Of a stretch of DNA of 64,000 nt, positions 1 to 64,000 are shown piece by piece. A model generated the notes under the pieces. That model saw only the letters and a program-made list of their open reading frames with translations, had not been told where the DNA came from and did not search any database. The position numbers were made by a program, and so were the translations under genes. The DNA is from an uncultured Candidatus Saccharibacteria bacterium (GTDB lineage Bacteria; Patescibacteriota; Saccharimonadia; Saccharimonadales; JALRHH01). Each line of letters starts with the position of its first letter. The first letter of the stretch is position 1. The stretch is from positions 119,769 through 183,768 of the forward strand of contig CAZLJP010000003.1 in assembly GCA_964559915.1 (NCBI GenBank), written 5' to 3'.

Positions 1-861
1 CAACCCTCCGAGCATAATAGTGTTGCTTTCTGCCCGTACACGTCCACGAATTGCTGACTGAACAGTCTGCGGCGCTTCGTAAATTTCTTTGAGCATAAAG
101 TGGGGATAATCGCCTAGTGCAGCTTTTTCGGTATCGAAATAAAGCATTTCTGCCTCACGGTGCACCTGCACCACCTGCTTGATGTTCTTAATCTTGACTT
201 CGTCAGGGCAGATTCGAGCAATCTCGTAATCATCAAGATAGATAACTTTTTTGGTTCGGTCTAAAAGTGCGGTGGCGTCAGAAGCAACAAAGTGTTCCCC
301 GTTGCCAACACCGATTACTAGCGGGCTAGAGAGTCGTGCAACGTATATGCAATCAGGCTCTTCTATATGCATGGCGGCAATTGCATATGCACCATCAAGA
401 TCCTCGATAGTCTTTTCAAATGCCTCTTGGAAGGTAGAGAACTTTGTAAGGTTATGGTCAATAAGGTGGGGGATAACTTCAGTATCAGTCTCTGAGACAA
501 ACTCATAACCAACTGACTGCAGATGTGCGCGAAGTTCCTGGTAGTTTTCGATGATGCCGTTGTGCACGACAAAGATTGTCTGGGCCGTGTTGGTGTGCGG
601 ATGAGCATTCTTAATACTGGGCACGCCATGTGTTGCCCAGCGGGTATGACCAATGGCAACATGGGTATTATCCGTGGGAAGTGACTCTAGCTCGCCGCGT
701 AATGCATCAACTCGACCAACCTGCTTGGTGGTGACTGCTTGGTTGTCGATAATAGTAGTAACACCGGCAGAATCATAGCCTCGATATTCAAGTGATTGCA
801 GCCCATCAACTACAAAATCAACAGCTTTGGTTTTACCAATATATCCTACAATTCCGCACAT
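1..861 (-). CDS. glmS: glutamine--fructose-6-phosphate aminotransferase, N-terminal part (gene continues past left edge)
   Basis: Absent from the ORF track because it runs off the edge. Reverse-strand translation from ATG (861-859) gives MCGIVGYIGKTKAVDFVVDGLQSLEYRGYDSAGV...GHTRWATHG...VVHNGIIENY, the Cys1 Ntn-amidotransferase signature of GlmS. Frame is open to base 1. Confidence 0.9.
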   Translation of the reverse strand, partial: MCGIVGYIGKTKAVDFVVDGLQSLEYRGYDSAGVTTIIDNQAVTTKQVGRVDALRGELESLPTDNTHVAIGHTRWATHGVPSIKNAHPHTNTAQTIFVVHNGIIENYQELRAHLQSVGYEFVSETDTEVIPHLIDHNLTKFSTFQEAFEKTIEDLDGAYAIAAMHIEEPDCIYVARLSSPLVIGVGNGEHFVASDATALLDRTKKVIYLDDYEIARICPDEVKIKNIKQVVQVHREAEMLYFDTEKAALGDYPHFMLKEIYEAPQTVQSAIRGRVRAESNTIMLGGL

Positions 862-1871
862 GCGAGGGGCTCTCCTTCGTTTATATGTCGTTTAACGGTT
901 TGTACTACTTTGTACTGTGCCCAAGCCTTGCTGTGCAGCGCATCAGCCCGCGCCGTATATAGGCTAGGGTCCCAGGTAAAGTATTGCTGCCCGTCTACTA
1001 TATCACTGAGATAGCGCATGCCTAGTTCGGCTGCAATTCGTCGCGTTGATTGAAGGGCGGCATGTGTTGCCTCATCAGATGATATTGGACTGTCAGTAGC
1101 ATCAGTGTAGCTTTGAACAAAAGCATCAAAGCTTCTTGTGGTATCGGTGCCCGTGTCTATCAGCTTACCACTCAGTGATCTAAGAAAGTCGCCAACATCA
1201 GTCCAAACAGAGTCGCGGATGATGCAATCTAAATCAATCAATGTGAATGGGTTACCATCCCGGAATAACATATTATCTAGCTTTGGGTCACCATGAATAA
1301 TCTGCCTGTCTAGTGCTATATCAACGGGTTGCTGCAAATAATCATCCAGCAGCATATGTCCGAGCTCCTGCATCATATCATCGGGTAGTAAGGAAATTTC
1401 TCCACGTAGTTTATTGGCTATGTGCTCTGTGTCATGAAAATGCGGCAGGCTCTGAGGTATATAATCCAATGATTTGACGCTGGTATGCCAATCCCCCAAA
1501 AGATAGCCTACCTCTGACGCAAGTTCATGGCCGTATTCAACCTTTGTATTGCTGTCTGAATGAATGTAAGCTGCGGCGTGCCATAATCTTTGTGATTCAT
1601 CCATAACAAACAAATCGCCACCATGTGTCGGTTCAATAGTTGGGGCTTCCCAGCCGGCGTTCTGTAAATGATTGGCCACGGCATCAGTATTTCGTATGAT
1701 GTTTGCTCCGAGCAGTGGTGCTAACTTCCGCAATACAAATTTGCGTTCGTTGGTCTCGACCAACAACGTTTCATTAACTAAGCCACCACTAAGCTCTGTT
1801 AGGTGGGCTTGATTATCTATTCCATAGGAATCTTTAACAATAGGGGGTAATTGATGTGTCTCTGGTGCCAT
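846..1871 (-). CDS. phosphotransferase-family kinase (APH/choline/hexosamine-kinase fold)
   Basis: 341-aa ORF with catalytic-loop motif HGDPKLDN followed by IDLD. Its stop overlaps the glmS start by 16 nt, suggesting a sugar-related role. Substrate unknown. Confidence 0.65.
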   Translation of the reverse strand: MAPETHQLPPIVKDSYGIDNQAHLTELSGGLVNETLLVETNERKFVLRKLAPLLGANIIRNTDAVANHLQNAGWEAPTIEPTHGGDLFVMDESQRLWHAAAYIHSDSNTKVEYGHELASEVGYLLGDWHTSVKSLDYIPQSLPHFHDTEHIANKLRGEISLLPDDMMQELGHMLLDDYLQQPVDIALDRQIIHGDPKLDNMLFRDGNPFTLIDLDCIIRDSVWTDVGDFLRSLSGKLIDTGTDTTRSFDAFVQSYTDATDSPISSDEATHAALQSTRRIAAELGMRYLSDIVDGQQYFTWDPSLYTARADALHSKAWAQYKVVQTVKRHINEGEPLACAEL

Positions 1872-1881
1872 GCGGTACAGT

Positions 1882-3120
1882 CTATTTTATGACAGACAGC
1901 AGCGTATCCCGAAATCTTTTATGGAAATTGTCTATAGAGAATGCTACGGATGCATTTTTTATATCACCAGAGTTATATTTTCTAGAATCAAAGCCTTCTA
2001 GAACTTTTTTGAGTGATTCTGCGGTTTGCTCAGCAAAGAACTCACCAGTTTTACCAGGAACCACATAATCTAGAGCACCTCCGGCTTTGTATGCAATAAC
2101 GGGTGTCCCTGCGGCCATGGCTTCTACGGGCGCAATGCCAAAGTCGTCTTCACCGGTGAATATAAAGGCGCTAGCGGCAGCCATGTGTTCTGCAACAGAG
2201 TCATCGTCCAGGTTTGTTTGGAATGTGACAGACGGCCCAGCTGCTTTAACCAGTGCAACATGCTCTGGCCCATTGCCTCCAACAACTAGCGGTAGCCCAA
2301 GCTGAGTACAAGCCTCTATCGCCAGAATTTGACGTTTTTGAGCCACCTGACGTCCTACTACGAAGAAATATGGCCGTTTTGCTGCCGACACCTTAGCAAA
2401 TCTCTCTGTATCTATAGGCGGAAAAATAACTTCCGAATCACGGCCATAGTATCGTTTAATATCCGCCTGAATATGAGTAGAGTTGGCAATGACTATGTCT
2501 GCACGCTGAGCAGCCTTATAGTCCCAATTGCGGAGCGGACTCACCAGAAGCTTAAGCCCAAGTCGAGCCAGCGGGTTAAAAACGCCAAAGCCTGGTCGTT
2601 GCATATAAGTATCGTAATGACGCCAGTAATAGTGCGTAGGTGAGTGGCAGTAGTTTATGTGAAGGGGTAAGGGTTTAGGGGTAAGGGGTAAGAATCGCTT
2701 CCAGAAGGGGTGGTAGTTTTTGCGTACGGCGAAGGCTTCTCCGTTACCTGACGAACTAATGATTAAGTCATAGCCGGATAGGTCTATGTGGGTGAACCAC
2801 CAAATGCGCGGTATAACCATAAACTTACGAAGTTTGCCGAAGTGTTGTAGCCAGCCGGTAACTACTTTGCCATCTAGCTTGTCACGCCATTCCTGAGTAG
2901 CGTACGAGGTGTAGATAGGGGCATCAGGGAACATATGGTGTAGCTCTAACACTACTTTTTCAGCACCACCACCTACCAGCCAGTCATGGACTATAGCAAC
3001 CTTCAAGTGTGCCAAATCAGCCTGCTGACGAGCGGAGCTCGCGACCCGCTGATTTTCTTGGCGCACTGCTGTGTCAGCTGGCGTCTGTCGCTCATTCGCC
3101 GTATTATCTATACGGCTCAT
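1882..3120 (-). CDS. glycosyltransferase family 4 (GT-B, retaining type)
   Basis: Has KVAIVHDWLVGGGAEKV near the N-terminus and EDFGIAPVEAMAAGTPVIA (E-x7-E region) near the C-terminus. ATG 3120 has a strong SD (AGGAGGAG). An in-frame TTG at 3006 would give the canonical MKVAIVHDWL start and leave 3007-3185 non-coding (see findings). Confidence 0.85.
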   Translation of the reverse strand: MSRIDNTANERQTPADTAVRQENQRVASSARQQADLAHLKVAIVHDWLVGGGAEKVVLELHHMFPDAPIYTSYATQEWRDKLDGKVVTGWLQHFGKLRKFMVIPRIWWFTHIDLSGYDLIISSSGNGEAFAVRKNYHPFWKRFLPLTPKPLPLHINYCHSPTHYYWRHYDTYMQRPGFGVFNPLARLGLKLLVSPLRNWDYKAAQRADIVIANSTHIQADIKRYYGRDSEVIFPPIDTERFAKVSAAKRPYFFVVGRQVAQKRQILAIEACTQLGLPLVVGGNGPEHVALVKAAGPSVTFQTNLDDDSVAEHMAAASAFIFTGEDDFGIAPVEAMAAGTPVIAYKAGGALDYVVPGKTGEFFAEQTAESLKKVLEGFDSRKYNSGDIKNASVAFSIDNFHKRFRDTLLSVIK

Positions 3121-3165
3121 TTACTCCTCCTGGCTTCCTTGCACTGCATCCAAGCACACTTGAAG
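3001..3165. repeat. structured repeat element, copy 3 (family of three in this window)
   Basis: Closing helix CTTCAAGTGTGC (3001-3012) / GCACACTTGAAG (3154-3165). Inner stem ATCAGC/GCTGAT around hairpin CGAG-CGGAG-CTCG. Hairpin CCGTA-N-TACGG at 3099-3115. A 32-nt block (3018-3049) differs at one position from 4657-4688. Confidence 0.7.
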
Positions 3166-3185
3166 GAACCCATATGGCAAAGCTT

Positions 3186-4610
3186 TCATTTAGCCCCTGT
3201 GCCGCCAAGAACAGCGCGGATAGTTCGAATCAGAATAGAGAGGTCCAACGCAAAGCTCCAGTTCTGAACATAGTAGACGTCCAGTTTGCGGCGTTCATCA
3301 AAATCTATATTACGGCGTCCAGATATTTGTGCCAGCCCTGTCAGGCCGGATTTAACACTGAGGATGGCATGCCTTTTTTCGTAGCTATTGAGTTCTTTGG
3401 GTACTAATGCGCGCGGACCCACAAGGCTTAAATCGCCTTTTAGTACATTAAATAACTGGGGCAGTTCGTCTAAACTGCTAGCCCGTAGTAAACGGCCAAT
3501 CCGAGAAATACGGGGGTCATTGGCCAAGAAATCACCATTGCGTCGATATTTCTCTGATAGCTGTGGTTTGCCCATGGCCTGGAATGCTTCCTCGGGGCTT
3601 ATACCACTGTAGCGCTGCTTCATGGAGCGAAATTTATAGACAGTAAATTCGCGGTTGAATCTGGTCAGGCGAGTCTGCTTAAAAAATACGCCGCCCCGTG
3701 GGTCAAGTATCAAAATGAGCAATGAAATGAACCCCATGAGTGGCAGGGCGATTACCATACCAAGTGTAGTAACCAGTAAGTCAAACAGGCGTTTGACCAC
3801 GCGACCCCACCCAATGAGGGCTGTTTGGTGTACGGCAATGACTGGTAAGTTGGCAAATAGCTCAACGGTTATATTACCCACAAACAGGTCGCTGTTACCC
3901 GGCACAAAACGATATGAGACATGGTGTGTTTGTGCATATTGCAGAATCTCGTTGTTCTTATCGGTGTCTCGGTAGAGCTCAGTCTGAATAATACCGTGGG
4001 CTTGCTTGTCTACAGACGCTGCAATCGCCTTTTCGAACGTTTCATAGTTTCGAAAACCCGGCACTGATTTGCCGACAATGCCAACAACTCGTAGTCCGGT
4101 GTTTTTGGTATCACCCACAGCTGTGGCGATTTCTCGGCTAACAGCAGTATCACCAACAATCAAGATGTTACTAATGCCTAGCCCAAAACGGTACAAAACG
4201 CGGCGTAGCCAACGAGCCAGAGTCCTAAAGACTGCTAAAAATGCGAATCCTAGTCCAAGTGCATACAGCGGCACGAGTCTGCCGGGCAGCAAATTACTCT
4301 CGGTCAAAAAGTCGTAACTAATGACCGCCATAGTACCAATAGCAGAGCCAATAAGTAGCCGTCCCAGCTCAGAAAATCGCCTCTCGTATATCTCTGGGCG
4401 GTATAAACCAATAAAGGCATGAATCAATAGCCAAACAGGCAGCAGGCTAATAATCGCGGTCAGGAAATTTTCGCCGCCGACGGTTGCGATTTTTCCATCC
4501 TCGAGCAACCTAAAGCGGAGAATATATGCAGCTGCAAAGGCAGCAATCAGGGCCAAGAAGTCACCCACAAGTAGAAGGAGGGAGTATGCGAGCGAGGCGT
4601 TGTTCTTCAT
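3186..4610 (-). CDS. polyprenyl glycosylphosphotransferase (WbaP/bacterial sugar transferase family)
   Basis: 474 aa with N-terminal TM segments. C-terminal motifs FKFRSM, DPRISRIGRLLRASSLDELPQLFNVLKGDLSLVGPRA and YYVQNWSFALDLSIL are typical of the bacterial sugar transferase domain. Confidence 0.88.
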   Translation of the reverse strand: MKNNASLAYSLLLLVGDFLALIAAFAAAYILRFRLLEDGKIATVGGENFLTAIISLLPVWLLIHAFIGLYRPEIYERRFSELGRLLIGSAIGTMAVISYDFLTESNLLPGRLVPLYALGLGFAFLAVFRTLARWLRRVLYRFGLGISNILIVGDTAVSREIATAVGDTKNTGLRVVGIVGKSVPGFRNYETFEKAIAASVDKQAHGIIQTELYRDTDKNNEILQYAQTHHVSYRFVPGNSDLFVGNITVELFANLPVIAVHQTALIGWGRVVKRLFDLLVTTLGMVIALPLMGFISLLILILDPRGGVFFKQTRLTRFNREFTVYKFRSMKQRYSGISPEEAFQAMGKPQLSEKYRRNGDFLANDPRISRIGRLLRASSLDELPQLFNVLKGDLSLVGPRALVPKELNSYEKRHAILSVKSGLTGLAQISGRRNIDFDERRKLDVYYVQNWSFALDLSILIRTIRAVLGGTGAK

Positions 4611-4635
4611 ATTATGAGAAGTATTGTACCACTGT

Positions 4636-4808
4636 TAGCACGTATCCCACACCAGCCAGCCTGCTCACGAGCGGAGCTCGCGACCCGCCGGCTTCTTGTG
4701 CCTAGCACATTTTTCCTCTGCGATACTCCCTTCTTCGTATCAAACATACGGTTCGGTCTGTTTCTCAAGGAGAAAATGCGCTAGGCATCAAGTGTGGAAT
4801 GCGTGCTA
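4636..4808. repeat. structured repeat element, copy 1
   Basis: Closing helix TAGCACG (4636-4642) / CGTGCTA (4802-4808). Hairpin CGAG-CGGAG-CTCG. Long helix 4700-4718 / 4770-4786. Hairpin CGTAT-CAAAC-ATACG (4736-4750). Shares the unpaired block GATACTCCCTTC with copy 2. Lies in the divergent intergenic region between 4610(-) and 4839(+). Confidence 0.7.
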
Positions 4809-4838
4809 TACTTTTAGTAATCTGAACAAAACAGAAAC

Positions 4839-5288
4839 ATGACAAAAAATATTACAAAGATCACTAAGAAGCAACGCAAAGAGTTTACCAGGTTCGCCGA
4901 ATACATGGTTGGTGGTGGTGTCTGGTTCTGGAGCGGCTACGTTATTATTGTTGTTCTGGACAATCATATTGGATTGTTCTGGGCGAATGTTCTGGGTCAA
5001 ACCGTTGGCCTGACGCTCAATTTCATCATTGAACGTTATTGGGCGTTTAAGACCAAGAAACCCGCCAAACTTGGCGTGGCCACCAGACGATACATTGTGT
5101 ACACGGCGCTGAATGCGTTTGGGCTGAACTACCTCATTCTGCTGGGTCTCAAGAACGTAGGTATTGACCCGGCAATCGGCCAATTTATTGCCTCTGCCTT
5201 CTTTACTGCGTGGAATTACTACTGGTATAAAGTGTATGTATTTAAGGGCAACGAGAAGCCTAAACACGTAAAACACCACACGCCATGA
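4839..5288 (+). CDS. GtrA-family membrane protein
   Basis: 149 aa with four predicted TM helices and NFIIERYWAFK after TM2, as in GtrA-like proteins of glycan translocation. ATGA overlap with the next gene. Confidence 0.65.
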   Translation: MTKNITKITKKQRKEFTRFAEYMVGGGVWFWSGYVIIVVLDNHIGLFWANVLGQTVGLTLNFIIERYWAFKTKKPAKLGVATRRYIVYTALNAFGLNYLILLGLKNVGIDPAIGQFIASAFFTAWNYYWYKVYVFKGNEKPKHVKHHTP

Positions 5289-5731
5289 CAGAGACAACCG
5301 TACGACCAACCAAAAAACAGCGAGAATTACTGACGTATATAGAACAGTTCATTGGCGAGCACGGCTACAGCCCCAGCTACCGCGAAATCATGGCGGGTCT
5401 GCAATACAATTCCGTGGCAACCGTGGCGCTACACGTCAATAACCTCATAAAACGTGGCCATATTCGCAAACGCGACCACTCCGCTCGCTCCATAGAAGTA
5501 GTTGACTGGGTCGAAGAGCCAACACTCCGGACCAACGAGATAAAGCCTAGCGAGGAAAAATGGTTGGTAGAGAAGGTAGAGCACCTATTTGCCGAGGCAG
5601 AACAGGGTGCGTTGAGCCAGCAACAGCTTGATGAGTTGTACGTGCTGATTGGCGCGCTAAAAGTACTGGGCCTGGACGGCGCAGCCCAGTCATTTATTCC
5701 TCGGCTTAGCGGCTTAAAGGCGCATTCATGA
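5285..5731 (+). CDS. LexA N-terminal DNA-binding-domain protein lacking the S24 peptidase domain
   Basis: TKKQRELLTYIEQFIGEHGYSPSYREIMAGLQYNSVATVALHVNNLIKRGHIRK matches the LexA winged-helix domain. The C-terminal 70 aa have no Ser/Lys peptidase motifs. ATGA overlaps at both ends (5285-5288 and 5728-5731). Confidence 0.7.
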   Translation: MTETTVRPTKKQRELLTYIEQFIGEHGYSPSYREIMAGLQYNSVATVALHVNNLIKRGHIRKRDHSARSIEVVDWVEEPTLRTNEIKPSEEKWLVEKVEHLFAEAEQGALSQQQLDELYVLIGALKVLGLDGAAQSFIPRLSGLKAHS

Positions 5732-6552
5732 ATCTATTACACGCTATTTTGCTGGGTATAATCGAAGGTATCACCGAGTTCCTGCCCGTTTCCAGTACAG
5801 GACATCTGACAATTGCCGAGAAACTACTGGGCTATGACATTACCCAGCCTGCGATGACCGCATTCACTGCATTTATTCAGGTGGGCGCCACCTTGGCCAC
5901 GGTTTGGTATTTTAGAGATGATATTTGGCGTCTGACCAAGGGCTGGGTCGTGGGCTTGTTGGATGCCAACAAGCGCTCAACAGATTACCGTATGGGTTGG
6001 GCAGTTATTATTGGCTCCATACCAATTGCGCTGGTTGGGCTTGCGTTCAGACATCACATAGAAACCAGCCTGCGCAGCCTGTGGCTGGTGGCGGCTGCTT
6101 TGTTGCTATGGAGTGGTGTAATGTATGCCGCAGAGCACTATGGCCGCCAAAAGCGCTCCGAGAAGACAGCTACTTGGCGCGACACACTGATTGTGGGTGT
6201 GATGCAATGTATTGCGTTGATACCTGGCGTATCGCGGTCTGGCGCCACGATTTCTGGCTCGCTGTTTCTTGGTTTTGACCGCATAACGGCCACGCGTTTG
6301 TCGTTCTACCTCTCTATACCAGCACTCTTCGCAGCCGGCATACTAGAAGCTGTTACTAAGGCCGATGATATCGGCACTCAGATAGGCTGGTGGCCCACCA
6401 TCTGGGCCACGGTGACTTCGGGTATTGTGGCGTATATCAGCGTGGCCTGGCTGCTCAAGTTTATTGCTACCCATTCGTTCAAAAGCTTCATTATCTACCG
6501 CATAGGGCTTGGTTTATTACTGGTAGTCCTGCTCGCTCTTGGGGTTCTTTAA
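5728..6552 (+). CDS. uppP: undecaprenyl-diphosphate phosphatase
   Basis: MNLLHAILLGIIEGITEFLPVSSTGHL and PGVSRSGATISG are the two BacA/UppP signature motifs. 274-aa polytopic membrane protein. Confidence 0.92.
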   Translation: MNLLHAILLGIIEGITEFLPVSSTGHLTIAEKLLGYDITQPAMTAFTAFIQVGATLATVWYFRDDIWRLTKGWVVGLLDANKRSTDYRMGWAVIIGSIPIALVGLAFRHHIETSLRSLWLVAAALLLWSGVMYAAEHYGRQKRSEKTATWRDTLIVGVMQCIALIPGVSRSGATISGSLFLGFDRITATRLSFYLSIPALFAAGILEAVTKADDIGTQIGWWPTIWATVTSGIVAYISVAWLLKFIATHSFKSFIIYRIGLGLLLVVLLALGVL

Positions 6553-6623
6553 CACAGATTTGGTTGTTAAAGAACACCGATAGATGTGCTATCATAAGCG
6601 TAATTAAATAGAGAACTATAAAC

Positions 6624-7268
6624 ATGGCAAAACGAAGGATTTTCAACCGTATATCAATAAAGAATGTACTGTATGTGCTAGTACTACTAGGCGCTATTGG
6701 CTTCGGTGCTTACAACTTTAAGCAAAACCAGGACCTACGTAATGCTTCACCAGAGAAGCTACAGCAGGCTCAGGCAGACGACACTATTACTGCCGTTGGC
6801 AAGCTGTACGACCTGCCCAAGAACGAAAAACCCGATGTCGCCACCGTTAAAGACAAAGAAGCGCTTAAGAAGCAGTACCCATTCTTTGACCAAGCAGAGA
6901 ACAATGACGTGGTGTTGATTTACAAAGACGCTAAGCTGGCTATCCTGTACCGTCCATCAACCAACCGTCTGGTTAAAGTCGGCCCAGTGAATATCGAATC
7001 TGGTCTTTCTATCAAAACCTTAGGCTCAGACACAGAACGCAAGGCAGTCGAGGCACTCCTAACTGCCAACAAGCTGACATTTAATTCTGGTGGCGTTAGC
7101 AAGACTGCAGTGAGCGGCGTAATAGTGGTTGATTTGACTGGCAAAAATGCCGAACAAGCTAAGAGATTAGCTGAAATCGTAAAGGGTACCGTAGGACAAC
7201 TGCCAGCTGGCGAAGATAAGCCAGCGGACGGTGACCTACTGGTCATCGCCGGCCCAGCCGCTCAGTAG
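6624..7268 (+). CDS. hypothetical membrane-anchored protein
   Basis: 214-aa ORF with a single N-terminal TM segment (VLYVLVLLGAIGFGAY). No recognisable motif. Confidence 0.6.
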   Translation: MAKRRIFNRISIKNVLYVLVLLGAIGFGAYNFKQNQDLRNASPEKLQQAQADDTITAVGKLYDLPKNEKPDVATVKDKEALKKQYPFFDQAENNDVVLIYKDAKLAILYRPSTNRLVKVGPVNIESGLSIKTLGSDTERKAVEALLTANKLTFNSGGVSKTAVSGVIVVDLTGKNAEQAKRLAEIVKGTVGQLPAGEDKPADGDLLVIAGPAAQ

Positions 7269-7271
7269 CCA

Positions 7272-7531
7272 ATAGCACGCACCATCCGGTCTGCTTTCTG
7301 GCGGAGCCAGAAACTCTACCGGATTCTTGGCCTCATATCCAATTTTCTCTTCCGATACTCCCTTCACCGTACTGTTTTGTACGGCTCGGTCCGTTTCTCA
7401 GAGAGAAATTGAACCTGAGTCTCAAGTGCGAACTACTGGATAGTAGGCACCACTGGTAGCGTACGCTAGGGCTAGCGTGGATTGTGTAGCATATACTACT
7501 ACAGCTAGTGTGATGAATGCGTGGTATGCTA
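7272..7531. repeat. structured repeat element, copy 2 (with ~85-nt internal expansion)
   Basis: Stem ATCCGG (7284-7289) / CCGGAT (7319-7324) around hairpin TTCTGG-CGGAG-CCAGAA. GATACTCCCTTC at 7354-7365. Hairpin CCGTAC-TGTTTT-GTACGG (7367-7384). Helix 7340-7350 / 7400-7411. Ends TAGCACGC ... GCGTGgtatGCTA. Extra hairpins at 7430-7515 are absent from copy 1. Confidence 0.65.
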
Positions 7532-7550
7532 ATAGCACTTAACAAAAACA

Positions 7551-7650
7551 AGCTGGAAGACGGGTGTAATACCCGAACTGTGCCGCAACGGTGAAAGTCC
7601 GATACAGCGTAAACCTCTCGAGCAAGAGTGAGCATACCTTTGTATAAAGG
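7551..7650 (+). promoter_or_regulatory. riboswitch-like structured 5' leader (class unassigned)
   Basis: Compact junction: P1 GCTG (7552-7555) / CAGC (7605-7608), hairpin CGGGT-GTAAT-ACCCG, hairpin CCG-CAA-CGG, and single-stranded GGTGAAAGTCCGATA. Followed directly by an intrinsic terminator and then the ATG of the 7688 gene. Confidence 0.4.
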
Positions 7651-7687
7651 CCCTCATTTTCGTTCCAGAGAATGAGGGTATTTTTTT
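7651..7687 (+). terminator. intrinsic terminator / attenuator immediately upstream of the 7688 start codon
   Basis: CCCTCATT (7651-7658) pairs with AATGAGGG (7671-7678), followed by TATTTTTTT, then ATG at 7688. Confidence 0.7.
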
Positions 7688-9142
7688 ATGGAACTGTTGG
7701 CCGAGCAAGCCGAGCTACAAACACAAGCAAACTATTGCTTCGTGGATGATATCCCGATGGTGGCCATTGCCCGTGGTCACGAACGTTTTGCTGCCCAAGA
7801 ACTACTTGAATCACGACGTCTTACCGGAGTGGTCGAGAGAGGTGGTCAGATACCCGTCGATGCGCTGTCTACAGCTCATAACGTGCTGAATACCAGAAGA
7901 GTATATGGCGAGGATAGCGATGAACACCAACAAAGCCTGAAGGGGCTTGTGCTGGACTGTCAGCGCTTGGTGGGTGAGTGGTATCGCAAGAAGAAGCCAG
8001 AATATTTCGCCCCCGTCCGGCACGTTTTTAACCAGGATACTGAGGAGTTCTTCTCGCATGGGCTGTCTATTCGGCAGATGACAGACAATGCACTGATACC
8101 TATTGATGACAATCGAGAAGACGAGGAGCGCCGCGTCAACGAACGAGTCGAGGAGGCAACCCCACAGCTGCTTCGAAAGCTTGGTTGTATCGCGATTGGG
8201 CAGGAGTCAATCCGTACCATTTCTGAATGTACGGACAAGGCAATCGAAGATTATGCCCACGACATGAAGCATGGTAATAAACACCGTGGATACAGTGGCT
8301 ACGTGCCAGAGATTCAAAAAGTCATGATTCGCGACATTCGTTTGGATGACAAGTCGAATGATAGGTTTGAGGAGCAGATTGGGCTGCCCGGTACGTATAT
8401 TACTCATGAAATTATTAAGATGGCACTAGAGGAACAAGGGCTGGATGCAGCCCGACTTGATAAGACGACCCTACACGGTTCGCAAATACTTGCCCGCGAC
8501 AGCCTGATGGATTTTGTGGAGCTGCTGGACAGCGTTGCGAGCCGAGAGTTCTGTACAGAAGTTTTTATGGGCGAAATGGTACCCGAGGGTGCCGATAAGA
8601 ATTACGGCACTTTCCGCGAAGAAGCCTTGCAGCGCCAAGAAGACCTCAAAGACATGGCCACAACGACTGCCAACTTTGTACTAGACCTGGCCAAGGCTAA
8701 TTTTAGCCGCGAAAAAGCGCCCGCGCATGTTGAGGAATTTGTAAAGAAACAGCTACTTAGTCTGGCAAAACATGATACATCTGTAGCCGAGCAGATGTTT
8801 GATAAACCAACAGCAGCAGGACTGCAGCAAGTGGCCATACTAGAGCAAGCCGGCCGGTTCCAAGAAGCCTTTGAGTTGATGCAGACAGTAGAGAAAGCGG
8901 CGCCGGGTGGTGGGTTTTGTGGTGCTGGCAGCTGTGGGCTAGAAAGTGTGAACATTAGTAGTGAAAGCGGCAAAGACCTTGTCAAAAAGCTGAACGCAGA
9001 TAGCAAAGATACTATCGTCAAAGACACTGAACGGGCCTGCCGCTGCGGCAAGAAATCCATTGTCTATGCGTATAATAAAAACAAGGTAAATAAGCTCTGT
9101 ACTAGTTGTGGCTCATTCGAATCAAAAGTAAGTAAAGTGTAG
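7688..9142 (+). CDS. hypothetical protein with C-terminal Cys-rich (zinc-ribbon-like) tail
   Basis: 484-aa ORF with no family recognised. C-terminus has CGAGSCG ... CRCG ... CTSCG cysteine pairs. Confidence 0.7.
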   Translation: MELLAEQAELQTQANYCFVDDIPMVAIARGHERFAAQELLESRRLTGVVERGGQIPVDALSTAHNVLNTRRVYGEDSDEHQQSLKGLVLDCQRLVGEWYRKKKPEYFAPVRHVFNQDTEEFFSHGLSIRQMTDNALIPIDDNREDEERRVNERVEEATPQLLRKLGCIAIGQESIRTISECTDKAIEDYAHDMKHGNKHRGYSGYVPEIQKVMIRDIRLDDKSNDRFEEQIGLPGTYITHEIIKMALEEQGLDAARLDKTTLHGSQILARDSLMDFVELLDSVASREFCTEVFMGEMVPEGADKNYGTFREEALQRQEDLKDMATTTANFVLDLAKANFSREKAPAHVEEFVKKQLLSLAKHDTSVAEQMFDKPTAAGLQQVAILEQAGRFQEAFELMQTVEKAAPGGGFCGAGSCGLESVNISSESGKDLVKKLNADSKDTIVKDTERACRCGKKSIVYAYNKNKVNKLCTSCGSFESKVSKV

Positions 9143-9145
9143 GAT

Positions 9146-9736
9146 ATGACAAAAATTGGCGTATATCCCGGAGCGTTTGACCCGGTGCATAAGGGGCATT
9201 TGGCGTTTGCACGGGCTGCTCAGGAGCAGTATGGGCTGGATAAGGTCTACTTTTTGCCCGAACCGAATCCCCGCCACAAACAAGGTGTCAAAGCTTTTGA
9301 GCATCGTATAAATATGGTGCAGCTGGCGACAGCCAACGAGCCGGACTTTGGTGTGATTGTGCTGGATCTTCAGGAGTTTGATGTGCCGCAGGTATGGTCA
9401 CGTATTACGGCCCGTTTTTTGGGTGCTGAGTTGTTCATGCTCGTAGGTAGCAACGCCATCAAGCGACTTGCCGCCTGGCCCCACACCATGCAAAAGGGCC
9501 AGCAAGTACCGACATTTGTCATTGCCAACCGCCACAAAGCAGTCGATATCAATGATTCAATAGCGACCTTACTCAAAACCAAGAAATTAAAACTGTCTTA
9601 TGAAGTCCTAGGGGCTCGTTACGCAATTTTTAAATCACCTGACATCAGGTTAAAGATTAAACGAGGAGAGCAGCCAGCCGGATTGCAGTACGAAATTTAC
9701 GAGTACATTAAGCGCAACAAACTGTACCACACCTAG
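9146..9736 (+). CDS. nadD: nicotinate-nucleotide adenylyltransferase-like cytidylyltransferase-fold protein
   Basis: N-terminal GVYPGAFDPVHKGHL (the (H/T)xGH nucleotidyltransferase motif) and FLPEPNPRHK as in NadD. 196 aa. Confidence 0.7.
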   Translation: MTKIGVYPGAFDPVHKGHLAFARAAQEQYGLDKVYFLPEPNPRHKQGVKAFEHRINMVQLATANEPDFGVIVLDLQEFDVPQVWSRITARFLGAELFMLVGSNAIKRLAAWPHTMQKGQQVPTFVIANRHKAVDINDSIATLLKTKKLKLSYEVLGARYAIFKSPDIRLKIKRGEQPAGLQYEIYEYIKRNKLYHT

Positions 9737-9764
9737 CCACCAGCTTGAGGTGTGGTTTGGCGGA

Positions 9765-11468
9765 TTACATATCAGGGGCTATTTGAGTGAAATGACTCTC
9801 TAGATAGGCCATGTGCTTTTCCTTGAACTGGCCAAATTGCTCGGGGTCTGGGCCATTTTTGCGCAGGAAGGCACTGACTTTCTCGCTGCCGATGTAGTGT
9901 GGAATCATGACATAGCTGGCGCCTTCGTCGTATAGCTGAATGGCTTCTTCTTGGTTCGTGGCGTGACAAATAACGACAGCCTTGGGATTGAGCTTGTGGA
10001 TGAGCGTTACCAGCTGCAGTGTTATGTTGAAATCAGTAAAGGTGCTGACAATCAGCTGGGCGTGTTCTACGCCGATTTCTTGCATGAGCTCGGGGTCGGT
10101 AGCATCGCCGTACATAAAGGCCACATCGTGGTGTTCCAACGTATCAATCACGGCCGGGTCGTAATCGACAACTACAAAGCGTTTGCCCATTTGCTGGAAG
10201 GTATTGATAAATTGATGACCACCTTTGTGATAGCCAAACAGTATAAACTGATAGCTTTTGCGTTTGATGTGCTCTTTGTACGCAGCCTCTCGCTCAAACA
10301 AACGAAGTTTAACCTTATCAAACAGCCCAAACAACTTTTCGTCGTAATACATGAGATAGGTGGAGACAGCGATAGTAATCATGGCAACAAGCGTTATAAC
10401 TGCGCTGACATGAGGCCGAATGAGGCCAGTCGAGGCCGCCAGAACGGCGAGGATAATAGAGAACTCACTAATTTGTGACAGGTTGATACCAGCCTTGAAA
10501 CTGACACGTTTTGTGTAACCAAGCAGCCCGAGCGACAGTGTGATAATAGCCGGCTTGGCAATCATGACGAGCGTTGCTAGTACCAGTGCGGGCATCACCG
10601 CGCTGCCGAGGCTCTGCAAGTCAAGGCTCTCACCCAAAGTAATGAAGAACAGCACTACAAAGAAATCTCGCAGTGGCTTGAGACGAGCAGTGATTTCTTG
10701 TGAATACGCCACTGAGCCAAGTGCAACACCAGCAAATAGGGCACCGACTTCGAGTGAAAAGCCAGCGTATTCAAACAAGGTACCAATACCAAATCCCCAA
10801 GACAGAGCAAATAAGAAGAGCAGTTCCTGGGAAGTAGCCATAAAGCGCGTTATTCTGCCGAGCAGACGCAGATTGGCTAACACCAGGAAGGCACCAAGCG
10901 CCAAGCCTTTGAGCACCAACAAGCCGATCTGGTGCAGTTCCAGACCACCGTCTTTATTAGCGGCAATAAATAGCAGCGCCAAAGTGGCAATTAAGTCATC
11001 AAACAGAATAATACCAATGGCCAATTGACCGTGCAGACGGTTGGTTTCTTTTTTGTCGCTCAGAATCTTGACGATAATAATGGTGCTACTAAAGAACAGC
11101 GAAATACCAATAATGAGCGCTTCATTGCTGGTGAAACCCAGTAATGCCGCTGCGGTGAAGCCTAGTGAGCCAACCACAATTAATGCCGTGAAAGCAGTAA
11201 TAATGACCGATTTTCCCTGTTTGCGCAGCTCGGACACATTCATGCCCAGACCAATGATGAATAGCAACAGGGCAATACCAATATGGCTGAATGTTTCGAA
11301 CATCTCCTGGTTGCTTTGGCTAATTAAGCCAAGAAACGACGGCCCCACTATCAGGCCAGCCAGAATGTAGCCAAGAATCAGCGGTTGGCGGATGAGGCGC
11401 ATAATCAGAGCCATGCCGGCGGCAACGGCTATGGTCAAGCTTAGTTCTGCAAAGATATTACCGCTCAT
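9765..11468 (-). CDS. cation:proton antiporter (CPA2/Kef type) with C-terminal RCK/TrkA-N domain
   Basis: 567 aa. N-terminus LIRQPLILGYILAGLIVGPSFLG is typical of Na+/H+ exchanger-family proteins, with about 12 TM segments. C-terminal FILFGYHKGG...VVVDYD resembles a Rossmann-type RCK domain. Confidence 0.85.
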   Translation of the reverse strand: MSGNIFAELSLTIAVAAGMALIMRLIRQPLILGYILAGLIVGPSFLGLISQSNQEMFETFSHIGIALLLFIIGLGMNVSELRKQGKSVIITAFTALIVVGSLGFTAAALLGFTSNEALIIGISLFFSSTIIIVKILSDKKETNRLHGQLAIGIILFDDLIATLALLFIAANKDGGLELHQIGLLVLKGLALGAFLVLANLRLLGRITRFMATSQELLFLFALSWGFGIGTLFEYAGFSLEVGALFAGVALGSVAYSQEITARLKPLRDFFVVLFFITLGESLDLQSLGSAVMPALVLATLVMIAKPAIITLSLGLLGYTKRVSFKAGINLSQISEFSIILAVLAASTGLIRPHVSAVITLVAMITIAVSTYLMYYDEKLFGLFDKVKLRLFEREAAYKEHIKRKSYQFILFGYHKGGHQFINTFQQMGKRFVVVDYDPAVIDTLEHHDVAFMYGDATDPELMQEIGVEHAQLIVSTFTDFNITLQLVTLIHKLNPKAVVICHATNQEEAIQLYDEGASYVMIPHYIGSEKVSAFLRKNGPDPEQFGQFKEKHMAYLESHFTQIAPDM

Positions 11469-11518
11469 ATTTTCGTTTTGTATCCTCTTGCGCTATATTG
11501 TAACTAAGGATAAGTATA

Positions 11519-12070
11519 ATGCAAAACCCCTTAGGACCCTTCAACCCACTCAATATTATTACGCCGCACCAAGAGACGGTGCTGCGCCGCCGTAAGGCTA
11601 TCCGTAGCTTCAAAGCCAAAGCTGATGCCAAGCGCACGGCCAGTGAAAAATTTGCTGACCTGTTGACCGTCAAGTTTGGTACTGTCACGTTCCTGACGCT
11701 GAACTTTGTCTGGTTCACAGTTTGGATACTTATTAATACCAATATGATTCCTGGTATTGAGCCGTTTGACCCGTTCCCATTTGGTCTTTTGACTATGATT
11801 GTATCGCTTGAGGCGATTGGTTTGGCGATTATCGTGCTGATTTCGCAAAACCGCGAAGCCCGCGTCAGTGAACTACGTGAAGAAATAGACTTACAACTCA
11901 ATACTATCTCAGAAAGTGAAGTCAGTAAGCTAATTGGCCTCATGGCTATCTTGTTAGAGAAGCAAGGTGTCAATATTGACGCTGACCCAGAGCTTAAGAA
12001 AATGCTCAAGCCGATTGATAGTGCCGAAATGGTTCGTCAGCTCGAAGAAGAACTTGCAAGCAAAAAGTAA
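11519..12070 (+). CDS. DUF1003 domain-containing membrane protein
   Basis: FGTVTFLTLNFVWFTVWILIN...DPFPFGLLTMIVSLEAIGLAIIVLISQNR matches the DUF1003 two-TM core. Confidence 0.65.
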   Translation: MQNPLGPFNPLNIITPHQETVLRRRKAIRSFKAKADAKRTASEKFADLLTVKFGTVTFLTLNFVWFTVWILINTNMIPGIEPFDPFPFGLLTMIVSLEAIGLAIIVLISQNREARVSELREEIDLQLNTISESEVSKLIGLMAILLEKQGVNIDADPELKKMLKPIDSAEMVRQLEEELASKK

Positions 12071-12156
12071 TTGACCCCTAGTAGATTTTCCATTTACTAC
12101 ATCTACGGTGGAGTATACATTCTCAGAGAAAATGCCATGAAAAACTCACTACAGGG

Positions 12157-12440
12157 TTGACAACACGCTTGTGTTTATGAGAGAATAACGCTACTTCAAG
12201 TAGCGTTTCGGAGCGCTAGGCGAAACAAAAACAACGAAAAAGAGAGCAAATGGTGTGCGAGACCAGGAGCCCCAATGGGAGAGGTTCTGTAGAGGTATGT
12301 CAATTAAAATCAAAGTTTTAAATTCACGAGGTACACGCGTGGAAGTAAAAGTACGTAGGCCTTCCTGGCAGCAGTTCTTGCAGTACTAGAAGGCAAAAAC
12401 AAAAATGAAAGACCGACTATATTAAGTCGGCCTTTTTGTT
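12157..12440 (+). ncRNA. candidate orphan transcription unit (possible sRNA) in a 386-bp gene-free gap
   Basis: TTGACA at 12157-12162 with a weak -10 (GAGAAT, 18-nt spacer). Stacked hairpins (CGCTACT-TCA-AGTAGCG, TTTCG-N10-CGAAA, GCCTTC...GAAGGC). Ends at a hairpin plus T-run at 12411-12440. No convincing ORF and no known RNA family recognised. Confidence 0.3.
12411..12440. terminator. bidirectional intrinsic terminator
   Basis: GACCGACT-N6-AGTCGGCC flanked by an A-run upstream and TTTTTGTTT downstream. Lies just after the stop of the minus-strand gene at 12457. Confidence 0.65.
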
Positions 12441-12456
12441 TGGCTTCAATAATTAT

Positions 12457-13098
12457 CTATTGATTCTTAGCTTTGATTGCGTCTTCGATTAGCTTGCTAA
12501 AGCCATCAGCGTCAGCAGGGTTGGTTATCTTTTTGCCATCTAGGATAAAGGTTGGCGTAGAGTTGGCGCCTAGCTTCTGGCCAGCTGCGATATCTGCGTT
12601 GATAATATCGTTGGTTGCCGAACTCTTCACATCTTTATCATACTGAGCAAGGTCTAGCCCGAGGCTCTCTGCATATGAGCGGAAGGTGCTGCTTGGGTCA
12701 GATGTGGCACTCCAGGTTGTCTGATTCTGGTAGAGCAGGTTGTACATCTCCCAGAATTTGTTCTGGTTGCTCGCGGCCTGCGCAGAGCGGTGAGCCAGCA
12801 TAGCATGACGGTGTATTTGGGTGAGCGGGAAGTTGCGGTACTGGAAAGTAATATCGGCTTTGTACTTCTCGACTACTTGTTCCACGATGGGGTAGTAGCC
12901 ACCACATGCTGGGCATTCAAAATCACCGTACTCAACTAGCGTGACGCCTTTTTTACCATCACCTCTAACATGGTTCGTGACGAGGTTTGAATTATCCTGA
13001 CCGTCTTTAGGGGCGCGGGCATCGTTGCCGTTAAAAATAAGTATGCCTACAAATATTGCTACGAACGCGGCGAGTATTACGCCAAATCGTGATCCCAT
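12457..13098 (-). CDS. DsbA-family thiol:disulfide oxidoreductase (membrane-anchored)
   Basis: N-terminal TM segment and a thioredoxin-fold active site FECPACGGYY (CxxC). 213 aa. Confidence 0.8.
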   Translation of the reverse strand: MGSRFGVILAAFVAIFVGILIFNGNDARAPKDGQDNSNLVTNHVRGDGKKGVTLVEYGDFECPACGGYYPIVEQVVEKYKADITFQYRNFPLTQIHRHAMLAHRSAQAASNQNKFWEMYNLLYQNQTTWSATSDPSSTFRSYAESLGLDLAQYDKDVKSSATNDIINADIAAGQKLGANSTPTFILDGKKITNPADADGFSKLIEDAIKAKNQ

Positions 13099-13174
13099 AA
13101 TTCCTCCGTTATCTATCCAACTCTTTTAGGGTCCACTGTATTGTACCAACAATTGGTGCCTTTCAAAACGGCCC

Positions 13175-14251
13175 TTGGTCATCTACACTTTGGATATGAC
13201 ATTCATAAGCGTTGTAGCATTAACGGGGCTTGTACTGCTGGCTATTAGTTTGCAGCGGACTTACGGGAGTGTGCCAGTTAAGGAATTAAAACGACGGGCA
13301 CGTGGCGGTGATACAGCCGCCGCAGCATTACACAGAGCGGCTGTGTTTGGTTCGAGCTTACGTGCACTACTGTGGGCTCTGATTGTTGGCCTAAACGCGG
13401 TGTTGTTCCTGATGTTGGTACGACGTTTTGACACGCCGCTGGCGATTATATTGATTGCTGCACTACTGTGGGTTGGCTTTGTCTGGTTGCCGGCCCGGCA
13501 GGCGACCTCTGTTGGAGTCTGGTTAGCGGCACGTTTAGCGCCGTTGTTCGAGAAGATTCTAAACTACGCACACCCTTTGCTTAATCGTGCGCACCGCTTT
13601 ATATCACGCCACCGGCCGGTCACGATTCATACTGGCCTATATGACAAAGATGATTTGCTGCAGCTATTTGAGCGCCAGAAGGTCCAGGCTGACAACCGTG
13701 TTGATGCTCAAGTACTGGAAATTGCGCAACATGCCTTGGCATTTGGCGATAAAAAAGTATCAGACATCCTGACGCCACGGCGAGTCGTAAAGGCCGTTTC
13801 TATTCACGACACCATTGGCCCAATTGTCTTAGATGATTTGCACAAGAGTGGCTTCTCGCGCTTCCCTGTGTACGAAGACAAACAAGACAACATTGTGGGC
13901 GTGCTGTATCTCAAGTCATTGGTGCGTGCCAAGGCTGGCGGCACCGTAGCTAAGCACATGCACAAACAGGTTTGTTATGTACACGAAAACCAGCCGCTCA
14001 CAGAGGCGCTCAAGGCTATATTAGCGACCCATCAGCAACTGTTCGTGGTAGTGAATAGCTTTGAGGAATACGTAGGTGTGGTATCCATAGAAGATATCCT
14101 GGAAGAAATTGTTGGCAAGCAAATTGTTGACGAGCTCGATCAATATGATGATTTGCGTGTTGTTGCCGCCAAAATGGCCGCCAAGGAGCACAAAGAGCAT
14201 ATAGAAACCCCGCACGAGAATATACAAGAAGTTACAGAGGTGATAGAATAG
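13175..14251 (+). CDS. CNNM/DUF21 + CBS-pair membrane protein (CorC/TlyC-like)
   Basis: Three to four N-terminal TM helices followed by tandem CBS-like segments (VSDILTPRRVV..., VCYVHENQPLTEALKAI...VVNSFEEYVGVVSIEDILEEIVG). The track start is TTG 13175. ATG 13196 is an alternative start. Confidence 0.75.
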   Translation: MVIYTLDMTFISVVALTGLVLLAISLQRTYGSVPVKELKRRARGGDTAAAALHRAAVFGSSLRALLWALIVGLNAVLFLMLVRRFDTPLAIILIAALLWVGFVWLPARQATSVGVWLAARLAPLFEKILNYAHPLLNRAHRFISRHRPVTIHTGLYDKDDLLQLFERQKVQADNRVDAQVLEIAQHALAFGDKKVSDILTPRRVVKAVSIHDTIGPIVLDDLHKSGFSRFPVYEDKQDNIVGVLYLKSLVRAKAGGTVAKHMHKQVCYVHENQPLTEALKAILATHQQLFVVVNSFEEYVGVVSIEDILEEIVGKQIVDELDQYDDLRVVAAKMAAKEHKEHIETPHENIQEVTEVIE

Positions 14252-14259
14252 TTCCTAAG

Positions 14260-16023
14260 ATGACAAGAGTGTTGGCAAAAGAGGCCATTAATAAAGTTGG
14301 CGAGAATATTGAGCTAAAGGGCTGGGTCCAGTCACGTCGTGACCATGGCGGCCTTATTTTTGTTGATGTACGTGACCACACTGGCATTGTGCAGCTGGTA
14401 GTACATCCGGAGGCTAAAGAGGCCTTTGGCCTAGCAGAGCAGTTACGTGACGAGTTTGTTATTGCTGCGAGTGGCGAAGTGGTAGAACGTGGTCAAGGGC
14501 TCAAGAATCCTAATATACCAACCGGCAACATTGAAATAATACTTAACAAGTTAAGTATTCTGAACAGGGCAGAACCTTTGCCTATTCAGCTACACGGTGA
14601 CCAGATATCCAGCGAAGAACAACGCCTTAGGTATCGCTTCCTGGACCTACGCCGCGACAAGATGCAGACCATGCTTAAACGCCGCGCTGATTACTACAAA
14701 GTTATGCGCGCCTACATGGAAAAGCATGATTTTACAGAGGTAGCAACCCCAATATTGGCAAATAGCAGCCCGGAAGGTGCCCGTGACTTTCTGATTCCTT
14801 CACGTCTCCAGCCCGGTAGTTTTTACGCGCTGCCACAGGCCCCACAACAGTTTAAGCAACTACTCATGGTTGGTGGCGTGCCACGCTACTATCAATTTGC
14901 TGCTTGTTTTCGTGATGAAGACCCGCGCGCCGATCGTCTGTACGGCGAGTTTTACCAACTTGACCTAGAGCAATCATTCGTAGAGGACGGCGAAGAAATT
15001 CGTAGTCTCATGGACCCACTTATCAAGAACCTCGTTACTGATTTTGCTGGCAAGAAATTGCTCAGCACTGACATCCCGCGTATCCCATACCAAGAGGCAA
15101 TGAACCGCTTCGGTACCGATAAACCCGACCTACGTTTTGGCATGGAGCTGATTGATTTGACCGAAGATTTACGTGCTAGCGAGTTCGGTGTGTTCAAGAA
15201 CCCGATTGCCGCTGGCGGGGCTGTTAAAGCTATTTGCGTGGCTGGCGGCAGTCAGTTGACCCGTTCGCAGATTGATTCATTTACCGATATTGCCAAATCA
15301 GAAGGTGCCGGTGGCTTGGCCTACATAGCCTGGGAAGGTGGTGAGGTTAAATCACCAATTGCCAAGTTCCTGACAGAAGCCGAACTAAAAGCTATTCAAA
15401 ATAAGACCGGAGCTAAAGACGGCGATACCGTATTCTTTGGTGCTGACCGCACCACAGTGGTCAACAAGGTACTTGGCCGACTGCGCAACGAGTTTGCCAA
15501 CCACTTTAATCTCAAAGACCCCAATGTAGTCGCACTGGCATGGGTTGTTGATTTTCCATTCTACGAAGCAGACGAAAAGACAGGCAAGATAGACTTTGGC
15601 CACAACCCGTTTAGTATGCCAAAGGGCGGCCTGGATGCGCTGCAATCAGACGACAAGCTGGGCATTTTGGCCGACCAATATGACATGGTCATGAACGGCT
15701 ATGAGATATGTAGCGGTAGTGTCCGTAACCATAACCCAGAGGTGCTGTATAAGGTATTTGATGTGCTGGGCTATGACAAACAGTATGTTGAAGACCGTTT
15801 TGGCGCCATGATTAATGCCTTTAAGTACGGCGCACCACCACATGCTGGCTGTGCATTTGGTATTGATCGAATTTTTATGGTTCTGATGGACGAAGATAAC
15901 ATTCGTGAAATCGTAGCCTTCCCAAAGAACGGCTCTGGTGTAGACCTCATGATGAGTTCCCCAAGCGCCGCCGAAGCCAATCAGCTTAGTGACCTGAGCA
16001 TTCAGGTCACGATAGAAGATTAG
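14260..16023 (+). CDS. aspS: aspartate--tRNA ligase
   Basis: 587 aa with an OB-fold N-terminus (LKGWVQSRRDHGGLIFVDVRD), class II motifs FRDEDPRADR, QLDLEQSF and GSVRNH...GCAFGIDR, and a bacterial-type insertion domain. Confidence 0.95.
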   Translation: MTRVLAKEAINKVGENIELKGWVQSRRDHGGLIFVDVRDHTGIVQLVVHPEAKEAFGLAEQLRDEFVIAASGEVVERGQGLKNPNIPTGNIEIILNKLSILNRAEPLPIQLHGDQISSEEQRLRYRFLDLRRDKMQTMLKRRADYYKVMRAYMEKHDFTEVATPILANSSPEGARDFLIPSRLQPGSFYALPQAPQQFKQLLMVGGVPRYYQFAACFRDEDPRADRLYGEFYQLDLEQSFVEDGEEIRSLMDPLIKNLVTDFAGKKLLSTDIPRIPYQEAMNRFGTDKPDLRFGMELIDLTEDLRASEFGVFKNPIAAGGAVKAICVAGGSQLTRSQIDSFTDIAKSEGAGGLAYIAWEGGEVKSPIAKFLTEAELKAIQNKTGAKDGDTVFFGADRTTVVNKVLGRLRNEFANHFNLKDPNVVALAWVVDFPFYEADEKTGKIDFGHNPFSMPKGGLDALQSDDKLGILADQYDMVMNGYEICSGSVRNHNPEVLYKVFDVLGYDKQYVEDRFGAMINAFKYGAPPHAGCAFGIDRIFMVLMDEDNIREIVAFPKNGSGVDLMMSSPSAAEANQLSDLSIQVTIED

Positions 16024-16631
16024 AATCTTTTAGTAAGTCTTGGCAGGCCGACGATAGTTGCTAATATAACGAGTCCACCAATGGCAACAACAACGCAGTT
16101 GGCTGTGACTTGCGCATAACCCAAGACGTCTACGTTGAGGAATGGATATGGATACCAATGTACATATGCACCTCTTACTAAGCTATACATGGCGTAAACA
16201 ACAGGGAATGTGAGCCACGTGAGTGCTCGCTTGAATGTAATACGCTTTTTAGGTGGATCAATTAACCAGTCGGCAACGATAATTACAGGGAAAATGTAGT
16301 GCAACACTGCATTAACCCAGGGAATTGGCGTTTGTACATCCGCGTTTGCTAACAACAAGCTGTAAACAATGCCCGTGATAGCCATATACAGTGTGCTGGC
16401 GCCGCGTAACAAGACTAGTTTAGTAACATTGCGGTTCTGATATGCCGCCCACCCAGTGACCGCAAAAACTACGGCGCCCAGGATATTTGATTCAATAGTA
16501 AAAAAGCTAAAGAAATTAGTTGCAGAGAAAGTAGCTTGCTGAGCACCGTGCAGTAGTTGAGTTATTACTGCCGCCAGAACTACGATAGCCGTTACGAGCC
16601 GATAGAGCCCAATTGTTTGTGTTGTTTTCAT
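16020..16631 (-). CDS. Pr6Pr-family integral membrane protein
   Basis: 203 aa with six TM segments. FSFFTIESNILGAV and LHYIFPVIIVADWL resemble the Pr6Pr / FAR-17a-AIG1-like family (recalled from memory). Confidence 0.5.
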   Translation of the reverse strand: MKTTQTIGLYRLVTAIVVLAAVITQLLHGAQQATFSATNFFSFFTIESNILGAVVFAVTGWAAYQNRNVTKLVLLRGASTLYMAITGIVYSLLLANADVQTPIPWVNAVLHYIFPVIIVADWLIDPPKKRITFKRALTWLTFPVVYAMYSLVRGAYVHWYPYPFLNVDVLGYAQVTANCVVVAIGGLVILATIVGLPRLTKRF

Positions 16632-16696
16632 AGTCTGTATTTTACACTACGTTATTACTTAGGCTTGTATGGAGCCACCTTGTAAAATAAAAGTAC

Positions 16697-18238
16697 ATGA
16701 CCCAAGCAGAAGCACTAGCTATTTTAGAATCAGGACAATCTGTTTTATTAACTGGTGCTGCTGGCACCGGCAAGACATATCTCATTAACGAGTTTATTAA
16801 GCGTGCCAAAAAGCGACGTAAGAGTATTGCCGTGACGGCGACTACTGGTCTAGCGGCTACTCATTTGAATGGCACTACGATTCATTCATGGGCAGGTATT
16901 GGTGTGCATGACACATTGCCGGACCGCTTTTTTCAGAAGGTTGGTAAACAACGCCAGGGTTTGATTGCTAAAGCCGATATTCTGATTATTGACGAGATTA
17001 GTATGCTGCATGATTACCGCTTGGATATGGTCGAGGAAGTTGCTCGCAAGGTCCGCGGTAATGACAAACCGTTCGGTGGTTTGCAGGTAATACTTGTGGG
17101 TGATTTTTTCCAGTTACCACCAGTTAATCGCAACGAAGGCCGCACGGGCGGTTTTGTGTTGAGCTCTGATACTTGGCAATCGGGTGACTTCACGGTCTGC
17201 TATCTGGAGCAGCAATATCGGCAGAGTGATGATGCCGACTATGCCCAGATTCTGAACGGCATCCGCGCTGGTGTGCTAACCCGCAATCAACTGACCAATC
17301 TGCAAAACCGTATTAATGCTGTGATTGACCCATTTTTAGCCCACACCAAGTTGTTGACCACCAATGCCGACGTTGACCGTATTAATGACGCCGAACTCGA
17401 TAAATTGGATAGCGATACCTATGAGTATGAAATGGAAACCACGGGTAGCAAGAAATATATTGAGCAACTGACCCGTTCGTGTTTAGCACCGCAAATATTG
17501 GTGCTAAAAAAAGGTGCACACGTGATGTGCATTAAAAACAGCCCTGACAAGAAATATGCCAATGGGACATTGGGTATCGTCACTGGTTTTGACGACGAAG
17601 AATACCCGATTGTGAAACTAAATAATGGCAAAACGCTCACCATAACACCCGATACGTGGGAGTTGATAGATGGTGATAAACGCCGAGCAACACTGCGGCA
17701 ACTGCCGCTGCGACTGGCGTGGGCAATCACCGTGCACAAGAGCCAAGGGATGACACTGGACGGGGCGCATATAGACCTGCGCCGGGCGTTTGTAGAAGGC
17801 ATGGGTTATGTCGCCTTATCAAGGGTTAAGAGCATGAAGCAACTGGCGCTAGAAGGCCTTAATGGCATGGCGCTGAAGACCAGTCCGCTGGCCCGTGAAA
17901 TTGATGCAGAGCTGCGCAAACGCAGTGAGCAGGCTATAGCTACGTATGCTGCTGTAATAGAGAAGTGGCACCTGGATGAAGAAAAACGCAAGAATACTCC
18001 CGAGCCCGAAGAGGAAGAGAAGCCAAAGACTGATTGGTCAGAAAAATTAGCCAAAATGCGCGAAGAATACCCAAACGCGTACATGCCGTGGGCAGAAGAA
18101 GATGACGCGAAGCTTAGGAAGCTATTTGAAGACGGCAAAACACTTAACATGTTAACTAAAGAGTTTGGTCGCCATCCTGGCAGCATCAAAAAACGCCTCG
18201 AAAAACACTTCGGCGAAGACGTAATAATTAATAAGTAG
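16697..18238 (+). CDS. PIF1/RecD-family ATP-dependent DNA helicase
   Basis: Walker A LLTGAAGTGKTYL, Walker B ILIIDEISML, VGDFFQLPPV, and C-terminal AITVHKSQGMTLD and YVALSRV. Acidic/basic C-terminal extension. Confidence 0.88.
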   Translation: MTQAEALAILESGQSVLLTGAAGTGKTYLINEFIKRAKKRRKSIAVTATTGLAATHLNGTTIHSWAGIGVHDTLPDRFFQKVGKQRQGLIAKADILIIDEISMLHDYRLDMVEEVARKVRGNDKPFGGLQVILVGDFFQLPPVNRNEGRTGGFVLSSDTWQSGDFTVCYLEQQYRQSDDADYAQILNGIRAGVLTRNQLTNLQNRINAVIDPFLAHTKLLTTNADVDRINDAELDKLDSDTYEYEMETTGSKKYIEQLTRSCLAPQILVLKKGAHVMCIKNSPDKKYANGTLGIVTGFDDEEYPIVKLNNGKTLTITPDTWELIDGDKRRATLRQLPLRLAWAITVHKSQGMTLDGAHIDLRRAFVEGMGYVALSRVKSMKQLALEGLNGMALKTSPLAREIDAELRKRSEQAIATYAAVIEKWHLDEEKRKNTPEPEEEEKPKTDWSEKLAKMREEYPNAYMPWAEEDDAKLRKLFEDGKTLNMLTKEFGRHPGSIKKRLEKHFGEDVIINK

Positions 18239-18252
18239 TACAATTAGCCCAA

Positions 18253-18852
18253 ATGATTAACGAAAAATTTGTGTTAGTTGGTGCTTTGCTCAATATAACT
18301 GGTAGTGCTACATATGCTTGGAATACCTTAAAGGGTAAAACAAAGCCAAATCGAGTTACCTGGTTTCTTTGGGCTGCCGCTCCGCTGATTGCCTTTTCAG
18401 CACAACTTGATGAGGGCGTTATTTGGCAAGCAATAATGACATTTATGGTGGGTTTTGGACCTCTAATTATTTTCTTAGCCTCTTTCATTAACCGCAAGGC
18501 ATTCTGGAAGATAACAAAACTCGACATAGCATGCGGGATTATATCAGTGCTTGCTTTAGCCCTATGGTTAATAACAGGCACTGGTTTGGTGGCTATATTA
18601 TTCAGCATTTTGGCTGATTTAATCGCAGGTGTACCGACATTCATAAAGGCTTATTTTGAACCAGAGACTGAGCACCACAGCGTGTTTCGTAATGGTGCAA
18701 TCAGTGCAGCAATTACCTTATTGACGATTAAAAATTGGACAGCTGCAAACTATGCATTCGCTTTATATATACTAATTATCTGCTTAGTACTTTATCTTTT
18801 GATTCGATTTAAGCTGGGCAAAATAATTCAAACAAAATTAAAAACAGCGTAG
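18253..18852 (+). CDS. hypothetical polytopic membrane protein
   Basis: 199-aa ORF with about six hydrophobic helices. No motif recognised. Confidence 0.55.
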   Translation: MINEKFVLVGALLNITGSATYAWNTLKGKTKPNRVTWFLWAAAPLIAFSAQLDEGVIWQAIMTFMVGFGPLIIFLASFINRKAFWKITKLDIACGIISVLALALWLITGTGLVAILFSILADLIAGVPTFIKAYFEPETEHHSVFRNGAISAAITLLTIKNWTAANYAFALYILIICLVLYLLIRFKLGKIIQTKLKTA

Positions 18853-18869
18853 AGATTCTACGCTGTTTT
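18841..18869. terminator. bidirectional intrinsic terminator between convergent genes
   Basis: AAAACAGCGTAG-AGATT-CTACGCTGTTTT is a perfect 12-bp hairpin with A and T runs on both sides. Confidence 0.75.
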
Positions 18870-18876
18870 AGGTTGC

Positions 18877-19050
18877 TTACCAGCCGAAGGTTTGGCCGAG
18901 AATCCAGATTGCTCCCGCACATGCCAGGAAAAACAATCCGAGCCCCACTGGTGAACCCCAGCTGAACCATGAACCCCACGCACGCCAGTTCTTGTGCGTT
19001 CGTTCGTACCAGTCCAGCTGTTCTTCTTTCGTCATCTTTTGATGATTCAT
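18877..19050 (-). CDS. small Trp-rich membrane protein (57 aa, below the track cut-off)
   Basis: MNHQKMTKEEQLDWYERTHKNWRAWGSWFSWGSPVGLGLFFLACAGAIWILGQTFGW. AAGGAG SD 8 nt upstream of the ATG. One TM helix. Terminator immediately downstream. Confidence 0.55.
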   Translation of the reverse strand: MNHQKMTKEEQLDWYERTHKNWRAWGSWFSWGSPVGLGLFFLACAGAIWILGQTFGW

Positions 19051-19180
19051 GAGCTGACTCCTTTTACGTTTGTAAAGAGCCGTTTTTGTAGCTATTGTCT
19101 TGGGTGATGTTGTTCGCTTAAACGGTACCGCGCATACCCGTTCGTGACACTACATTATCATTATTGAATCATAAAAACGG

Positions 19181-19825
19181 TTATTGACCAAGAATGCTAA
19201 CCGAGCGGGCAACAACTAGGGCCAATGTAAACACAGACACAAGTGCTTGAATGCCCATTAGCGCCTTAGCCTGGCCAGTCAGTGGCTTGGTATCGGCTGG
19301 AGCAAAGTTAATGGCGTTAGTAAGAGATAGATACAAATAATCCTGAAAGCTTGGCCGCCAGTTTTTGAAATCTTGTGCCATATCTTGCTGAGTAAACTGA
19401 AAGTCCTTGTCGTGTCTGGACCACTTTTTGCCAGACAAGCCAGGGCTATCTATCTCCCAGTACCACAGGGCAAAGACAATGATGTTTGTCAGGAATATGG
19501 CCAGCGCCGAAGCCAGCAAGTTGTAACCAGTCACCACGTCACTCTCACGAATGAGTAGTTGGATAACGATAATAATTGAACTGATGTTTTCTGCTGAGAT
19601 AATACCCAGGAGTAAGAAAGAAAGGCTGCGGTAGACAGATTTTTTGCGCAATTGTGGCGTACGAGCGCTGAGCCCTAGAATGGTAGCCAATGACAACTCA
19701 CTGAGAATAATAATAGGGTGCGGGCCGTACGTCAGGCTGCCGCTAGTAGCCCAGGTACTAATTTGCAGCAATATCGCAATATAGAGGGCGATTTGTGCTA
19801 ACCAAAACTCCTTACGGCTAATCAT
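19181..19825 (-). CDS. DUF1345-like membrane protein
   Basis: 214 aa with four to five TM segments. The C-terminal region DYLYLSLTNAINFAPADTKPL...ALVSVFTLALVVARSVSIL resembles DUF1345. Confidence 0.5.
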   Translation of the reverse strand: MISRKEFWLAQIALYIAILLQISTWATSGSLTYGPHPIIILSELSLATILGLSARTPQLRKKSVYRSLSFLLLGIISAENISSIIIVIQLLIRESDVVTGYNLLASALAIFLTNIIVFALWYWEIDSPGLSGKKWSRHDKDFQFTQQDMAQDFKNWRPSFQDYLYLSLTNAINFAPADTKPLTGQAKALMGIQALVSVFTLALVVARSVSILGQ

Positions 19826-19916
19826 TGCTCTATTATGGCACGAATATGCTTATGCCAAAACAGAGCAGTCTGCAGGAGTATGTTTTTTGGCTCAAAACTG
19901 GCATACTGGATGACAT

Positions 19917-20309
19917 ATGCAAAACCAAGCAACCGGTAATCTCCAGCAACAGCAGACCAATTTGCAACCCAGTGGCACGAGTTTACAGCCGAATAGTACT
20001 CCAGCTACATCTTCTAACTCGAGCTCAATTAACCAGGCGCCAGCTGCTGCCCGACAATTGACAGTTCAATCTCAGGGTTCATCAATCACAACACCATTGC
20101 CAACCCAAGATACTACGAGTGGTGCTAGCCCATGGTTATGGCTACTGCTTGTGCCCGTTATCCTGATTGCCCTCTATTTTTGGCCACAGCCAAAAGAGGC
20201 CGTAGCCGAAGCAGAAGAATCTGTGCCAGCTCCTAAGTCGACTCCGCGCAAACAAGTATCTCGCAGCAAAAAGAAACAACCTCGTCGCAAACGAACAAGC
20301 AAAAAGTAA
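19917..20309 (+). CDS. hypothetical low-complexity membrane protein with basic tail
   Basis: Q/S/T-rich N-terminal half, one TM helix (PWLWLLLVPVILIALYFW), and a Lys/Arg-rich C-terminus. Confidence 0.5.
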   Translation: MQNQATGNLQQQQTNLQPSGTSLQPNSTPATSSNSSSINQAPAAARQLTVQSQGSSITTPLPTQDTTSGASPWLWLLLVPVILIALYFWPQPKEAVAEAEESVPAPKSTPRKQVSRSKKKQPRRKRTSKK

Positions 20310-20367
20310 TCCTACTCGCCCAGGCGTGCTACACTATAGCCAAGCGTAAGCATGACTCAATAAACAG

Positions 20368-22542
20368 ATGGTGGACAAGGAACGTAAACAAGACCTGGGG
20401 AGCCCAGACGAAGAGGCTTTGGAGCAACGCGTCCGTGAAATGATGGATGTTAATGTGCCTGATGCTCCCGAACCCATAGAATCAACCGCACCAGCCGAGA
20501 AGAAAACAGTTTCTATTAGCATTACGCATGATGACGAACCAGCTGAAAAACTGACTGCTAAACCAAAGAAGCCTAAAGCGAAGTCCGAGATTGCGGCAGC
20601 TGCTGAGACTGTAAATGAACAGCTGAGCCAAGATGTAGGGACGGCGCCATTACTTGAAACAGCCCCGCCAAGCGAACCAAAGAAAATTGTGGTGGCTGAA
20701 CACGTAGAAGAACCGGAAGAGGTACCCGAGACAGTGCAAGAAGAATCGGAACCAGCTGAAACTCCAACAGAGAAGCCCGAGTCTGAAACTGAGCCTGAGA
20801 CATCTGAAGCGGAGGTTATTGAGGAGTCGCCACTCGAAGCTGCCATAGAATCACCCGAGACAGACAAGGCAGTAGCAGACATTATCGCGGAAGAAAGCGA
20901 TGAATTGCTCGATGTTCAGGACAACAAAATTGCACAGCCGCTGCCACCTGCACCCAAGCAAAAGCCGCAAAAGAAAAAGCATCGTAGCCCGCTGGGCCGC
21001 TGGTTCGCCAACCCAATTGCTCGTTGGGCAACCATACTTTTGCTGCTGGGTGGTATTGGCGCGGCTGGGGTCATACCAGCCAGCCGGTATTACATCCTCA
21101 ACAAAGCTGGTGTTAAAAGCAGCGCCACAATCATAGTTACCGACAGAACAAGCCTTCGTACACTAAAAAATGTCGAGATATCAATCGCAGGGCATACAGC
21201 CAAGACTGATATCGAGGGCAAAGCAACCCTAACAGGGCTGCCGCTTGGCCCGACGCAGCTGACCGTCCACAAACGAGCATTTACCACTATCAACAAACAA
21301 GTGACGATTGGTTGGGGCAGTAACCCATTACCAACAGTTAACTTACAGCCCGAGGGCGATCAACATACCTTCATTATTACCGATGCATTATCCGGCCAAC
21401 CTATTGCTAACGCACAGGCCCACGTTGGCGAAGCAGATGCCACATCCAATGAAAAAGGTGAGCTGGTACTGACGGTTGATGCTGGTGACGAGCAACAACT
21501 TAAAGTTGAGATAGCTGCTGATGGTTACCGAACAGAAACGGTCACACTAGTGCTCAGTAACAAAGAAAAGATGGCCGTAAAACTAGTGTCGCCACATGCT
21601 GTTGCGTTTGTATCAAAGCGCTCTGGTACGTACACGGTCTATAAAGTTGACGCTGATGGCAAGAATGAGTCGTTGGTACTGGCTGGTACTGGCAAAGAGA
21701 GCAGTGACATTGCTCTGACAACCAGCCCAACTGCCGATGTAGCGGCGCTCATATCAACACGTGATGGCACCCGAACAGACAAGGGAGCATTGCTCAAGAC
21801 ACTGACCTTTATTAATCTCAAAGATACTAGTACGAAGGCGGTTATTTCTGCTCCTGATATCAAGCTCATTGATTGGATTGGCAGCCGACTAATCTATGTA
21901 CAGCTGACAACTGCAGGCAGTGAAGACCCCGCCCGCTACAAGCTGATGAGCTACGACCACAACTCCGGTGATAATCGCCAGCTAGCTGCTGCTAACTACT
22001 TTAATAGTGTCGTGACATTGGGTGGGCAGGTAATTTATTCCCCGGCCAGCGCCTACCAAAATGGCGTCAACCTTGGCGTGTTTAGCGTCAAGCCAGATGG
22101 CAGCAAGAAACAGGCATTACTTGACCAAGAAGCCTGGAATCTCCTTCGAACAAGCTACGACCGCCTCACGATTCCGGTTCAACAAGATTGGTATGAATAT
22201 GCACTGGGCAGTACCAAGCCAGACAAGTTGGCGGGGCAGCCAAGTAACACTGGCTCACGTCTATACAGTGATAGTCCTGATGCCAAACATAGCGTCTGGA
22301 TTGATACAAGAGACGGTAAGGGAACACTGCTACTTTATAATACTGTTACCAAGGAAGAAAAAGTGTTGGTTGCGGCAAACGGTGTGAAGGCTCCAGTCCG
22401 CTGGCTCAGCAACAACACCATAGTCTATCGGCTGGCCACAGGCACCGAAACCGCTGATTATGTCTTGAGCATCGATGGCGGCAAACCTCAGAAGGTTGTT
22501 GATGTGACTGATGCTCCTGGCATTGATCGCTGGTCCTTCTAG
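20368..22542 (+). CDS. large hypothetical surface protein (acidic N-terminus, one TM, beta-rich ectodomain)
   Basis: 724-aa ORF with an E/P/T-rich region, TM helix WATILLLLGGIGAAGVI, then repeated beta-strand-like segments. No catalytic motif seen. Confidence 0.7.
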   Translation: MVDKERKQDLGSPDEEALEQRVREMMDVNVPDAPEPIESTAPAEKKTVSISITHDDEPAEKLTAKPKKPKAKSEIAAAAETVNEQLSQDVGTAPLLETAPPSEPKKIVVAEHVEEPEEVPETVQEESEPAETPTEKPESETEPETSEAEVIEESPLEAAIESPETDKAVADIIAEESDELLDVQDNKIAQPLPPAPKQKPQKKKHRSPLGRWFANPIARWATILLLLGGIGAAGVIPASRYYILNKAGVKSSATIIVTDRTSLRTLKNVEISIAGHTAKTDIEGKATLTGLPLGPTQLTVHKRAFTTINKQVTIGWGSNPLPTVNLQPEGDQHTFIITDALSGQPIANAQAHVGEADATSNEKGELVLTVDAGDEQQLKVEIAADGYRTETVTLVLSNKEKMAVKLVSPHAVAFVSKRSGTYTVYKVDADGKNESLVLAGTGKESSDIALTTSPTADVAALISTRDGTRTDKGALLKTLTFINLKDTSTKAVISAPDIKLIDWIGSRLIYVQLTTAGSEDPARYKLMSYDHNSGDNRQLAAANYFNSVVTLGGQVIYSPASAYQNGVNLGVFSVKPDGSKKQALLDQEAWNLLRTSYDRLTIPVQQDWYEYALGSTKPDKLAGQPSNTGSRLYSDSPDAKHSVWIDTRDGKGTLLLYNTVTKEEKVLVAANGVKAPVRWLSNNTIVYRLATGTETADYVLSIDGGKPQKVVDVTDAPGIDRWSF

Positions 22543-22556
22543 TACAATAGTCAGTA

Positions 22557-23345
22557 ATGACAGCCATCGAGCAGTTTCAGCAAACAGTCTGGGATTATTA
22601 TCATGACCATGGGCGAACCATGCCCTGGCGTGAGGATACTCGGCCATACTATGTATTGGTGAGTGAGCTGATGCTGCAACAAACACAAGTGAGCCGAGTC
22701 GTGCCAAAATTTGAATCCTTTATTGCAGCATTTCCTGATGAACAGACTTTGGCGGGTGCTGAGCTTGCGGCCGTGCTGCGCGCATGGCAAGGACTAGGGT
22801 ATAACCGTAGGGCTAAGTTTTTACATCAGGCGGCGCAGCATGTTGTGTCACAAGGCAGTTTCCCCAACACAGTCGAGAGACTTGTAGAATTGCCTGGCGT
22901 AGGTAAAAACACAGCGGGTGCAATCATGGCATATAGCTATAATCACCCGATTGTATTTATAGAAACCAACATTCGCACGGTCTATATTCATCACTTCTTT
23001 ACTGACCGTGATGATGTAGCTGACGCTGAACTACTGCCTATTATTGAGCAAAGTCTGGACCAAGAGCATCCGCGCGAATGGTACTGGGCACTGATGGATT
23101 ATGGTAGTTATTTGAAAACAACCATTGGTAACGTATCCCGAAGTAGCAGACACTATGCCAAACAATCAACTTTTCATGGTTCCAAACGCCAGATACGTGG
23201 CCAAGTGCTTAAGCTATTAGCAGAGGTTTCTCAGACAGAAAATCAGTTACGAACCACTATTGATGATCAAAGGCTCGGGTCCGTGCTGCAAGACCTAACG
23301 AACGAAGGTCTGATACGGTACAAAAACAACAGTTATTATCTCTAG
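22557..23345 (+). CDS. HhH-GPD base-excision glycosylase, MutY-like, without Fe-S cluster cysteines
   Basis: YYVLVSELMLQQTQVSRV (catalytic Glu context), the HhH hairpin LPGVGKNTAGAIMAYSY, and IETNIRTV in place of DGNV. The 262-aa protein contains no cysteine and has no NUDIX-like C-terminal domain. Confidence 0.75.
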   Translation: MTAIEQFQQTVWDYYHDHGRTMPWREDTRPYYVLVSELMLQQTQVSRVVPKFESFIAAFPDEQTLAGAELAAVLRAWQGLGYNRRAKFLHQAAQHVVSQGSFPNTVERLVELPGVGKNTAGAIMAYSYNHPIVFIETNIRTVYIHHFFTDRDDVADAELLPIIEQSLDQEHPREWYWALMDYGSYLKTTIGNVSRSSRHYAKQSTFHGSKRQIRGQVLKLLAEVSQTENQLRTTIDDQRLGSVLQDLTNEGLIRYKNNSYYL

Positions 23346-23386
23346 TTGCTTATGCTAAAATATCCCCTAAGGAGCACTCAAATTAT

Positions 23387-24037
23387 ATGAAATCTCGAAC
23401 TATTATGACGGTCGCTATTAGTCTGCTGTTGCCAGCAGTGTTGGTTGGCTCGGTATTTGCCCAAGAACAAACACCCACCACAACTTCTGCACAAACAACA
23501 ACGGCCGCTCAAGCTGAAGCACAGAAACAAGCTATGCAAACCCGTGTGCAACAACGTAAGGACGCACTCAAGCTGAAGCTTACAACTGTCCAACAAAAGC
23601 GCCTGCAGAGTCGCTGTAAGGCTGCCCAGGGTAAGATTACCTCTGAACAGGCTAAGGTTACGGGCGTTTCCACGAGTCGCACCAAGGTATATGCCAACAT
23701 CAGTACTCAGTTGACTAATCTAGAAGCAAAACTAAATGGCCAGGGGCTTGATACAACCGCGCTCAAAGCCGACATAGCAGCGCTTAAAACCAAAATCGAT
23801 ACCTTTAATACCGACCTCGCTACCTACAAAGATGCAGTGAGTGATTTGGCTGCCATGGACTGCGTAGCTGACCCAACGGCATTCAAGGCATCATTAGAAA
23901 CGGCCCGTACAACACGCAAGCAACTACGTACTGATAGTGAAGCTATCCACGCCTATATCAAAGATACTATCAAACCAATCCTTGCTACCCTGCGGACTCA
24001 GCTTGAGCCCCAGGCCACAACAGGGGGCACGAACTAG
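23387..24037 (+). CDS. hypothetical secreted coiled-coil protein
   Basis: Signal-like N-terminus (MTVAISLLLPAVLVGSVFA), then a Q/K/A/T-rich helical sequence. Confidence 0.6.
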   Translation: MKSRTIMTVAISLLLPAVLVGSVFAQEQTPTTTSAQTTTAAQAEAQKQAMQTRVQQRKDALKLKLTTVQQKRLQSRCKAAQGKITSEQAKVTGVSTSRTKVYANISTQLTNLEAKLNGQGLDTTALKADIAALKTKIDTFNTDLATYKDAVSDLAAMDCVADPTAFKASLETARTTRKQLRTDSEAIHAYIKDTIKPILATLRTQLEPQATTGGTN

Positions 24038-24039
24038 CC

Positions 24040-24612
24040 ATGGAAAATAACCCAACTCCCGTACCAAGCACTGACAATACTACAAAACCTGGCCAGGTTA
24101 TGGATATCCAGCCAACACCAGCAGCTAGCTCGGTGATTACGCCGACTACTGCAATAGCATCACCAGAGTTAGTCGTGCCTGCAGCCCCAGTTGAAGAGCA
24201 ACCAGTCGCTCAGACAGAAGTAGCTCCCGCACCTACTACAGATGCCCCGACAGAACCCGTAGTGGCCCCCGATGATGCTACTAGTTCACACAACGAACAA
24301 TCATCTGAAGTACCAGCACCATTGGCTGCTCAGGCGTCCCCAGCACACAAGAAGCCGATTCTACCGGTGATTATTGCAGTGCTCATCGCAGCTGCACTGA
24401 TAGGCGTGGCGGTGTTTGCGTACATGCAGCAGAATAAGAAACCAGCCGCATCTACAGGTGGTAATTCTACAGGCCAAACCGAGGCCCCAGCCAAAGCAAC
24501 CGGAGCCGACGTCGACAGTACAAACAAAGCCATTGATGATAATCTGGGCACCACGAACGATGCTGCCGATTTTGACGATAATACGTTGAGCGACACCACC
24601 CTCGGACTCTAA
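24040..24612 (+). CDS. hypothetical Pro/Ala/Thr-rich single-pass membrane protein
   Basis: 190 aa with a central TM helix ILPVIIAVLIAAALIGVAVFAY. Low-complexity flanks. Confidence 0.55.
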   Translation: MENNPTPVPSTDNTTKPGQVMDIQPTPAASSVITPTTAIASPELVVPAAPVEEQPVAQTEVAPAPTTDAPTEPVVAPDDATSSHNEQSSEVPAPLAAQASPAHKKPILPVIIAVLIAAALIGVAVFAYMQQNKKPAASTGGNSTGQTEAPAKATGADVDSTNKAIDDNLGTTNDAADFDDNTLSDTTLGL

Positions 24613-24633
24613 AATCGTGTATCATACACGAGT

Positions 24634-25206
24634 ATGAATAGTGATGTAATTAGTCGAATCACTGACGGGGCAGTTGTAGCACTGCCCACTGACACTGTGT
24701 ATGGATTAGTCTGTAGCGCTCACTTGCCAGACGCAGTACAGCGCTTGTATGGGCTGAAGGCACGGGAAGCAAAGCCCGGCACCGTAGTGGCTGCTACTAT
24801 TGAGCAGCTAGTTGAGCTTGGTATACCGCAGCGCTATTTAAAGCCGGTAGAATACTATTGGCCTAATGCAATTTCGGTTGTCGTTCCCGCTGGAGCGGTG
24901 CCATCAGTTGTTCACCAGGGTATGGGTTCCATCGCAGTCAGAATCCCCAAAGACCCCAGTTTTCACGAGCTGCTTCTCCATACCGGCCCATTGTTGACTA
25001 CCAGCGCTAATCAACCCGGCAAACCACCCGCAGAGACTATTACCCAGGCAGAGGCTTATTTTGGCGATGCGGTTGATTTATACGTAGACGGTGGTGACTT
25101 ATCTGGTCGTCAAGCGTCAACTATTATTCAGGTTATAGATGATGCCGTAGAAGTACTACGTAGTGGTGCAGTGATAGTAAATGAAAGAGGAGAAATCGAA
25201 CAATGA
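24634..25206 (+). CDS. tsaC: L-threonylcarbamoyladenylate synthase (YrdC/TsaC type)
   Basis: 190-aa YrdC-domain protein with LPTDTVYGLVC, SIAVRIP, LLTTSANQPGKPP and ASTIIQV. Confidence 0.8.
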   Translation: MNSDVISRITDGAVVALPTDTVYGLVCSAHLPDAVQRLYGLKAREAKPGTVVAATIEQLVELGIPQRYLKPVEYYWPNAISVVVPAGAVPSVVHQGMGSIAVRIPKDPSFHELLLHTGPLLTTSANQPGKPPAETITQAEAYFGDAVDLYVDGGDLSGRQASTIIQVIDDAVEVLRSGAVIVNERGEIEQ

Positions 25207-25550
25207 AACTTAATGATTACCAACAGCAAGCCATAACTTTTGAACTTATGAGTCGTGAAGGAAAAATATCAGCCAACAGTCCCTCATATGTCGCAAAGGT
25301 TTTAGGATTGGTTGGTGAAGCTGGCGAGGTTGCAGAGAAATACAAGAAAATCATCAGGGACAAAAACGGTGAAGTGAACCAGCAGGACGCCGCGGAAATC
25401 ATTAAAGAGCTCGGTGATGTCTTGTGGTACGTATCGGCGCTGGCCAGTTATCTGGATGTTGATTTACAAACAGTTGCCCAAACGAATCTCGACAAACTAG
25501 GTAGCCGCAAACAGCGCGGTGCCCAGCACGGCTCGGGCGATAACCGCTAA
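25203..25550 (+). CDS. MazG-like nucleotide pyrophosphohydrolase
   Basis: LGLVGEAGEVAEKYKK and ELGDVLWYVSALA form the EExxE/D four-helix MazG core. ATGA overlap with tsaC. Confidence 0.7.
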   Translation: MKLNDYQQQAITFELMSREGKISANSPSYVAKVLGLVGEAGEVAEKYKKIIRDKNGEVNQQDAAEIIKELGDVLWYVSALASYLDVDLQTVAQTNLDKLGSRKQRGAQHGSGDNR

Positions 25551-26869
25551 GCAAAATTCTGACGTAGCCACTCGTCCAAGCTATTGCCGCCACCAGCAGT
25601 CAAGCAGAGCACAGTGTCACCAGTAGTAATGTGCTTTTGAATCGTACTAGCTAGCTCTGCATTCAATGCTGCTGTCTCAGTTTTTGTCTGAGTCTCTGAC
25701 GAGAGCAAGGCTTTGAGTTTTTCTGGAGTTAGAAGTTCTAGCGAAGTGTCTTCTCGTGCCAGGTAGCTCGGCACAATGTATAGTTGTTTTACATCATCAA
25801 ACAATGTCACCAAACCATCTTTTATAAAATGTTGGCGAGTGTTGTGGAGCCCTTCATATATCACTACTAAATTATCTCCTGCTACTTCGTGCCCAAGCTG
25901 CAGTGCACCCTCAATCTTGGGTACGGTATGGGCGTAGTCGGTGTACAAGCCGGGGACAATTTGCTCAAAACGACGTGATACCCCGGGGAATCGATTAAGT
26001 ATCTCGTACAATGGTTGATTATCGTCGATTGCCAGGAGTGTCTCAATACCCTGTACTACTAATGCGGCATTTTGTTTGTTAACCGTACCGGCCAGAGTAG
26101 CAAAGGGGTAATCCTCAAAGTTAATCACTGCCACGGAGGCAGAATTAGTGATGCCTGCTTTATCTGCATCAGGCTGCCAGATGTATGTTAGGTTACTTTG
26201 AGCTACAAATTTCTGGAAGGCCTGGTTATATTCATCGCGGGTGGGATAAATATCCGGATGGTCCCAATCAATGCCTGTTATAAGGCTGAGAGCAGGCTTG
26301 TACGCCAGGAAATTACGATCATACTCATCTGCTTCGTAGACGAAATATTCCGAGCCCTCCACGTATGCGCCAAGGTCGGCAAAGCTTGTTTTTGCAGGCA
26401 GTAGATAACTGAAGCTTGTGCCGAGTTGCTGCAGTAGCCAGACGGTCATGGCGGTCGTCGTGGTCTTGCCGTGCGTCCCAGCAATCGCAATCATTTTCAG
26501 ATTTTTATCAGTTAGTAGCTGGTTGATAAAATCATCACGCTTGGTGGCTTTAATATTGTTTTCTTGGCAGAACAAAAGCTCGGGATGATTAGGGTTCTCC
26601 ATTGGCAGTGCAGAGCTGTATACAAACCAGTCAATTGGTTTCTGTGTGTGCGTTTTGGCTATTTCATCCTGTGTTTGGCCAATGTGAATGTCGGTAATAC
26701 CATGCTCTTTCAGATGAGATATATAGCTAGAGTCCTGTTTATCGGAACCAGAGACTTCATAGCCTGCTTGTTTGGCTACGAGGGCGAGCGGGCCGATGCC
26801 AGCACCGCCAATACCTGAGAAGTAAATATGCATATGTATATGGTACACTGAAGAAAAGCTAAAACACAT
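25547..26869 (-). CDS. Mur ligase family protein (MurC/Mpl-like)
   Basis: N-terminal Rossmann motif IYFSGIGGAGIGPLALVAKQAGYEVSGSD and P-loop IAIAGTHGKTTTTAM. The likely true start is the internal ATG at 26833 (MHIYFSG). Confidence 0.8.
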   Translation of the reverse strand: MCFSFSSVYHIHMHIYFSGIGGAGIGPLALVAKQAGYEVSGSDKQDSSYISHLKEHGITDIHIGQTQDEIAKTHTQKPIDWFVYSSALPMENPNHPELLFCQENNIKATKRDDFINQLLTDKNLKMIAIAGTHGKTTTTAMTVWLLQQLGTSFSYLLPAKTSFADLGAYVEGSEYFVYEADEYDRNFLAYKPALSLITGIDWDHPDIYPTRDEYNQAFQKFVAQSNLTYIWQPDADKAGITNSASVAVINFEDYPFATLAGTVNKQNAALVVQGIETLLAIDDNQPLYEILNRFPGVSRRFEQIVPGLYTDYAHTVPKIEGALQLGHEVAGDNLVVIYEGLHNTRQHFIKDGLVTLFDDVKQLYIVPSYLAREDTSLELLTPEKLKALLSSETQTKTETAALNAELASTIQKHITTGDTVLCLTAGGGNSLDEWLRQNFA

Positions 26870-26872
26870 AGG

Positions 26873-28084
26873 GTGGGCATGCTCAAAGCGATATTTAGTA
26901 GAATGCTACAGAAGAATCACTTCTGGCGTGAAGTTGGTTTTGATGAGCTAAGTGAGCTGTATATCAGTACTATGCTCCGCTGGACAGCTTTAACTATTTT
27001 CATGGTTTTTGTGCCATTCTACCTCTATCAGCATGGGTACAGCGCGTCTGCGATTATGCTGACGTTTGGTTGTGTGTTTCTCGTTCGTATTGGTGGTGAT
27101 ATTGGTGCTGCCTATAGTGTTGCCAGATTTGGCCCCAAACATGCCATGATTATTAGCTGTTTATTACAGATTACCAGCACTGCTTTTTTATTAACCATAC
27201 CGAACCATCATTGGCATCCGCTGCTGATTGCTGCTCCCTGGGGGGCCTCGGCTAGCTTCTTCTTTATTGCCTATCATGTAGAACTTTCCAAGATAAAACA
27301 TACCGCCAAAGCAGGTCATGAACTAGGCCACCTGCAATCTTTCGAGAAGGTCGGTTATCTTGTGGGTCCGGTAATTGGCGGGGTCGTCGGTAGCCAATTT
27401 GGACCGCAGTATATTTTTCTAACAGCCAGCCTTCTGCTAATTGCTAGTCTATGGCCGCTGTTTATTTCTGCCGAACCGGTTAAGATACGCCAGAAGCTAG
27501 ACTTTTCGTCACTGCCACTCCACAAGATAAAGCATGATATATTCGCCTATTGTTGTTTGGGTGTAGAGAATACCCTCTGTATCAACGCCTGGCCCTTGTA
27601 TGTAGCAGTGTTTGTGCTGAGCGGGGCAGTATACGCCAAGCTTGGTCTGCTAGCCGCCGCCGGCGTACTTGCAGGGATTGTGACTGCTAGATTAATTGGC
27701 CGTTTGACCGATACGGGTATAGCTCGTCCGCTATTAAGGGCCAGCGCATTATTGAACTCCTTGACCTATGTGATTCGTCCGTTCGTGCAAGGGCTGGGTG
27801 GTGTTTTTGTGGTGAATGTCATAAATGAAGTAGTTACTACAGGCTACCGCATGCCTTTTACCAAAGGAATGTATGCGGCAGCTGATGATTTGCCTGGCCA
27901 GAGAATTGTCTACGTCGCCTCACTGGAGGTAATCGCTAGCGTTGTTAAAGCAACGGCGTGGTTTTTCCTGGCGCTACTGGCTCTGGTCTTTTCACTTAAA
28001 ACAGTGTTGCTTATTAGTTTTGCTATAGCCGCCCTAGCGTCACTGGGCATTACCAGCGAACGATTCAAGGTATATAATCGGTAG
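26873..28084 (+). CDS. MFS-type transporter
   Basis: 403 aa with about 12 TM helices in two six-helix halves. ATG 26879 is an alternative start. Confidence 0.65.
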   Translation: MGMLKAIFSRMLQKNHFWREVGFDELSELYISTMLRWTALTIFMVFVPFYLYQHGYSASAIMLTFGCVFLVRIGGDIGAAYSVARFGPKHAMIISCLLQITSTAFLLTIPNHHWHPLLIAAPWGASASFFFIAYHVELSKIKHTAKAGHELGHLQSFEKVGYLVGPVIGGVVGSQFGPQYIFLTASLLLIASLWPLFISAEPVKIRQKLDFSSLPLHKIKHDIFAYCCLGVENTLCINAWPLYVAVFVLSGAVYAKLGLLAAAGVLAGIVTARLIGRLTDTGIARPLLRASALLNSLTYVIRPFVQGLGGVFVVNVINEVVTTGYRMPFTKGMYAAADDLPGQRIVYVASLEVIASVVKATAWFFLALLALVFSLKTVLLISFAIAALASLGITSERFKVYNR

Positions 28085-28089
28085 ATAAT

Positions 28090-28689
28090 ATGCATAAGCG
28101 TCATCTACACCACCTTTTAGTCCTCATCCGCAAGATACGTGTTTTTTATTTGGTCGCGCTGATAGCCGTTGGAGTAGGGGTATCCGTCTTTGGCCTGAGG
28201 GATAATAATCTACAGGCTATCAAGCTTCGTGACCAGGTGCTCAAGGCTGATCAACAAAATGCAGATGTCGAAACACCACTCAGGGAGCTCCGCGAATTTA
28301 CCTATGGCCATATGGGTAGCCATCTTGCATCGCCGACTCCGCCAGTGCAGCTTAAATACCGATATGACCGGCTAACAGCAGAGCAGAAGGCCAAAGAACC
28401 ATCCAATACCCAGCTGGCTACTCAAGCTCAGAATTATTGCGAGGCTCAAATTCCTACGGGCCGTTCCCTCAACAGAATAGATTGTATCCAGAACTACATC
28501 TTGGGTCACGGCGCACAGGCATCAAAGCCCATCCCTGACGCGCTGTATAAGTTTGATTTTATTGCACCTGCCTGGTCACCCGATTTGGCTGGCTGGAGTA
28601 TTGTCCTAACGGTGCTCTTTATTGTTGTGTTGTTGGTTCGAGTATCGGCCGTGGCCTGGCTCAAACATGTTGTTAAGCAACACGCATAA
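28090..28689 (+). CDS. hypothetical membrane protein
   Basis: 199 aa with N- and C-terminal TM helices flanking a soluble domain. Confidence 0.55.
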   Translation: MHKRHLHHLLVLIRKIRVFYLVALIAVGVGVSVFGLRDNNLQAIKLRDQVLKADQQNADVETPLRELREFTYGHMGSHLASPTPPVQLKYRYDRLTAEQKAKEPSNTQLATQAQNYCEAQIPTGRSLNRIDCIQNYILGHGAQASKPIPDALYKFDFIAPAWSPDLAGWSIVLTVLFIVVLLVRVSAVAWLKHVVKQHA

Positions 28690-28807
28690 TCAACATACTG
28701 CGGCAAAGCCGACCTATACATACGGCCTGGGGCCATATGTATCCAGGCGAATAATAAAAATACCCCGCTCACTTGGGGCGGGGTATTGATTCGTTCTAGT
28801 GTAGTAA

Positions 28808-29479
28808 CTAGTTCGTAGTTTTCTTGTTTGTAGTACTGTTATTTGTACTATTTGAGTTCGTGGTGGTGTTAGAGTTCGTAGTGCTGTTATCTGTAGTGCC
28901 CGTACCAGTGTTGGTTTGTGCACTAGAAGTCTCACACTTCTGACCATTTGGATTCTGTTTCTTGTAATCGGCTACAGCCTTAGCAACCTGGCCGTCATCC
29001 TTGAGATTTTCCCAGAAGATAACTTGCTCGCGGTTGATTACCATCTTGTCAGTTGGGCCATGTAGCTCACAACCAAGCTTCACCAATGAAATATCATTTG
29101 ATGTAGATGATTGGTCTTGGTTTGGCTGTACCTGTTGGTTGACACGCAAGTAGTAGATGTTAGCCATGCTTAGGAACTTCGTGTTCAAGTCATTGATATT
29201 GCCAAAGTAAACTTGGCCGCCGTTTAGGAACACAGCCTGGAGCTTGTTCTTATCGACATAACTATCCTCTGATTTGCCACCGCCTAATGCGAGGAACCAA
29301 ACAACTGCAATAATCAGTACTGTTACAGAGAACAATAAGACGATTTGTGCAATTCGAAGGCCTCTCCAGAATGCTAAGCCACCCTTAGATTTTTTTGTTG
29401 TAGCTGCCGCTGGTGCTGCAGGTCGAGCAGCGCCGAGGCCAGCTGGTTGGTCTTGGCCTTGGCCACGATTCCATTCCAT
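28808..29479 (-). CDS. hypothetical membrane-anchored protein with Thr/Asn-rich tail
   Basis: 223 aa with TM helix IAQIVLLFSVTVLIIAVVWFLAL and a C-terminal (T/N/S) low-complexity stretch. Confidence 0.6.
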   Translation of the reverse strand: MEWNRGQGQDQPAGLGAARPAAPAAATTKKSKGGLAFWRGLRIAQIVLLFSVTVLIIAVVWFLALGGGKSEDSYVDKNKLQAVFLNGGQVYFGNINDLNTKFLSMANIYYLRVNQQVQPNQDQSSTSNDISLVKLGCELHGPTDKMVINREQVIFWENLKDDGQVAKAVADYKKQNPNGQKCETSSAQTNTGTGTTDNSTTNSNTTTNSNSTNNSTTNKKTTN

Positions 29480-29662
29480 GTGTGATCTCCACCTTTCTTA
29501 ACTATACCCCGCTAGTGTAATGCATAAGCACCTTATCTTGCAATCCTCTTGTGCTATTTCGCTGGGGAAAGGTCACAGAGCAGGCTCTTTTTACACACAA
29601 TACTTACAACGTTTCTACAGAGGAAACGAGTGATTCTAAGGTGTTAATTTAGCGAAAAGTTG

Positions 29663-29692
29663 TTGACAACTCAAATCACCCAAGAGTATGTT
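29663..29692 (+). promoter_or_regulatory. sigma70-type promoter for the 29733 gene
   Basis: TTGACA (29663-29668), 18-nt spacer, TATGTT (29687-29692). Strong SD AGAGGGAGG before the ATG at 29733. Confidence 0.55.
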
Positions 29693-29732
29693 AAGAGGTA
29701 CCAATACTTAAGTAAGAAGAGGGAGGCCATTT

Positions 29733-29930
29733 ATGGCAGCTTACAAGCACACGAATTCAAAGGGTGTAACATACTACCTTAACTCAAAATTAGTAACACT
29801 TCGCGGTGGCAAAGAACAGCGCATTTACTACTTCAGCAAGGACCAGCGCCCAGAAGGTACTGAACTTCCTGCAGGTTTCGTAGTTAACGAAAACCCACGC
29901 AACGGTTTCCTTACCGTAAAGCGCGGCTAA
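29733..29930 (+). CDS. small hypothetical protein (65 aa), probably highly expressed
   Basis: Promoter, strong SD, and a perfect terminator immediately downstream. Sequence MAAYKHTNSKGVTYYLNS...RIYYFSK. Confidence 0.65.
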   Translation: MAAYKHTNSKGVTYYLNSKLVTLRGGKEQRIYYFSKDQRPEGTELPAGFVVNENPRNGFLTVKRG

Positions 29931-29950
29931 TCACAGCCTGATTATCCAAA

Positions 29951-29976
29951 ACACCCCAGGAAACTGGGGTGTTTTG
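29951..29976 (+). terminator. intrinsic terminator
   Basis: ACACCCCAG-GAAA-CTGGGGTGT followed by TTTGC. Confidence 0.75.
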
Positions 29977-30606
29977 CTATATTATAGAGATATGCTGAAA
30001 CAACGCCTTGTCTCCGTTGCCTGGATTTTGAGTCTGACAGTGGCGTTGCTGGCACTCATTGCCTGGTGGCAAGGGCTGTTGGTGCCTTTTAGTAGACTGA
30101 CTGTCTACGATATCTTCCCCCTGTTTGGCATGGTGGCGTTTAGTCTGATGTGGACACATTATATTGTTGGCGGGCTACGCCACTACACTGATTTTGACCG
30201 CACCAGACTTAATGCTTTCTACAATAGTACGGCTGCCGTAGTACTGGGAGCTTTGTTACTGCACCCAGGGCTGATTATCTGGCAAACCTGGCGTGACGGT
30301 ATTGGCCTGCCAATCAACTATGTGGCACCAGATTTACGACTCTTTGTGGTCCTGGGTGTTGTCGGTTGGCTTGTGTTCATGCTTTTTGAGTTCAAAGAAG
30401 TCTACGGCAAACGCCTCTGGTGGCACTACATAGAGCGTGCCAACGAACTGGCGATGATTGCTATATTAGTCCACGGTTTTGTGTTGGCGCGAGACCGTCT
30501 CCCTGGCTGGTATATGCTTATTTGGATATTTTACGGTCTGACCTTCGCTGCAGCGGTTGCGTATGATGCGGCTAAGCGTCGCAATCAAACTGGCAGTTGG
30601 TTGTAG
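29974..30606 (+). CDS. hypothetical polytopic membrane protein
   Basis: 210 aa with five to six TM helices and conserved-looking His residues (WTHYIVGGLRHY, LLHPG, ILVHGF). ATG 29992 is a likelier start than TTG 29974. Confidence 0.6.
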   Translation: MLYYRDMLKQRLVSVAWILSLTVALLALIAWWQGLLVPFSRLTVYDIFPLFGMVAFSLMWTHYIVGGLRHYTDFDRTRLNAFYNSTAAVVLGALLLHPGLIIWQTWRDGIGLPINYVAPDLRLFVVLGVVGWLVFMLFEFKEVYGKRLWWHYIERANELAMIAILVHGFVLARDRLPGWYMLIWIFYGLTFAAAVAYDAAKRRNQTGSWL

Positions 30607-30627
30607 TTCAGCACATCATTTGATACC

Positions 30628-31392
30628 GTGGATGTTATGAGTACAATTCTTGAAGTAAAAGATTTAGTAAAAACATATGGTGACCGCAATGTCGTAGACG
30701 GCATATCGTTTGAGGTTAAAAAGGGTGAGGTTTTTGGTATTTTGGGGCCCAACGGCGCCGGCAAAACCACTACACTGGAAATGATAGAAGGCATGCGGCC
30801 AATTGATGGTGGTACGGCCACCATCGCTGGCATCAATGTACACGATGACCCCTGGGCTATCCGACGCATTATTGGCGTTCAGCCACAACAGCCCGCTTTC
30901 CAAGACAAGCAAAAGCTAACCGAAATCATCGAGATGTTTTCTGCTACGTACGGGGAAAAGGTCAATCCTAAAAAATTTCTAGATGATGTAAATCTTGGCG
31001 AAAAGGCCAATGCCTTTGCCGAGAATTTATCCGGCGGTCAGCGCCAACGTCTGAGCATCGCGACGGCGCTAGTACACAATCCCAAGGTCTTCTTCCTGGA
31101 CGAGCCAACTACGGGTCTTGACCCGCAGGCTCGACGTAATCTATGGGACCTTATCCGTGATATCCAGAAAAAGGGCGTGACTGTTATTTTGACTACTCAC
31201 TACATGGACGAGGCCGAACTACTCTGTGACCGCATCGCAGTGATGGACCGTGGCAAGGTTATCTCTTTGGATACGCCCAAGAATCTCATTCAAGATTTGC
31301 TCAAAAAGGGCTTCAAGAAGGAACAGCACGTCGAACAAGCCAATCTTGAAGACGTCTTTATCGATTTAACTGGAAAGGCACTACGGGATTAA
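30628..31392 (+). CDS. ABC transporter ATP-binding protein
   Basis: Walker A GPNGAGKTT, signature LSGGQRQRL, Walker B VFFLDEPTTGLD. ATG 30637 is the likely start. Confidence 0.92.
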   Translation: MDVMSTILEVKDLVKTYGDRNVVDGISFEVKKGEVFGILGPNGAGKTTTLEMIEGMRPIDGGTATIAGINVHDDPWAIRRIIGVQPQQPAFQDKQKLTEIIEMFSATYGEKVNPKKFLDDVNLGEKANAFAENLSGGQRQRLSIATALVHNPKVFFLDEPTTGLDPQARRNLWDLIRDIQKKGVTVILTTHYMDEAELLCDRIAVMDRGKVISLDTPKNLIQDLLKKGFKKEQHVEQANLEDVFIDLTGKALRD

Positions 31393-31393
31393 T

Positions 31394-32524
31394 ATGGCAG
31401 ATATGAATACGCCACTCACATTCAAGCAAAAACTCTTTACCGTCCAGGTGTTTGTCAAACAAACTACGCGCCGCTTTTTCCGCGACCGCTTGGCCATTTT
31501 CTTTGGTGTTTTGTTCCCACTTATCTTCTTGTTCGTCTTTGGTAGTTTTAATAAGGGCGGCAACGACCTGTCGTTTAATGTTGCACTTATCAACCAGTCA
31601 CAGTCAGCTTTTGCCGGTGATTTGGCCAAGCAGTTAAGCGATAGCAAGACATTTAAGGTCGCAAAAGACGTTACAACCTTCGAACAAGCCAAAGAAAAGC
31701 TCAGCCGCAACCAGCTCGATGGCGCAATTGTATTGCCTGCAGGTTTTGGCGATACAAAGGGCAATAATCCTGCTGGCGCTGCCGAAGTCTTCTACACACA
31801 GAACAACGAATCCGCTGGCCAGACTCTCGTGACGGTTCTCGACGGTACGTTCAAGGGTATCAATGCGCAGTATGTCAGCACAGAAGTACCATTTACGGTA
31901 GATGCCAAGAAACTAAACGAAAACAGTCTGAGCGCCTTTGACTACACCTTTGCTGGTCTGCTTGGTTTCTCTATCATCGGGCTTGGCATCTTTGGACCCA
32001 TAAACGTCTTCCCGGAGCTCAAGAAACAGGGGATTCTGCGTCGTCTACACACCACACCCATTCGTGTTTGGCAGTATTTTCTGGCAACTATGCTGTCGCA
32101 GGCCATCATTGGTATCTTCTCGCTCGCCATCATGTTTGCCGTGGCAATAGCTGCTTTTGACCTACACGTTACCGGCAATTATTTAGAAATCGGCTCATTT
32201 ATCGTGTTGGGTATCTTCATGATTTTGGGTGTGGGTCTCAGTATTGGTGGTTGGGCCAGCAACGAACGCCAAGCTGCGCCGCTGGCAAACCTCATCGTTT
32301 TCCCGATGATGTTCTTATCGGGCACGTTCTTCCCGCGATTTCTGATGCCTGAGTGGCTTCAGCATGTGTCCGCATTCCTACCGCTGACACCTGTCATTGA
32401 TGGCATCCGTTTGCTTACCACAGAGGGCAAACACTTGCTCGATATTGGGCCACAGCTCGGTATGATTGGCGCCTGGATGATTGTTATCTACGCCATAGCG
32501 TTCCGAGTATTTAGGTGGGAGTAG
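31394..32524 (+). CDS. ABC-2 type transporter permease
   Basis: 376 aa with an N-terminal TM helix, a large extracytoplasmic loop and five C-terminal TM helices. Starts 2 nt after the ATPase gene. Confidence 0.75.
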   Translation: MADMNTPLTFKQKLFTVQVFVKQTTRRFFRDRLAIFFGVLFPLIFLFVFGSFNKGGNDLSFNVALINQSQSAFAGDLAKQLSDSKTFKVAKDVTTFEQAKEKLSRNQLDGAIVLPAGFGDTKGNNPAGAAEVFYTQNNESAGQTLVTVLDGTFKGINAQYVSTEVPFTVDAKKLNENSLSAFDYTFAGLLGFSIIGLGIFGPINVFPELKKQGILRRLHTTPIRVWQYFLATMLSQAIIGIFSLAIMFAVAIAAFDLHVTGNYLEIGSFIVLGIFMILGVGLSIGGWASNERQAAPLANLIVFPMMFLSGTFFPRFLMPEWLQHVSAFLPLTPVIDGIRLLTTEGKHLLDIGPQLGMIGAWMIVIYAIAFRVFRWE

Positions 32525-32658
32525 CAACCACGAGACAGCCATTCTGGGTTTCTCATCGCGTCGGCAAAAAGGCGTGGCTTTTTGTCGGGCTGCTCTTCCC
32601 AAACACAACCATGGCTAATCTTGTTTAATTAGCATAACTATGTTATAATTGTATTAAT

Positions 32659-32862
32659 ATGTCAAGAGAACACATTGGTCGAGCTCATCACGAGCACTTT
32701 GACCCCCTGGTCCACAAAAACTGGGAGCACTTACCTCACCCCGAGATTCATAAACACCTTGGTGCTTTAGCTCGCCGCGGCGAGAATCTTCACGATATCA
32801 TTCTCCCTGGTGATTTTCTTGAAGAGCACGATATTCCGACCGTTTCAACAGAACGAGCATAA
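32659..32862 (+). CDS. small His-rich hypothetical protein
   Basis: 67 aa with 11 His residues (HHEHFDPLVHKNWEHLPHPEIHKH). A near-consensus promoter lies upstream (TTGTTT, 17 nt, TATAAT). Confidence 0.5.
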   Translation: MSREHIGRAHHEHFDPLVHKNWEHLPHPEIHKHLGALARRGENLHDIILPGDFLEEHDIPTVSTERA

Positions 32863-32909
32863 GCACAATCACCCTTGTAAAAGTTGCATAACTGTGGTAT
32901 AGTACAGTA

Positions 32910-33245
32910 ATGAGCACACCTCATGCATCACAATACGAACTTGAATCAGCCGCTTTCCATAGTATGGATAGTGGCTTTGACGCTGAGGTAGCCGAGGACC
33001 TTGGACTAACAACACCAGAAAATGCCACGCGCCAAATAGAGAGCGGCAAAAAGGTCGGTGAACTGCTTGCACAGGCGTCCATAGCCCTTGCTAAGGATAA
33101 TGATGAATGGAAGCCAGGAGACCCCTATAAGAATGGTCCTGATTCAGCCCTTTTAGATCTATCTGCAGAACAAAAAGAAAGAAACCGTACAAGCTGGAAT
33201 CGGATAAAAGCAGAGATGGCCGAACAAGCCAATAAGGGGCAGTAA
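32910..33245 (+). CDS. hypothetical protein
   Basis: 111-aa ORF. The stop is adjacent to or overlaps the start of the next ORF. Confidence 0.5.
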   Translation: MSTPHASQYELESAAFHSMDSGFDAEVAEDLGLTTPENATRQIESGKKVGELLAQASIALAKDNDEWKPGDPYKNGPDSALLDLSAEQKERNRTSWNRIKAEMAEQANKGQ

Positions 33246-34108
33246 TGCCTCCCGTGTCTCGAAATCCTATCGTACCGGGTGAAGGCCAGATGGACACAGA
33301 GGGCCATATCACTCATATTGAACCAGCGTTTAATCCAGAACGTGCACGCTGTTCCGTGGCTAGTATGCTCAATGCCGAAAAGCTCGGCCTGAACGAGCGT
33401 GATTATCTTTTTGTTCGACCAGAAATGGTTGAGGCTATCCAACCTGGCGAGATGCGAAAATCACTCATAGATGTTCCTCGTTCTATTCAGGATAGTCAGT
33501 TTGTCGTTTCCTATACTGAATTCGGACGTGCAGGTGGTCGAGAGCGCTATATTGCAGTTACTGCCCCAGAGGCAAAGGTTTTACCGCGTAGCATAGCAGC
33601 GCTCGGTAACAACGCACGCATCGCATCACGTGCCAAAGCTGTTGGACCTGTTGTAACAAATCGTGACCAGTTACGGGGAGAGCGCGCAAACATTCATGCC
33701 CAGGAATCAAAGCTTCCTGGCGTTGCTACATACCTAGAATCGCTCAAGAATCAGGGTAGGCTTATTGCCAAATTCAAAAAGGCTTCAGACGGTAGGAACA
33801 TTGGTCTATCAATGTTTGGCAGTGAAGGTAAGTTTCGCGAAAATTTTGCATATCTTCAGACGTTTATCATCGATGATATGGTGCGTGCGTACGGTGAACA
33901 GCAAAAATTAACAGAGTCACAGATGAAAATGGTGGCCAACACCGTGACTTATGATATCGTTCTAGGTCCCAATAAATTCGGTAATTTTCATAACTTTATG
34001 AAATTTGCTTTAGAATATAATCGTCACAAACAAGAGTTAGCCCTCCAGCGCAAGATAGCAATGGAACGAAACATAGGAAAGTATCTCACCAGCCTTGCCC
34101 AAGAATAA
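33245..34108 (+). CDS. hypothetical protein
   Basis: 287-aa ORF. No motif recognised. Confidence 0.6.
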   Translation: MPPVSRNPIVPGEGQMDTEGHITHIEPAFNPERARCSVASMLNAEKLGLNERDYLFVRPEMVEAIQPGEMRKSLIDVPRSIQDSQFVVSYTEFGRAGGRERYIAVTAPEAKVLPRSIAALGNNARIASRAKAVGPVVTNRDQLRGERANIHAQESKLPGVATYLESLKNQGRLIAKFKKASDGRNIGLSMFGSEGKFRENFAYLQTFIIDDMVRAYGEQQKLTESQMKMVANTVTYDIVLGPNKFGNFHNFMKFALEYNRHKQELALQRKIAMERNIGKYLTSLAQE

Positions 34109-35099
34109 CTTGCCCTTTTTTGTATTGGCACCGATGGACGACGTTACGGACACGGTGTTCCGCCAGGTCGTAGCAACAACTGCTGCGGCTGATTTGTACT
34201 TTACGGAGTTTGTAAATGTTGATGGCCTACAGAGTCCCGGCCGCAGCAAATTGCTCAAGAAATTGCAGTTTGTTCCGTCTGAGACTCAGTTGGTAGCCCA
34301 GCTATGGGGCAAGGAGCCAGAGAACTTCCGCAAAACTGCCCAGCAAATTGTTGACGGTACCTTTGCGCGCGAGCTTGGTTTGCCTGAAGGTGTTAACTTC
34401 GTGGGCATAGACCTCAATATGGGCTGCCCAGCCAAATCGGAGGTTAAAAATGGTACTTGTAGCGCACTGATTCAGAATCGGCCACTGGCAGGGGAGATTA
34501 TCAAAGCAACACAAGAGGGCGCGGGTAATTTACCTGTAAGTGTAAAGACACGCTTGGGCTGGAACGAGATTGACCACACGTGGCTAGAATTTTTACTTTC
34601 ACAAAAACTTAACATGTTAACTATTCATGGCCGCACCAAAAAAGAAATGAGCAAAGTCCCTGCGCACTGGGACGAGATTGGCAAAGTCCGTGAGCTTCGT
34701 GACAAGCTAGCTCCAGATACATTGATTGTTGGTAATGGCGACGTAGAATCTCGGGTTCAAGGTCTAGAACTAGCCAAAAAGTATGGCTTGGACGGTATTA
34801 TGATTGGCCGTGGCGTGTTCCACGACCCCTATGTATTTGCCAAAGATACGCCGTGGGCAGATGTGCCCCGCGAAGAGCGCCTGGCATTATATCGTCGACA
34901 TGTACAGCTCTTTGCAGACACCTGGCAGGCAGGCGAACGGCCCATCCATACGCTGAACAAATTCTGCAAAGTCTATATTAGTGACTTTGACGGCGCCAAA
35001 GAACTACGTGAGCAACTGATGGCCGCCGATTCTACGGACACACTACTGCAGCTTTTGGACGCAGCGTTGGTTATATCACAACCAGCTACCCCGCTATAA
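34095..35099 (+). CDS. dus: tRNA-dihydrouridine synthase
   Basis: FVLAPMDDVTDTVFRQV, DLNMGCP (catalytic Cys), HGRT and GNGDV are Dus TIM-barrel motifs. The start is uncertain (TTG 34095 or ATG 34134). Confidence 0.88.
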   Translation: MPKNNLPFFVLAPMDDVTDTVFRQVVATTAAADLYFTEFVNVDGLQSPGRSKLLKKLQFVPSETQLVAQLWGKEPENFRKTAQQIVDGTFARELGLPEGVNFVGIDLNMGCPAKSEVKNGTCSALIQNRPLAGEIIKATQEGAGNLPVSVKTRLGWNEIDHTWLEFLLSQKLNMLTIHGRTKKEMSKVPAHWDEIGKVRELRDKLAPDTLIVGNGDVESRVQGLELAKKYGLDGIMIGRGVFHDPYVFAKDTPWADVPREERLALYRRHVQLFADTWQAGERPIHTLNKFCKVYISDFDGAKELREQLMAADSTDTLLQLLDAALVISQPATPL

Positions 35100-35135
35100 G
35101 TTGTATACTAATAGGTACTAAGAGGAGGGGAGACT

Positions 35136-35342
35136 ATGTCCGAAATTGCCAAGAAACATGAACTTACTGCAAAGCAGAGCAGCACTATGTTAAGAATAGT
35201 GGCGGCCCTGGGGTCTGTTGTGGTGGCGCTCTTTGCGTTTTACCAACTGCCGATGACAGGCTGGTCCCATTTACTGATATTTATAGCTGGTATTGGCTTT
35301 GGCTGCGCCTGGCTTAGCCCCACGGAAAGGAAGCAAAACTAA
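35136..35342 (+). CDS. small two-TM membrane protein
   Basis: 68 aa. Its stop overlaps the sodC start (TAATG). Confidence 0.5.
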   Translation: MSEIAKKHELTAKQSSTMLRIVAALGSVVVALFAFYQLPMTGWSHLLIFIAGIGFGCAWLSPTERKQN

Positions 35343-35863
35343 TGAAACTCGAACTCCAAACAGACAGTAAGCAAGTTACTGCCCAAGCTACGGCAGCCGT
35401 TAACGGTCCAAGCGTGGAAGGCACAGCCCAGTTTACTGAATATGATGTAGACGGCGCCAAATATGTGCATTTGCATCTAGAACTATCAGGTGACCCAACA
35501 GTGCTCAAACCTGGCAAACATGCCGTACACATTCACGAAAAGGGTGCTTGTGACTGCGATGGCTTCAAATGCGCCGGCGGCCATTTTGATCCGGGTCCTA
35601 GTGGCAACACTGACCCCGATGCCAATCACGGATTCCATGCCGGTGATTTACCAAGCATTACTATCGATGAGCAGGGCAAGGGCGTGCTAGAGGCTATTAC
35701 CACTCGCGTCACACTGTCTGCTGGCCCTGTATCTATACTGGAGCAGCCAGATAAGACTTCCTTGATGGTCCATGCCAACCCAGACCCACACACGCCAGGT
35801 GAATCAGGCTCTGGCCACAGCGGCGGCCCCCGTCTTGCTTGTGGCACTATCGAACGTGCCTAA
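35342..35863 (+). CDS. sodC: superoxide dismutase [Cu-Zn]
   Basis: Metal ligands in HAVHIHEKGAC, GGHFDP, HAGDLP and VHANPD, with C-terminal GGPRLACGTI. No obvious signal peptide. Confidence 0.88.
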   Translation: MKLELQTDSKQVTAQATAAVNGPSVEGTAQFTEYDVDGAKYVHLHLELSGDPTVLKPGKHAVHIHEKGACDCDGFKCAGGHFDPGPSGNTDPDANHGFHAGDLPSITIDEQGKGVLEAITTRVTLSAGPVSILEQPDKTSLMVHANPDPHTPGESGSGHSGGPRLACGTIERA

Positions 35864-35870
35864 AATAAAA

Positions 35871-35894
35871 AGACCGACAAAATCGGTCTTTTTT
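35871..35894 (+). terminator. intrinsic terminator after sodC
   Basis: AGACCGA-CAAAA-TCGGTCT followed by TTTTT. Confidence 0.75.
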
Positions 35895-35918
35895 GGTGGG
35901 GGTGGAAGGACTTGAACC
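35894..35918 (-). repeat. 25-nt exact duplicate of the 3' end of the tRNA at 36064-36139
   Basis: TGGTGGGGGTGGAAGGACTTGAACC is identical at 35894-35918 and 36064-36088. Adjacent hairpin GAAACG-N7-CGTTTC at 35922-35940. Confidence 0.85.
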
Positions 35919-36063
35919 CGAGAAACGCCAGTGACGTTTCGAGTTCACGCTAGAAAAGCTTGTCTGATTGATAGACTTTCGGTACCTGTAAAAACTTTTC
36001 TGGTTGTAGAGTGATGAGGTTCATTAGAACCGATCGACCAAATTATTTTGGCAGCTAGTGATT

Positions 36064-36139
36064 TGGTGGGGGTGGAAGGACTTGAACCTTCGACCAAAGG
36101 ATTATGAGTCCTCTGCTCTAACCACTGAGCTACACCCCC
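36064..36139 (-). tRNA. tRNA, anticodon CAT, elongator type (Met or lysidine-dependent Ile2)
   Basis: Reverse complement GGGGGTGTAGCTCAGTGGTTAGAGCAGAGGACTCATAATCCTTTGGTCGAAGGTTCAAGTCCTTCCACCCCCACCA folds as a 76-nt cloverleaf (7/4/5/5-bp stems) with an encoded CCA. Confidence 0.92.
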
Positions 36140-36329
36140 TCGTCGAAGTGTGATTCTGCGTTGCCGCAAGCTGCCGACAAAACAAGTTTGCTCGGCAACT
36201 GTGGGCAACCCAGAAAGCCTTCTCCTCTCAAAACTGTAAACAGCAGCAAGCTGCTTGGTTTCCAGTTTTGGCATGAACTGCAAGGTAACAGATGTGAGTA
36301 TACCATTTCGTGTATACTTATCTCTAGTC

Positions 36330-36788
36330 ATGTTCGACAAAATAAAAACTTATTACAACCACGCACTCGTTCAGCAATTCAAGGATGTGCGGTTTGTGGG
36401 TTTTGTCGTATTCGGTATCTTAGTATTGCTGGTAAGCTGGAGTGGTGTATCTGTTATCGAAGCTAATTATGATTTGCAAAAGCAGGTCTCCAAACTAGAG
36501 CAAGAGAATCAAGTAGTTGCGTTAGAGAATAACAATCTGAAACTCCAGAACCAGTACTATAACAGTGACCAATACCTAGAACTTACGGCTCGCCGCCAGT
36601 TTGGCAAAGGCCAGCCCGGCGAGAAGTTATTATTGGTACCCAAGAGTGTAGCGCTCAAGTATGTTGCTGATATTCCAGAGGCTGCTAAGGAAGCTGCAGC
36701 AACACCCGTCTTGGAAAAGCCACTACTGCAACGCAACATCGAATCTTGGGTAGATTTCTTTCTGCACCGCGGTAGCTTAGACAATTGA
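36330..36788 (+). CDS. septum formation initiator family protein (FtsB/DivIC-like)
   Basis: One TM helix (FVGFVVFGILVLLVSW), then a coiled coil LQKQVSKLEQENQVVALENNNLKLQNQ and YLELTARRQFG. The track ORF 36255 starts inside the tRNA flank, so ATG 36330 is preferred. Confidence 0.7.
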   Translation: MFDKIKTYYNHALVQQFKDVRFVGFVVFGILVLLVSWSGVSVIEANYDLQKQVSKLEQENQVVALENNNLKLQNQYYNSDQYLELTARRQFGKGQPGEKLLLVPKSVALKYVADIPEAAKEAAATPVLEKPLLQRNIESWVDFFLHRGSLDN

Positions 36789-36863
36789 CATTCCTACCTC
36801 TGTTTGTTAAGATAATACGGCTAAACAGCCCGCGGATACGTGCTCAATCGTATCCGCTAGTAA

Positions 36864-36938
36864 CGCGGGGTAGAGCAGTGGCAGCTCGTGTGGCTCATAA
36901 CCACAAGGTCCCAGGTTCGAGTCCTGGCCCCGCTACCA
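36864..36938 (+). tRNA. initiator tRNA-fMet (anticodon CAT)
   Basis: CGCGGGGTAGAGCAGTGGCAGCTCGTGTGGCTCATAACCACAAGGTCCCAGGTTCGAGTCCTGGCCCCGCTACCA is a 75-nt cloverleaf. It has an unpaired 1:72 position (C/T) and an A11:T24 pair as in bacterial initiators, and is close to the E. coli tRNA-fMet sequence as recalled. Encoded CCA. Confidence 0.85.
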
Positions 36939-37074
36939 AGAAAAGAGTCCCAACACAGTTGGGGCTTTTTTCTTGGTACTGAGACAAGATTCGAGCCAAA
37001 AAGGTTCGGTCTTCAGTCACAGGCCCCAGCGCAGCGGGCGCCTGGATTGAAGTGCGCTGTCCTGGCCCCGCTAC
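36913..37074 (+). repeat. left direct repeat unit: tRNA-fMet 3' end, terminator hairpin, spacer, second copy of the tRNA 3' end
   Basis: TCCTGGCCCCGCTAC occurs at 36922-36936 and again at 37060-37074. Blocks CGCTACCAAGAAAA, hairpin + T-run, GAGCC, AAGGTTCGGTC, GTGCGCT and CCTGGCCCCGCTAC recur in the same order at 40875-41060. Confidence 0.8.
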
Positions 37075-37273
37075 GTAAATAGCCATATTGGAACAAAGCA
37101 AGCTGATAACTACATGCTGCGCTGGGGATACCTGCTTGACCATGATTCTAGCTTGGACGAACTCATTCATGGCACCAGCAACGCCTGGTACGCACTCACA
37201 AATCTGCAATAGTCAACCAAGCAAAAGCATTCCCACCGGACCTAGGCATACCTGGGTGTATTGGTGTAAAAAC

Positions 37274-37882
37274 CTAACCCTTTACGTACTGGAGCTGTCT
37301 GCGGACACCAGACACATTAACGCGATAGTTATACAAACTTTTGCTGACACAGAAGCGTTCCAGCGAATCCTCAAGAGCTTCATTGCGATAGGCCGTGTTC
37401 AACAGGGCTGTTCTCGGCAAAAGTAAGCAGCCCGCAAACCAGTTAGCTTCATTCTCTTGGATTTGATCAAAATCCCTCAGGGCGTATGCTTCATACACAT
37501 AAACCTTTGCTGGTTCGTGTCCACGAATAATATGGGCGAGTTCATGCATTACATTACTAGCTTGGCGAGCCTGCGAATGCCGTGGATTCACAACGATTAT
37601 TTGCTTATCAGCGGTATGTACGGTTACCGCTGACCATTCATCCCCGGCTGGTGATGACAGATAAGCGTAGGTGTCTGTGGCTAGGCCGGACACTTGATCT
37701 AGCTCCAGAATTGTGACGCCCATATTCTTAGCAAGCTCTGTTGGGGGAAGTGGGCTTGAAGGATCTAGATCCATGCGTTTTCGAATACTTATCGCCGTAT
37801 TCTCGCACCAAGTCTTGAAGCCACGCTCAAAACGTTTCTCCTCAGTCTTTGAGATAGCTAATGAGTTGGTCTCACTAGCCAC
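37274..37882 (-). CDS. ImmA/IrrE-family (M78) metallopeptidase
   Basis: HEXXH motif in NVMHELAHIIRGHE with downstream ENEANWFAGCLLLP. GTG start lies 1 nt after the stop of the upstream XRE gene. Confidence 0.85.
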   Translation of the reverse strand: MASETNSLAISKTEEKRFERGFKTWCENTAISIRKRMDLDPSSPLPPTELAKNMGVTILELDQVSGLATDTYAYLSSPAGDEWSAVTVHTADKQIIVVNPRHSQARQASNVMHELAHIIRGHEPAKVYVYEAYALRDFDQIQENEANWFAGCLLLPRTALLNTAYRNEALEDSLERFCVSKSLYNYRVNVSGVRRQLQYVKG

Positions 37883-37883
37883 G

Positions 37884-38213
37884 TTAAAATCCTTGTTCGG
37901 CTGCCTTTTGAACGGTAATAATTAGCTTCGCTAAATGATTGGCCGTATCAGGACTCATCGCCTTATGTGCTCTAAAGTGTGCGTGAACGGGGGCTGCCAT
38001 ATCGGGTAATACGCCGCTGGGAGTATTGATGCCAAGCAGCGTACTCGGGTCAACGTTCAGCCATCTACAAATAGCCCGGAAAGTATCCAGGTCAGGTTGT
38101 TTGCCATTCTCTACACGGGACAGTGTCGCAGGACTAATACCGATGTCTTCGGCTACCTTGCGAATACCTTGCCCACCTCGCTTCTGCTTAATCTTGAGAC
38201 TAAGTTCGTCCAT
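37884..38213 (-). CDS. XRE-family helix-turn-helix transcriptional regulator
   Basis: IRKVAEDIGISPATLSRVENGKQPDLDTFRAICRWLNV is a classic HTH_3 (Cro/C1) domain. 109 aa. Confidence 0.88.
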   Translation of the reverse strand: MDELSLKIKQKRGGQGIRKVAEDIGISPATLSRVENGKQPDLDTFRAICRWLNVDPSTLLGINTPSGVLPDMAAPVHAHFRAHKAMSPDTANHLAKLIITVQKAAEQGF

Positions 38214-38370
38214 ATTTACCTCTGTTCCATTATACTATACATGTTCAACTCTTGCAACGCTGTTTCATATGTGAGACACTAGTTCTAAGACTTTCACTCG
38301 ACAGGTTAGAGAGACCAGCCAGATAAAAAGTCAAAAATCACCAACTAGCCTGTCAGGAGGAACAAGTAAC

Positions 38371-38655
38371 ATGGCAGTACGTATCATCGCAATTAGAAAA
38401 CCTGGGGACAATTACAACGCCTACGAAGCGATCAGTCATTACAAGTGGCTAAACGAGGGCACCGGCAAATCGGCAATTGCCGATCGTCCTACCATGGTTG
38501 ACTGGGTCGAGAATAAGAACGGACGAGCTTACGTTAGTAGCCAAGAGGGCACCGTCGACTGTTTCGTTAACACAAGCGCTAGGGGCACCAAGTTTCTTCA
38601 GACAAATGCTGATAGCCGTTCTTCGAATAACTTGTTAAATCTTCCGGGGTGTTGA
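38371..38655 (+). CDS. DUF3892-like small protein
   Basis: 94 aa. ISHYKW...TMVDWVENKNGRAYV...KFLQTNADSRSSNNLLNLPGC resembles the DUF3892 consensus (C-terminal NNLLxLPxC). SD AGGAGG before the ATG. Confidence 0.6.
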   Translation: MAVRIIAIRKPGDNYNAYEAISHYKWLNEGTGKSAIADRPTMVDWVENKNGRAYVSSQEGTVDCFVNTSARGTKFLQTNADSRSSNNLLNLPGC

Positions 38656-38657
38656 CT

Positions 38658-39398
38658 ATGGGCGATTCGATTCAGAACCCTCGCACTGTATTCCAGCAGC
38701 TTCAGGAGAGCATGTTGGCCGAACTTGAAATGACCAAGGCGACCGTGAATCACGCCCCCACCCAAGGCGCTGCGACTGAAGATAATTGGCTCAAACTGTT
38801 CCAGGACTATCTTCCTAGCCGGTACCGAGCCGAGAGAGGTCAGGTAATGGACTCTAGGGGTGGAATGAGTGACCAAATCGATGTGATTATATTCGATCGA
38901 CACTTCACTCCGTTCTTATTCAACTACAAAGGTGTATATTTTGTTCCAGCAGAGAGTGTCTACGCCGTAATTGAGGTAAAGCCCACGCTTAACAAGAGCT
39001 ACATACAATACGCTGGCGAGAAGGCGGCCTCAGTACGAAGGCTCCACAGGACCAGCGTGCCGATACCGCACGCTGGCGGAGTTTATCCACCAAAGGTACT
39101 ATTCCCGATATTGGGTGGTGTCGTCGCACGATCTGCCGAATGGACTACGGGTCTCGGTGGTGCTTTTAAAAAGGCCATCGTCACGAAAGACCCCAATATG
39201 ATGATTGATTTTGGCTGCGCTCTTAATGCTGGATCTTTCAAGGTTGATTACTCAGGTATCCAGCCAGCTATCACTATCAGTGACCAGAATGTACTGCTGG
39301 CCTTCATCATGGGCTTATTGGACAAGTTGCAATCCTTGGCTAGCGTGCCGGCGCTGGATTACAAGGCATACGGAGAACAGGGAGCTGCAAATGTCTGA
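38658..39398 (+). CDS. PD-(D/E)xK-like putative nuclease (DUF6602-like)
   Basis: GGMSDQIDVIIFD followed 23 aa later by SVYAVIEVKPTL gives a D...E-x-K arrangement typical of the restriction-endonuclease fold. The track ORF starts at GTG 38649, overlapping the upstream stop. ATG 38658 is the alternative. Confidence 0.55.
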   Translation: MGDSIQNPRTVFQQLQESMLAELEMTKATVNHAPTQGAATEDNWLKLFQDYLPSRYRAERGQVMDSRGGMSDQIDVIIFDRHFTPFLFNYKGVYFVPAESVYAVIEVKPTLNKSYIQYAGEKAASVRRLHRTSVPIPHAGGVYPPKVLFPILGGVVARSAEWTTGLGGAFKKAIVTKDPNMMIDFGCALNAGSFKVDYSGIQPAITISDQNVLLAFIMGLLDKLQSLASVPALDYKAYGEQGAANV

Positions 39399-40776
39399 AG
39401 TTAAAAGCTTATTCAAGGAATACCTGAGTGCCATTGAGCCAGACACAAAAGCAAAAAATATTGCTGCAAAGAGCCATGTTCAACCCAGAGAGTATCTTGA
39501 GAATGACGAGGTAATCGGTGACACAGTCGAGGATTCATTCTTGTACGGTTCTTACCGACGACACACCGCTATACACGATATTAAGGATGTTGATATCGTT
39601 ATGATCTCGAGTTTTGACCCAGATACAGATACTCCTAACACTGTGCTGAACAAATTGCATGCAGCTTTAAAGCGATGTTATGGAGACACCAACGTTCTTG
39701 AACTCAACCGCCGATCTGTTTGTGTCACGAACCCGCTGCCGGATGAAGAGACTGACCTAACGCTCGACATACTGCCTGCAGTTGAAGTTAACGATGGAAG
39801 TGGATATCTGCTAGTTCCAGACCGTGATCAAAAAGATTGGATACTCACTAACCCACGCGGTCACATAGAAGCGATTACAACGGCTAATAAGAAGCTGGAT
39901 AAAACGCTGGTACCGATGATAAAAATCATGAAGGCTTGGTGGCATCACCAGTCGTCACTTATTACCGGTGATTCAACTCAGAAGCTCCGGCCTAAAGGAT
40001 TCTGGATAGAAACACTAGTTCTTACTCATTTTGATTCATCTGCAGACAATTGGGCGCAGCGCTTTATAGAACTCCTCGAGAACATAACAACATCGTACCC
40101 TAAGGGTTCTGATGTACCTGAATTGCCAGATCCGGGTATGCCTGAGTCGATTCTTCAGACCAGTATGAGCAAGTCTGAGTTTGAAGTATTCATGAATACA
40201 GCTAGAAGCTCCTTGGGACTGGCGTACTCTGCATTTAACGAGACGGACCGACACGCCAGCTCTCAAACATGGTCACAGATTTTTGGCGATCACTTCCCAA
40301 TTGAAGAGGCAAAGGAGAAGCAAAAGTTTCTTACTGGGCAACAGTACGTACTGGGCAACATTAACCACGCGGTCGACTTGAGTTTCCCTTACTCCGTGAA
40401 TGGACAAGCAAGCCTCCGTGCAGAGCTCTATCGCCGCAATTACGATAATCGCAGGCTGAAGGTAAGATTTGGCACCCTGCAGCCACACGACTCAATAACC
40501 AGTGGTTTACACATCCGATTTAAGGCATGGACTGATGTCACGCTCCCTTATCGTGTGTACTGGCGTGTGGTGAATACTGGAGCACACGCAGCACAAGACA
40601 AGGGTTTGAGAGGCAAGCCCTTTCTAGATGACTCAGGCACTGAGCTCACTAGATGGGAGCCTACAGAATACACTGGTAAGCATTGGATGGAGTGCTTCAT
40701 TGTTAAGGGTGGTGAGGTAGTAGCTGCCAGTGAACGCTTCTACATCAACATCACTAACCCTAAGTGGGCTACGTAG
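39391..40776 (+). CDS. Pol-beta-fold nucleotidyltransferase, SMODS/CD-NTase-like, with uncharacterised C-terminal domain
   Basis: SFLYGSYRRHTAIHDIKDVDIVMI (G-S ... DxD) and TLDILPAVE (third acidic residue), then NPRGHIEA...LVPMIKIMKAWW as in SMODS-type cyclases. The ~180-aa C-terminal region is beta-rich. ATG 39391 overlaps the upstream stop (ATGTCTGA). The track ORF start at 39205 lies inside the preceding gene. Confidence 0.7.
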   Translation: MSEVKSLFKEYLSAIEPDTKAKNIAAKSHVQPREYLENDEVIGDTVEDSFLYGSYRRHTAIHDIKDVDIVMISSFDPDTDTPNTVLNKLHAALKRCYGDTNVLELNRRSVCVTNPLPDEETDLTLDILPAVEVNDGSGYLLVPDRDQKDWILTNPRGHIEAITTANKKLDKTLVPMIKIMKAWWHHQSSLITGDSTQKLRPKGFWIETLVLTHFDSSADNWAQRFIELLENITTSYPKGSDVPELPDPGMPESILQTSMSKSEFEVFMNTARSSLGLAYSAFNETDRHASSQTWSQIFGDHFPIEEAKEKQKFLTGQQYVLGNINHAVDLSFPYSVNGQASLRAELYRRNYDNRRLKVRFGTLQPHDSITSGLHIRFKAWTDVTLPYRVYWRVVNTGAHAAQDKGLRGKPFLDDSGTELTRWEPTEYTGKHWMECFIVKGGEVVAASERFYINITNPKWAT

Positions 40777-40874
40777 CTGAAGGCAACATACAGTTCCACT
40801 CCTAGTTGCTAGAGGAAGCTAACTGATTGGCTGATCTGATTAGGGGCTTCCAGCGCAGTATCTCCTTACAGATT

Positions 40875-41060
40875 AGGTTCCATTGCGATTGCACGCACGC
40901 TACCAAGAAAAAAGCTTTGGAATGGTTCCAAAGCTTTTTTCTTTGTTCGGAGCAGGACGAGAGCCTGATGCGCGGTAGCCAAGGTTCGGTCATCCAGTCA
41001 GAGCACAGGGGTTTACTCCGAGCACTGGTGCAGATGTGCGCTACCCTGGCCCCGCTACCA
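40875..41060 (+). repeat. right direct repeat unit (degenerate tRNA 3' end, hairpin, spacer, tRNA 3'-end copy)
   Basis: AGGTTC...CGCTACCAAGAAAA (40875-40911), a perfect 16-bp hairpin at 40907-40941, AAGGTTCGGTC at 40981-40991, and CCCTGGCCCCGCTACCA at 41044-41060. Confidence 0.8.
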
Positions 41061-41070
41061 TAAGCGTTCT

Positions 41071-41098
41071 GACCTCTGGAAATCAGAGGTCTTTTTTT
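41071..41098 (+). terminator. intrinsic terminator
   Basis: GACCTCTG-GAAAT-CAGAGGTC followed by TTTTTTT. Confidence 0.8.
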
Positions 41099-41132
41099 AT
41101 GCCCAAGTTTCAGCTATGCTTAAGTTAATTAA

Positions 41133-41627
41133 ATGGTGGCTCACATGAAGAAAGATGAAAATGGTTTCAGTACTACAATAATCTTAACGCTGGTGGCAGT
41201 TCTAGCACTGATTGGTGCTATTGGCTGGTATGTATCAAGCTCTGGCGATGGTAAGAGTTGTGGCTCCAGAGATTTAGGAAACACGATTTCCGCCGACTCT
41301 AATCAACCGGCCGAGTCAACAAACGACTGCTTTGAACAAGCCTTTGCTCATTGTGAAAAAGCTACATATAGCATCAAATACTCTGGTTTTGATACGACAG
41401 CTCAGTATTCAATACAGGGTAAAGATGCAAAATCTGGTAAGTGCAGAGGCGGGTATAAGTACACAGAGCACTCCACGAAGAAATTGGTCGGCAAGTATAT
41501 GTACTGCGAGTTAGACCAATCAACCACGCCTTTTATGACTGCATTTAGCAATGCTAGTAGTGGTTCTCAGCATGAGCTAGAACAGCGCTGCAAAGGACCT
41601 TTACTAGAAGGACCCCTCGGACCTTAG
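41133..41627 (+). CDS. hypothetical membrane-anchored Cys-containing protein
   Basis: 164 aa with an N-terminal hydrophobic anchor (TTIILTLVAVLALIGAIGWYV) and six Cys in the ectodomain. ATG 41145 is an alternative start. Confidence 0.6.
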   Translation: MVAHMKKDENGFSTTIILTLVAVLALIGAIGWYVSSSGDGKSCGSRDLGNTISADSNQPAESTNDCFEQAFAHCEKATYSIKYSGFDTTAQYSIQGKDAKSGKCRGGYKYTEHSTKKLVGKYMYCELDQSTTPFMTAFSNASSGSQHELEQRCKGPLLEGPLGP

Positions 41628-41747
41628 ATTTTTTCATCTTGCTAACCCTTCAAGAATATCGTTCCAATTCGAATGAACTACGGCTACCAAGCGCAGGCAT
41701 TATGAACTCAGAAAAATCTGGGATCTTTATTTGCTATAGTGAGGTAG

Positions 41748-42194
41748 ATGAACAACAAGTCAATTAACAGGACGGCAGCCAGTGCTACACTTCATTGCCT
41801 GACAGGGTGTGGCATAGGTGAAGTGCTTGGCATGGCAATTTCTACCTTCTATGGTTGGTCTACTGTGCCAAGTATCGTATTGGCAGTAGTGTTAGCTTTC
41901 GTATTCGGTTATTTGCTTAGCATAATGCCACTTCTTAAACATGGCTTACATTGGAGAAAGGCAATCAGAATTGCCCTTGCTGCCGACACAGCATCAATAG
42001 TAGTAATGGAAATTACAGATAATGCTTTTATATTAGCAGTGCCCAATGCGATACACGCCGAGCTTAATTCTTGGCTTTTTTGGATAAGTCTTATTTCTTC
42101 TTTGGCAGTAGCTTTCCTGTTCGCATTTCCTCTAAACAAATTTCTCATTCAGCGGGGTAAGGGTCATGCTGTTATCCACTCACACCATCACTAA
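41748..42194 (+). CDS. DUF4396 domain-containing membrane protein
   Basis: ATLHCLTGCGIGEVLGM at the N-terminus and four TM helices are typical of DUF4396. Confidence 0.6.
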   Translation: MNNKSINRTAASATLHCLTGCGIGEVLGMAISTFYGWSTVPSIVLAVVLAFVFGYLLSIMPLLKHGLHWRKAIRIALAADTASIVVMEITDNAFILAVPNAIHAELNSWLFWISLISSLAVAFLFAFPLNKFLIQRGKGHAVIHSHHH

Positions 42195-42449
42195 GAGGTC
42201 CTAGTCTGCTTCGGATGAACCTCGGGCCTTATTTTATAATGTTCTAATATGTGATTAGGGAAATGTCAAATACGGGCGTATAATTATAGATGTAGATAAG
42301 CTTAATGCCAAGTACCGCACAGGGAGCTAACCAAAAATTGTTGTTAGGCCATTGAGCAGTAACCTCTAATGAAAGGACCTCATTATGGCCAAAGACAAGG
42401 GACGAAAAGAAATCAAAAAAGTTAAGCAACCCAAGAGCAAGATTTAATC

Positions 42450-42695
42450 GTGCCTGGTGCAACTAAAGCAAAGTTTATTGATACCGAAGAAGCTCAGGAA
42501 GTTAAACGCCAGCTTGAACTTATAGCTAATGACGAAAAGTACAATACCGCCGCAAGCTATAGCGCAAATGAATTGCTGTATCCAGATAATCTCATCCCGT
42601 TTGTTGATAAGCACATGAAGTATCTCATCAGTCATCCACAGCTTGACCCAGAAATGTACCTGGCTAACGTCAGACTATTGACTCGAATTCGATAA
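42450..42695 (+). CDS. hypothetical protein
   Basis: 81-aa ORF with a GTG start, 2 nt after a 20-codon Lys-rich mini-ORF (42385-42447). Confidence 0.45.
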   Translation: MPGATKAKFIDTEEAQEVKRQLELIANDEKYNTAASYSANELLYPDNLIPFVDKHMKYLISHPQLDPEMYLANVRLLTRIR

Positions 42696-42804
42696 CTCGA
42701 TACTTCCAATTACTGCGTCTATCCCCAAGAGGCCGCGGAAATTTTTGGTTGAAAAATGCTATTGGTTGGCGCACACTCTAGGCAAGTAACTGGAGCGCAC
42801 ATGT

Positions 42805-43599
42805 ATGGATAATCAAGCATCTAAAACAGTAGTCACAAAATCGAACACCATATCGCTATCATTAAATCTCAAATACATTTGTGTGGCCTTATTGCTCGTC
42901 ATTGTTGCCATGTTGGCTCTGTGGCGACCATGGCAAACCTCAGTATCTGATAACAGTCGAGTAATAAAAGTGACTGGTGAAACCCAGGTAACTGCCCAGC
43001 CTGACGAATTTGTGTTTTATCCCAGCTATCAATTGAAAAATGCTAGCAAAGATGCGGCCTTGGCAGAGCTCACCCAAAAAAGTGATGATGTAGTCAAGAA
43101 ACTCAAAGAGTTAGGAGTTGAGGATAGCAAAATTAAGACCGATTCAAATGGCTGGGAAGGCTATCAGTACTTCTACGACGATAGCGCCAAGCAAGCAAAC
43201 TATACGCTCACCCTAACAGTCACTGTTGGCAACAAGGAACTTGCCCAGAAGGTTCAAGATTATCTTGTAACAACCGCTCCAACTGGCTCGGTATCGCCAC
43301 AAGCAGGATTTAGTGATGCCACGCGCAAAAAGCTTGAGGATAAAGCCCGTGATGAAGCTACAAAAGATGCTCGGGCTAAGGCGGATCAGTCAGCCAAAAA
43401 CCTTGGCTACAAAATTGGCAGGGTTAAGAGTGTCGACGATGCCGGCGGTCTTGGTAACATGGGCGGCTGCCGTGGCGGCATCTGCGCCGGTGCGGCGTTA
43501 TCTGTTGCCGAGGACAAAGCCACTACACCAAGCCTGAGCGTGCAATCAGGCGAAAATAAGCTGATTTACAGCGTAACTGTCGAGTACTTCATCCGCTAA
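42805..43599 (+). CDS. SIMPL (DUF541) domain-containing protein
   Basis: TM anchor, then IKVTGETQVTAQPDEFVF...YTLTLTVTV...KADQSAKNLGYKIGRVKSV...LIYSVTVEYFI, a pattern typical of SIMPL/26-kDa periplasmic immunogenic proteins. Confidence 0.65.
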   Translation: MDNQASKTVVTKSNTISLSLNLKYICVALLLVIVAMLALWRPWQTSVSDNSRVIKVTGETQVTAQPDEFVFYPSYQLKNASKDAALAELTQKSDDVVKKLKELGVEDSKIKTDSNGWEGYQYFYDDSAKQANYTLTLTVTVGNKELAQKVQDYLVTTAPTGSVSPQAGFSDATRKKLEDKARDEATKDARAKADQSAKNLGYKIGRVKSVDDAGGLGNMGGCRGGICAGAALSVAEDKATTPSLSVQSGENKLIYSVTVEYFIR

Positions 43600-43624
43600 C
43601 AGGCGTCATGCTACAATAACGCTT

Positions 43625-43879
43625 ATGAATACATTTGCATACGCAGCTGAAGAGTTGCCAAACGCCAACGAGACAACCGCGACAATCGGTTTGTGGGTTT
43701 TTGTCGTTTCTGCATTTGTGGTGGGTGGTATTATCATTTACATCATCTGGTCACACATACAGGAAGCCAACAAAAAACCTACCAAGAAGACTCCAGCCAA
43801 AAAGGCTGCTACCAAGAAGCCAGCCCCTAAGGCCAAGGCCGCTCCCAAGAAAAAAGCTCCCGCCAAACGCAAAAAGTAG
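43625..43879 (+). CDS. small membrane protein with histone-H1-like Lys/Ala/Pro tail
   Basis: 84 aa with one TM helix, then KKPTKKTPAKKAATKKPAPKAKAAPKKKAPAKRKK. Confidence 0.55.
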   Translation: MNTFAYAAEELPNANETTATIGLWVFVVSAFVVGGIIIYIIWSHIQEANKKPTKKTPAKKAATKKPAPKAKAAPKKKAPAKRKK

Positions 43880-43978
43880 TTTTTGCATTACCTGCTGTGA
43901 GATTTCCAACAGCAGGCCAGTAGTACATGTCATAAACTGTGTGCAGCTACGCTTGTAGCTAAGGGTTTGGAGGGATGT

Positions 43979-44242
43979 ATGAACTACGATAAACGTTTGC
44001 CCGATATGGCGGAGATTTTACGATTAAGCACGCTAGTGCGGCCGTATCCCACGACACGTCGCGAGGTGGTTCGTGTAGCTCGAATGTGGAACTTTCCTGA
44101 ATCCGTCGTCAGTCTTGTCAGGCAGTTCCCAGCAGATGAGGTCTTTGATGCGAGGATAGATCTAGTGAATCGCTGTAACGATTTAGCCAGTCTGATACGT
44201 CATCAGTGGCAAGTACCAAGGCAAAGCAGCCTTAATTTGTAA
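43979..44242 (+). CDS. hypothetical protein
   Basis: The track ORF starts at TTG 43967. ATG 43979 is preceded by SD GGAGGG at the proper distance. 87 aa. Confidence 0.5.
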   Translation: MNYDKRLPDMAEILRLSTLVRPYPTTRREVVRVARMWNFPESVVSLVRQFPADEVFDARIDLVNRCNDLASLIRHQWQVPRQSSLNL

Positions 44243-44252
44243 CATAAGCATA

Positions 44253-44280
44253 TTGACAAAATAGCAAAACCATGTATAAT
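44253..44280 (+). promoter_or_regulatory. near-consensus sigma70-type promoter
   Basis: TTGACA (44253-44258), 16-nt spacer, TATAAT (44275-44280). Confidence 0.6.
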
Positions 44281-44343
44281 GAGTAGTGTTATATCGCGAT
44301 AAAACAAAAACGTAATAACAAACATAAAAAGGAAAGGAATATC

Positions 44344-44448
44344 GTGAGCGTACTTGCGCTATCACATCAGTTGGCATACGAATTATTGCCAACAACTAGC
44401 GAAGAAATCCTACAACTCGATATAGAGTTAAATGAGATTTATTCGTAA
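44344..44448 (+). CDS. candidate 34-aa small ORF
   Basis: GTG start preceded by AAAGGAAAGGAA. Encodes MSVLALSHQLAYELLPTTSEEILQLDIELNEIYS. Lies between the strong promoter and the 44559 terminator. Confidence 0.3.
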   Translation: MSVLALSHQLAYELLPTTSEEILQLDIELNEIYS

Positions 44449-44558
44449 CAAACTATGTTAATACAAGATATTAGGCCTGCCCCTAAACAAGCAGCCAAAA
44501 AACTACGACACATTAGTCGGACCAGACGATATATTGTAATCGCTGGCTAAAGCAAAAA

Positions 44559-44587
44559 GCCCCTCCATTACGAGCGAGGGGCTTTTT
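44559..44587. terminator. bidirectional intrinsic terminator
   Basis: GCCCCTC-N10-GAGGGGC with AAAAA upstream and TTTTT downstream. Abuts the stop of the minus-strand gene at 44588. Confidence 0.75.
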
Positions 44588-45493
44588 CTATGCAGCATGT
44601 GCGATATGCGGTGGCTCAATACCGGCATAGTGCAGTAACAGTGGTAATTGTCTCTCGCCAGCAGTATGTTCGCCGGGTTGTCGCAGTGTATCTTCAATTG
44701 CAAAAAACTTATGAGCCGGTGTAATAGCCTGGTAACGCGGCAGGGCACAGTTGGTGTTTACCACGTGGTCAGATGGGCCGTGCACATAATACACGGCGTC
44801 CATAATATCGGGCAGGCTGCCATCAGGATGAGACTGGCCCATAAAGAGCCCCTCAGAGCGAATGGTATCCAGATGGGCACCAGCGGACATTGGCCCAGCT
44901 ACATGGCTGTAAATCTGACGTTTCAGGAAATCTAGAGTCATGCTTGAACGCACGCCTTTACTCGATGCCATAGTAAGCAAGCGTTTGTGGCTATCGTGTA
45001 CGTCCTGCAGGTCAAAAGGTGAGGCATCCAAGATAATCGGGCCAAAACCACCCAGTTTTTCGGCTACACCGGTCTGCTGGGCATAGTGCAGGAAGTGTCG
45101 CATCACAATGCCCCCCATAGACTCACATAGCAGGGCGGGTCGTTCAGCTCGGTTTTTAACAAGCTGCTTGGCTAGGCCTTCACAGACTGCCTCCACGTTA
45201 AAAGTGTGTTCTGGGTAATCGGTAGCAATGAGCTTCGTGTTGGGCGTGACCTTGGCCAGGCTCTCAAAGAATAGTCGGCCATTTGTTTGGCAGCCAGGCA
45301 GGACTCCTAGGGTGTGCCGGGCACCTTGGTTGAGGTGAGCGGTATGAAACTCGGGGGTGGTGCGGCGCGTCGCATTGCTGTGGGCGCCAAAAATCTGGTC
45401 GATAGCAAACACAGTCCCAACAGCTAAGACAGGCATAAGGCCTTTCTCGAAGTTGTTTGGTATTTGACTGTGTTTTTGTGTTGAACTAAGCAT
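44588..45493 (-). CDS. putative alpha/beta-fold hydrolase
   Basis: 301 aa with a nucleophile-elbow-like LLCESMGGIV, and later HGPSDHVV and GEHTAG as possible Asp/His. Weak call. Confidence 0.45.
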   Translation of the reverse strand: MLSSTQKHSQIPNNFEKGLMPVLAVGTVFAIDQIFGAHSNATRRTTPEFHTAHLNQGARHTLGVLPGCQTNGRLFFESLAKVTPNTKLIATDYPEHTFNVEAVCEGLAKQLVKNRAERPALLCESMGGIVMRHFLHYAQQTGVAEKLGGFGPIILDASPFDLQDVHDSHKRLLTMASSKGVRSSMTLDFLKRQIYSHVAGPMSAGAHLDTIRSEGLFMGQSHPDGSLPDIMDAVYYVHGPSDHVVNTNCALPRYQAITPAHKFFAIEDTLRQPGEHTAGERQLPLLLHYAGIEPPHIAHAA

Positions 45494-45586
45494 TGTGCTT
45501 ACGCCCTCAAACCTAGTTATACTACCAATTTAAAATATGTCAATAGTGATAAATATCACTAAATCTCTCGAGTATTTTGCTGATTC

Positions 45587-45619
45587 TGGTAGCGATGAGT
45601 GGACTTGAACCACTGACCC
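45587..45619 (-). repeat. tRNA 3'-half fragment (T-arm, acceptor strand, CCA) of a second tRNA-Met-like copy
   Basis: TGGTAGCGATGAGTGGACTTGAACCACTGACCC versus the intact tRNA 3' end TGGTAGCGGCGAGTGGGCTTGAACCACTGACCT (4 mismatches in 33). Adjacent perfect 11-bp hairpin at 45619-45643. Confidence 0.8.
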
Positions 45620-45785
45620 GTAAACGCCCTGTGGGCGTTTACGTTTTCCTTGCTTGACCGAAATTTGAACGCATTCAAATTTCGTAGGATATGACAGGCT
45701 TATATTTCATATAAACTGCAGCCATACTCGAAGTAAACTTCTGCGTGTGGCTTTGTTTATGAGCCCTGACAATTTAGAACATTTC

Positions 45786-45862
45786 TGGTAGCGGCGAGTG
45801 GGCTTGAACCACTGACCTCAGGCTTATGAGTCCTGCGCTCTAACCAGCTGAGCTACGCCGCC
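45786..45862 (-). tRNA. tRNA, anticodon CAT, elongator type (Met or Ile2)
   Basis: Reverse complement GGCGGCGTAGCTCAGCTGGTTAGAGCGCAGGACTCATAAGCCTGAGGTCAGTGGTTCAAGCCCACTCGCCGCTACCA is a 77-nt cloverleaf with an encoded CCA and one A/G mismatch at the base of the anticodon stem. Confidence 0.9.
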
Positions 45863-45884
45863 CCAGAAATAGTCTAAATTGTTA

Positions 45885-45912
45885 ATGCTCTAACCAGCTG
45901 AGCTGCATCGCC
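45885..45912 (-). repeat. tRNA 5'-half fragment (acceptor strand + D-arm) matching the 45587 fragment
   Basis: Reverse complement is GGCGATGCAGCTCAGCTGGTTAGAGCAT. Its acceptor strand GGCGATG is complementary to CATCGCT in the 3' fragment, not to the intact tRNA (GGCGGCG). Confidence 0.75.
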
Positions 45913-45965
45913 ACAAGAAAAAGCAAAATAACAGGGGTTAATATAACAGATTTTCTTGCTCCTGG

Positions 45966-46478
45966 CTAGAGCAGATGCACAATCTCCGCATTACCGAATC
46001 TAGCAGAGCCATGGAATGGCGTGCTTGGTGTTAGGATGTGACGTATAGCCCGGCCTGTTGCACCATGGCTGACCACTAAGATAGTATCACCAGGTAACGA
46101 CTCTATCCATTCTATGGCGAGGCGTGCTCGGTTAAATAATGTGTCGGTTGTTTCTATGTCTGCAATGCCGTCCATATCAAAATCTGGTCTATACGGCTGA
46201 CCCTCGAGCTGACCCATATGCCGTTCTACCAGCAGGCTACTCTGGTGAATTTTATCCAATGTATAACCAATTTCTTTCGCCACGATTTGCGCTGTTTCAA
46301 TTGCCCGACTTTGCGTAGAGCACACAATAGTATCTATATTAAGTTCCTTGGCATGCTGGCCTGCAAGCTTGGCCTGAGTCCGCCCTTCGTCTGTAAGATC
46401 AGTTTCACTTGAACCCGACCACAAACCCGCGACATTCATTTCGGTTAACCCATGACGCATAAAGTAGAGTGTTTTCAT
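45966..46478 (-). CDS. histidine phosphatase family protein (phosphoglycerate-mutase-like)
   Basis: MKTLYFMRHGLTEMN (RHG motif) and VVSHGATGRAI. The start at 46478 gives an ATGA overlap with the upstream gene. The track ORF extends to 46517. Confidence 0.8.
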   Translation of the reverse strand: MKTLYFMRHGLTEMNVAGLWSGSSETDLTDEGRTQAKLAGQHAKELNIDTIVCSTQSRAIETAQIVAKEIGYTLDKIHQSSLLVERHMGQLEGQPYRPDFDMDGIADIETTDTLFNRARLAIEWIESLPGDTILVVSHGATGRAIRHILTPSTPFHGSARFGNAEIVHLL

Positions 46479-47071
46479 GAATATTTTTCCTTGTACCATT
46501 TTACGAGCTCGTGCCATGCATCGGGACGGTTTTTATATCGTTCAGCAACCGCATCAGCACCTTGTGCAAAAACCTCGGCTATCGTTTTGCCATTATCTGA
46601 ATCAAGTGCCACTACTGTCATGCACGGTGATTTAGTATTTTCTCCCTGTTGTTTGGTAAGTATAACCCCAGGAATGTCGTTCTGAAATATTAAGATTTCA
46701 CGACCATCATAGTAGGCAAGATATTGGTGAATATACACAGATCGGTCTTCGATGCCGTTCATCAATCGTAAAAAATCCTCTGGCTTGAACCAGTAGTTTA
46801 GTGACTTCATGTATGGACCAGGGAACCCATTTAGTGCCGGAATACTCCAGGAGTCATCGCTGACAACGACTGGCTTGCCATATTGTTCGTATGCGCGTAT
46901 GGCTTTATCTTTGACAATTAATTCGGGATTCTCGCCTTGAATCTCGTCAATTTCAAGAAATAGCTGGTTGATTGTTAGCCCAGCTTTTTCGCAAACGTGC
47001 ATAGCAATGGCGAACTTTTCTTTGTTACTACTAGCGAAGGCAATTGGTGGAAGGCTCATAATTACGTACAA
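46475..47071 (-). CDS. non-canonical purine NTP pyrophosphatase-like (Ham1/RdgB family)
   Basis: IAFASSNKEKF, EIDEIQGE, VVVSDDSWSIPALNGFPGPYMK. TTG start in the track; ATG at codon 5 is an alternative. Confidence 0.7.
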   Translation of the reverse strand: MYVIMSLPPIAFASSNKEKFAIAMHVCEKAGLTINQLFLEIDEIQGENPELIVKDKAIRAYEQYGKPVVVSDDSWSIPALNGFPGPYMKSLNYWFKPEDFLRLMNGIEDRSVYIHQYLAYYDGREILIFQNDIPGVILTKQQGENTKSPCMTVVALDSDNGKTIAEVFAQGADAVAERYKNRPDAWHELVKWYKEKYS

Positions 47072-47082
47072 TTGTTACAGAT

Positions 47083-47970
47083 ATGGATATCGCAGTAAAG
47101 CCAGGTACATATGTTATAGCGGTGTCGGGTGGAGTCGACAGCATGGTATTGTTCGATATGCTTAAGCAACAACCAGGACTAAAACTGATTGTCGCCCATT
47201 TTGACCATGGTATTCGACATGACTCATTTATCGACAGAGAGCTAGTGCAAACAGTAGTCAAACAGCATCAGATTCCGTTTGTGTACCACGAGGGCAAGCT
47301 GGGCCCCGAGGCGAGTGAAGACGCTGCACGTAAAGCACGGTATGACTTTTTGCATACAGTACGCCGGGCAAGTGGTGCGCGGGCGATTATTACGGCACAC
47401 CATCACAACGATGCGCTAGAAACAGCTGTTATTAATCTGCTGCGAGGAACGGGCCGTAAGGGGTTGAGCTCTTTGCACACTAACCAGCTTGTACACCGGC
47501 CGTTGCTACATATCCCTAAACAGGCTTTGCGAGCCTATGCGGCAGACCAGGGCCTAGTCTGGCGTGAAGACTCCACCAATCAGGATATGCGTTATCTGAG
47601 GAACCATGTGCGCCATCAGATTTTGCCGCAATTTAGCGACCAACAGCGTCAACAACTAGCTGAATTAGTAGAACGCGCCCACCAAACTAATGTCGAGCTG
47701 GATACGCAATTACTCAATTATCTGCACCAGCAGCCGGCATTAGACAGACTGGACCGTCATGCTTTTATACAGCTGCCACATACAGTCGCCCGGGAAGTTT
47801 TAGCTAGCTGGCTACGCTCAAATAACATTCGTGACTTTGACCAGCGCACACTTGAACGCCTAGTGGTAGCTGCCAAGACATTGGCTCCGGCCAAGATAAC
47901 TGACATCACAAAAGGCTATAGTTTGCATGTCACAACCAATCATTTGGCACTCAAACGCCCAGACCGCTAG
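47083..47970 (+). CDS. tilS: tRNA(Ile)-lysidine synthase
   Basis: PP-loop VIAVSGGVDSMVL, then HFDHGIR and ITAHHHNDALET. 295 aa (short form). Confidence 0.88.
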   Translation: MDIAVKPGTYVIAVSGGVDSMVLFDMLKQQPGLKLIVAHFDHGIRHDSFIDRELVQTVVKQHQIPFVYHEGKLGPEASEDAARKARYDFLHTVRRASGARAIITAHHHNDALETAVINLLRGTGRKGLSSLHTNQLVHRPLLHIPKQALRAYAADQGLVWREDSTNQDMRYLRNHVRHQILPQFSDQQRQQLAELVERAHQTNVELDTQLLNYLHQQPALDRLDRHAFIQLPHTVAREVLASWLRSNNIRDFDQRTLERLVVAAKTLAPAKITDITKGYSLHVTTNHLALKRPDR

Positions 47971-47998
47971 TAATCATATGTTCTGCTCTGTATAATGG

Positions 47999-49894
47999 AT
48001 GCGTATGGATAAAAAACCTTTTCGCATGAAGAAACCAGCAACCCCTAATAAGCGTGGCATGAAAAACGCTGGCTTCGTAGCTTTACTGATATTATTTGGT
48101 CTTATCGTATTTGCCTCATATGGTAATAAAGAACAACCCAAGGACATCCCTATTAATCAGGTGATTTCTCAGGCCAATGACAAAGATAACAAGGATGCCG
48201 ATAAGAAAATCGGCAGACTAGAAATTACTGGCAACGACATCAAAGTTTACAAAAACGCTGATGACAAGAACCCTATCGGAGTCTCTCACAAAGAATCAGG
48301 CTCAAGTATCTATGAGCAGGGCCTGACTAACCGCGATGTTGAGGTTGTAGTAAAGAAAGAATCAGCCAGCGGTTCTATCTGGACAAATATTCTCATTACG
48401 TTACTACCCGTGATTGTTATTGTGGGTGTTCTAGTCTTTATGATGCGCAGTGCGCAGGGCCAGGGCAACCAGGCAATGAGCTTTGGCAAGAGCAAGGCAC
48501 GTTTGTACGGCAACGAAAAAGACAAAGTCAGCTTCAAGGATATTGCTGGCTACGACGAGTCCAAGCAAGATTTGGAAGAAGTCGTAGAATTCCTCAAATT
48601 CCCCAAGAAGTTTGAATCTGTTGGTGCCAAGATTCCAAAGGGCGTGCTATTAATTGGCCCTCCTGGAACCGGTAAGACTATGATTGCCCGTGCGGTAGCA
48701 GGCGAAGCCGAAGTACCGTTCTTTAGCATCTCTGGTTCAGAGTTTGTTGAAATGTTTGTGGGTGTCGGTGCATCACGTGTACGTGACTTGTTTGCTAAGG
48801 CCAAGAAAAACGCACCGTGCATCATCTTCATAGATGAAATTGATGCTGTTGGTCGCCGCCGTGGTTCTGGTATGGGCGGTGGTCACGATGAGCGTGAGCA
48901 GACATTAAATCAGATTTTGACCGAGATGGACGGGTTCGAACAGGGAGCAAATGTGATTGTTGTTGCCGCAACCAACCGTGTTGATGTACTTGATCCAGCC
49001 TTATTACGCCCAGGTCGCTTTGACCGTCGTGTGACAGTAGGTTTACCTGACCGCAAAGAACGTGAAGCAATTTTGAAAGTTCATTTCGAGAAGAAGCCAA
49101 CCGCTAAAAATGTCGACCTTGATTCACTTGCGGCAAAGACCGCCGGTTCATCAGGCGCAGACTTGGCTAATATTTCTAACGAGTCTGCAATTGTAGCCGC
49201 TCGACACAATCGTAAGGAAATCACACAAGATGATGTGACAGCAGCCTTCGAAAAAGTAGCCATTGGTCCAGAGCGCAAGAGCAAGATTATGAGCGAAAAG
49301 GAAAAGGAACTAACCGCGTATCACGAAGCCGGTCATGCGATTGTTGGCCATGTACTACCCGATAGTGACATGGTGCACAAGGTCACAATTATTCCACGTG
49401 GTGGTACAGGCGGTGTTACCTGGTTTATTCCACCAGAAGACAAAAGCTACCATAGCATCATTGAATACAAGGATGTCCTTGCTCGTATGCTTGGTGGTCG
49501 TATCGCCGAAGAAGTTATCTATGGCAAAGAACGTGTCACTACCGGTGCTGGCTCTGACCTCCAAAAAGCCGCCGAGTTGGCTCGCGAGATGATAGTAAAC
49601 CAAGGTATGGGCAAAAAACTCCGAGACCAAGTCTTCCACGTAGAAGAAGGCATGATGCTAGACCGTATGGTGCACGAAAAGCAATTCTCTGATGAAACTG
49701 CCAAGGTTATCGACGACGAAGTAGAGGCGCTTATTACTGAAGCCGCTACGAGGGCCCGTGAAGTTATCAAGGCAAACAAAGCCAAGATTGACCTGCTCAA
49801 GGATGCCCTGCTCGAAAAAGAAACCGTTGAAGCAGAAGAAGTGATTGAAATCCTAAACGGTGCAATCCTACCAAAAGCAGCTTCTTTGTACTAA
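47999..49894 (+). CDS. ftsH: ATP-dependent zinc metalloprotease FtsH
   Basis: Two TM helices, Walker A GPPGTGKT, Walker [13 protein letters not shown] region [20 protein letters not shown], and zinc site HEAGHAIV. Confidence 0.96.
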
Positions 49895-50016
49895 ACCATT
49901 CTAAAAGTACTATCCAGTGCCAATAACAATTCTTCGAATTGTTGAAACGGGCGGTACTTAAAATAAACATGTAAACACGTTTATTTCTCCGTTCCTACGT
50001 TATAATATGGGGTTGA

Positions 50017-51639
50017 ATGGTACGGCCTCAAATAAAACTACTCAAACGGGCAAATAAGCGTATTTCTCTCGGGAATGCCGCTGCCTTATTGGTGGGCGCG
50101 GCACTTATTGGCCAAGTACTGGGTTTCCTTAGGCTCAAGCTGATTAACGCCAACTTTGATGAGTTTGGTGCAAACAGTACTGACGCATTCTTTGCTGCAT
50201 TTAAAATTCCAGATTTTTTCTTTTATACGATTGCAGCGGGTGCGCTTGGTGTAGCTTTTATTCCGGTATTGTCTGATCATTTGCACAAGCATGACCGCAA
50301 AGGGGCGTGGGAACTAGCTACGAGCCTGCTCAATTTGCTAGCCATATTCATGGCAATTGTCGGTGTGATTATTCTGCTGTTTGCAGAACCGTTGCTTTCT
50401 ATTGTGGCACCTGGCTTGAACCCAGAACAAAAGGATACCGCAGCCACGATTATGCGGCTAGTGTCGTTTAACCCATTCCTGTTTACGCTATCGGGCATCA
50501 TTACTGCTATGCAGCAGACAATTGGCCGTTTCTTCTTCTTTGCAATTGCTCCATTTTTCTACAATGGAGCAATTATTATTTGTGCCATGATTTTCAGCAC
50601 GCTGGGTGGTAATGATGGGGGACCAGGCCATCTTGGACTGGTAGGTCTTGGTATTGGTGCACTCATTGGTGCAGTACTACAGCTTCTGATTGTCATGTTT
50701 GGTTTGAGTGGAGCTGGCTTTAGCTGGCGTGCCCAAATTCGCAAAACTCAGGAGTTGCGAGGTGTACTGCAGCGCTTACCAGCCCGCTCAATTGACCAGG
50801 GTATAGATTCTATTAACAGTATTGCCGAGACACGGTTTGCCTCAAGGCTGGGGACGGGGAACATCACCTATTACGAAAATGCCTATACATTGCACACCGT
50901 GCCAATCCAGCTAGTAGGTACTACTATTGCCACGGCGGCTTTCCCGCGCCTAACAGAGCGTATATCATCTGGCCGTACAGACCTGTTTAGAAAAGATTTC
51001 TTGATGGTACTTCGGGCCATGATATGGATTATGATGCCGATTGTAGTAATTAGTTACTTTACCCGCGGTTACTTATCCCGTCTGATTTTTGCACAGGGCA
51101 CGTCCGAGATTTCACTTATCTTTGGGTTCTTGGTTGGAGCTATATTTTTCCGCACAATGTATGCCATTATCTCGCGCTGGTTCTATGCGCAGAAGGATAC
51201 CAAGACGCCACTCATCGTGTCGCTGTTTATCATCGCGCTTAACATTGCACTGGCATACAATCTTTCGCAGCCGGATGCTTACGGAGTTGCCGGTTTAGCC
51301 ATGGCCCAATCAATTGTGGCAGTGGTAGAAGTAATGGTGCTAACAGCCATTATGTTGGTACGCGACCATAAGCTATTCGATGCTAGTTTTTGGAATGGTG
51401 TACTACGAATATTTTCCGTAACAGGCTTTACGCTGCTAACGGCCTTCATTATGATTTCGTTGCTTCCACTCAATGTCAACGACCGTGGTTTTGCCACACT
51501 TGGTTCCAAGCTTGGTTTGATTACAATCGTTACATTAACGGTGCATTTGGGGGTCTCATTATTGTTCGGTTTACAGGAAGCTCGGCCAGTCGTAGATAAA
51601 ATCAAAAAGCTTGCCCTCAAGCCAGTCAGGCTTTCATAA
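50017..51639 (+). CDS. murJ: lipid II flippase MurJ
   Basis: 540 aa with about 14 TM helices. The N-terminus ...FFAAFKIPDFFFYTIAAGALGVAFIPV is typical of MurJ/MviN. Confidence 0.85.
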   Translation: MVRPQIKLLKRANKRISLGNAAALLVGAALIGQVLGFLRLKLINANFDEFGANSTDAFFAAFKIPDFFFYTIAAGALGVAFIPVLSDHLHKHDRKGAWELATSLLNLLAIFMAIVGVIILLFAEPLLSIVAPGLNPEQKDTAATIMRLVSFNPFLFTLSGIITAMQQTIGRFFFFAIAPFFYNGAIIICAMIFSTLGGNDGGPGHLGLVGLGIGALIGAVLQLLIVMFGLSGAGFSWRAQIRKTQELRGVLQRLPARSIDQGIDSINSIAETRFASRLGTGNITYYENAYTLHTVPIQLVGTTIATAAFPRLTERISSGRTDLFRKDFLMVLRAMIWIMMPIVVISYFTRGYLSRLIFAQGTSEISLIFGFLVGAIFFRTMYAIISRWFYAQKDTKTPLIVSLFIIALNIALAYNLSQPDAYGVAGLAMAQSIVAVVEVMVLTAIMLVRDHKLFDASFWNGVLRIFSVTGFTLLTAFIMISLLPLNVNDRGFATLGSKLGLITIVTLTVHLGVSLLFGLQEARPVVDKIKKLALKPVRLS

Positions 51640-51668
51640 CAGAGGTAGATAAGGTATACTCCCTTGAG

Positions 51669-53450
51669 ATGAATCAGGGAAATATCCGAAATTTTTGCAT
51701 CATTGCACACATTGATCATGGCAAGTCTACGCTAGCTGATCGTCTTTTGGAATTGACTGGTACGGTCCAGAAGCGTGATATGAAAGCTCAGCTATTGGAT
51801 AGGATGGATCTTGAACGCGAGAAGGGTATTACTATCAAGCTGGCACCTGTTCGTATGAAATACCAAGACTACGAGCTGAACTTGATTGACACGCCCGGCC
51901 ACGTGGACTTTAGCTATGAAGTATCGCGCAGTCTTCAGGCGTGTGAAGGTGCGCTGTTGGTGGTTGATGCCAGCCAGGGAATCCAGGCGCAAACACTGGC
52001 TAATGTATATCTCGCGATGGATGCAGACCTAACCATTATCCCCGTGCTCAATAAGATTGATTTACCCGCAGCAGATGTTGAGCGGGTGAGTGAAGAAGTT
52101 ATTAGCTTGCTCGGCTGCAAAAAAGAAGACATCCTGCATATTTCTGCCAAGACGGGTTTGGGTGTTGAGGCGGTGCTTGAGAAAATCGTCAGTGATATTC
52201 CAGCCCCTAAGGCTGTTGAATCAAAGCATACAAGGGCACTCATCTTTGATAGCTACTATGATGATTACCGTGGTGTGATTTTGTATGTACGTGCGTTTGA
52301 AGGGAAAATTGGCAAAGGTGAGCAAATCCAAATGATGGCGACGGGTAGCCAGGGGTTGGCATTGGAAGTCGGTGCGCTGAGGCCCGAAATGTCGGCATTG
52401 CCAGCCATTGATTGTGGCGAAATCGGCTACATCGTGACTAACTTGCGCAGTACGCGTGAGGCTAAGGTTGGCGATACAGTTACGCTTGCTAAGAACCCAG
52501 CCAGCCAAATCTTACCAGGCTATAAAGAGGTTCAGCCATTTGTCTACGCTGGCTTTTTCCCAGAGAGCAACGAGCAGTACAACGACCTGAAGCAGGCAAT
52601 CGAAAAGCTATCACTCAGTGATTCTGCGTTGGTTTGGGAGCCTGAAAACTCTCCAGTTTTGGGCTTTGGTGTACGTATCGGTTTCTTGGGCCTACTGCAT
52701 ATGGACATCGTGCGTGAGCGCTTGGAGCGCGAATACAATCTGGACATGATTATCACCAATCCAAGCACGGATTATCAGATTGATTTAGAAAATGGAGAAA
52801 ATTTAGACATTCGGTCTGCGGCTGATTTGCCCGATGTTTCTAAAGTAAGTCAGATTAGAGAACCGTGGATTAAGGGTGAAATTGTAGTGCCCAAAGAGTA
52901 CGTCGGCGCTGTCATTCAGCTTGTTATTAGTAAGCGTGGTGTGCAAAAAAATCTATCGTTTGTCGATGCTCAACTAGCTGTTGTGACGTTTGAAGCCCCT
53001 CTAGCTAACCTCCTGACTGATTTTTATGACCAACTCAAAAGTGTCTCCAGTGGCTACGGCAGTTTTAACTACGAACTGGATGATTATAGAGCCGAAGATT
53101 TGGTACGCGTGGACTTCTATATTGCTGGTGATATGGTGGCTGCGCTCAGTGTAATGGCCCACAAAACCGAAGCCCAAGCTCTTGGCCGCGACACGGTGAA
53201 GAAACTTAAAGAAGTAATTCCTCGTCAGAACTTTCAGGTAGCATTGCAGGCAGCCATTGGCGGGCGATTCATCGCGCGTGAAGATGTCAGCGCATATCGC
53301 AAAGATGTCACCAGTGGTCTCTATGGGGGTGACGTATCTCGTAAAAAGAAAGTTTTAGCTAAGCAAAAGAAGGGCAAGGCTCGCCTAAAACGTTTTGGTA
53401 AGGTTGATATTCCGGCTGAAGCATTTACAGTCATGTTAAAACGAGATTAA
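51669..53450 (+). CDS. lepA: elongation factor 4
   Basis: IRNFCIIAHIDHGKSTLADRLL, DTPGHVDF, NKIDL, and the LepA-specific C-terminus ...KKGKARLKRFGKVDIPAEAF. Confidence 0.96.
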   Translation: MNQGNIRNFCIIAHIDHGKSTLADRLLELTGTVQKRDMKAQLLDRMDLEREKGITIKLAPVRMKYQDYELNLIDTPGHVDFSYEVSRSLQACEGALLVVDASQGIQAQTLANVYLAMDADLTIIPVLNKIDLPAADVERVSEEVISLLGCKKEDILHISAKTGLGVEAVLEKIVSDIPAPKAVESKHTRALIFDSYYDDYRGVILYVRAFEGKIGKGEQIQMMATGSQGLALEVGALRPEMSALPAIDCGEIGYIVTNLRSTREAKVGDTVTLAKNPASQILPGYKEVQPFVYAGFFPESNEQYNDLKQAIEKLSLSDSALVWEPENSPVLGFGVRIGFLGLLHMDIVRERLEREYNLDMIITNPSTDYQIDLENGENLDIRSAADLPDVSKVSQIREPWIKGEIVVPKEYVGAVIQLVISKRGVQKNLSFVDAQLAVVTFEAPLANLLTDFYDQLKSVSSGYGSFNYELDDYRAEDLVRVDFYIAGDMVAALSVMAHKTEAQALGRDTVKKLKEVIPRQNFQVALQAAIGGRFIAREDVSAYRKDVTSGLYGGDVSRKKKVLAKQKKGKARLKRFGKVDIPAEAFTVMLKRD

Positions 53451-53458
53451 ATACGTCT

Positions 53459-53716
53459 ATGACAAAAAGCATTATTCCTTTCACAGAAGTTGACGATAAA
53501 ATTATCGAAAAGGCCCGTCGCAGCCGTGAAAGTATAGCCCAGCGTTATCCGCTGACATTTGCTCTCATCGGTACTTTTGGATTAGTCTCTACCTTTTATG
53601 GTTTTGAAAAAATCATCGACAGCATTCAATTATTTGTGAACCACCCCTGGATATTACTGGTCTTTGGCCTAGTTACGCTATCCGTGACTGGACTGGCGCT
53701 GCGTAAACTAGGATAG
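53459..53716 (+). CDS. hypothetical two-TM membrane protein
   Basis: 85-aa ORF with two hydrophobic helices. Confidence 0.5.
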   Translation: MTKSIIPFTEVDDKIIEKARRSRESIAQRYPLTFALIGTFGLVSTFYGFEKIIDSIQLFVNHPWILLVFGLVTLSVTGLALRKLG

Positions 53717-53737
53717 GTTTGCTATACTTGACGCCAC

Positions 53738-53932
53738 ATGAGTGAATTTGAAGTATCTGGAGGTGCTGAAATTTTTTTCCTCGAAGATATGAGGAAGGTA
53801 TTGCGTGGCTTTGTATCGAGTGAGATAGAGAAGGCTAGTGAGCCACAGATTCCATCGACGCCACGACATCTCCGTGCAGTCACGCCCGACTATGACCTTA
53901 ATGAAGGCTACGTTGAAGATTTGCAGTTTTAA
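53738..53932 (+). CDS. hypothetical small acidic protein
   Basis: 64-aa ORF. No motif recognised. Confidence 0.4.
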   Translation: MSEFEVSGGAEIFFLEDMRKVLRGFVSSEIEKASEPQIPSTPRHLRAVTPDYDLNEGYVEDLQF

Positions 53933-54387
53933 CGTTGCAACGCTTTTAAATCATCGATAATTTCAGCAGCGTGTTTGTTGGGGTCCACCTTAGGATACTC
54001 CTTAGCAATCTTGCCGCTAGGGTCAATGATGTATGTTGCACGCTGGATGCCCATATATTTTTTACCAAACATACTTTTTTCTTGCCAGGCACCATAAGCA
54101 TCAATTGTTGTGTGATTTGGGTCACTCAAAAGTGTAAAGTTTAGCCCAAATTTATCAGCAAACTTTTTATGACTTTTTGGCGTATCCTTACTGATGCCGA
54201 TAACTACGGCATTGCCAAATTCGGCAATTGCATCGCGCGCATCACGGAAGTTGCAAGCCTCGGTGGTGCAACCAGGCGTGTCATCCTTGGGGTAAAAGTA
54301 CAGTACCACCCACTTGCCAGCGTAATCTGCCAATGAATGTGATTGTTCGTCTTGATCGATAAGCGTGAAGCTCGGTGCTTGTTTCAT
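53929..54387 (-). CDS. bcp: thioredoxin-dependent thiol peroxidase (Bcp/PrxQ type)
   Basis: FTLIDQDEQSHSLADYAGKWVVLYFYPKDDTPGCTTEAC is the peroxiredoxin active site. The start at ATG 54387 (MKQAPSF) avoids overlap with the divergent gene. The track ORF extends to 54474. Confidence 0.88.
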   Translation of the reverse strand: MKQAPSFTLIDQDEQSHSLADYAGKWVVLYFYPKDDTPGCTTEACNFRDARDAIAEFGNAVVIGISKDTPKSHKKFADKFGLNFTLLSDPNHTTIDAYGAWQEKSMFGKKYMGIQRATYIIDPSGKIAKEYPKVDPNKHAAEIIDDLKALQR

Positions 54388-54409
54388 ATAGCTAGTATAT
54401 AATGACCGC

Positions 54410-54988
54410 ATGCATAAAAAACACATAATCACGATTGCCGGCAGACCCGGCAGTGGCAAATCAACCGCAGCCAAGAGTGTGGCTAGCGAATTAGGCTACA
54501 TGCATTTTTCCTCAGGTGATTTGTTCCGTGCTATTTCCCGTGAGCACGGGCAGGATATCTTGCAATCTAATTTGGCAGCAGAAAAAGAAGATGGTATTCC
54601 AAAAATTGACCAGCTGGTAGATGACCGTCTGCGTGATATCGGCAAACATGAAGATACTGTTGTACTTGATTCTCGTATGGCTTGGCATTGGATGCCTAAT
54701 TCGTTTAAAGTGTTTTTGAACCTTGATATAGAAACTGCAGCGCAGCGCATTCTGTCCGCCATGACACCTGAGCGCATTCATGCCGAACACATACCAGAAG
54801 ACCCGCACAAATATGCTCAAAACCTGCAGGGCAGACTAGATAGCGAGACTCGTCGCTACAAGAAAATTTATGATGTAGACCCATATGATATTGATAACTA
54901 TGATTTGGTTATCAATACCAAAACTACCAAGCCAGAAGAAGTCGTACGATTAATTATTGAGCGGTACACAGGCTGGCTGCAGTCTTAG
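54410..54988 (+). CDS. P-loop nucleoside-monophosphate kinase-like protein (cytidylate kinase family)
   Basis: ITIAGRPGSGKSTAAK P-loop, SSGDLFR, VVLDSRMAWHW. 192 aa. Confidence 0.65.
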   Translation: MHKKHIITIAGRPGSGKSTAAKSVASELGYMHFSSGDLFRAISREHGQDILQSNLAAEKEDGIPKIDQLVDDRLRDIGKHEDTVVLDSRMAWHWMPNSFKVFLNLDIETAAQRILSAMTPERIHAEHIPEDPHKYAQNLQGRLDSETRRYKKIYDVDPYDIDNYDLVINTKTTKPEEVVRLIIERYTGWLQS

Positions 54989-55031
54989 CACTCTGGACAT
55001 CTGACTGCCAGTTGAGTACAATGTGCCTATT

Positions 55032-55736
55032 ATGACAGAGCGTCAAAAACAGATTCTGCGTGCTGTAGTAGAACAATATGCCGAAGTCGCTAGCCCGGTT
55101 GGTTCGAGCCTCATGGCTAAGGTGTTCAATGTATCTTCTGCCACCATTCGTGCCGAAATGGCCGAGTTGGAACGGCTTGGTTTTATTGCTCAGCCGCACA
55201 CCAGCGCTGGTCGTATTCCTACTGATAAAGGCTATCGTTTTTATGTAAATGGCCTGGTGGGTGGTGAAGAGACCCAGACTGAACGCCGCGCAGAGCGCGC
55301 ACTGACTTCTCGTGTAGAAGGTGGCGGTTTGCCAGAACGAACTATTCGTAACGCGGTAGATACGCTCGTAGAACTGACACATAACCTTGGTATTGCGACT
55401 ATTGGTGACCAGCTGTATATGGCTGGTTTATCCAACCTATTTAGTCAGCCAGAATTTGTAAGTGGTGGCCAGGTCCAACAAGTAGCCCGCCTACTCGATA
55501 ACTTAGAGCCGTGGCTCAAAGAAGCAGCGCCCAACGAACCACTCAGTGTTTACATCGGTGCAGAGAACCCCATTGGCCGCAGCGCCGGTGCGAGCCTTAT
55601 TATCAGCCGTTTTCGTAGCCCATATAGTGACCGCAGCTACATTGGCGTGCTGGGGCCAACTCGTCAACAATACCGTAATGTCATGAACTTAGTAGAACAC
55701 GCTGGCCGATCATTGGAGGAAGTACTATATGCCTAA
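55032..55736 (+). CDS. hrcA: heat-inducible transcriptional repressor HrcA (short form)
   Basis: MTERQKQILRAVVEQYAEVASPVGSSLMAKVFNVSSATIRAEMAELERLGFIAQPHTSAGRIPTDKGYRFYV is the HrcA winged-helix N-terminus. 234 aa is shorter than the usual ~340 aa. The track start is GTG 55023. Confidence 0.88.
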   Translation: MTERQKQILRAVVEQYAEVASPVGSSLMAKVFNVSSATIRAEMAELERLGFIAQPHTSAGRIPTDKGYRFYVNGLVGGEETQTERRAERALTSRVEGGGLPERTIRNAVDTLVELTHNLGIATIGDQLYMAGLSNLFSQPEFVSGGQVQQVARLLDNLEPWLKEAAPNEPLSVYIGAENPIGRSAGASLIISRFRSPYSDRSYIGVLGPTRQQYRNVMNLVEHAGRSLEEVLYA

Positions 55737-56187
55737 AAAATTAACTCATGAAGAACTAGAGCAGAAGATTGCGGAGCTAACGGAAGCATTACAGCGCGAA
55801 CGCGCAGATGTTATCAATGTACGCCGCAGACACGACGAACAAATCAGTGGTTTACGAAATAATGTCAAAGCCAGTGTGGTTCATGACTTGCTGCCCGTAG
55901 TCGATAACTTCGAACGTGCGCTCAAGCACGTGCCAAAAGACCTTGCAGACAACGACTATGTTAAAGGCGTGCAAGGTATCGTAAAACAGTTCGAGAAAAC
56001 CCTAGAAGACATTGGTGTTGCTCGTATCAAAACAGTAGGTGAAGTCTTCGATCCATCACTACACGAAGCAGTCAGCATGGAAGAGGGCAAGGGCGGCACA
56101 GAAGTTGTCAGCGAAGAGCTGCAGGCTGGATACCAACTAGGTGATGAAGTTATTCGTCATGCTATGGTGCGGGTAACTACCCAATGA
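55729..56187 (+). CDS. grpE: nucleotide exchange factor GrpE
   Basis: Coiled-coil N-terminus, then LLPVVDNFERAL, and FDPSLHEAV...V at the C-terminus. Confidence 0.92.
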   Translation: MPKKLTHEELEQKIAELTEALQRERADVINVRRRHDEQISGLRNNVKASVVHDLLPVVDNFERALKHVPKDLADNDYVKGVQGIVKQFEKTLEDIGVARIKTVGEVFDPSLHEAVSMEEGKGGTEVVSEELQAGYQLGDEVIRHAMVRVTTQ

Positions 56188-56567
56188 GCGAACACTCCCC
56201 AATCCTAGGCCACCTAGGCGAAGAGCTGCAGCCGCTGTTTGCTGAGTATCAACAGCTTCAGGCAACCGCACCAACAGAGCCATATTTTGTCCGATATGTT
56301 CCAGAGATAAAACTTGATAAAGGCAAAGAAGGCTTCACGATATCAGGCTTTGAGCACAAGCTCACTCAAGCTGGTTTTGCTACCGATAGTTTACGCGGAC
56401 TGTTGGCAAAATGCGTTGAGTATAACAATAATCCTTCAATAGAGATTGACCAGATAGACTTGGATATTATTGCTTCACTCAAGGCAGTCCCTGAAGAATT
56501 ACGCAAAAAAGTTCGTGTTACCAGCGATTCTTACTATTACGCTGGAAACCACCACCCAACAGTATAA
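56184..56567 (+). CDS. hypothetical protein inserted between grpE and dnaK
   Basis: 127-aa ORF with an ATGA overlap with grpE. No motif recognised. Confidence 0.55.
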   Translation: MSEHSPILGHLGEELQPLFAEYQQLQATAPTEPYFVRYVPEIKLDKGKEGFTISGFEHKLTQAGFATDSLRGLLAKCVEYNNNPSIEIDQIDLDIIASLKAVPEELRKKVRVTSDSYYYAGNHHPTV

Positions 56568-56594
56568 TTAGCACTCTTGACATGAGAGTGCCAA
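56568..56594. promoter_or_regulatory. CIRCE operator 1 (HrcA binding site), overlapping the dnaK promoter -35
   Basis: TTAGCACTC-N9-GAGTGCCAA versus consensus TTAGCACTC-N9-GAGTGCTAA (17 of 18). The spacer contains TTGACA (56577-56582), with TATGAT 18 nt downstream. Confidence 0.85.
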
Positions 56595-56615
56595 CTTTAT
56601 TATGATATACTTGTA

Positions 56616-56642
56616 TTAGCACTCAAACATCCCTACTGCTAA
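56616..56642. promoter_or_regulatory. CIRCE operator 2 (weaker right arm)
   Basis: TTAGCACTC-N9-TACTGCTAA (16 of 18 to consensus), between the promoter and the dnaK SD. Confidence 0.7.
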
Positions 56643-56660
56643 CGGAAAGGAACTATTACA

Positions 56661-58580
56661 ATGGGAAAAATCATTGGTATCGACTTAGGTACAACTAACA
56701 GCGCCATGGCGGTCATGCAGGCCGGCAAGGCAGAAATTATTGCTAACTCCGAGGGTAACCGTACGACGCCTTCAGTAGTGGCCGTGAACAAGAACGGTGA
56801 ACGCTTGGTTGGCCAGGTGGCCCGCCGTCAGCAAGTAACCAACCCCAAGAACACGATTTACGAAGTCAAACGTCTGATTGGGCGCAATTTCGAAGATAAA
56901 GAAGTACAGCGTGACCTCAAGCTCATGGGCTACGAGATTGTAAAATCCGGCACTGGCGTGAAGGTCAAAATGGGCGACAAGGAATACAGCCCAGAAGAAG
57001 TCAGCGCCATGATTTTAAGCAAGCTTAAAGCTGACGCCGAAGCTTTCTTGGGTGAGCCCGTAACAGAAGCGGTCATTACCGTACCTGCATATTTTGACGA
57101 CAGCCAACGCCATGCGACCAAAGATGCAGGCAAGATTGCTGGTCTGGAAGTAAAGCGCATTATCAACGAACCAACTGCCGCAGCTCTAGCCTACGGTCTG
57201 GACAAGCCTGATAAAAAAGACGAGAAAATTGCTGTATACGACCTTGGTGGCGGTACATTCGACGTATCTATCCTTGAGCTCGGCGACGGCGTCTTTGAAG
57301 TTAAGTCTACCAATGGTGACACGCACCTAGGTGGTGCCGACTTTGACCGTTCTATCGTGAATCACTTTGTAGATGAGTTCAAGAAAGAACACGGCATTGA
57401 TGTGACTGATGACAATGCCGCCATGCAACGTCTGCGTGACGAAGCAGAAAAAGCTAAGATTGAGCTATCTACAACCAACGAAGTTACCGTAAACCTGCCG
57501 TTCCTAACTGCCGATGCTGATGGCCCTAAGCACTTTGAGTACAAGCTCACCCGTGCCAAGCTGGAAAGCCTAGTTGGTGACCTTATTACGAACACCGCCG
57601 CTCCATGCGAAAAGGCTTTGAAGGACGCTGGTCTCACCGCTAGCGACATCAACGCAGTAGTTCTGGTTGGCGGCATGACTCGTATGCCGGCCGTGCAAGA
57701 GCAGGTTAAGAAAATCTTCGGCCAGGAACCTATGAAGGGCGTAAACCCTGACGAGGTTGTAGCCGTTGGTGCTGCTATCCAGGGTGGTGTATTGCAGGGT
57801 GACGTCAAAGACGTCCTGCTACTGGATGTAACTCCACTCAGCCTTGGCATCGAGACACTAGGTGGTGTTGCTACTAAACTCATTGAGCGCAACACAACTA
57901 TCCCAACTTCTAAGAGTGAAGTATTTTCAACAGCCGCCGATAACCAGCCACAGGTAGAAATCCATGTGGTTCAGGGCGAGCGTGAAATGGTTGCCGATAA
58001 CAAATCACTTGGTCGTTTTGTGCTAGATGGTATCCCACCAGCTCCTCGCGGCGTGCCACAGGTTGAGGTAACCTTTAACATCGACGCTAACGGTATTCTT
58101 AACGTAACTGCCAAGGACAAAGGTTCCGGCAAAGAGCAGAGTATTACTATTCAGGGTTCAGGCAATCTTGATAAGACAGAAGTTGAGAAAATGGCCAAAG
58201 AAGCCGAAGCTCACGCCGAAGACGATAAGAAAAAGCGTGAAGCAATTGATACTCGAAACCAATTAGACAGCGCTGTTTATCAGGCAGAAAAGCTCAAGAA
58301 CGACAGCGGTGATAAGATTAGCGATGATGACAAAAAGGTAATCGACGAAGCGGTTGAAGCAGCCAAGAAAGTTATTGCTGATGAAAAGGCAGAGAAAGAA
58401 GCCCTCGAAACAGCCGTCAAAGAACTGAATGACAAAATCATGCCAATCGGTGCCAAGTTGTATGAGCAGGCGCAGAGCGAAGACAAACCTGCCGAAGGCG
58501 AAGAGTCCAAAAAAGACGATAAAGAAGAGCCCGTAGAAGGCGAAGTTGTTGACGAAAAGCCAGAAGAAGACAAGAAGTAA
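56661..58580 (+). CDS. dnaK: molecular chaperone DnaK
   Basis: [33 protein letters not shown]. 639 aa with an acidic C-terminal tail. Confidence 0.97.
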
Positions 58581-58583
58581 TTC

Positions 58584-58928
58584 ATGGTCGAGCAGAGCAC
58601 TTCGCTTTGTGAAGCCTGTCCTGGAAAGGGCAACTATGAAGTTGACCTCGATGTCCAAGGTAGTTCGCCAAGACTGACAGTAGACTCTTTTTTGCAGGCT
58701 AGACGGTTCTGGATAACTGATAAATCAAGCTACGACAATGATTTATCACAATTGGCAGAAATCGTCGGGGGTGGGCTGATTTACTACGATGAAGAAATAG
58801 ACGATAACTACTTTTCTCTGGGGTCTGAAGAAGCTGCAATGCTCGGAGGCCTCTGTGCACAAAAGTTCTTAGAGGGCGGTTGTACAAAAACACGAGACGA
58901 GATACTACTCCAGAGTGAAACTGACTAA
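58584..58928 (+). CDS. hypothetical protein
   Basis: 114-aa ORF starting 3 nt after the dnaK stop. No motif recognised. Confidence 0.5.
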   Translation: MVEQSTSLCEACPGKGNYEVDLDVQGSSPRLTVDSFLQARRFWITDKSSYDNDLSQLAEIVGGGLIYYDEEIDDNYFSLGSEEAAMLGGLCAQKFLEGGCTKTRDEILLQSETD

Positions 58929-58949
58929 TATAGGGTAGAATAATTAGGC

Positions 58950-58973
58950 ATGGCCAAGAGAGATTATTACAAA
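58950..58973 (+). repeat. duplicate of the dnaJ 5' end (pseudo-start)
   Basis: ATGGCCAAGAGAGATTATTACAAA versus the dnaJ start ATGGCCAAAAGAGATTACTACGAA at 59686 (21 of 24 identical). Opens a 44-codon ORF (MAKRDYYKANTG...) whose stop overlaps the NYN gene start (ATGA at 59081). Confidence 0.7.
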
Positions 58974-59080
58974 GCCAACACGGGTAGCATATTGACAAAT
59001 AGGGCTTTTTTTGCTAGTATTGACTTACAACACCCCGTGTTGGCGAAAGCCTCAGCGGGGCTTTTTTATGGAGAAAATCT

Positions 59081-59686
59081 ATGAAAGTTTTAATAGATGG
59101 AGAGAACCTACGCCACCAATTAGCCCACGTGTTGGACTATAATCAGAAAATCACTGACCACAATGCCTATTTTCGCTTTGACCTAACAGGATTCATCTCT
59201 GAAGTTTTACATACAGAGAATGTAGATATCACCTACTACACAACACGTATTAAGCAGCCAGATCAGAAGATCCCCGTTAAACTCCAGAACAAGATTACGG
59301 CCATATCAGCTTCAAAGAGGCGATGGGTAGCCGATTTAACAAATCAGAATGTTACAGTAGTGAAGGCAGGCTACTTGCGGGTGAGGACATCAAACGCATG
59401 CATACACTGTGGCAAGAAAACACTGGTTCTTCAGGAGAAGGGTGTTGATGTGCGTTTGGCAACTGATATGGTTATTACAAGTAGCCAGGCAACTGAGAAA
59501 ATTATTGCAGTCGGCTCATCTGATAGTGATCTTATACCGGCTATTGCTGCTGTCAGACGGGCTGGTCTGCAGATACTTTATTTTTGCTATGCAGGTTGGC
59601 TGAACCGTTCAGTCGCCGCCCAAACCGATAAAACGATTACTTTCGACGACGAGACAGTTCTGAAGTATTTCAAAGGAAGTAAATAA
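59081..59686 (+). CDS. NYN (LabA-like) domain-containing protein
   Basis: VLIDGENL at the N-terminus, [14 protein letters not shown], and [13 protein letters not shown], giving the acidic residues of the PIN-like NYN fold. A CIHCGK zinc-knuckle-like insert is present. Stop overlaps the dnaJ start (TAATG). Confidence 0.65.
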
Positions 59687-60777
59687 TGGCCAAAAGAGAT
59701 TACTACGAAATTTTAGGCATCCAAAAGGGTGCATCTGCGGACGAAATTAAAAAGGCGTTCCGCAAGCTTGCTGTGCAATATCACCCGGACAAACAGGGTG
59801 GTGACGAGGCTAAGTTTAAGGAAATCAACGAAGCTTACGAAGTACTGAAAGACAGCAGTAAGCGTCAACGCTACGACCAGTTTGGCCATGCTGGCGTAGG
59901 TGGCAATGGCGGTGGTGGTAACCCGTTTGAAGGCTTTGGCGGCCAGGGCCAGAATATTAACTTCGACTTTGGTGATTTAGGACTTGGTGATTTGTTTGGT
60001 AGTTTTTTTGGCGGCCAGGGCCAGCAGCAGCGCCAAAACCGTGGTAATGATATAGAAACCGGTGTAGAAATTGATTTCGAACAAGCTGTTTTTGGCACCG
60101 AAATTGATCTTAACCTGACCCTTGATGACACATGCGAACACTGTAAGGGCAGCACTGTCGAGCCCGGTCACGAACTCAAAACTTGTGATCAATGTAAGGG
60201 CTCAGGCCAAACCGTCCGAGTCATGCGTACCATGTTTGGTAATATCCAACAGGCTGCCATCTGTGATAAGTGTCACGGCAGCGGCAAAATACCAGAAAAG
60301 GTCTGTAGCGTTTGTCATGGCAGCGGTACACAGCGTCGCAAACAGACCTTTGGACTTAAGATTCCGGCCGGTGTAGACGATGGTGCAACTATTCGCTTGC
60401 GTGAACACGGAGAGGCAATAGCTCATGGTCCCAAAGGCGATTTATACGTAAACATTCGGGTCAAACCACACAAGAAATTTACCCGTGAAGGCGACCTTAT
60501 CCTATCCGAAGAAACTATCGATATGGTTGATGCGGCGCTCGGCACAGAGATAGATGTTGATACTGTAGATGGCCCCGTCAAAATGAAAGTACCTGCTGGT
60601 ACGCAGAGCGGTACAGATTTCAAACTATCTAATCACGGCGTTACACATCTGCGTGAAAATTCACGTGGGGCACATATTGTCACAATCGTGGTCGCAACAC
60701 CAACCAAGCTCAGCAAAAAGCAGCAAGAACTCCTCGAACAGTTCAAAGAAAATCCCAAATCCGGCCTCTTTAGCTAG
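59686..60777 (+). CDS. dnaJ: molecular chaperone DnaJ
   Basis: J-domain [10 protein letters not shown]...YHPDK, a G/F-rich region, and four CxxCxGxG zinc-finger repeats ([31 protein letters not shown]). Confidence 0.96.
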
Positions 60778-60818
60778 ACATAGACAAAAAGCATAAAATA
60801 TGCTAATATAAATGTATT

Positions 60819-62246
60819 ATGACGAGGTTCCTCACGCCTTCAGAAATAGACAGCTATATCCAAACTGATAGTTCTTTTGATGATTTTACACTTTTTGAGG
60901 ACGATCCTAATATACGATTACTAGCGAAAGAAGCTTTTCTAACGGGTGCTGTTAATGCACCAAAGTATGATTATCCAAAGCTGGATATACTAGGAGATTC
61001 TGGTACGGCTGATGAAGATAAACAGCCAACGGACCTACGTGACAAAAAACATCAAACTTATGAAGCAATTCTTGAGCTAGAACAGAACAAGGATTCAGGC
61101 TATCTTACGCCAGAGATTTATGAATTATATGCTGGCTATCATGAAGCAAGCTTGCAAAAGATGATGTTAGTGCAGGCAGCGGAACACTTGCGCCACGCTG
61201 GTTCTTCGAGTGCAGAAGAAACGGCTCGTACAGAGTTTATGCAGCTCAATAAAGAGCTGTATGGTGAGATGGACTCGCATGCGTTTAACGCAATAATGAC
61301 ATCTGAGCAAAATCGAGTCACTAGATTTAAGCCTACAACTGAGCTTGCGTGGGACATTCAATCTAGCCTGGAAGATTATTTCAATCGTCATGAATTTAAT
61401 GTTCATGAAGAGCCACTACTAGACACAGAGACAATTGAGCAACTGAACGAAATTATTTTAGAACGCTACGCACATATTCTTAATGTAGTGCCTGGCACAG
61501 AAGATATCGTATATGATGCTGTTGAATGTCGTGACATTATGAATGAGGCTTTGGAGCGAGGTGGTCTATCTGCTGATGGTTGGACGGTTGAAGTCAGTAC
61601 AACTAAGGCTAATCCCACTACTAATGATAATTTGAAAAAGATTTTCCTACCTGTTACCACCAGGCGTACAGCCCCAGAGTTAAGGCGCGTGATAGTACAC
61701 GAGCAAGAAGTCCACGCTCGCAGAGCAAAAAATGGCGCAGATCTTGGCGTAAAAGCTTTGGAGTCTGGTACCGCAAACTATGCCGATGTTGAAGAAGGAC
61801 TAGGAGTATTGCTGGAGTGTGTACTGAGCAAAAATCTTAATAATCCATCATTCAACCGTGCGCGAGACAGATATATTACAGCCGGCCTAGCATTAGGCAC
61901 TGACGGTACTCCTAAGGACTCATTAGCAACTTTTAATATTCTTTGGAAACTACTTGCGATTCGCAGTGCAACAGACGGTTCAATCAGTGAAGGCAATGTA
62001 CTCGCGGCAAAGAAACAAGCCTTCGTTCATATTGAGAACGCTTTTCGTGGTACCAATTTTGCTAAACCAGGGGTTATTTATAGCAAGCTTAAGGTATATT
62101 ACGAGGGTTTATCAAAAAATGCTCAGTTCTTTATGGACCAAAAGGGTGATCTGAGCGGTGCTCTTGACCGTGCCATGCGAGGTAAACATGACCATACTGA
62201 CCCTGAGGAGGCTGCACTTGTGCAGCGTATCGCCAAGGGTGCATAG
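60819..62246 (+). CDS. DUF1704-like putative metallocarboxypeptidase (MATCAP/QEGLA-motif family)
   Basis: 475 aa. VIVHEQEVHARR (H-E...H) followed by ADVEEGLGVLLE resembles the HExxxH + (Q/E)EGLA pattern of DUF1704 (recalled from memory). Confidence 0.45.
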   Translation: MTRFLTPSEIDSYIQTDSSFDDFTLFEDDPNIRLLAKEAFLTGAVNAPKYDYPKLDILGDSGTADEDKQPTDLRDKKHQTYEAILELEQNKDSGYLTPEIYELYAGYHEASLQKMMLVQAAEHLRHAGSSSAEETARTEFMQLNKELYGEMDSHAFNAIMTSEQNRVTRFKPTTELAWDIQSSLEDYFNRHEFNVHEEPLLDTETIEQLNEIILERYAHILNVVPGTEDIVYDAVECRDIMNEALERGGLSADGWTVEVSTTKANPTTNDNLKKIFLPVTTRRTAPELRRVIVHEQEVHARRAKNGADLGVKALESGTANYADVEEGLGVLLECVLSKNLNNPSFNRARDRYITAGLALGTDGTPKDSLATFNILWKLLAIRSATDGSISEGNVLAAKKQAFVHIENAFRGTNFAKPGVIYSKLKVYYEGLSKNAQFFMDQKGDLSGALDRAMRGKHDHTDPEEAALVQRIAKGA

Positions 62247-62288
62247 TTCGGTTGCTCATTTAATGCTTATGGTAAATAATAAGGGTTA

Positions 62289-62399
62289 ATGAATAAGTTA
62301 CTAAAATCTCAGAGCGGTTTTATACCTATGCTCATCATGATTCTGTTGACCATCATTGGTGTGATTGCGCTGGCGTACTTCCGTGTCGCCTCTAAATAG
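62289..62399 (+). CDS. candidate 36-aa hydrophobic peptide
   Basis: MNKLLKSQSGFIPMLIMILLTIIGVIALAYFRVASK. One TM helix. Weak SD. Confidence 0.3.
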   Translation: MNKLLKSQSGFIPMLIMILLTIIGVIALAYFRVASK

Positions 62400-62401
62400 T
62401 A

Positions 62402-62430
62402 TTGATTTATATTCGTAAATATGCTATAAT
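62402..62430 (+). promoter_or_regulatory. sigma70-type promoter with extended -10
   Basis: TTGATT (62402-62407), 17-nt spacer ending TGC, TATAAT (62425-62430). Upstream of the retropepsin-like/rimK pair. Confidence 0.6.
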
Positions 62431-62473
62431 TACATAGTTATAGTGCTATTGCTTTAAACATGAATATGCTTAA

Positions 62474-62986
62474 ATGCTACGGCAAGAAACAGAACAATAT
62501 ATGCCTAAGTATCAAGTAATTATTGGTCGCGCAGAACACATCGACTTTGTCGGTACTTCTTTAAGTGTGCCCGCCAAAATTGATACTGGCGCTTTCCGCT
62601 CGTCTGTTCATGCCAGCAACATCAAAGAGATAAAAAATAAGAACGGAAAGAAAGTTCTGAAGTTTGACCTCTTGGGCCATCCATGTGCTCCCACTGCATT
62701 CCCACTCGAGGCAACACGCTACGACAAAGTCCTGGTCAAAAGTTCCAACGGCAGCGAAGAAATCCGTTATGAAATAACCATCAAGATAAAGATTGGCCCA
62801 AAAATTTTTGATACGAGCTTTACATTGGCTAACCGGGCAAACAACGTGTATCCAATATTAATTGGGCGTAAAGCATTAAATGACCGTTTTGTGGTAGACT
62901 CGGCAAAGACATCAGTGCCATTATCTGAATTAAAAAGAACGACTGGTCTTGTTACTTCAGATGATGCGGAAGATTTAGAGGATTAG
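62474..62986 (+). CDS. retropepsin-like ATP-dependent zinc protease family protein (RimK-associated)
   Basis: VIIGRAEHIDFVGTSLSVPAKIDTGAFRSSVHA (D-T-G aspartyl motif) and ILIGRKALNDRFVVD. ATG 62501 (MPKYQVIIG) is an alternative start. Confidence 0.75.
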   Translation: MLRQETEQYMPKYQVIIGRAEHIDFVGTSLSVPAKIDTGAFRSSVHASNIKEIKNKNGKKVLKFDLLGHPCAPTAFPLEATRYDKVLVKSSNGSEEIRYEITIKIKIGPKIFDTSFTLANRANNVYPILIGRKALNDRFVVDSAKTSVPLSELKRTTGLVTSDDAEDLED

Positions 62987-62987
62987 T

Positions 62988-63899
62988 ATGCGCATTGCTA
63001 TTTTGTCCAACGGACCAGGTAATTATTCAACCAAGCGCCTCAAGGAAGAGGCTGTACTTCGTGGTCACGAAGTAAAGGTTATCAAGTACAAGGATTGTTA
63101 TGCTGGTATCGAGCAGAGTAATCCAGTGGTGCGTTACGAGGGCGAAATGCTGAAGGATTTTGACGTCGTTATTCCACGTATTGCCAGCTACATGACACGC
63201 TATGGTACGGCTATTGTACGTCAGTTCGAGATGCAAGGTGTGTACACTCCAACTAGCTCGATTGCTATTGTTCGTGCCCGTGACAAGCTGCGCAGTATGC
63301 AGCTATTAGCGCGCGCCGGAGTAGGCGTGCCTAAGACTGTTTTTGCCCGTTCAGCGGCCGATGTTGATGACCTGATTGATGAGCTTGGTGGCACGCCAGT
63401 TATTATCAAGCTGGCTCGTGGTACCCACGGTAACGGTGTGGTATTGGCAGAGACTAAAAAGGCTGCAAAATCTGTACTCCAGGCGTTCTACGTTATGGAC
63501 GAAGACGGCACCAACATCCTATTGCAGGAATTCGTCAAAGAATCTGCCGGTACAGATATTCGTGCTTTTATCGTTGGTGGCAAGGTTGTTGCCAGCATGC
63601 AGCGCCAGAGTTTGGATGATGATTTCCGTTCTAACTTACACCAAGGCGGCGAAGGCAAGTCTATTAAACTGACTGACGAAGAGCGCAAGACTGCTCAAAA
63701 GGCAGCCAAGGCCATGGGCCTGGCTATTTGTGGTGTTGATATGATGCGGAGCGACCGTGGTCCACTAGTACTAGAAGTAAATGCCAGCCCAGGATTTGGT
63801 ATTGAAAAAGTGACTGGTCGTGATGTTGCAGGCAAGATTCTTGATTACATAGAGCAAAATGCCAAGGGCAAGCGCCGCCGTGACCGCGTGGGCGCGTAG
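62988..63899 (+). CDS. rimK: ATP-grasp ligase RimK (ribosomal protein S6--L-glutamate ligase family)
   Basis: MRIAILS...DVVIPRI...DKLRSMQLLARAGVGVPKT...VIIKLARGTHGNGV...DIRAFIVGGKVVASMQR...FRSNLHQGG...GVDMM...PLVLEVNASPG. Confidence 0.92.
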   Translation: MRIAILSNGPGNYSTKRLKEEAVLRGHEVKVIKYKDCYAGIEQSNPVVRYEGEMLKDFDVVIPRIASYMTRYGTAIVRQFEMQGVYTPTSSIAIVRARDKLRSMQLLARAGVGVPKTVFARSAADVDDLIDELGGTPVIIKLARGTHGNGVVLAETKKAAKSVLQAFYVMDEDGTNILLQEFVKESAGTDIRAFIVGGKVVASMQRQSLDDDFRSNLHQGGEGKSIKLTDEERKTAQKAAKAMGLAICGVDMMRSDRGPLVLEVNASPGFGIEKVTGRDVAGKILDYIEQNAKGKRRRDRVGA

Positions 63900-64000
63900 G
63901 CTTCTCCGTTCTGCTACTTTTTGGTGTCTGATTGTTGGGTTTATGCTTGGTTTCGTTTTATTGTTTACCCGTAATCAGGCTGATGTGGCAGGTATTGCGG
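63880..64000 (+). CDS. partial ORF (5' end only) encoding an N-terminal membrane anchor
   Basis: The only frame open to the window edge. GTG 63880 overlaps the rimK end. Encodes ...RRLLRSATFWCLIVGFMLGFVLLFTRNQADVAGIA. Confidence 0.3.
   Translation, partial: MTAWARRLLRSATFWCLIVGFMLGFVLLFTRNQADVAGIA

Follow-up and report, generated by a model that had tools for sequence, protein, structure and literature searches.

Integrating elements are known to leave tRNA fragments behind: partial copies adjacent to an intact gene for the same isotype, which would mislead automated annotation (bioRxiv 10.1101/2022.07.05.498093). Split, permuted and multi-intron tRNAs of archaea and red algae also consist of colinear pieces with non-canonical breaks and complementary flanks (PMC3218864; PMC3728597); in those, bulge-helix-bulge motifs and a splicing endonuclease lead to a functional product. 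Long helices between leader and trailer are described for 16S and 23S rRNA, where they are kept by compensatory change and cleaved by RNase III (PMC6582327; PMC10250234). In bacterial pre-tRNAs, pairing of the leader with the 3' RCCA extends the acceptor stem (PMC9433436); in the known cases it comprises 2-4 pairs, which RNase P unwinds alone.

We analyzed a 64-kb stretch of DNA from an uncultured Saccharibacteria bacterium (hereafter the window), in which an intact tRNA-Met(CAT), named B, lies inside a disrupted outer tRNA-Met, named A, and is bracketed by a long stem; all elements are read on the minus strand throughout. In contrast to the fragments left by integrating elements, the broken gene has its 5' half upstream of a complete gene and its remainder downstream, neither an element body nor, among the ORFs scanned over 30-50 kb, an integrase is present, and the displaced pieces represent the resident allele whereas the intact gene is the newcomer. 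The disrupted tRNAs of archaea and red algae differ from this bacterial locus, which has no bulge-helix-bulge, in which the intervening sequence is a complete tRNA and in which A looks dead. Compared with the rRNA helices, the stem flanks a single tRNA, is stacked on the acceptor stem, includes the CCA and is limited to a subset of Saccharibacteria tRNA-Met loci, and RNase III cleavage is a prediction. With 19 pairs instead of 2-4, it would also need a prior cut or a helicase before RNase P. The individual elements are familiar, but their combination, a complete tRNA with a long stem inside the halves of a resident gene of the same isotype, recurring in a clade, looks new: literature searches turned up neither a bacterial tRNA nested within another tRNA nor tRNA introns in Saccharibacteria.

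The locus is located between a histidine-phosphatase gene (HisPhos; 45966-46517, minus) and a gene encoding a protein of 301 aa (44588-45493, minus) without Pfam match, while TilS, a Ham1-family gene and FtsH are encoded just beyond these two immediate neighbours. The best genome hit was a Candidatus Saccharibacteria MAG. The window carries three tRNAs with a CAT anticodon (ARAGORN) and one cobalamin riboswitch (Rfam). One of the other two CAT tRNAs is initiator-like and one Ile2-like, each has a short duplicate of its 3' end 100-170 nt downstream, and defence-type genes are located between the tRNAs of the window. In reading direction, the locus consists of the following elements:

45940-45968, minus: native promoter of the tRNA-Met locus, from a promoter scan (-35 TAGCCA, 17-nt spacer, extended -10 TGTTATATT)
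45913-45937, minus: native leader CCCCTGTTATTTTGCTTTTTCTTGT, equal to the L010 leader and partly complementary to the native trailer
45886-45912, minus: A positions 1-26, GGCGATGCAGCTCAGCTGGTTAGAGCA (acceptor 5' strand GGCGATG, D arm; C at position 8); positions 1-27 of a Saccharibacteria tRNA-Met profile, nhmmer E=8e-5
45883-45885, minus: TTA, three unpaired bases at the left insert junction between A position 26 and the stem, read from the sequence
45863-45882, minus: stem 5' strand ACAATTTAGACTATTTCTGG, register-matched homologue of the L100 native leader
45786-45862, minus: intact elongator-type tRNA-Met(CAT) B with encoded CCA (ARAGORN, Rfam)
45769-45788, minus: stem 3' strand CCAGAAATGTTCTAAATTGT, whose first three bases are B's CCA (complementarity, duplex energy)
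45757-45768, minus: A positions 27-38, CAGGGCTCATAA (CAGGG CTCATAA: anticodon-stem 5' strand and loop), directly abutting the stem end
45700-45756, minus: filler I2, 57 nt, with ATAA as a 4-nt direct repeat on both sides and a hairpin GAAGT-TTA-CTTC
45695-45699, minus: GCCTG, tentative A positions 39-43 (anticodon-stem 3' strand), preceded by ATAA
45620-45694, minus: filler I3, 75 nt, containing a perfect hairpin at 45659-45684 and another at 45620-45642
45587-45619, minus: A positions 44-76, GGGTCAGTGGTTCAAGTCCACTCATCGCTACCA (variable loop, intact T arm, acceptor 3' strand CATCGCT, ACCA); positions 45-77 of the same profile, nhmmer E=3e-7
45572-45586, minus: native trailer GAATCAGCAAAATAC, homologous to the L135 trailer

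Re-reading of the sequence bore out the placement of all elements on the minus strand by the first-pass annotation. Both junction regions are reproduced in independent Logan assemblies from other samples: L001 and L002 cover the A 5' half, the stem and the start of B, and L007 covers the end of B, the stem, the filler and the A 3' part. The nested layout is confirmed not to be an assembly artefact.

ARAGORN called the inner gene as tRNA-Met(CAT) at 45786-45862(-), and on the Rfam tRNA model RF00005 it reached 65 bits compared with a gathering score of 29, both in agreement with the intact CAT tRNA reported initially. At 11 other Saccharibacteria loci, the tRNA-Met is identical to it in 77 of 77 nt, and at the orthologous site the same sequence is seen in the visible ends of L010 and L135. 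B is evidently an allele common elsewhere among Saccharibacteria. Its assignment as the elongator tRNA-Met is consistent with the initiator-like and Ile2-like character of the other two CAT tRNAs, which fits this role without proving it. Because only 23 nt separate the A 5' half from B and the promoter scan detected no promoter in this interval, transcription of B is expected to start from A's promoter. We infer that B is a working gene, predicted to be expressed from there in a long precursor.

The outer pieces pair as an acceptor stem with G1·U72 and six Watson-Crick pairs (GGCGATG/CATCGCT), which is distinguished from that of B by two compensated pair differences (5:68 and 6:67). Altogether, A and B are unlike at 9/77 positions, including these two pairs and position 8, which is a C in A. 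The changes at 5:68 and 6:67 are compensated although the strands are now ~290 nt apart, which implies that the outer halves were once one functional gene. This is in agreement with the initial proposal that the halves derive from one separate tRNA copy, as are the native promoter and leader on one side, the native trailer on the other and the uninterrupted GGCGATG in the relative L008.

An anticodon-arm remnant had also been proposed between B and the 3' half, and it was recovered at 45768-45757. A fourth piece of A, which had gone unnoticed, was detected at 45703-45695: the 9-mer ATAAGCCTG equals tRNA positions 35-43 (ATAA plus GCCTG) and supplies the anticodon-stem 3' strand. The assignment of GCCTG to A positions 39-43 is tentative, with an estimated chance of ~0.03 for any tRNA 9-mer in 137 nt. 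Joining of the four pieces resulted in an ARAGORN call as tRNA-Met, and leaving out GCCTG in no call; ARAGORN with introns allowed did not find the outer gene.

Position 8 of tRNAs is almost always U, and in contrast to the C of A, a T is present in L008. The fillers I2 and I3 break the anticodon arm of A, and the second hairpin of I3 (45620-45642) forms an intrinsic-terminator-like site on the plus strand, i.e. in the wrong orientation for the locus. BLAST of the ~135-nt filler against all fetched loci and the window gave no match beyond 13-mers, and in nhmmer its similarity to the conserved element downstream in L053/L068/L078 was not significant, although a hairpin is locally similar. We infer that A is a decaying relic, predicted to be non-functional; in annotation, its halves are to be entered as pseudogene fragments and left out of any tRNA gene count.

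The repeat around B had been described as a 19-bp inverted repeat with 17 of 19 complementary positions and the CCA included. Recomputation reproduced these values for 45770-45788 / 45863-45881 and placed them far beyond chance, with an expectation of 0.04 matches per window and two matches in none of 100 shuffles. The stem grows by one pair to 20 positions, which at the RNA level correspond to 18 Watson-Crick pairs, one U·G pair and one mismatch (19 paired), and has a duplex energy of -29.1 kcal/mol (z=-9.8). A fold of 45886-45766 (-51.1 kcal/mol, z=-5.8) stacks it on the acceptor stem and leaves A73 as a bulge; the energy cannot tell the strands apart, as the opposite strand folds equally well. 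In the stem, the GGU at leader positions -1 to -3 is paired with B's C74, C75 and A76.

For the comparison with other loci, we used a leader-trailer scan of RNA duplex energies with shuffled controls; a scan with a harsh mismatch penalty had wrongly made the stem look unique, and the duplex-energy scan revealed its recurrence. Significant pairing including the CCA was observed for L133/L134 (-26.6 kcal/mol), L131 (-20.4), L100 (-17.8), L010/L135 (-16.4) and L120 (-13.6), and weakly significant pairing for the native flanks of A itself (-12.6 kcal/mol, p=0.03). By the same measure, ~50 other Saccharibacteria tRNA-Met loci showed no leader-trailer helix.

The most informative of these loci is L100, an un-nested native locus with the same promoter and a tRNA identical to B. 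Its helix and the stem of the window share the register of pairing; stem positions 4, 8 and 14 are changed on both strands in a compensatory way, and the U·G at position 9 and the mismatch at position 10 are common to both. Between the window and L133, ten positions are changed on both sides with pairing kept. Each of the helices compared in the relatives has a single U·G pair on the sense strand, and the leaders align position-locked to the tRNA 5' end. By shuffling alone, the similarity of B's flanks to L100 is modest (leader p=0.015, trailer p=0.11). Taken together, the homologous CCA-including helices in L100, L131, L010/L135 and L133, with their compensated changes, uphold the initial reading of the repeat as a leader-trailer helix that extends the acceptor stem; the comparison shows it as a conserved precursor RNA helix carried with B. 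We also considered the stem as the end of a transposon, MITE or insertion sequence and rejected this, as there is no target-site duplication and the distal ends are unlike those of the L133 case though pairing is kept. No other copy of the repeat is present in the 64-kb window at up to 3 mismatches (<=3).

Bacterial RNase P is counteracted by pairing of leader positions -1/-2 with the 3' RCCA, a documented anti-determinant (PMC9433436), and long rRNA-flanking stems are RNase III substrates (PMC6582327). By analogy, the helix would sequester the CCA together with leader positions -1 to -3 and would have to be cut or opened before RNase P acts. Because leader-RCCA pairing bars RNase P and the helix has ~19 pairs, a prior double-strand cut is expected, and the most likely processing route is predicted to be an RNase III-type double-strand cut followed by trimming.

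To compare the locus across relatives, we fetched their loci through the two neighbouring proteins (HisPhos and the 301-aa protein); in the metagenome collection, the 301-aa neighbour led to no syntenic loci. The same promoter motif precedes a single tRNA-Met in every relative fetched, with the motif ATCTGTTATATTA(A/G)CCCCTG upstream of the gene in L008, L010, L100, L131, L133 and L136. The closest relative found is L008, whose HisPhos protein is 86% identical. Behind the same promoter, at the site of A, it carries GGCGATGTAGCTCAGCTGGTTAGAGCACAG, an uninterrupted GGCGATG-type tRNA with the normal T at position 8, readable for 30 nt (through position 30) up to the contig end. In L010/L135, which come from one sample and have neighbours 75% and 82% identical, the B allele is placed between exactly those flanks, leader and trailer, that A has in the window; the two contigs are assumed to join through a simple tRNA. 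L136 contains a plain tRNA followed by a terminator. The CATCGCT acceptor strand of A was found in 0 of the 123 matches listed from a metagenome scan for the tRNA 3' end.

Because A has the native promoter, leader and trailer, as in L010/L135, and its GGCGATG allele is uninterrupted in L008, these comparisons show A as the resident gene of the window's lineage and B as the newcomer. The relatives do not fit the alternative raised at the outset, simple decay of a tandem duplication without a conserved repeat.

Nesting also recurs in relatives, as judged from their sequences. L133/L134 start with the same promoter and a degenerate tRNA-Met 5' half ending at about position 28 (~28; p=0.0015). Next come one strand of a 20-bp stem and six unpaired bases before an intact tRNA-Met, behind which the second stem strand and a degenerate 3' part with a trailer homologous to that of L131 (p=0.0005) complete the layout. 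In comparison to the window, the stem and the tRNA allele are different, while the insertion sites are within 1-2 nt (~27/28 versus 26/27). A segment of the outer leader, CAATTTAGATATT, resembles the stem strand of B (p ~0.009). L133/L134 show the same architecture in an older state. The tRNA of L131 equals that of L133; behind the intact gene and its trailer, L131 carries a partial copy in which a 98-nt insert separates positions 38-65 from positions 68-76, and then the trailer a second time. In L048, a 5' fragment (positions 1-30, p<0.0005) was detected 91 nt upstream of the intact gene, and an 11-nt duplicate of the tRNA end plus trailer downstream of it. Fragments on the same strand within 450 nt were present at ~6 of 60 Saccharibacteria tRNA-Met loci.

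We consider it probable, though well short of certain, that the resident tRNA-Met was replaced in place by a promoterless, stem-bracketed unit from a related lineage. A would have been split between positions 26 and 27, the junction of D arm and anticodon stem, by a promoterless insert of 120 nt comprising TTA, a 20-nt stem strand, the complete B and the complementary stem strand. The unit most likely came from a related Saccharibacteria lineage with an L100-like native locus, i.e. the same tRNA and a homologous helix. This horizontal origin of B is put forward on 64 kb of the genome, beyond which a further tRNA-Met copy or an in-genome source of B could lie. The insertion would have been neutral, since the same function was supplied from the same promoter.

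In the resulting precursor, the 20 stem positions (19 paired), the bulged A73 and the 7-bp acceptor stem would form one quasi-continuous helix. As the outer halves nearly match parts of B and might compete with it when folding, we propose that this helix insulates B, keeping it folded apart from them, in addition to serving processing. After the insertion, A would have decayed by a U8 to C change and by the entry of two fillers into its anticodon arm.

One observation runs counter to the replacement: both nested inserts end 0-3 nt from the stem ends, at nearly the same tRNA position. As random illegitimate insertion predicts neither boundaries at stem ends nor coinciding sites, we kept a dedicated mechanism as the main rival, in which the hairpin-bounded tRNA-Met cassette is a site-specific mobile unit that enters the resident tRNA-Met gene at the junction of D arm and anticodon stem, inactivates it, captures its promoter and spreads among Saccharibacteria, e.g. 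after DNA uptake. Two apparently independent nested cases (the window and L133/L134) with unlike stems, both of 20 positions, would fit such a unit, as would insertion points only 1-2 nt apart and stem-end boundaries at 4/4 junctions; in addition, the leader of the dead outer gene in L133 is of the same type as that of the inner gene in the window, which suggests serial replacement. However, Pfam analysis of 19 neighbouring ORFs revealed no recombinase or transposase nearby, a target-site duplication and a second copy of the repeat in the window are both missing, the sequences at the outer ends of the two stems are not related, which sets them apart from transposon ends, and the same helix is found in the un-nested native loci L100, L131 and L010/L135. 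The clear cases are two in number, and the L048 insert has no stem. All in all, we judge a mobile cassette to be unlikely. Quite unlikely is its further elaboration as a self-replacing cassette that inserts at position 26-28, kills the resident gene, seizes its promoter, moves between lineages and leaves layered relics; L133 would then hold at least two relic layers. If true, this would be a mobile element whose sole cargo is the tRNA it replaces.

Local duplications within the lineage, one of the leader with positions 1-26 and one of positions 27-76 with the trailer, followed by decay of the outer copies, would require no foreign DNA. L131 and L048 do resemble single tandem duplications with one breakpoint inside the tRNA, and the flanks of B are distantly similar to the native flanks of A. 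We nevertheless find this origin improbable for the window, as two compensated acceptor pairs are not expected in unlinked, non-functional relics, the GGCGATG allele is a working gene in L008, and the stem of B is nearer to that of L100 than to A's own flanks.

It is very improbable that the pieces are attachment-site relics, left by integrase-mediated insertion and subsequent loss of mobile elements. The tRNA fragments beside intact genes that such elements produce (bioRxiv 10.1101/2022.07.05.498093), the 3'-end duplicates 100-170 nt downstream of the two other CAT tRNAs and the defence-type genes between the tRNAs would be compatible with this origin, but in integrase events it is the 3' part of the tRNA that becomes duplicated, with the 5' part staying continuous, whereas this locus has a 5' half shifted to a place upstream of a complete gene. 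Furthermore, the ORFs scanned over 30-50 kb include no integrase, and only ~135 nt lie between the pieces. Viral contigs contained neither A's 3' end nor the stem-B junction nor a full-length tRNA-Met (B and the majority types), and with 0 matches in these three scans a phage origin was rejected.

A group I intron or ribozyme was rejected as well: only tRNA matched in Rfam, both at gathering thresholds and at E<=10, and the inserts measure 120, 57 and 75 nt compared with ~200 nt or more for self-splicing group I introns in the anticodon loop of bacterial tRNAs. We give next to no credence to the idea that A is still functional, with B excised like an intron and the outer pieces held by the 20-bp stem or ligated in the archaeal style. 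When joined, the four colinear pieces, GCCTG tentatively included, reconstitute a tRNA-Met, folding of the entire region yields nested helices that A's acceptor stem closes (MFE -135 kcal/mol, z=-8.3), and the insertions are at helix boundaries (26/27, 38/39, 43/44). However, the host is a bacterium, and the junctions (GAGCA followed by TTAACAAT, and AAATTGT followed by CAGGG) lack bulge-helix-bulge geometry, lying at the end of a continuous 20-bp helix without paired 3-nt bulges. Rfam also detected neither intron nor ribozyme, filler with a reverse-oriented terminator breaks the anticodon loop and stem twice more, position 8 is C, and the outer halves of L133 are degenerate.

The turnover of tRNA genes in bacteria is usually inferred from phylogenies. 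If the preferred reading of an in-place replacement holds, this locus catches such an event with both genes still legible and with the incoming allele using the resident promoter. Saccharibacteria are reported to depend on external nucleotide uptake. The layered relics in relatives suggest that single-copy essential tRNA genes are overwritten repeatedly in these tiny genomes. A helix of ~19 pairs that locks the CCA end of a bacterial pre-tRNA is unusual, and it predicts that tRNA maturation in Saccharibacteria would be RNase III-dependent.

Besides the intact elongator-type tRNA-Met(CAT) B, which is nested inside the split resident tRNA-Met gene A, the window encodes two further tRNAs with a CAT anticodon, and each of these is followed by a duplicate of its own 3' end:

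36139-36064, minus strand: Ile2-like CAT tRNA
35894-35918, minus strand: exact 25-nt duplicate of the Ile2-like tRNA 3' end, GGTTCAAGTCCTTCCACCCCCACCA
36864-36938, plus strand: initiator-like tRNA-Met
37060-37074, plus strand: 15-nt duplicate of the initiator-like tRNA-Met 3' end, TCCTGGCCCCGCTAC

The Ile2-like tRNA is separated from its copy by about 145 nt, and the copy is immediately preceded by a hairpin and immediately followed by a clear intrinsic terminator. The initiator-like tRNA-Met has a terminator of its own; the copy lies about 120 nt further on and is preceded by a degenerate T-arm-like stretch. Thus, partial copies are found near all three CAT tRNAs of the window.

We also observed one conserved leader of about 100 nt ahead of different tRNAs, namely the Ile2-like tRNA in the window (about 36140-36260, minus strand) and tRNA-Met in the Saccharibacteria relatives L053 (620-680), L078 and L048. 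The parts of this leader are, in order, GAGAGGAGAAG, a TTTTGCC...GGCAAAA hairpin and CTTCGACGA, the last directly adjoining the tRNA 5' end. The elongator tRNA-Met of Saccharibacteria (B, 45786-45862, and its homologues) has two conserved non-Watson-Crick features: the acceptor stem is topped by a G1·U72 wobble, and the anticodon stem has an A31·G39 mismatch at its bottom.

The perfect hairpin adjoining the 3' part of A resembles an intrinsic terminator when read on the plus strand:

45619-45652, plus strand: intrinsic-terminator-like site, 11-bp stem followed by GTTTTCCTTGC

The site has no plus-strand gene upstream of it, and the hairpin may originate from captured DNA or mark the end of an antisense transcript.

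Defence-island-like genes are located between the tRNA loci (37274-40776) and encode a Peptidase_M78 (IrrE/ImmA-like) protein, a DUF6602 protein and a SMODS and AGS-C nucleotidyltransferase (CBASS-type cyclase). Elsewhere, Rfam identified an AdoCbl-II (cobalamin) riboswitch aptamer (7538-7614, plus strand), barely over the gathering score (37.9 vs 36.5 bits).

A conserved element of about 150-170 nt is found in three relatives, where it follows tRNA-Met and the terminator of that gene:

L068, 2300-2452
L053, 794-946
L078, 1216-1372, minus strand

At the end of the element, the last 16-19 nt of the tRNA are repeated perfectly, and in L078 this copy also carries the C68-to-T change of the L078 tRNA itself. 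Hairpins within the element show compensatory changes, and the 5' end of the element pairs with its GCTACCA 3' end in a closing helix. The element could be an old relic of an outer gene that gene conversion has kept uniform. Alternatively, it could be an unknown small RNA.
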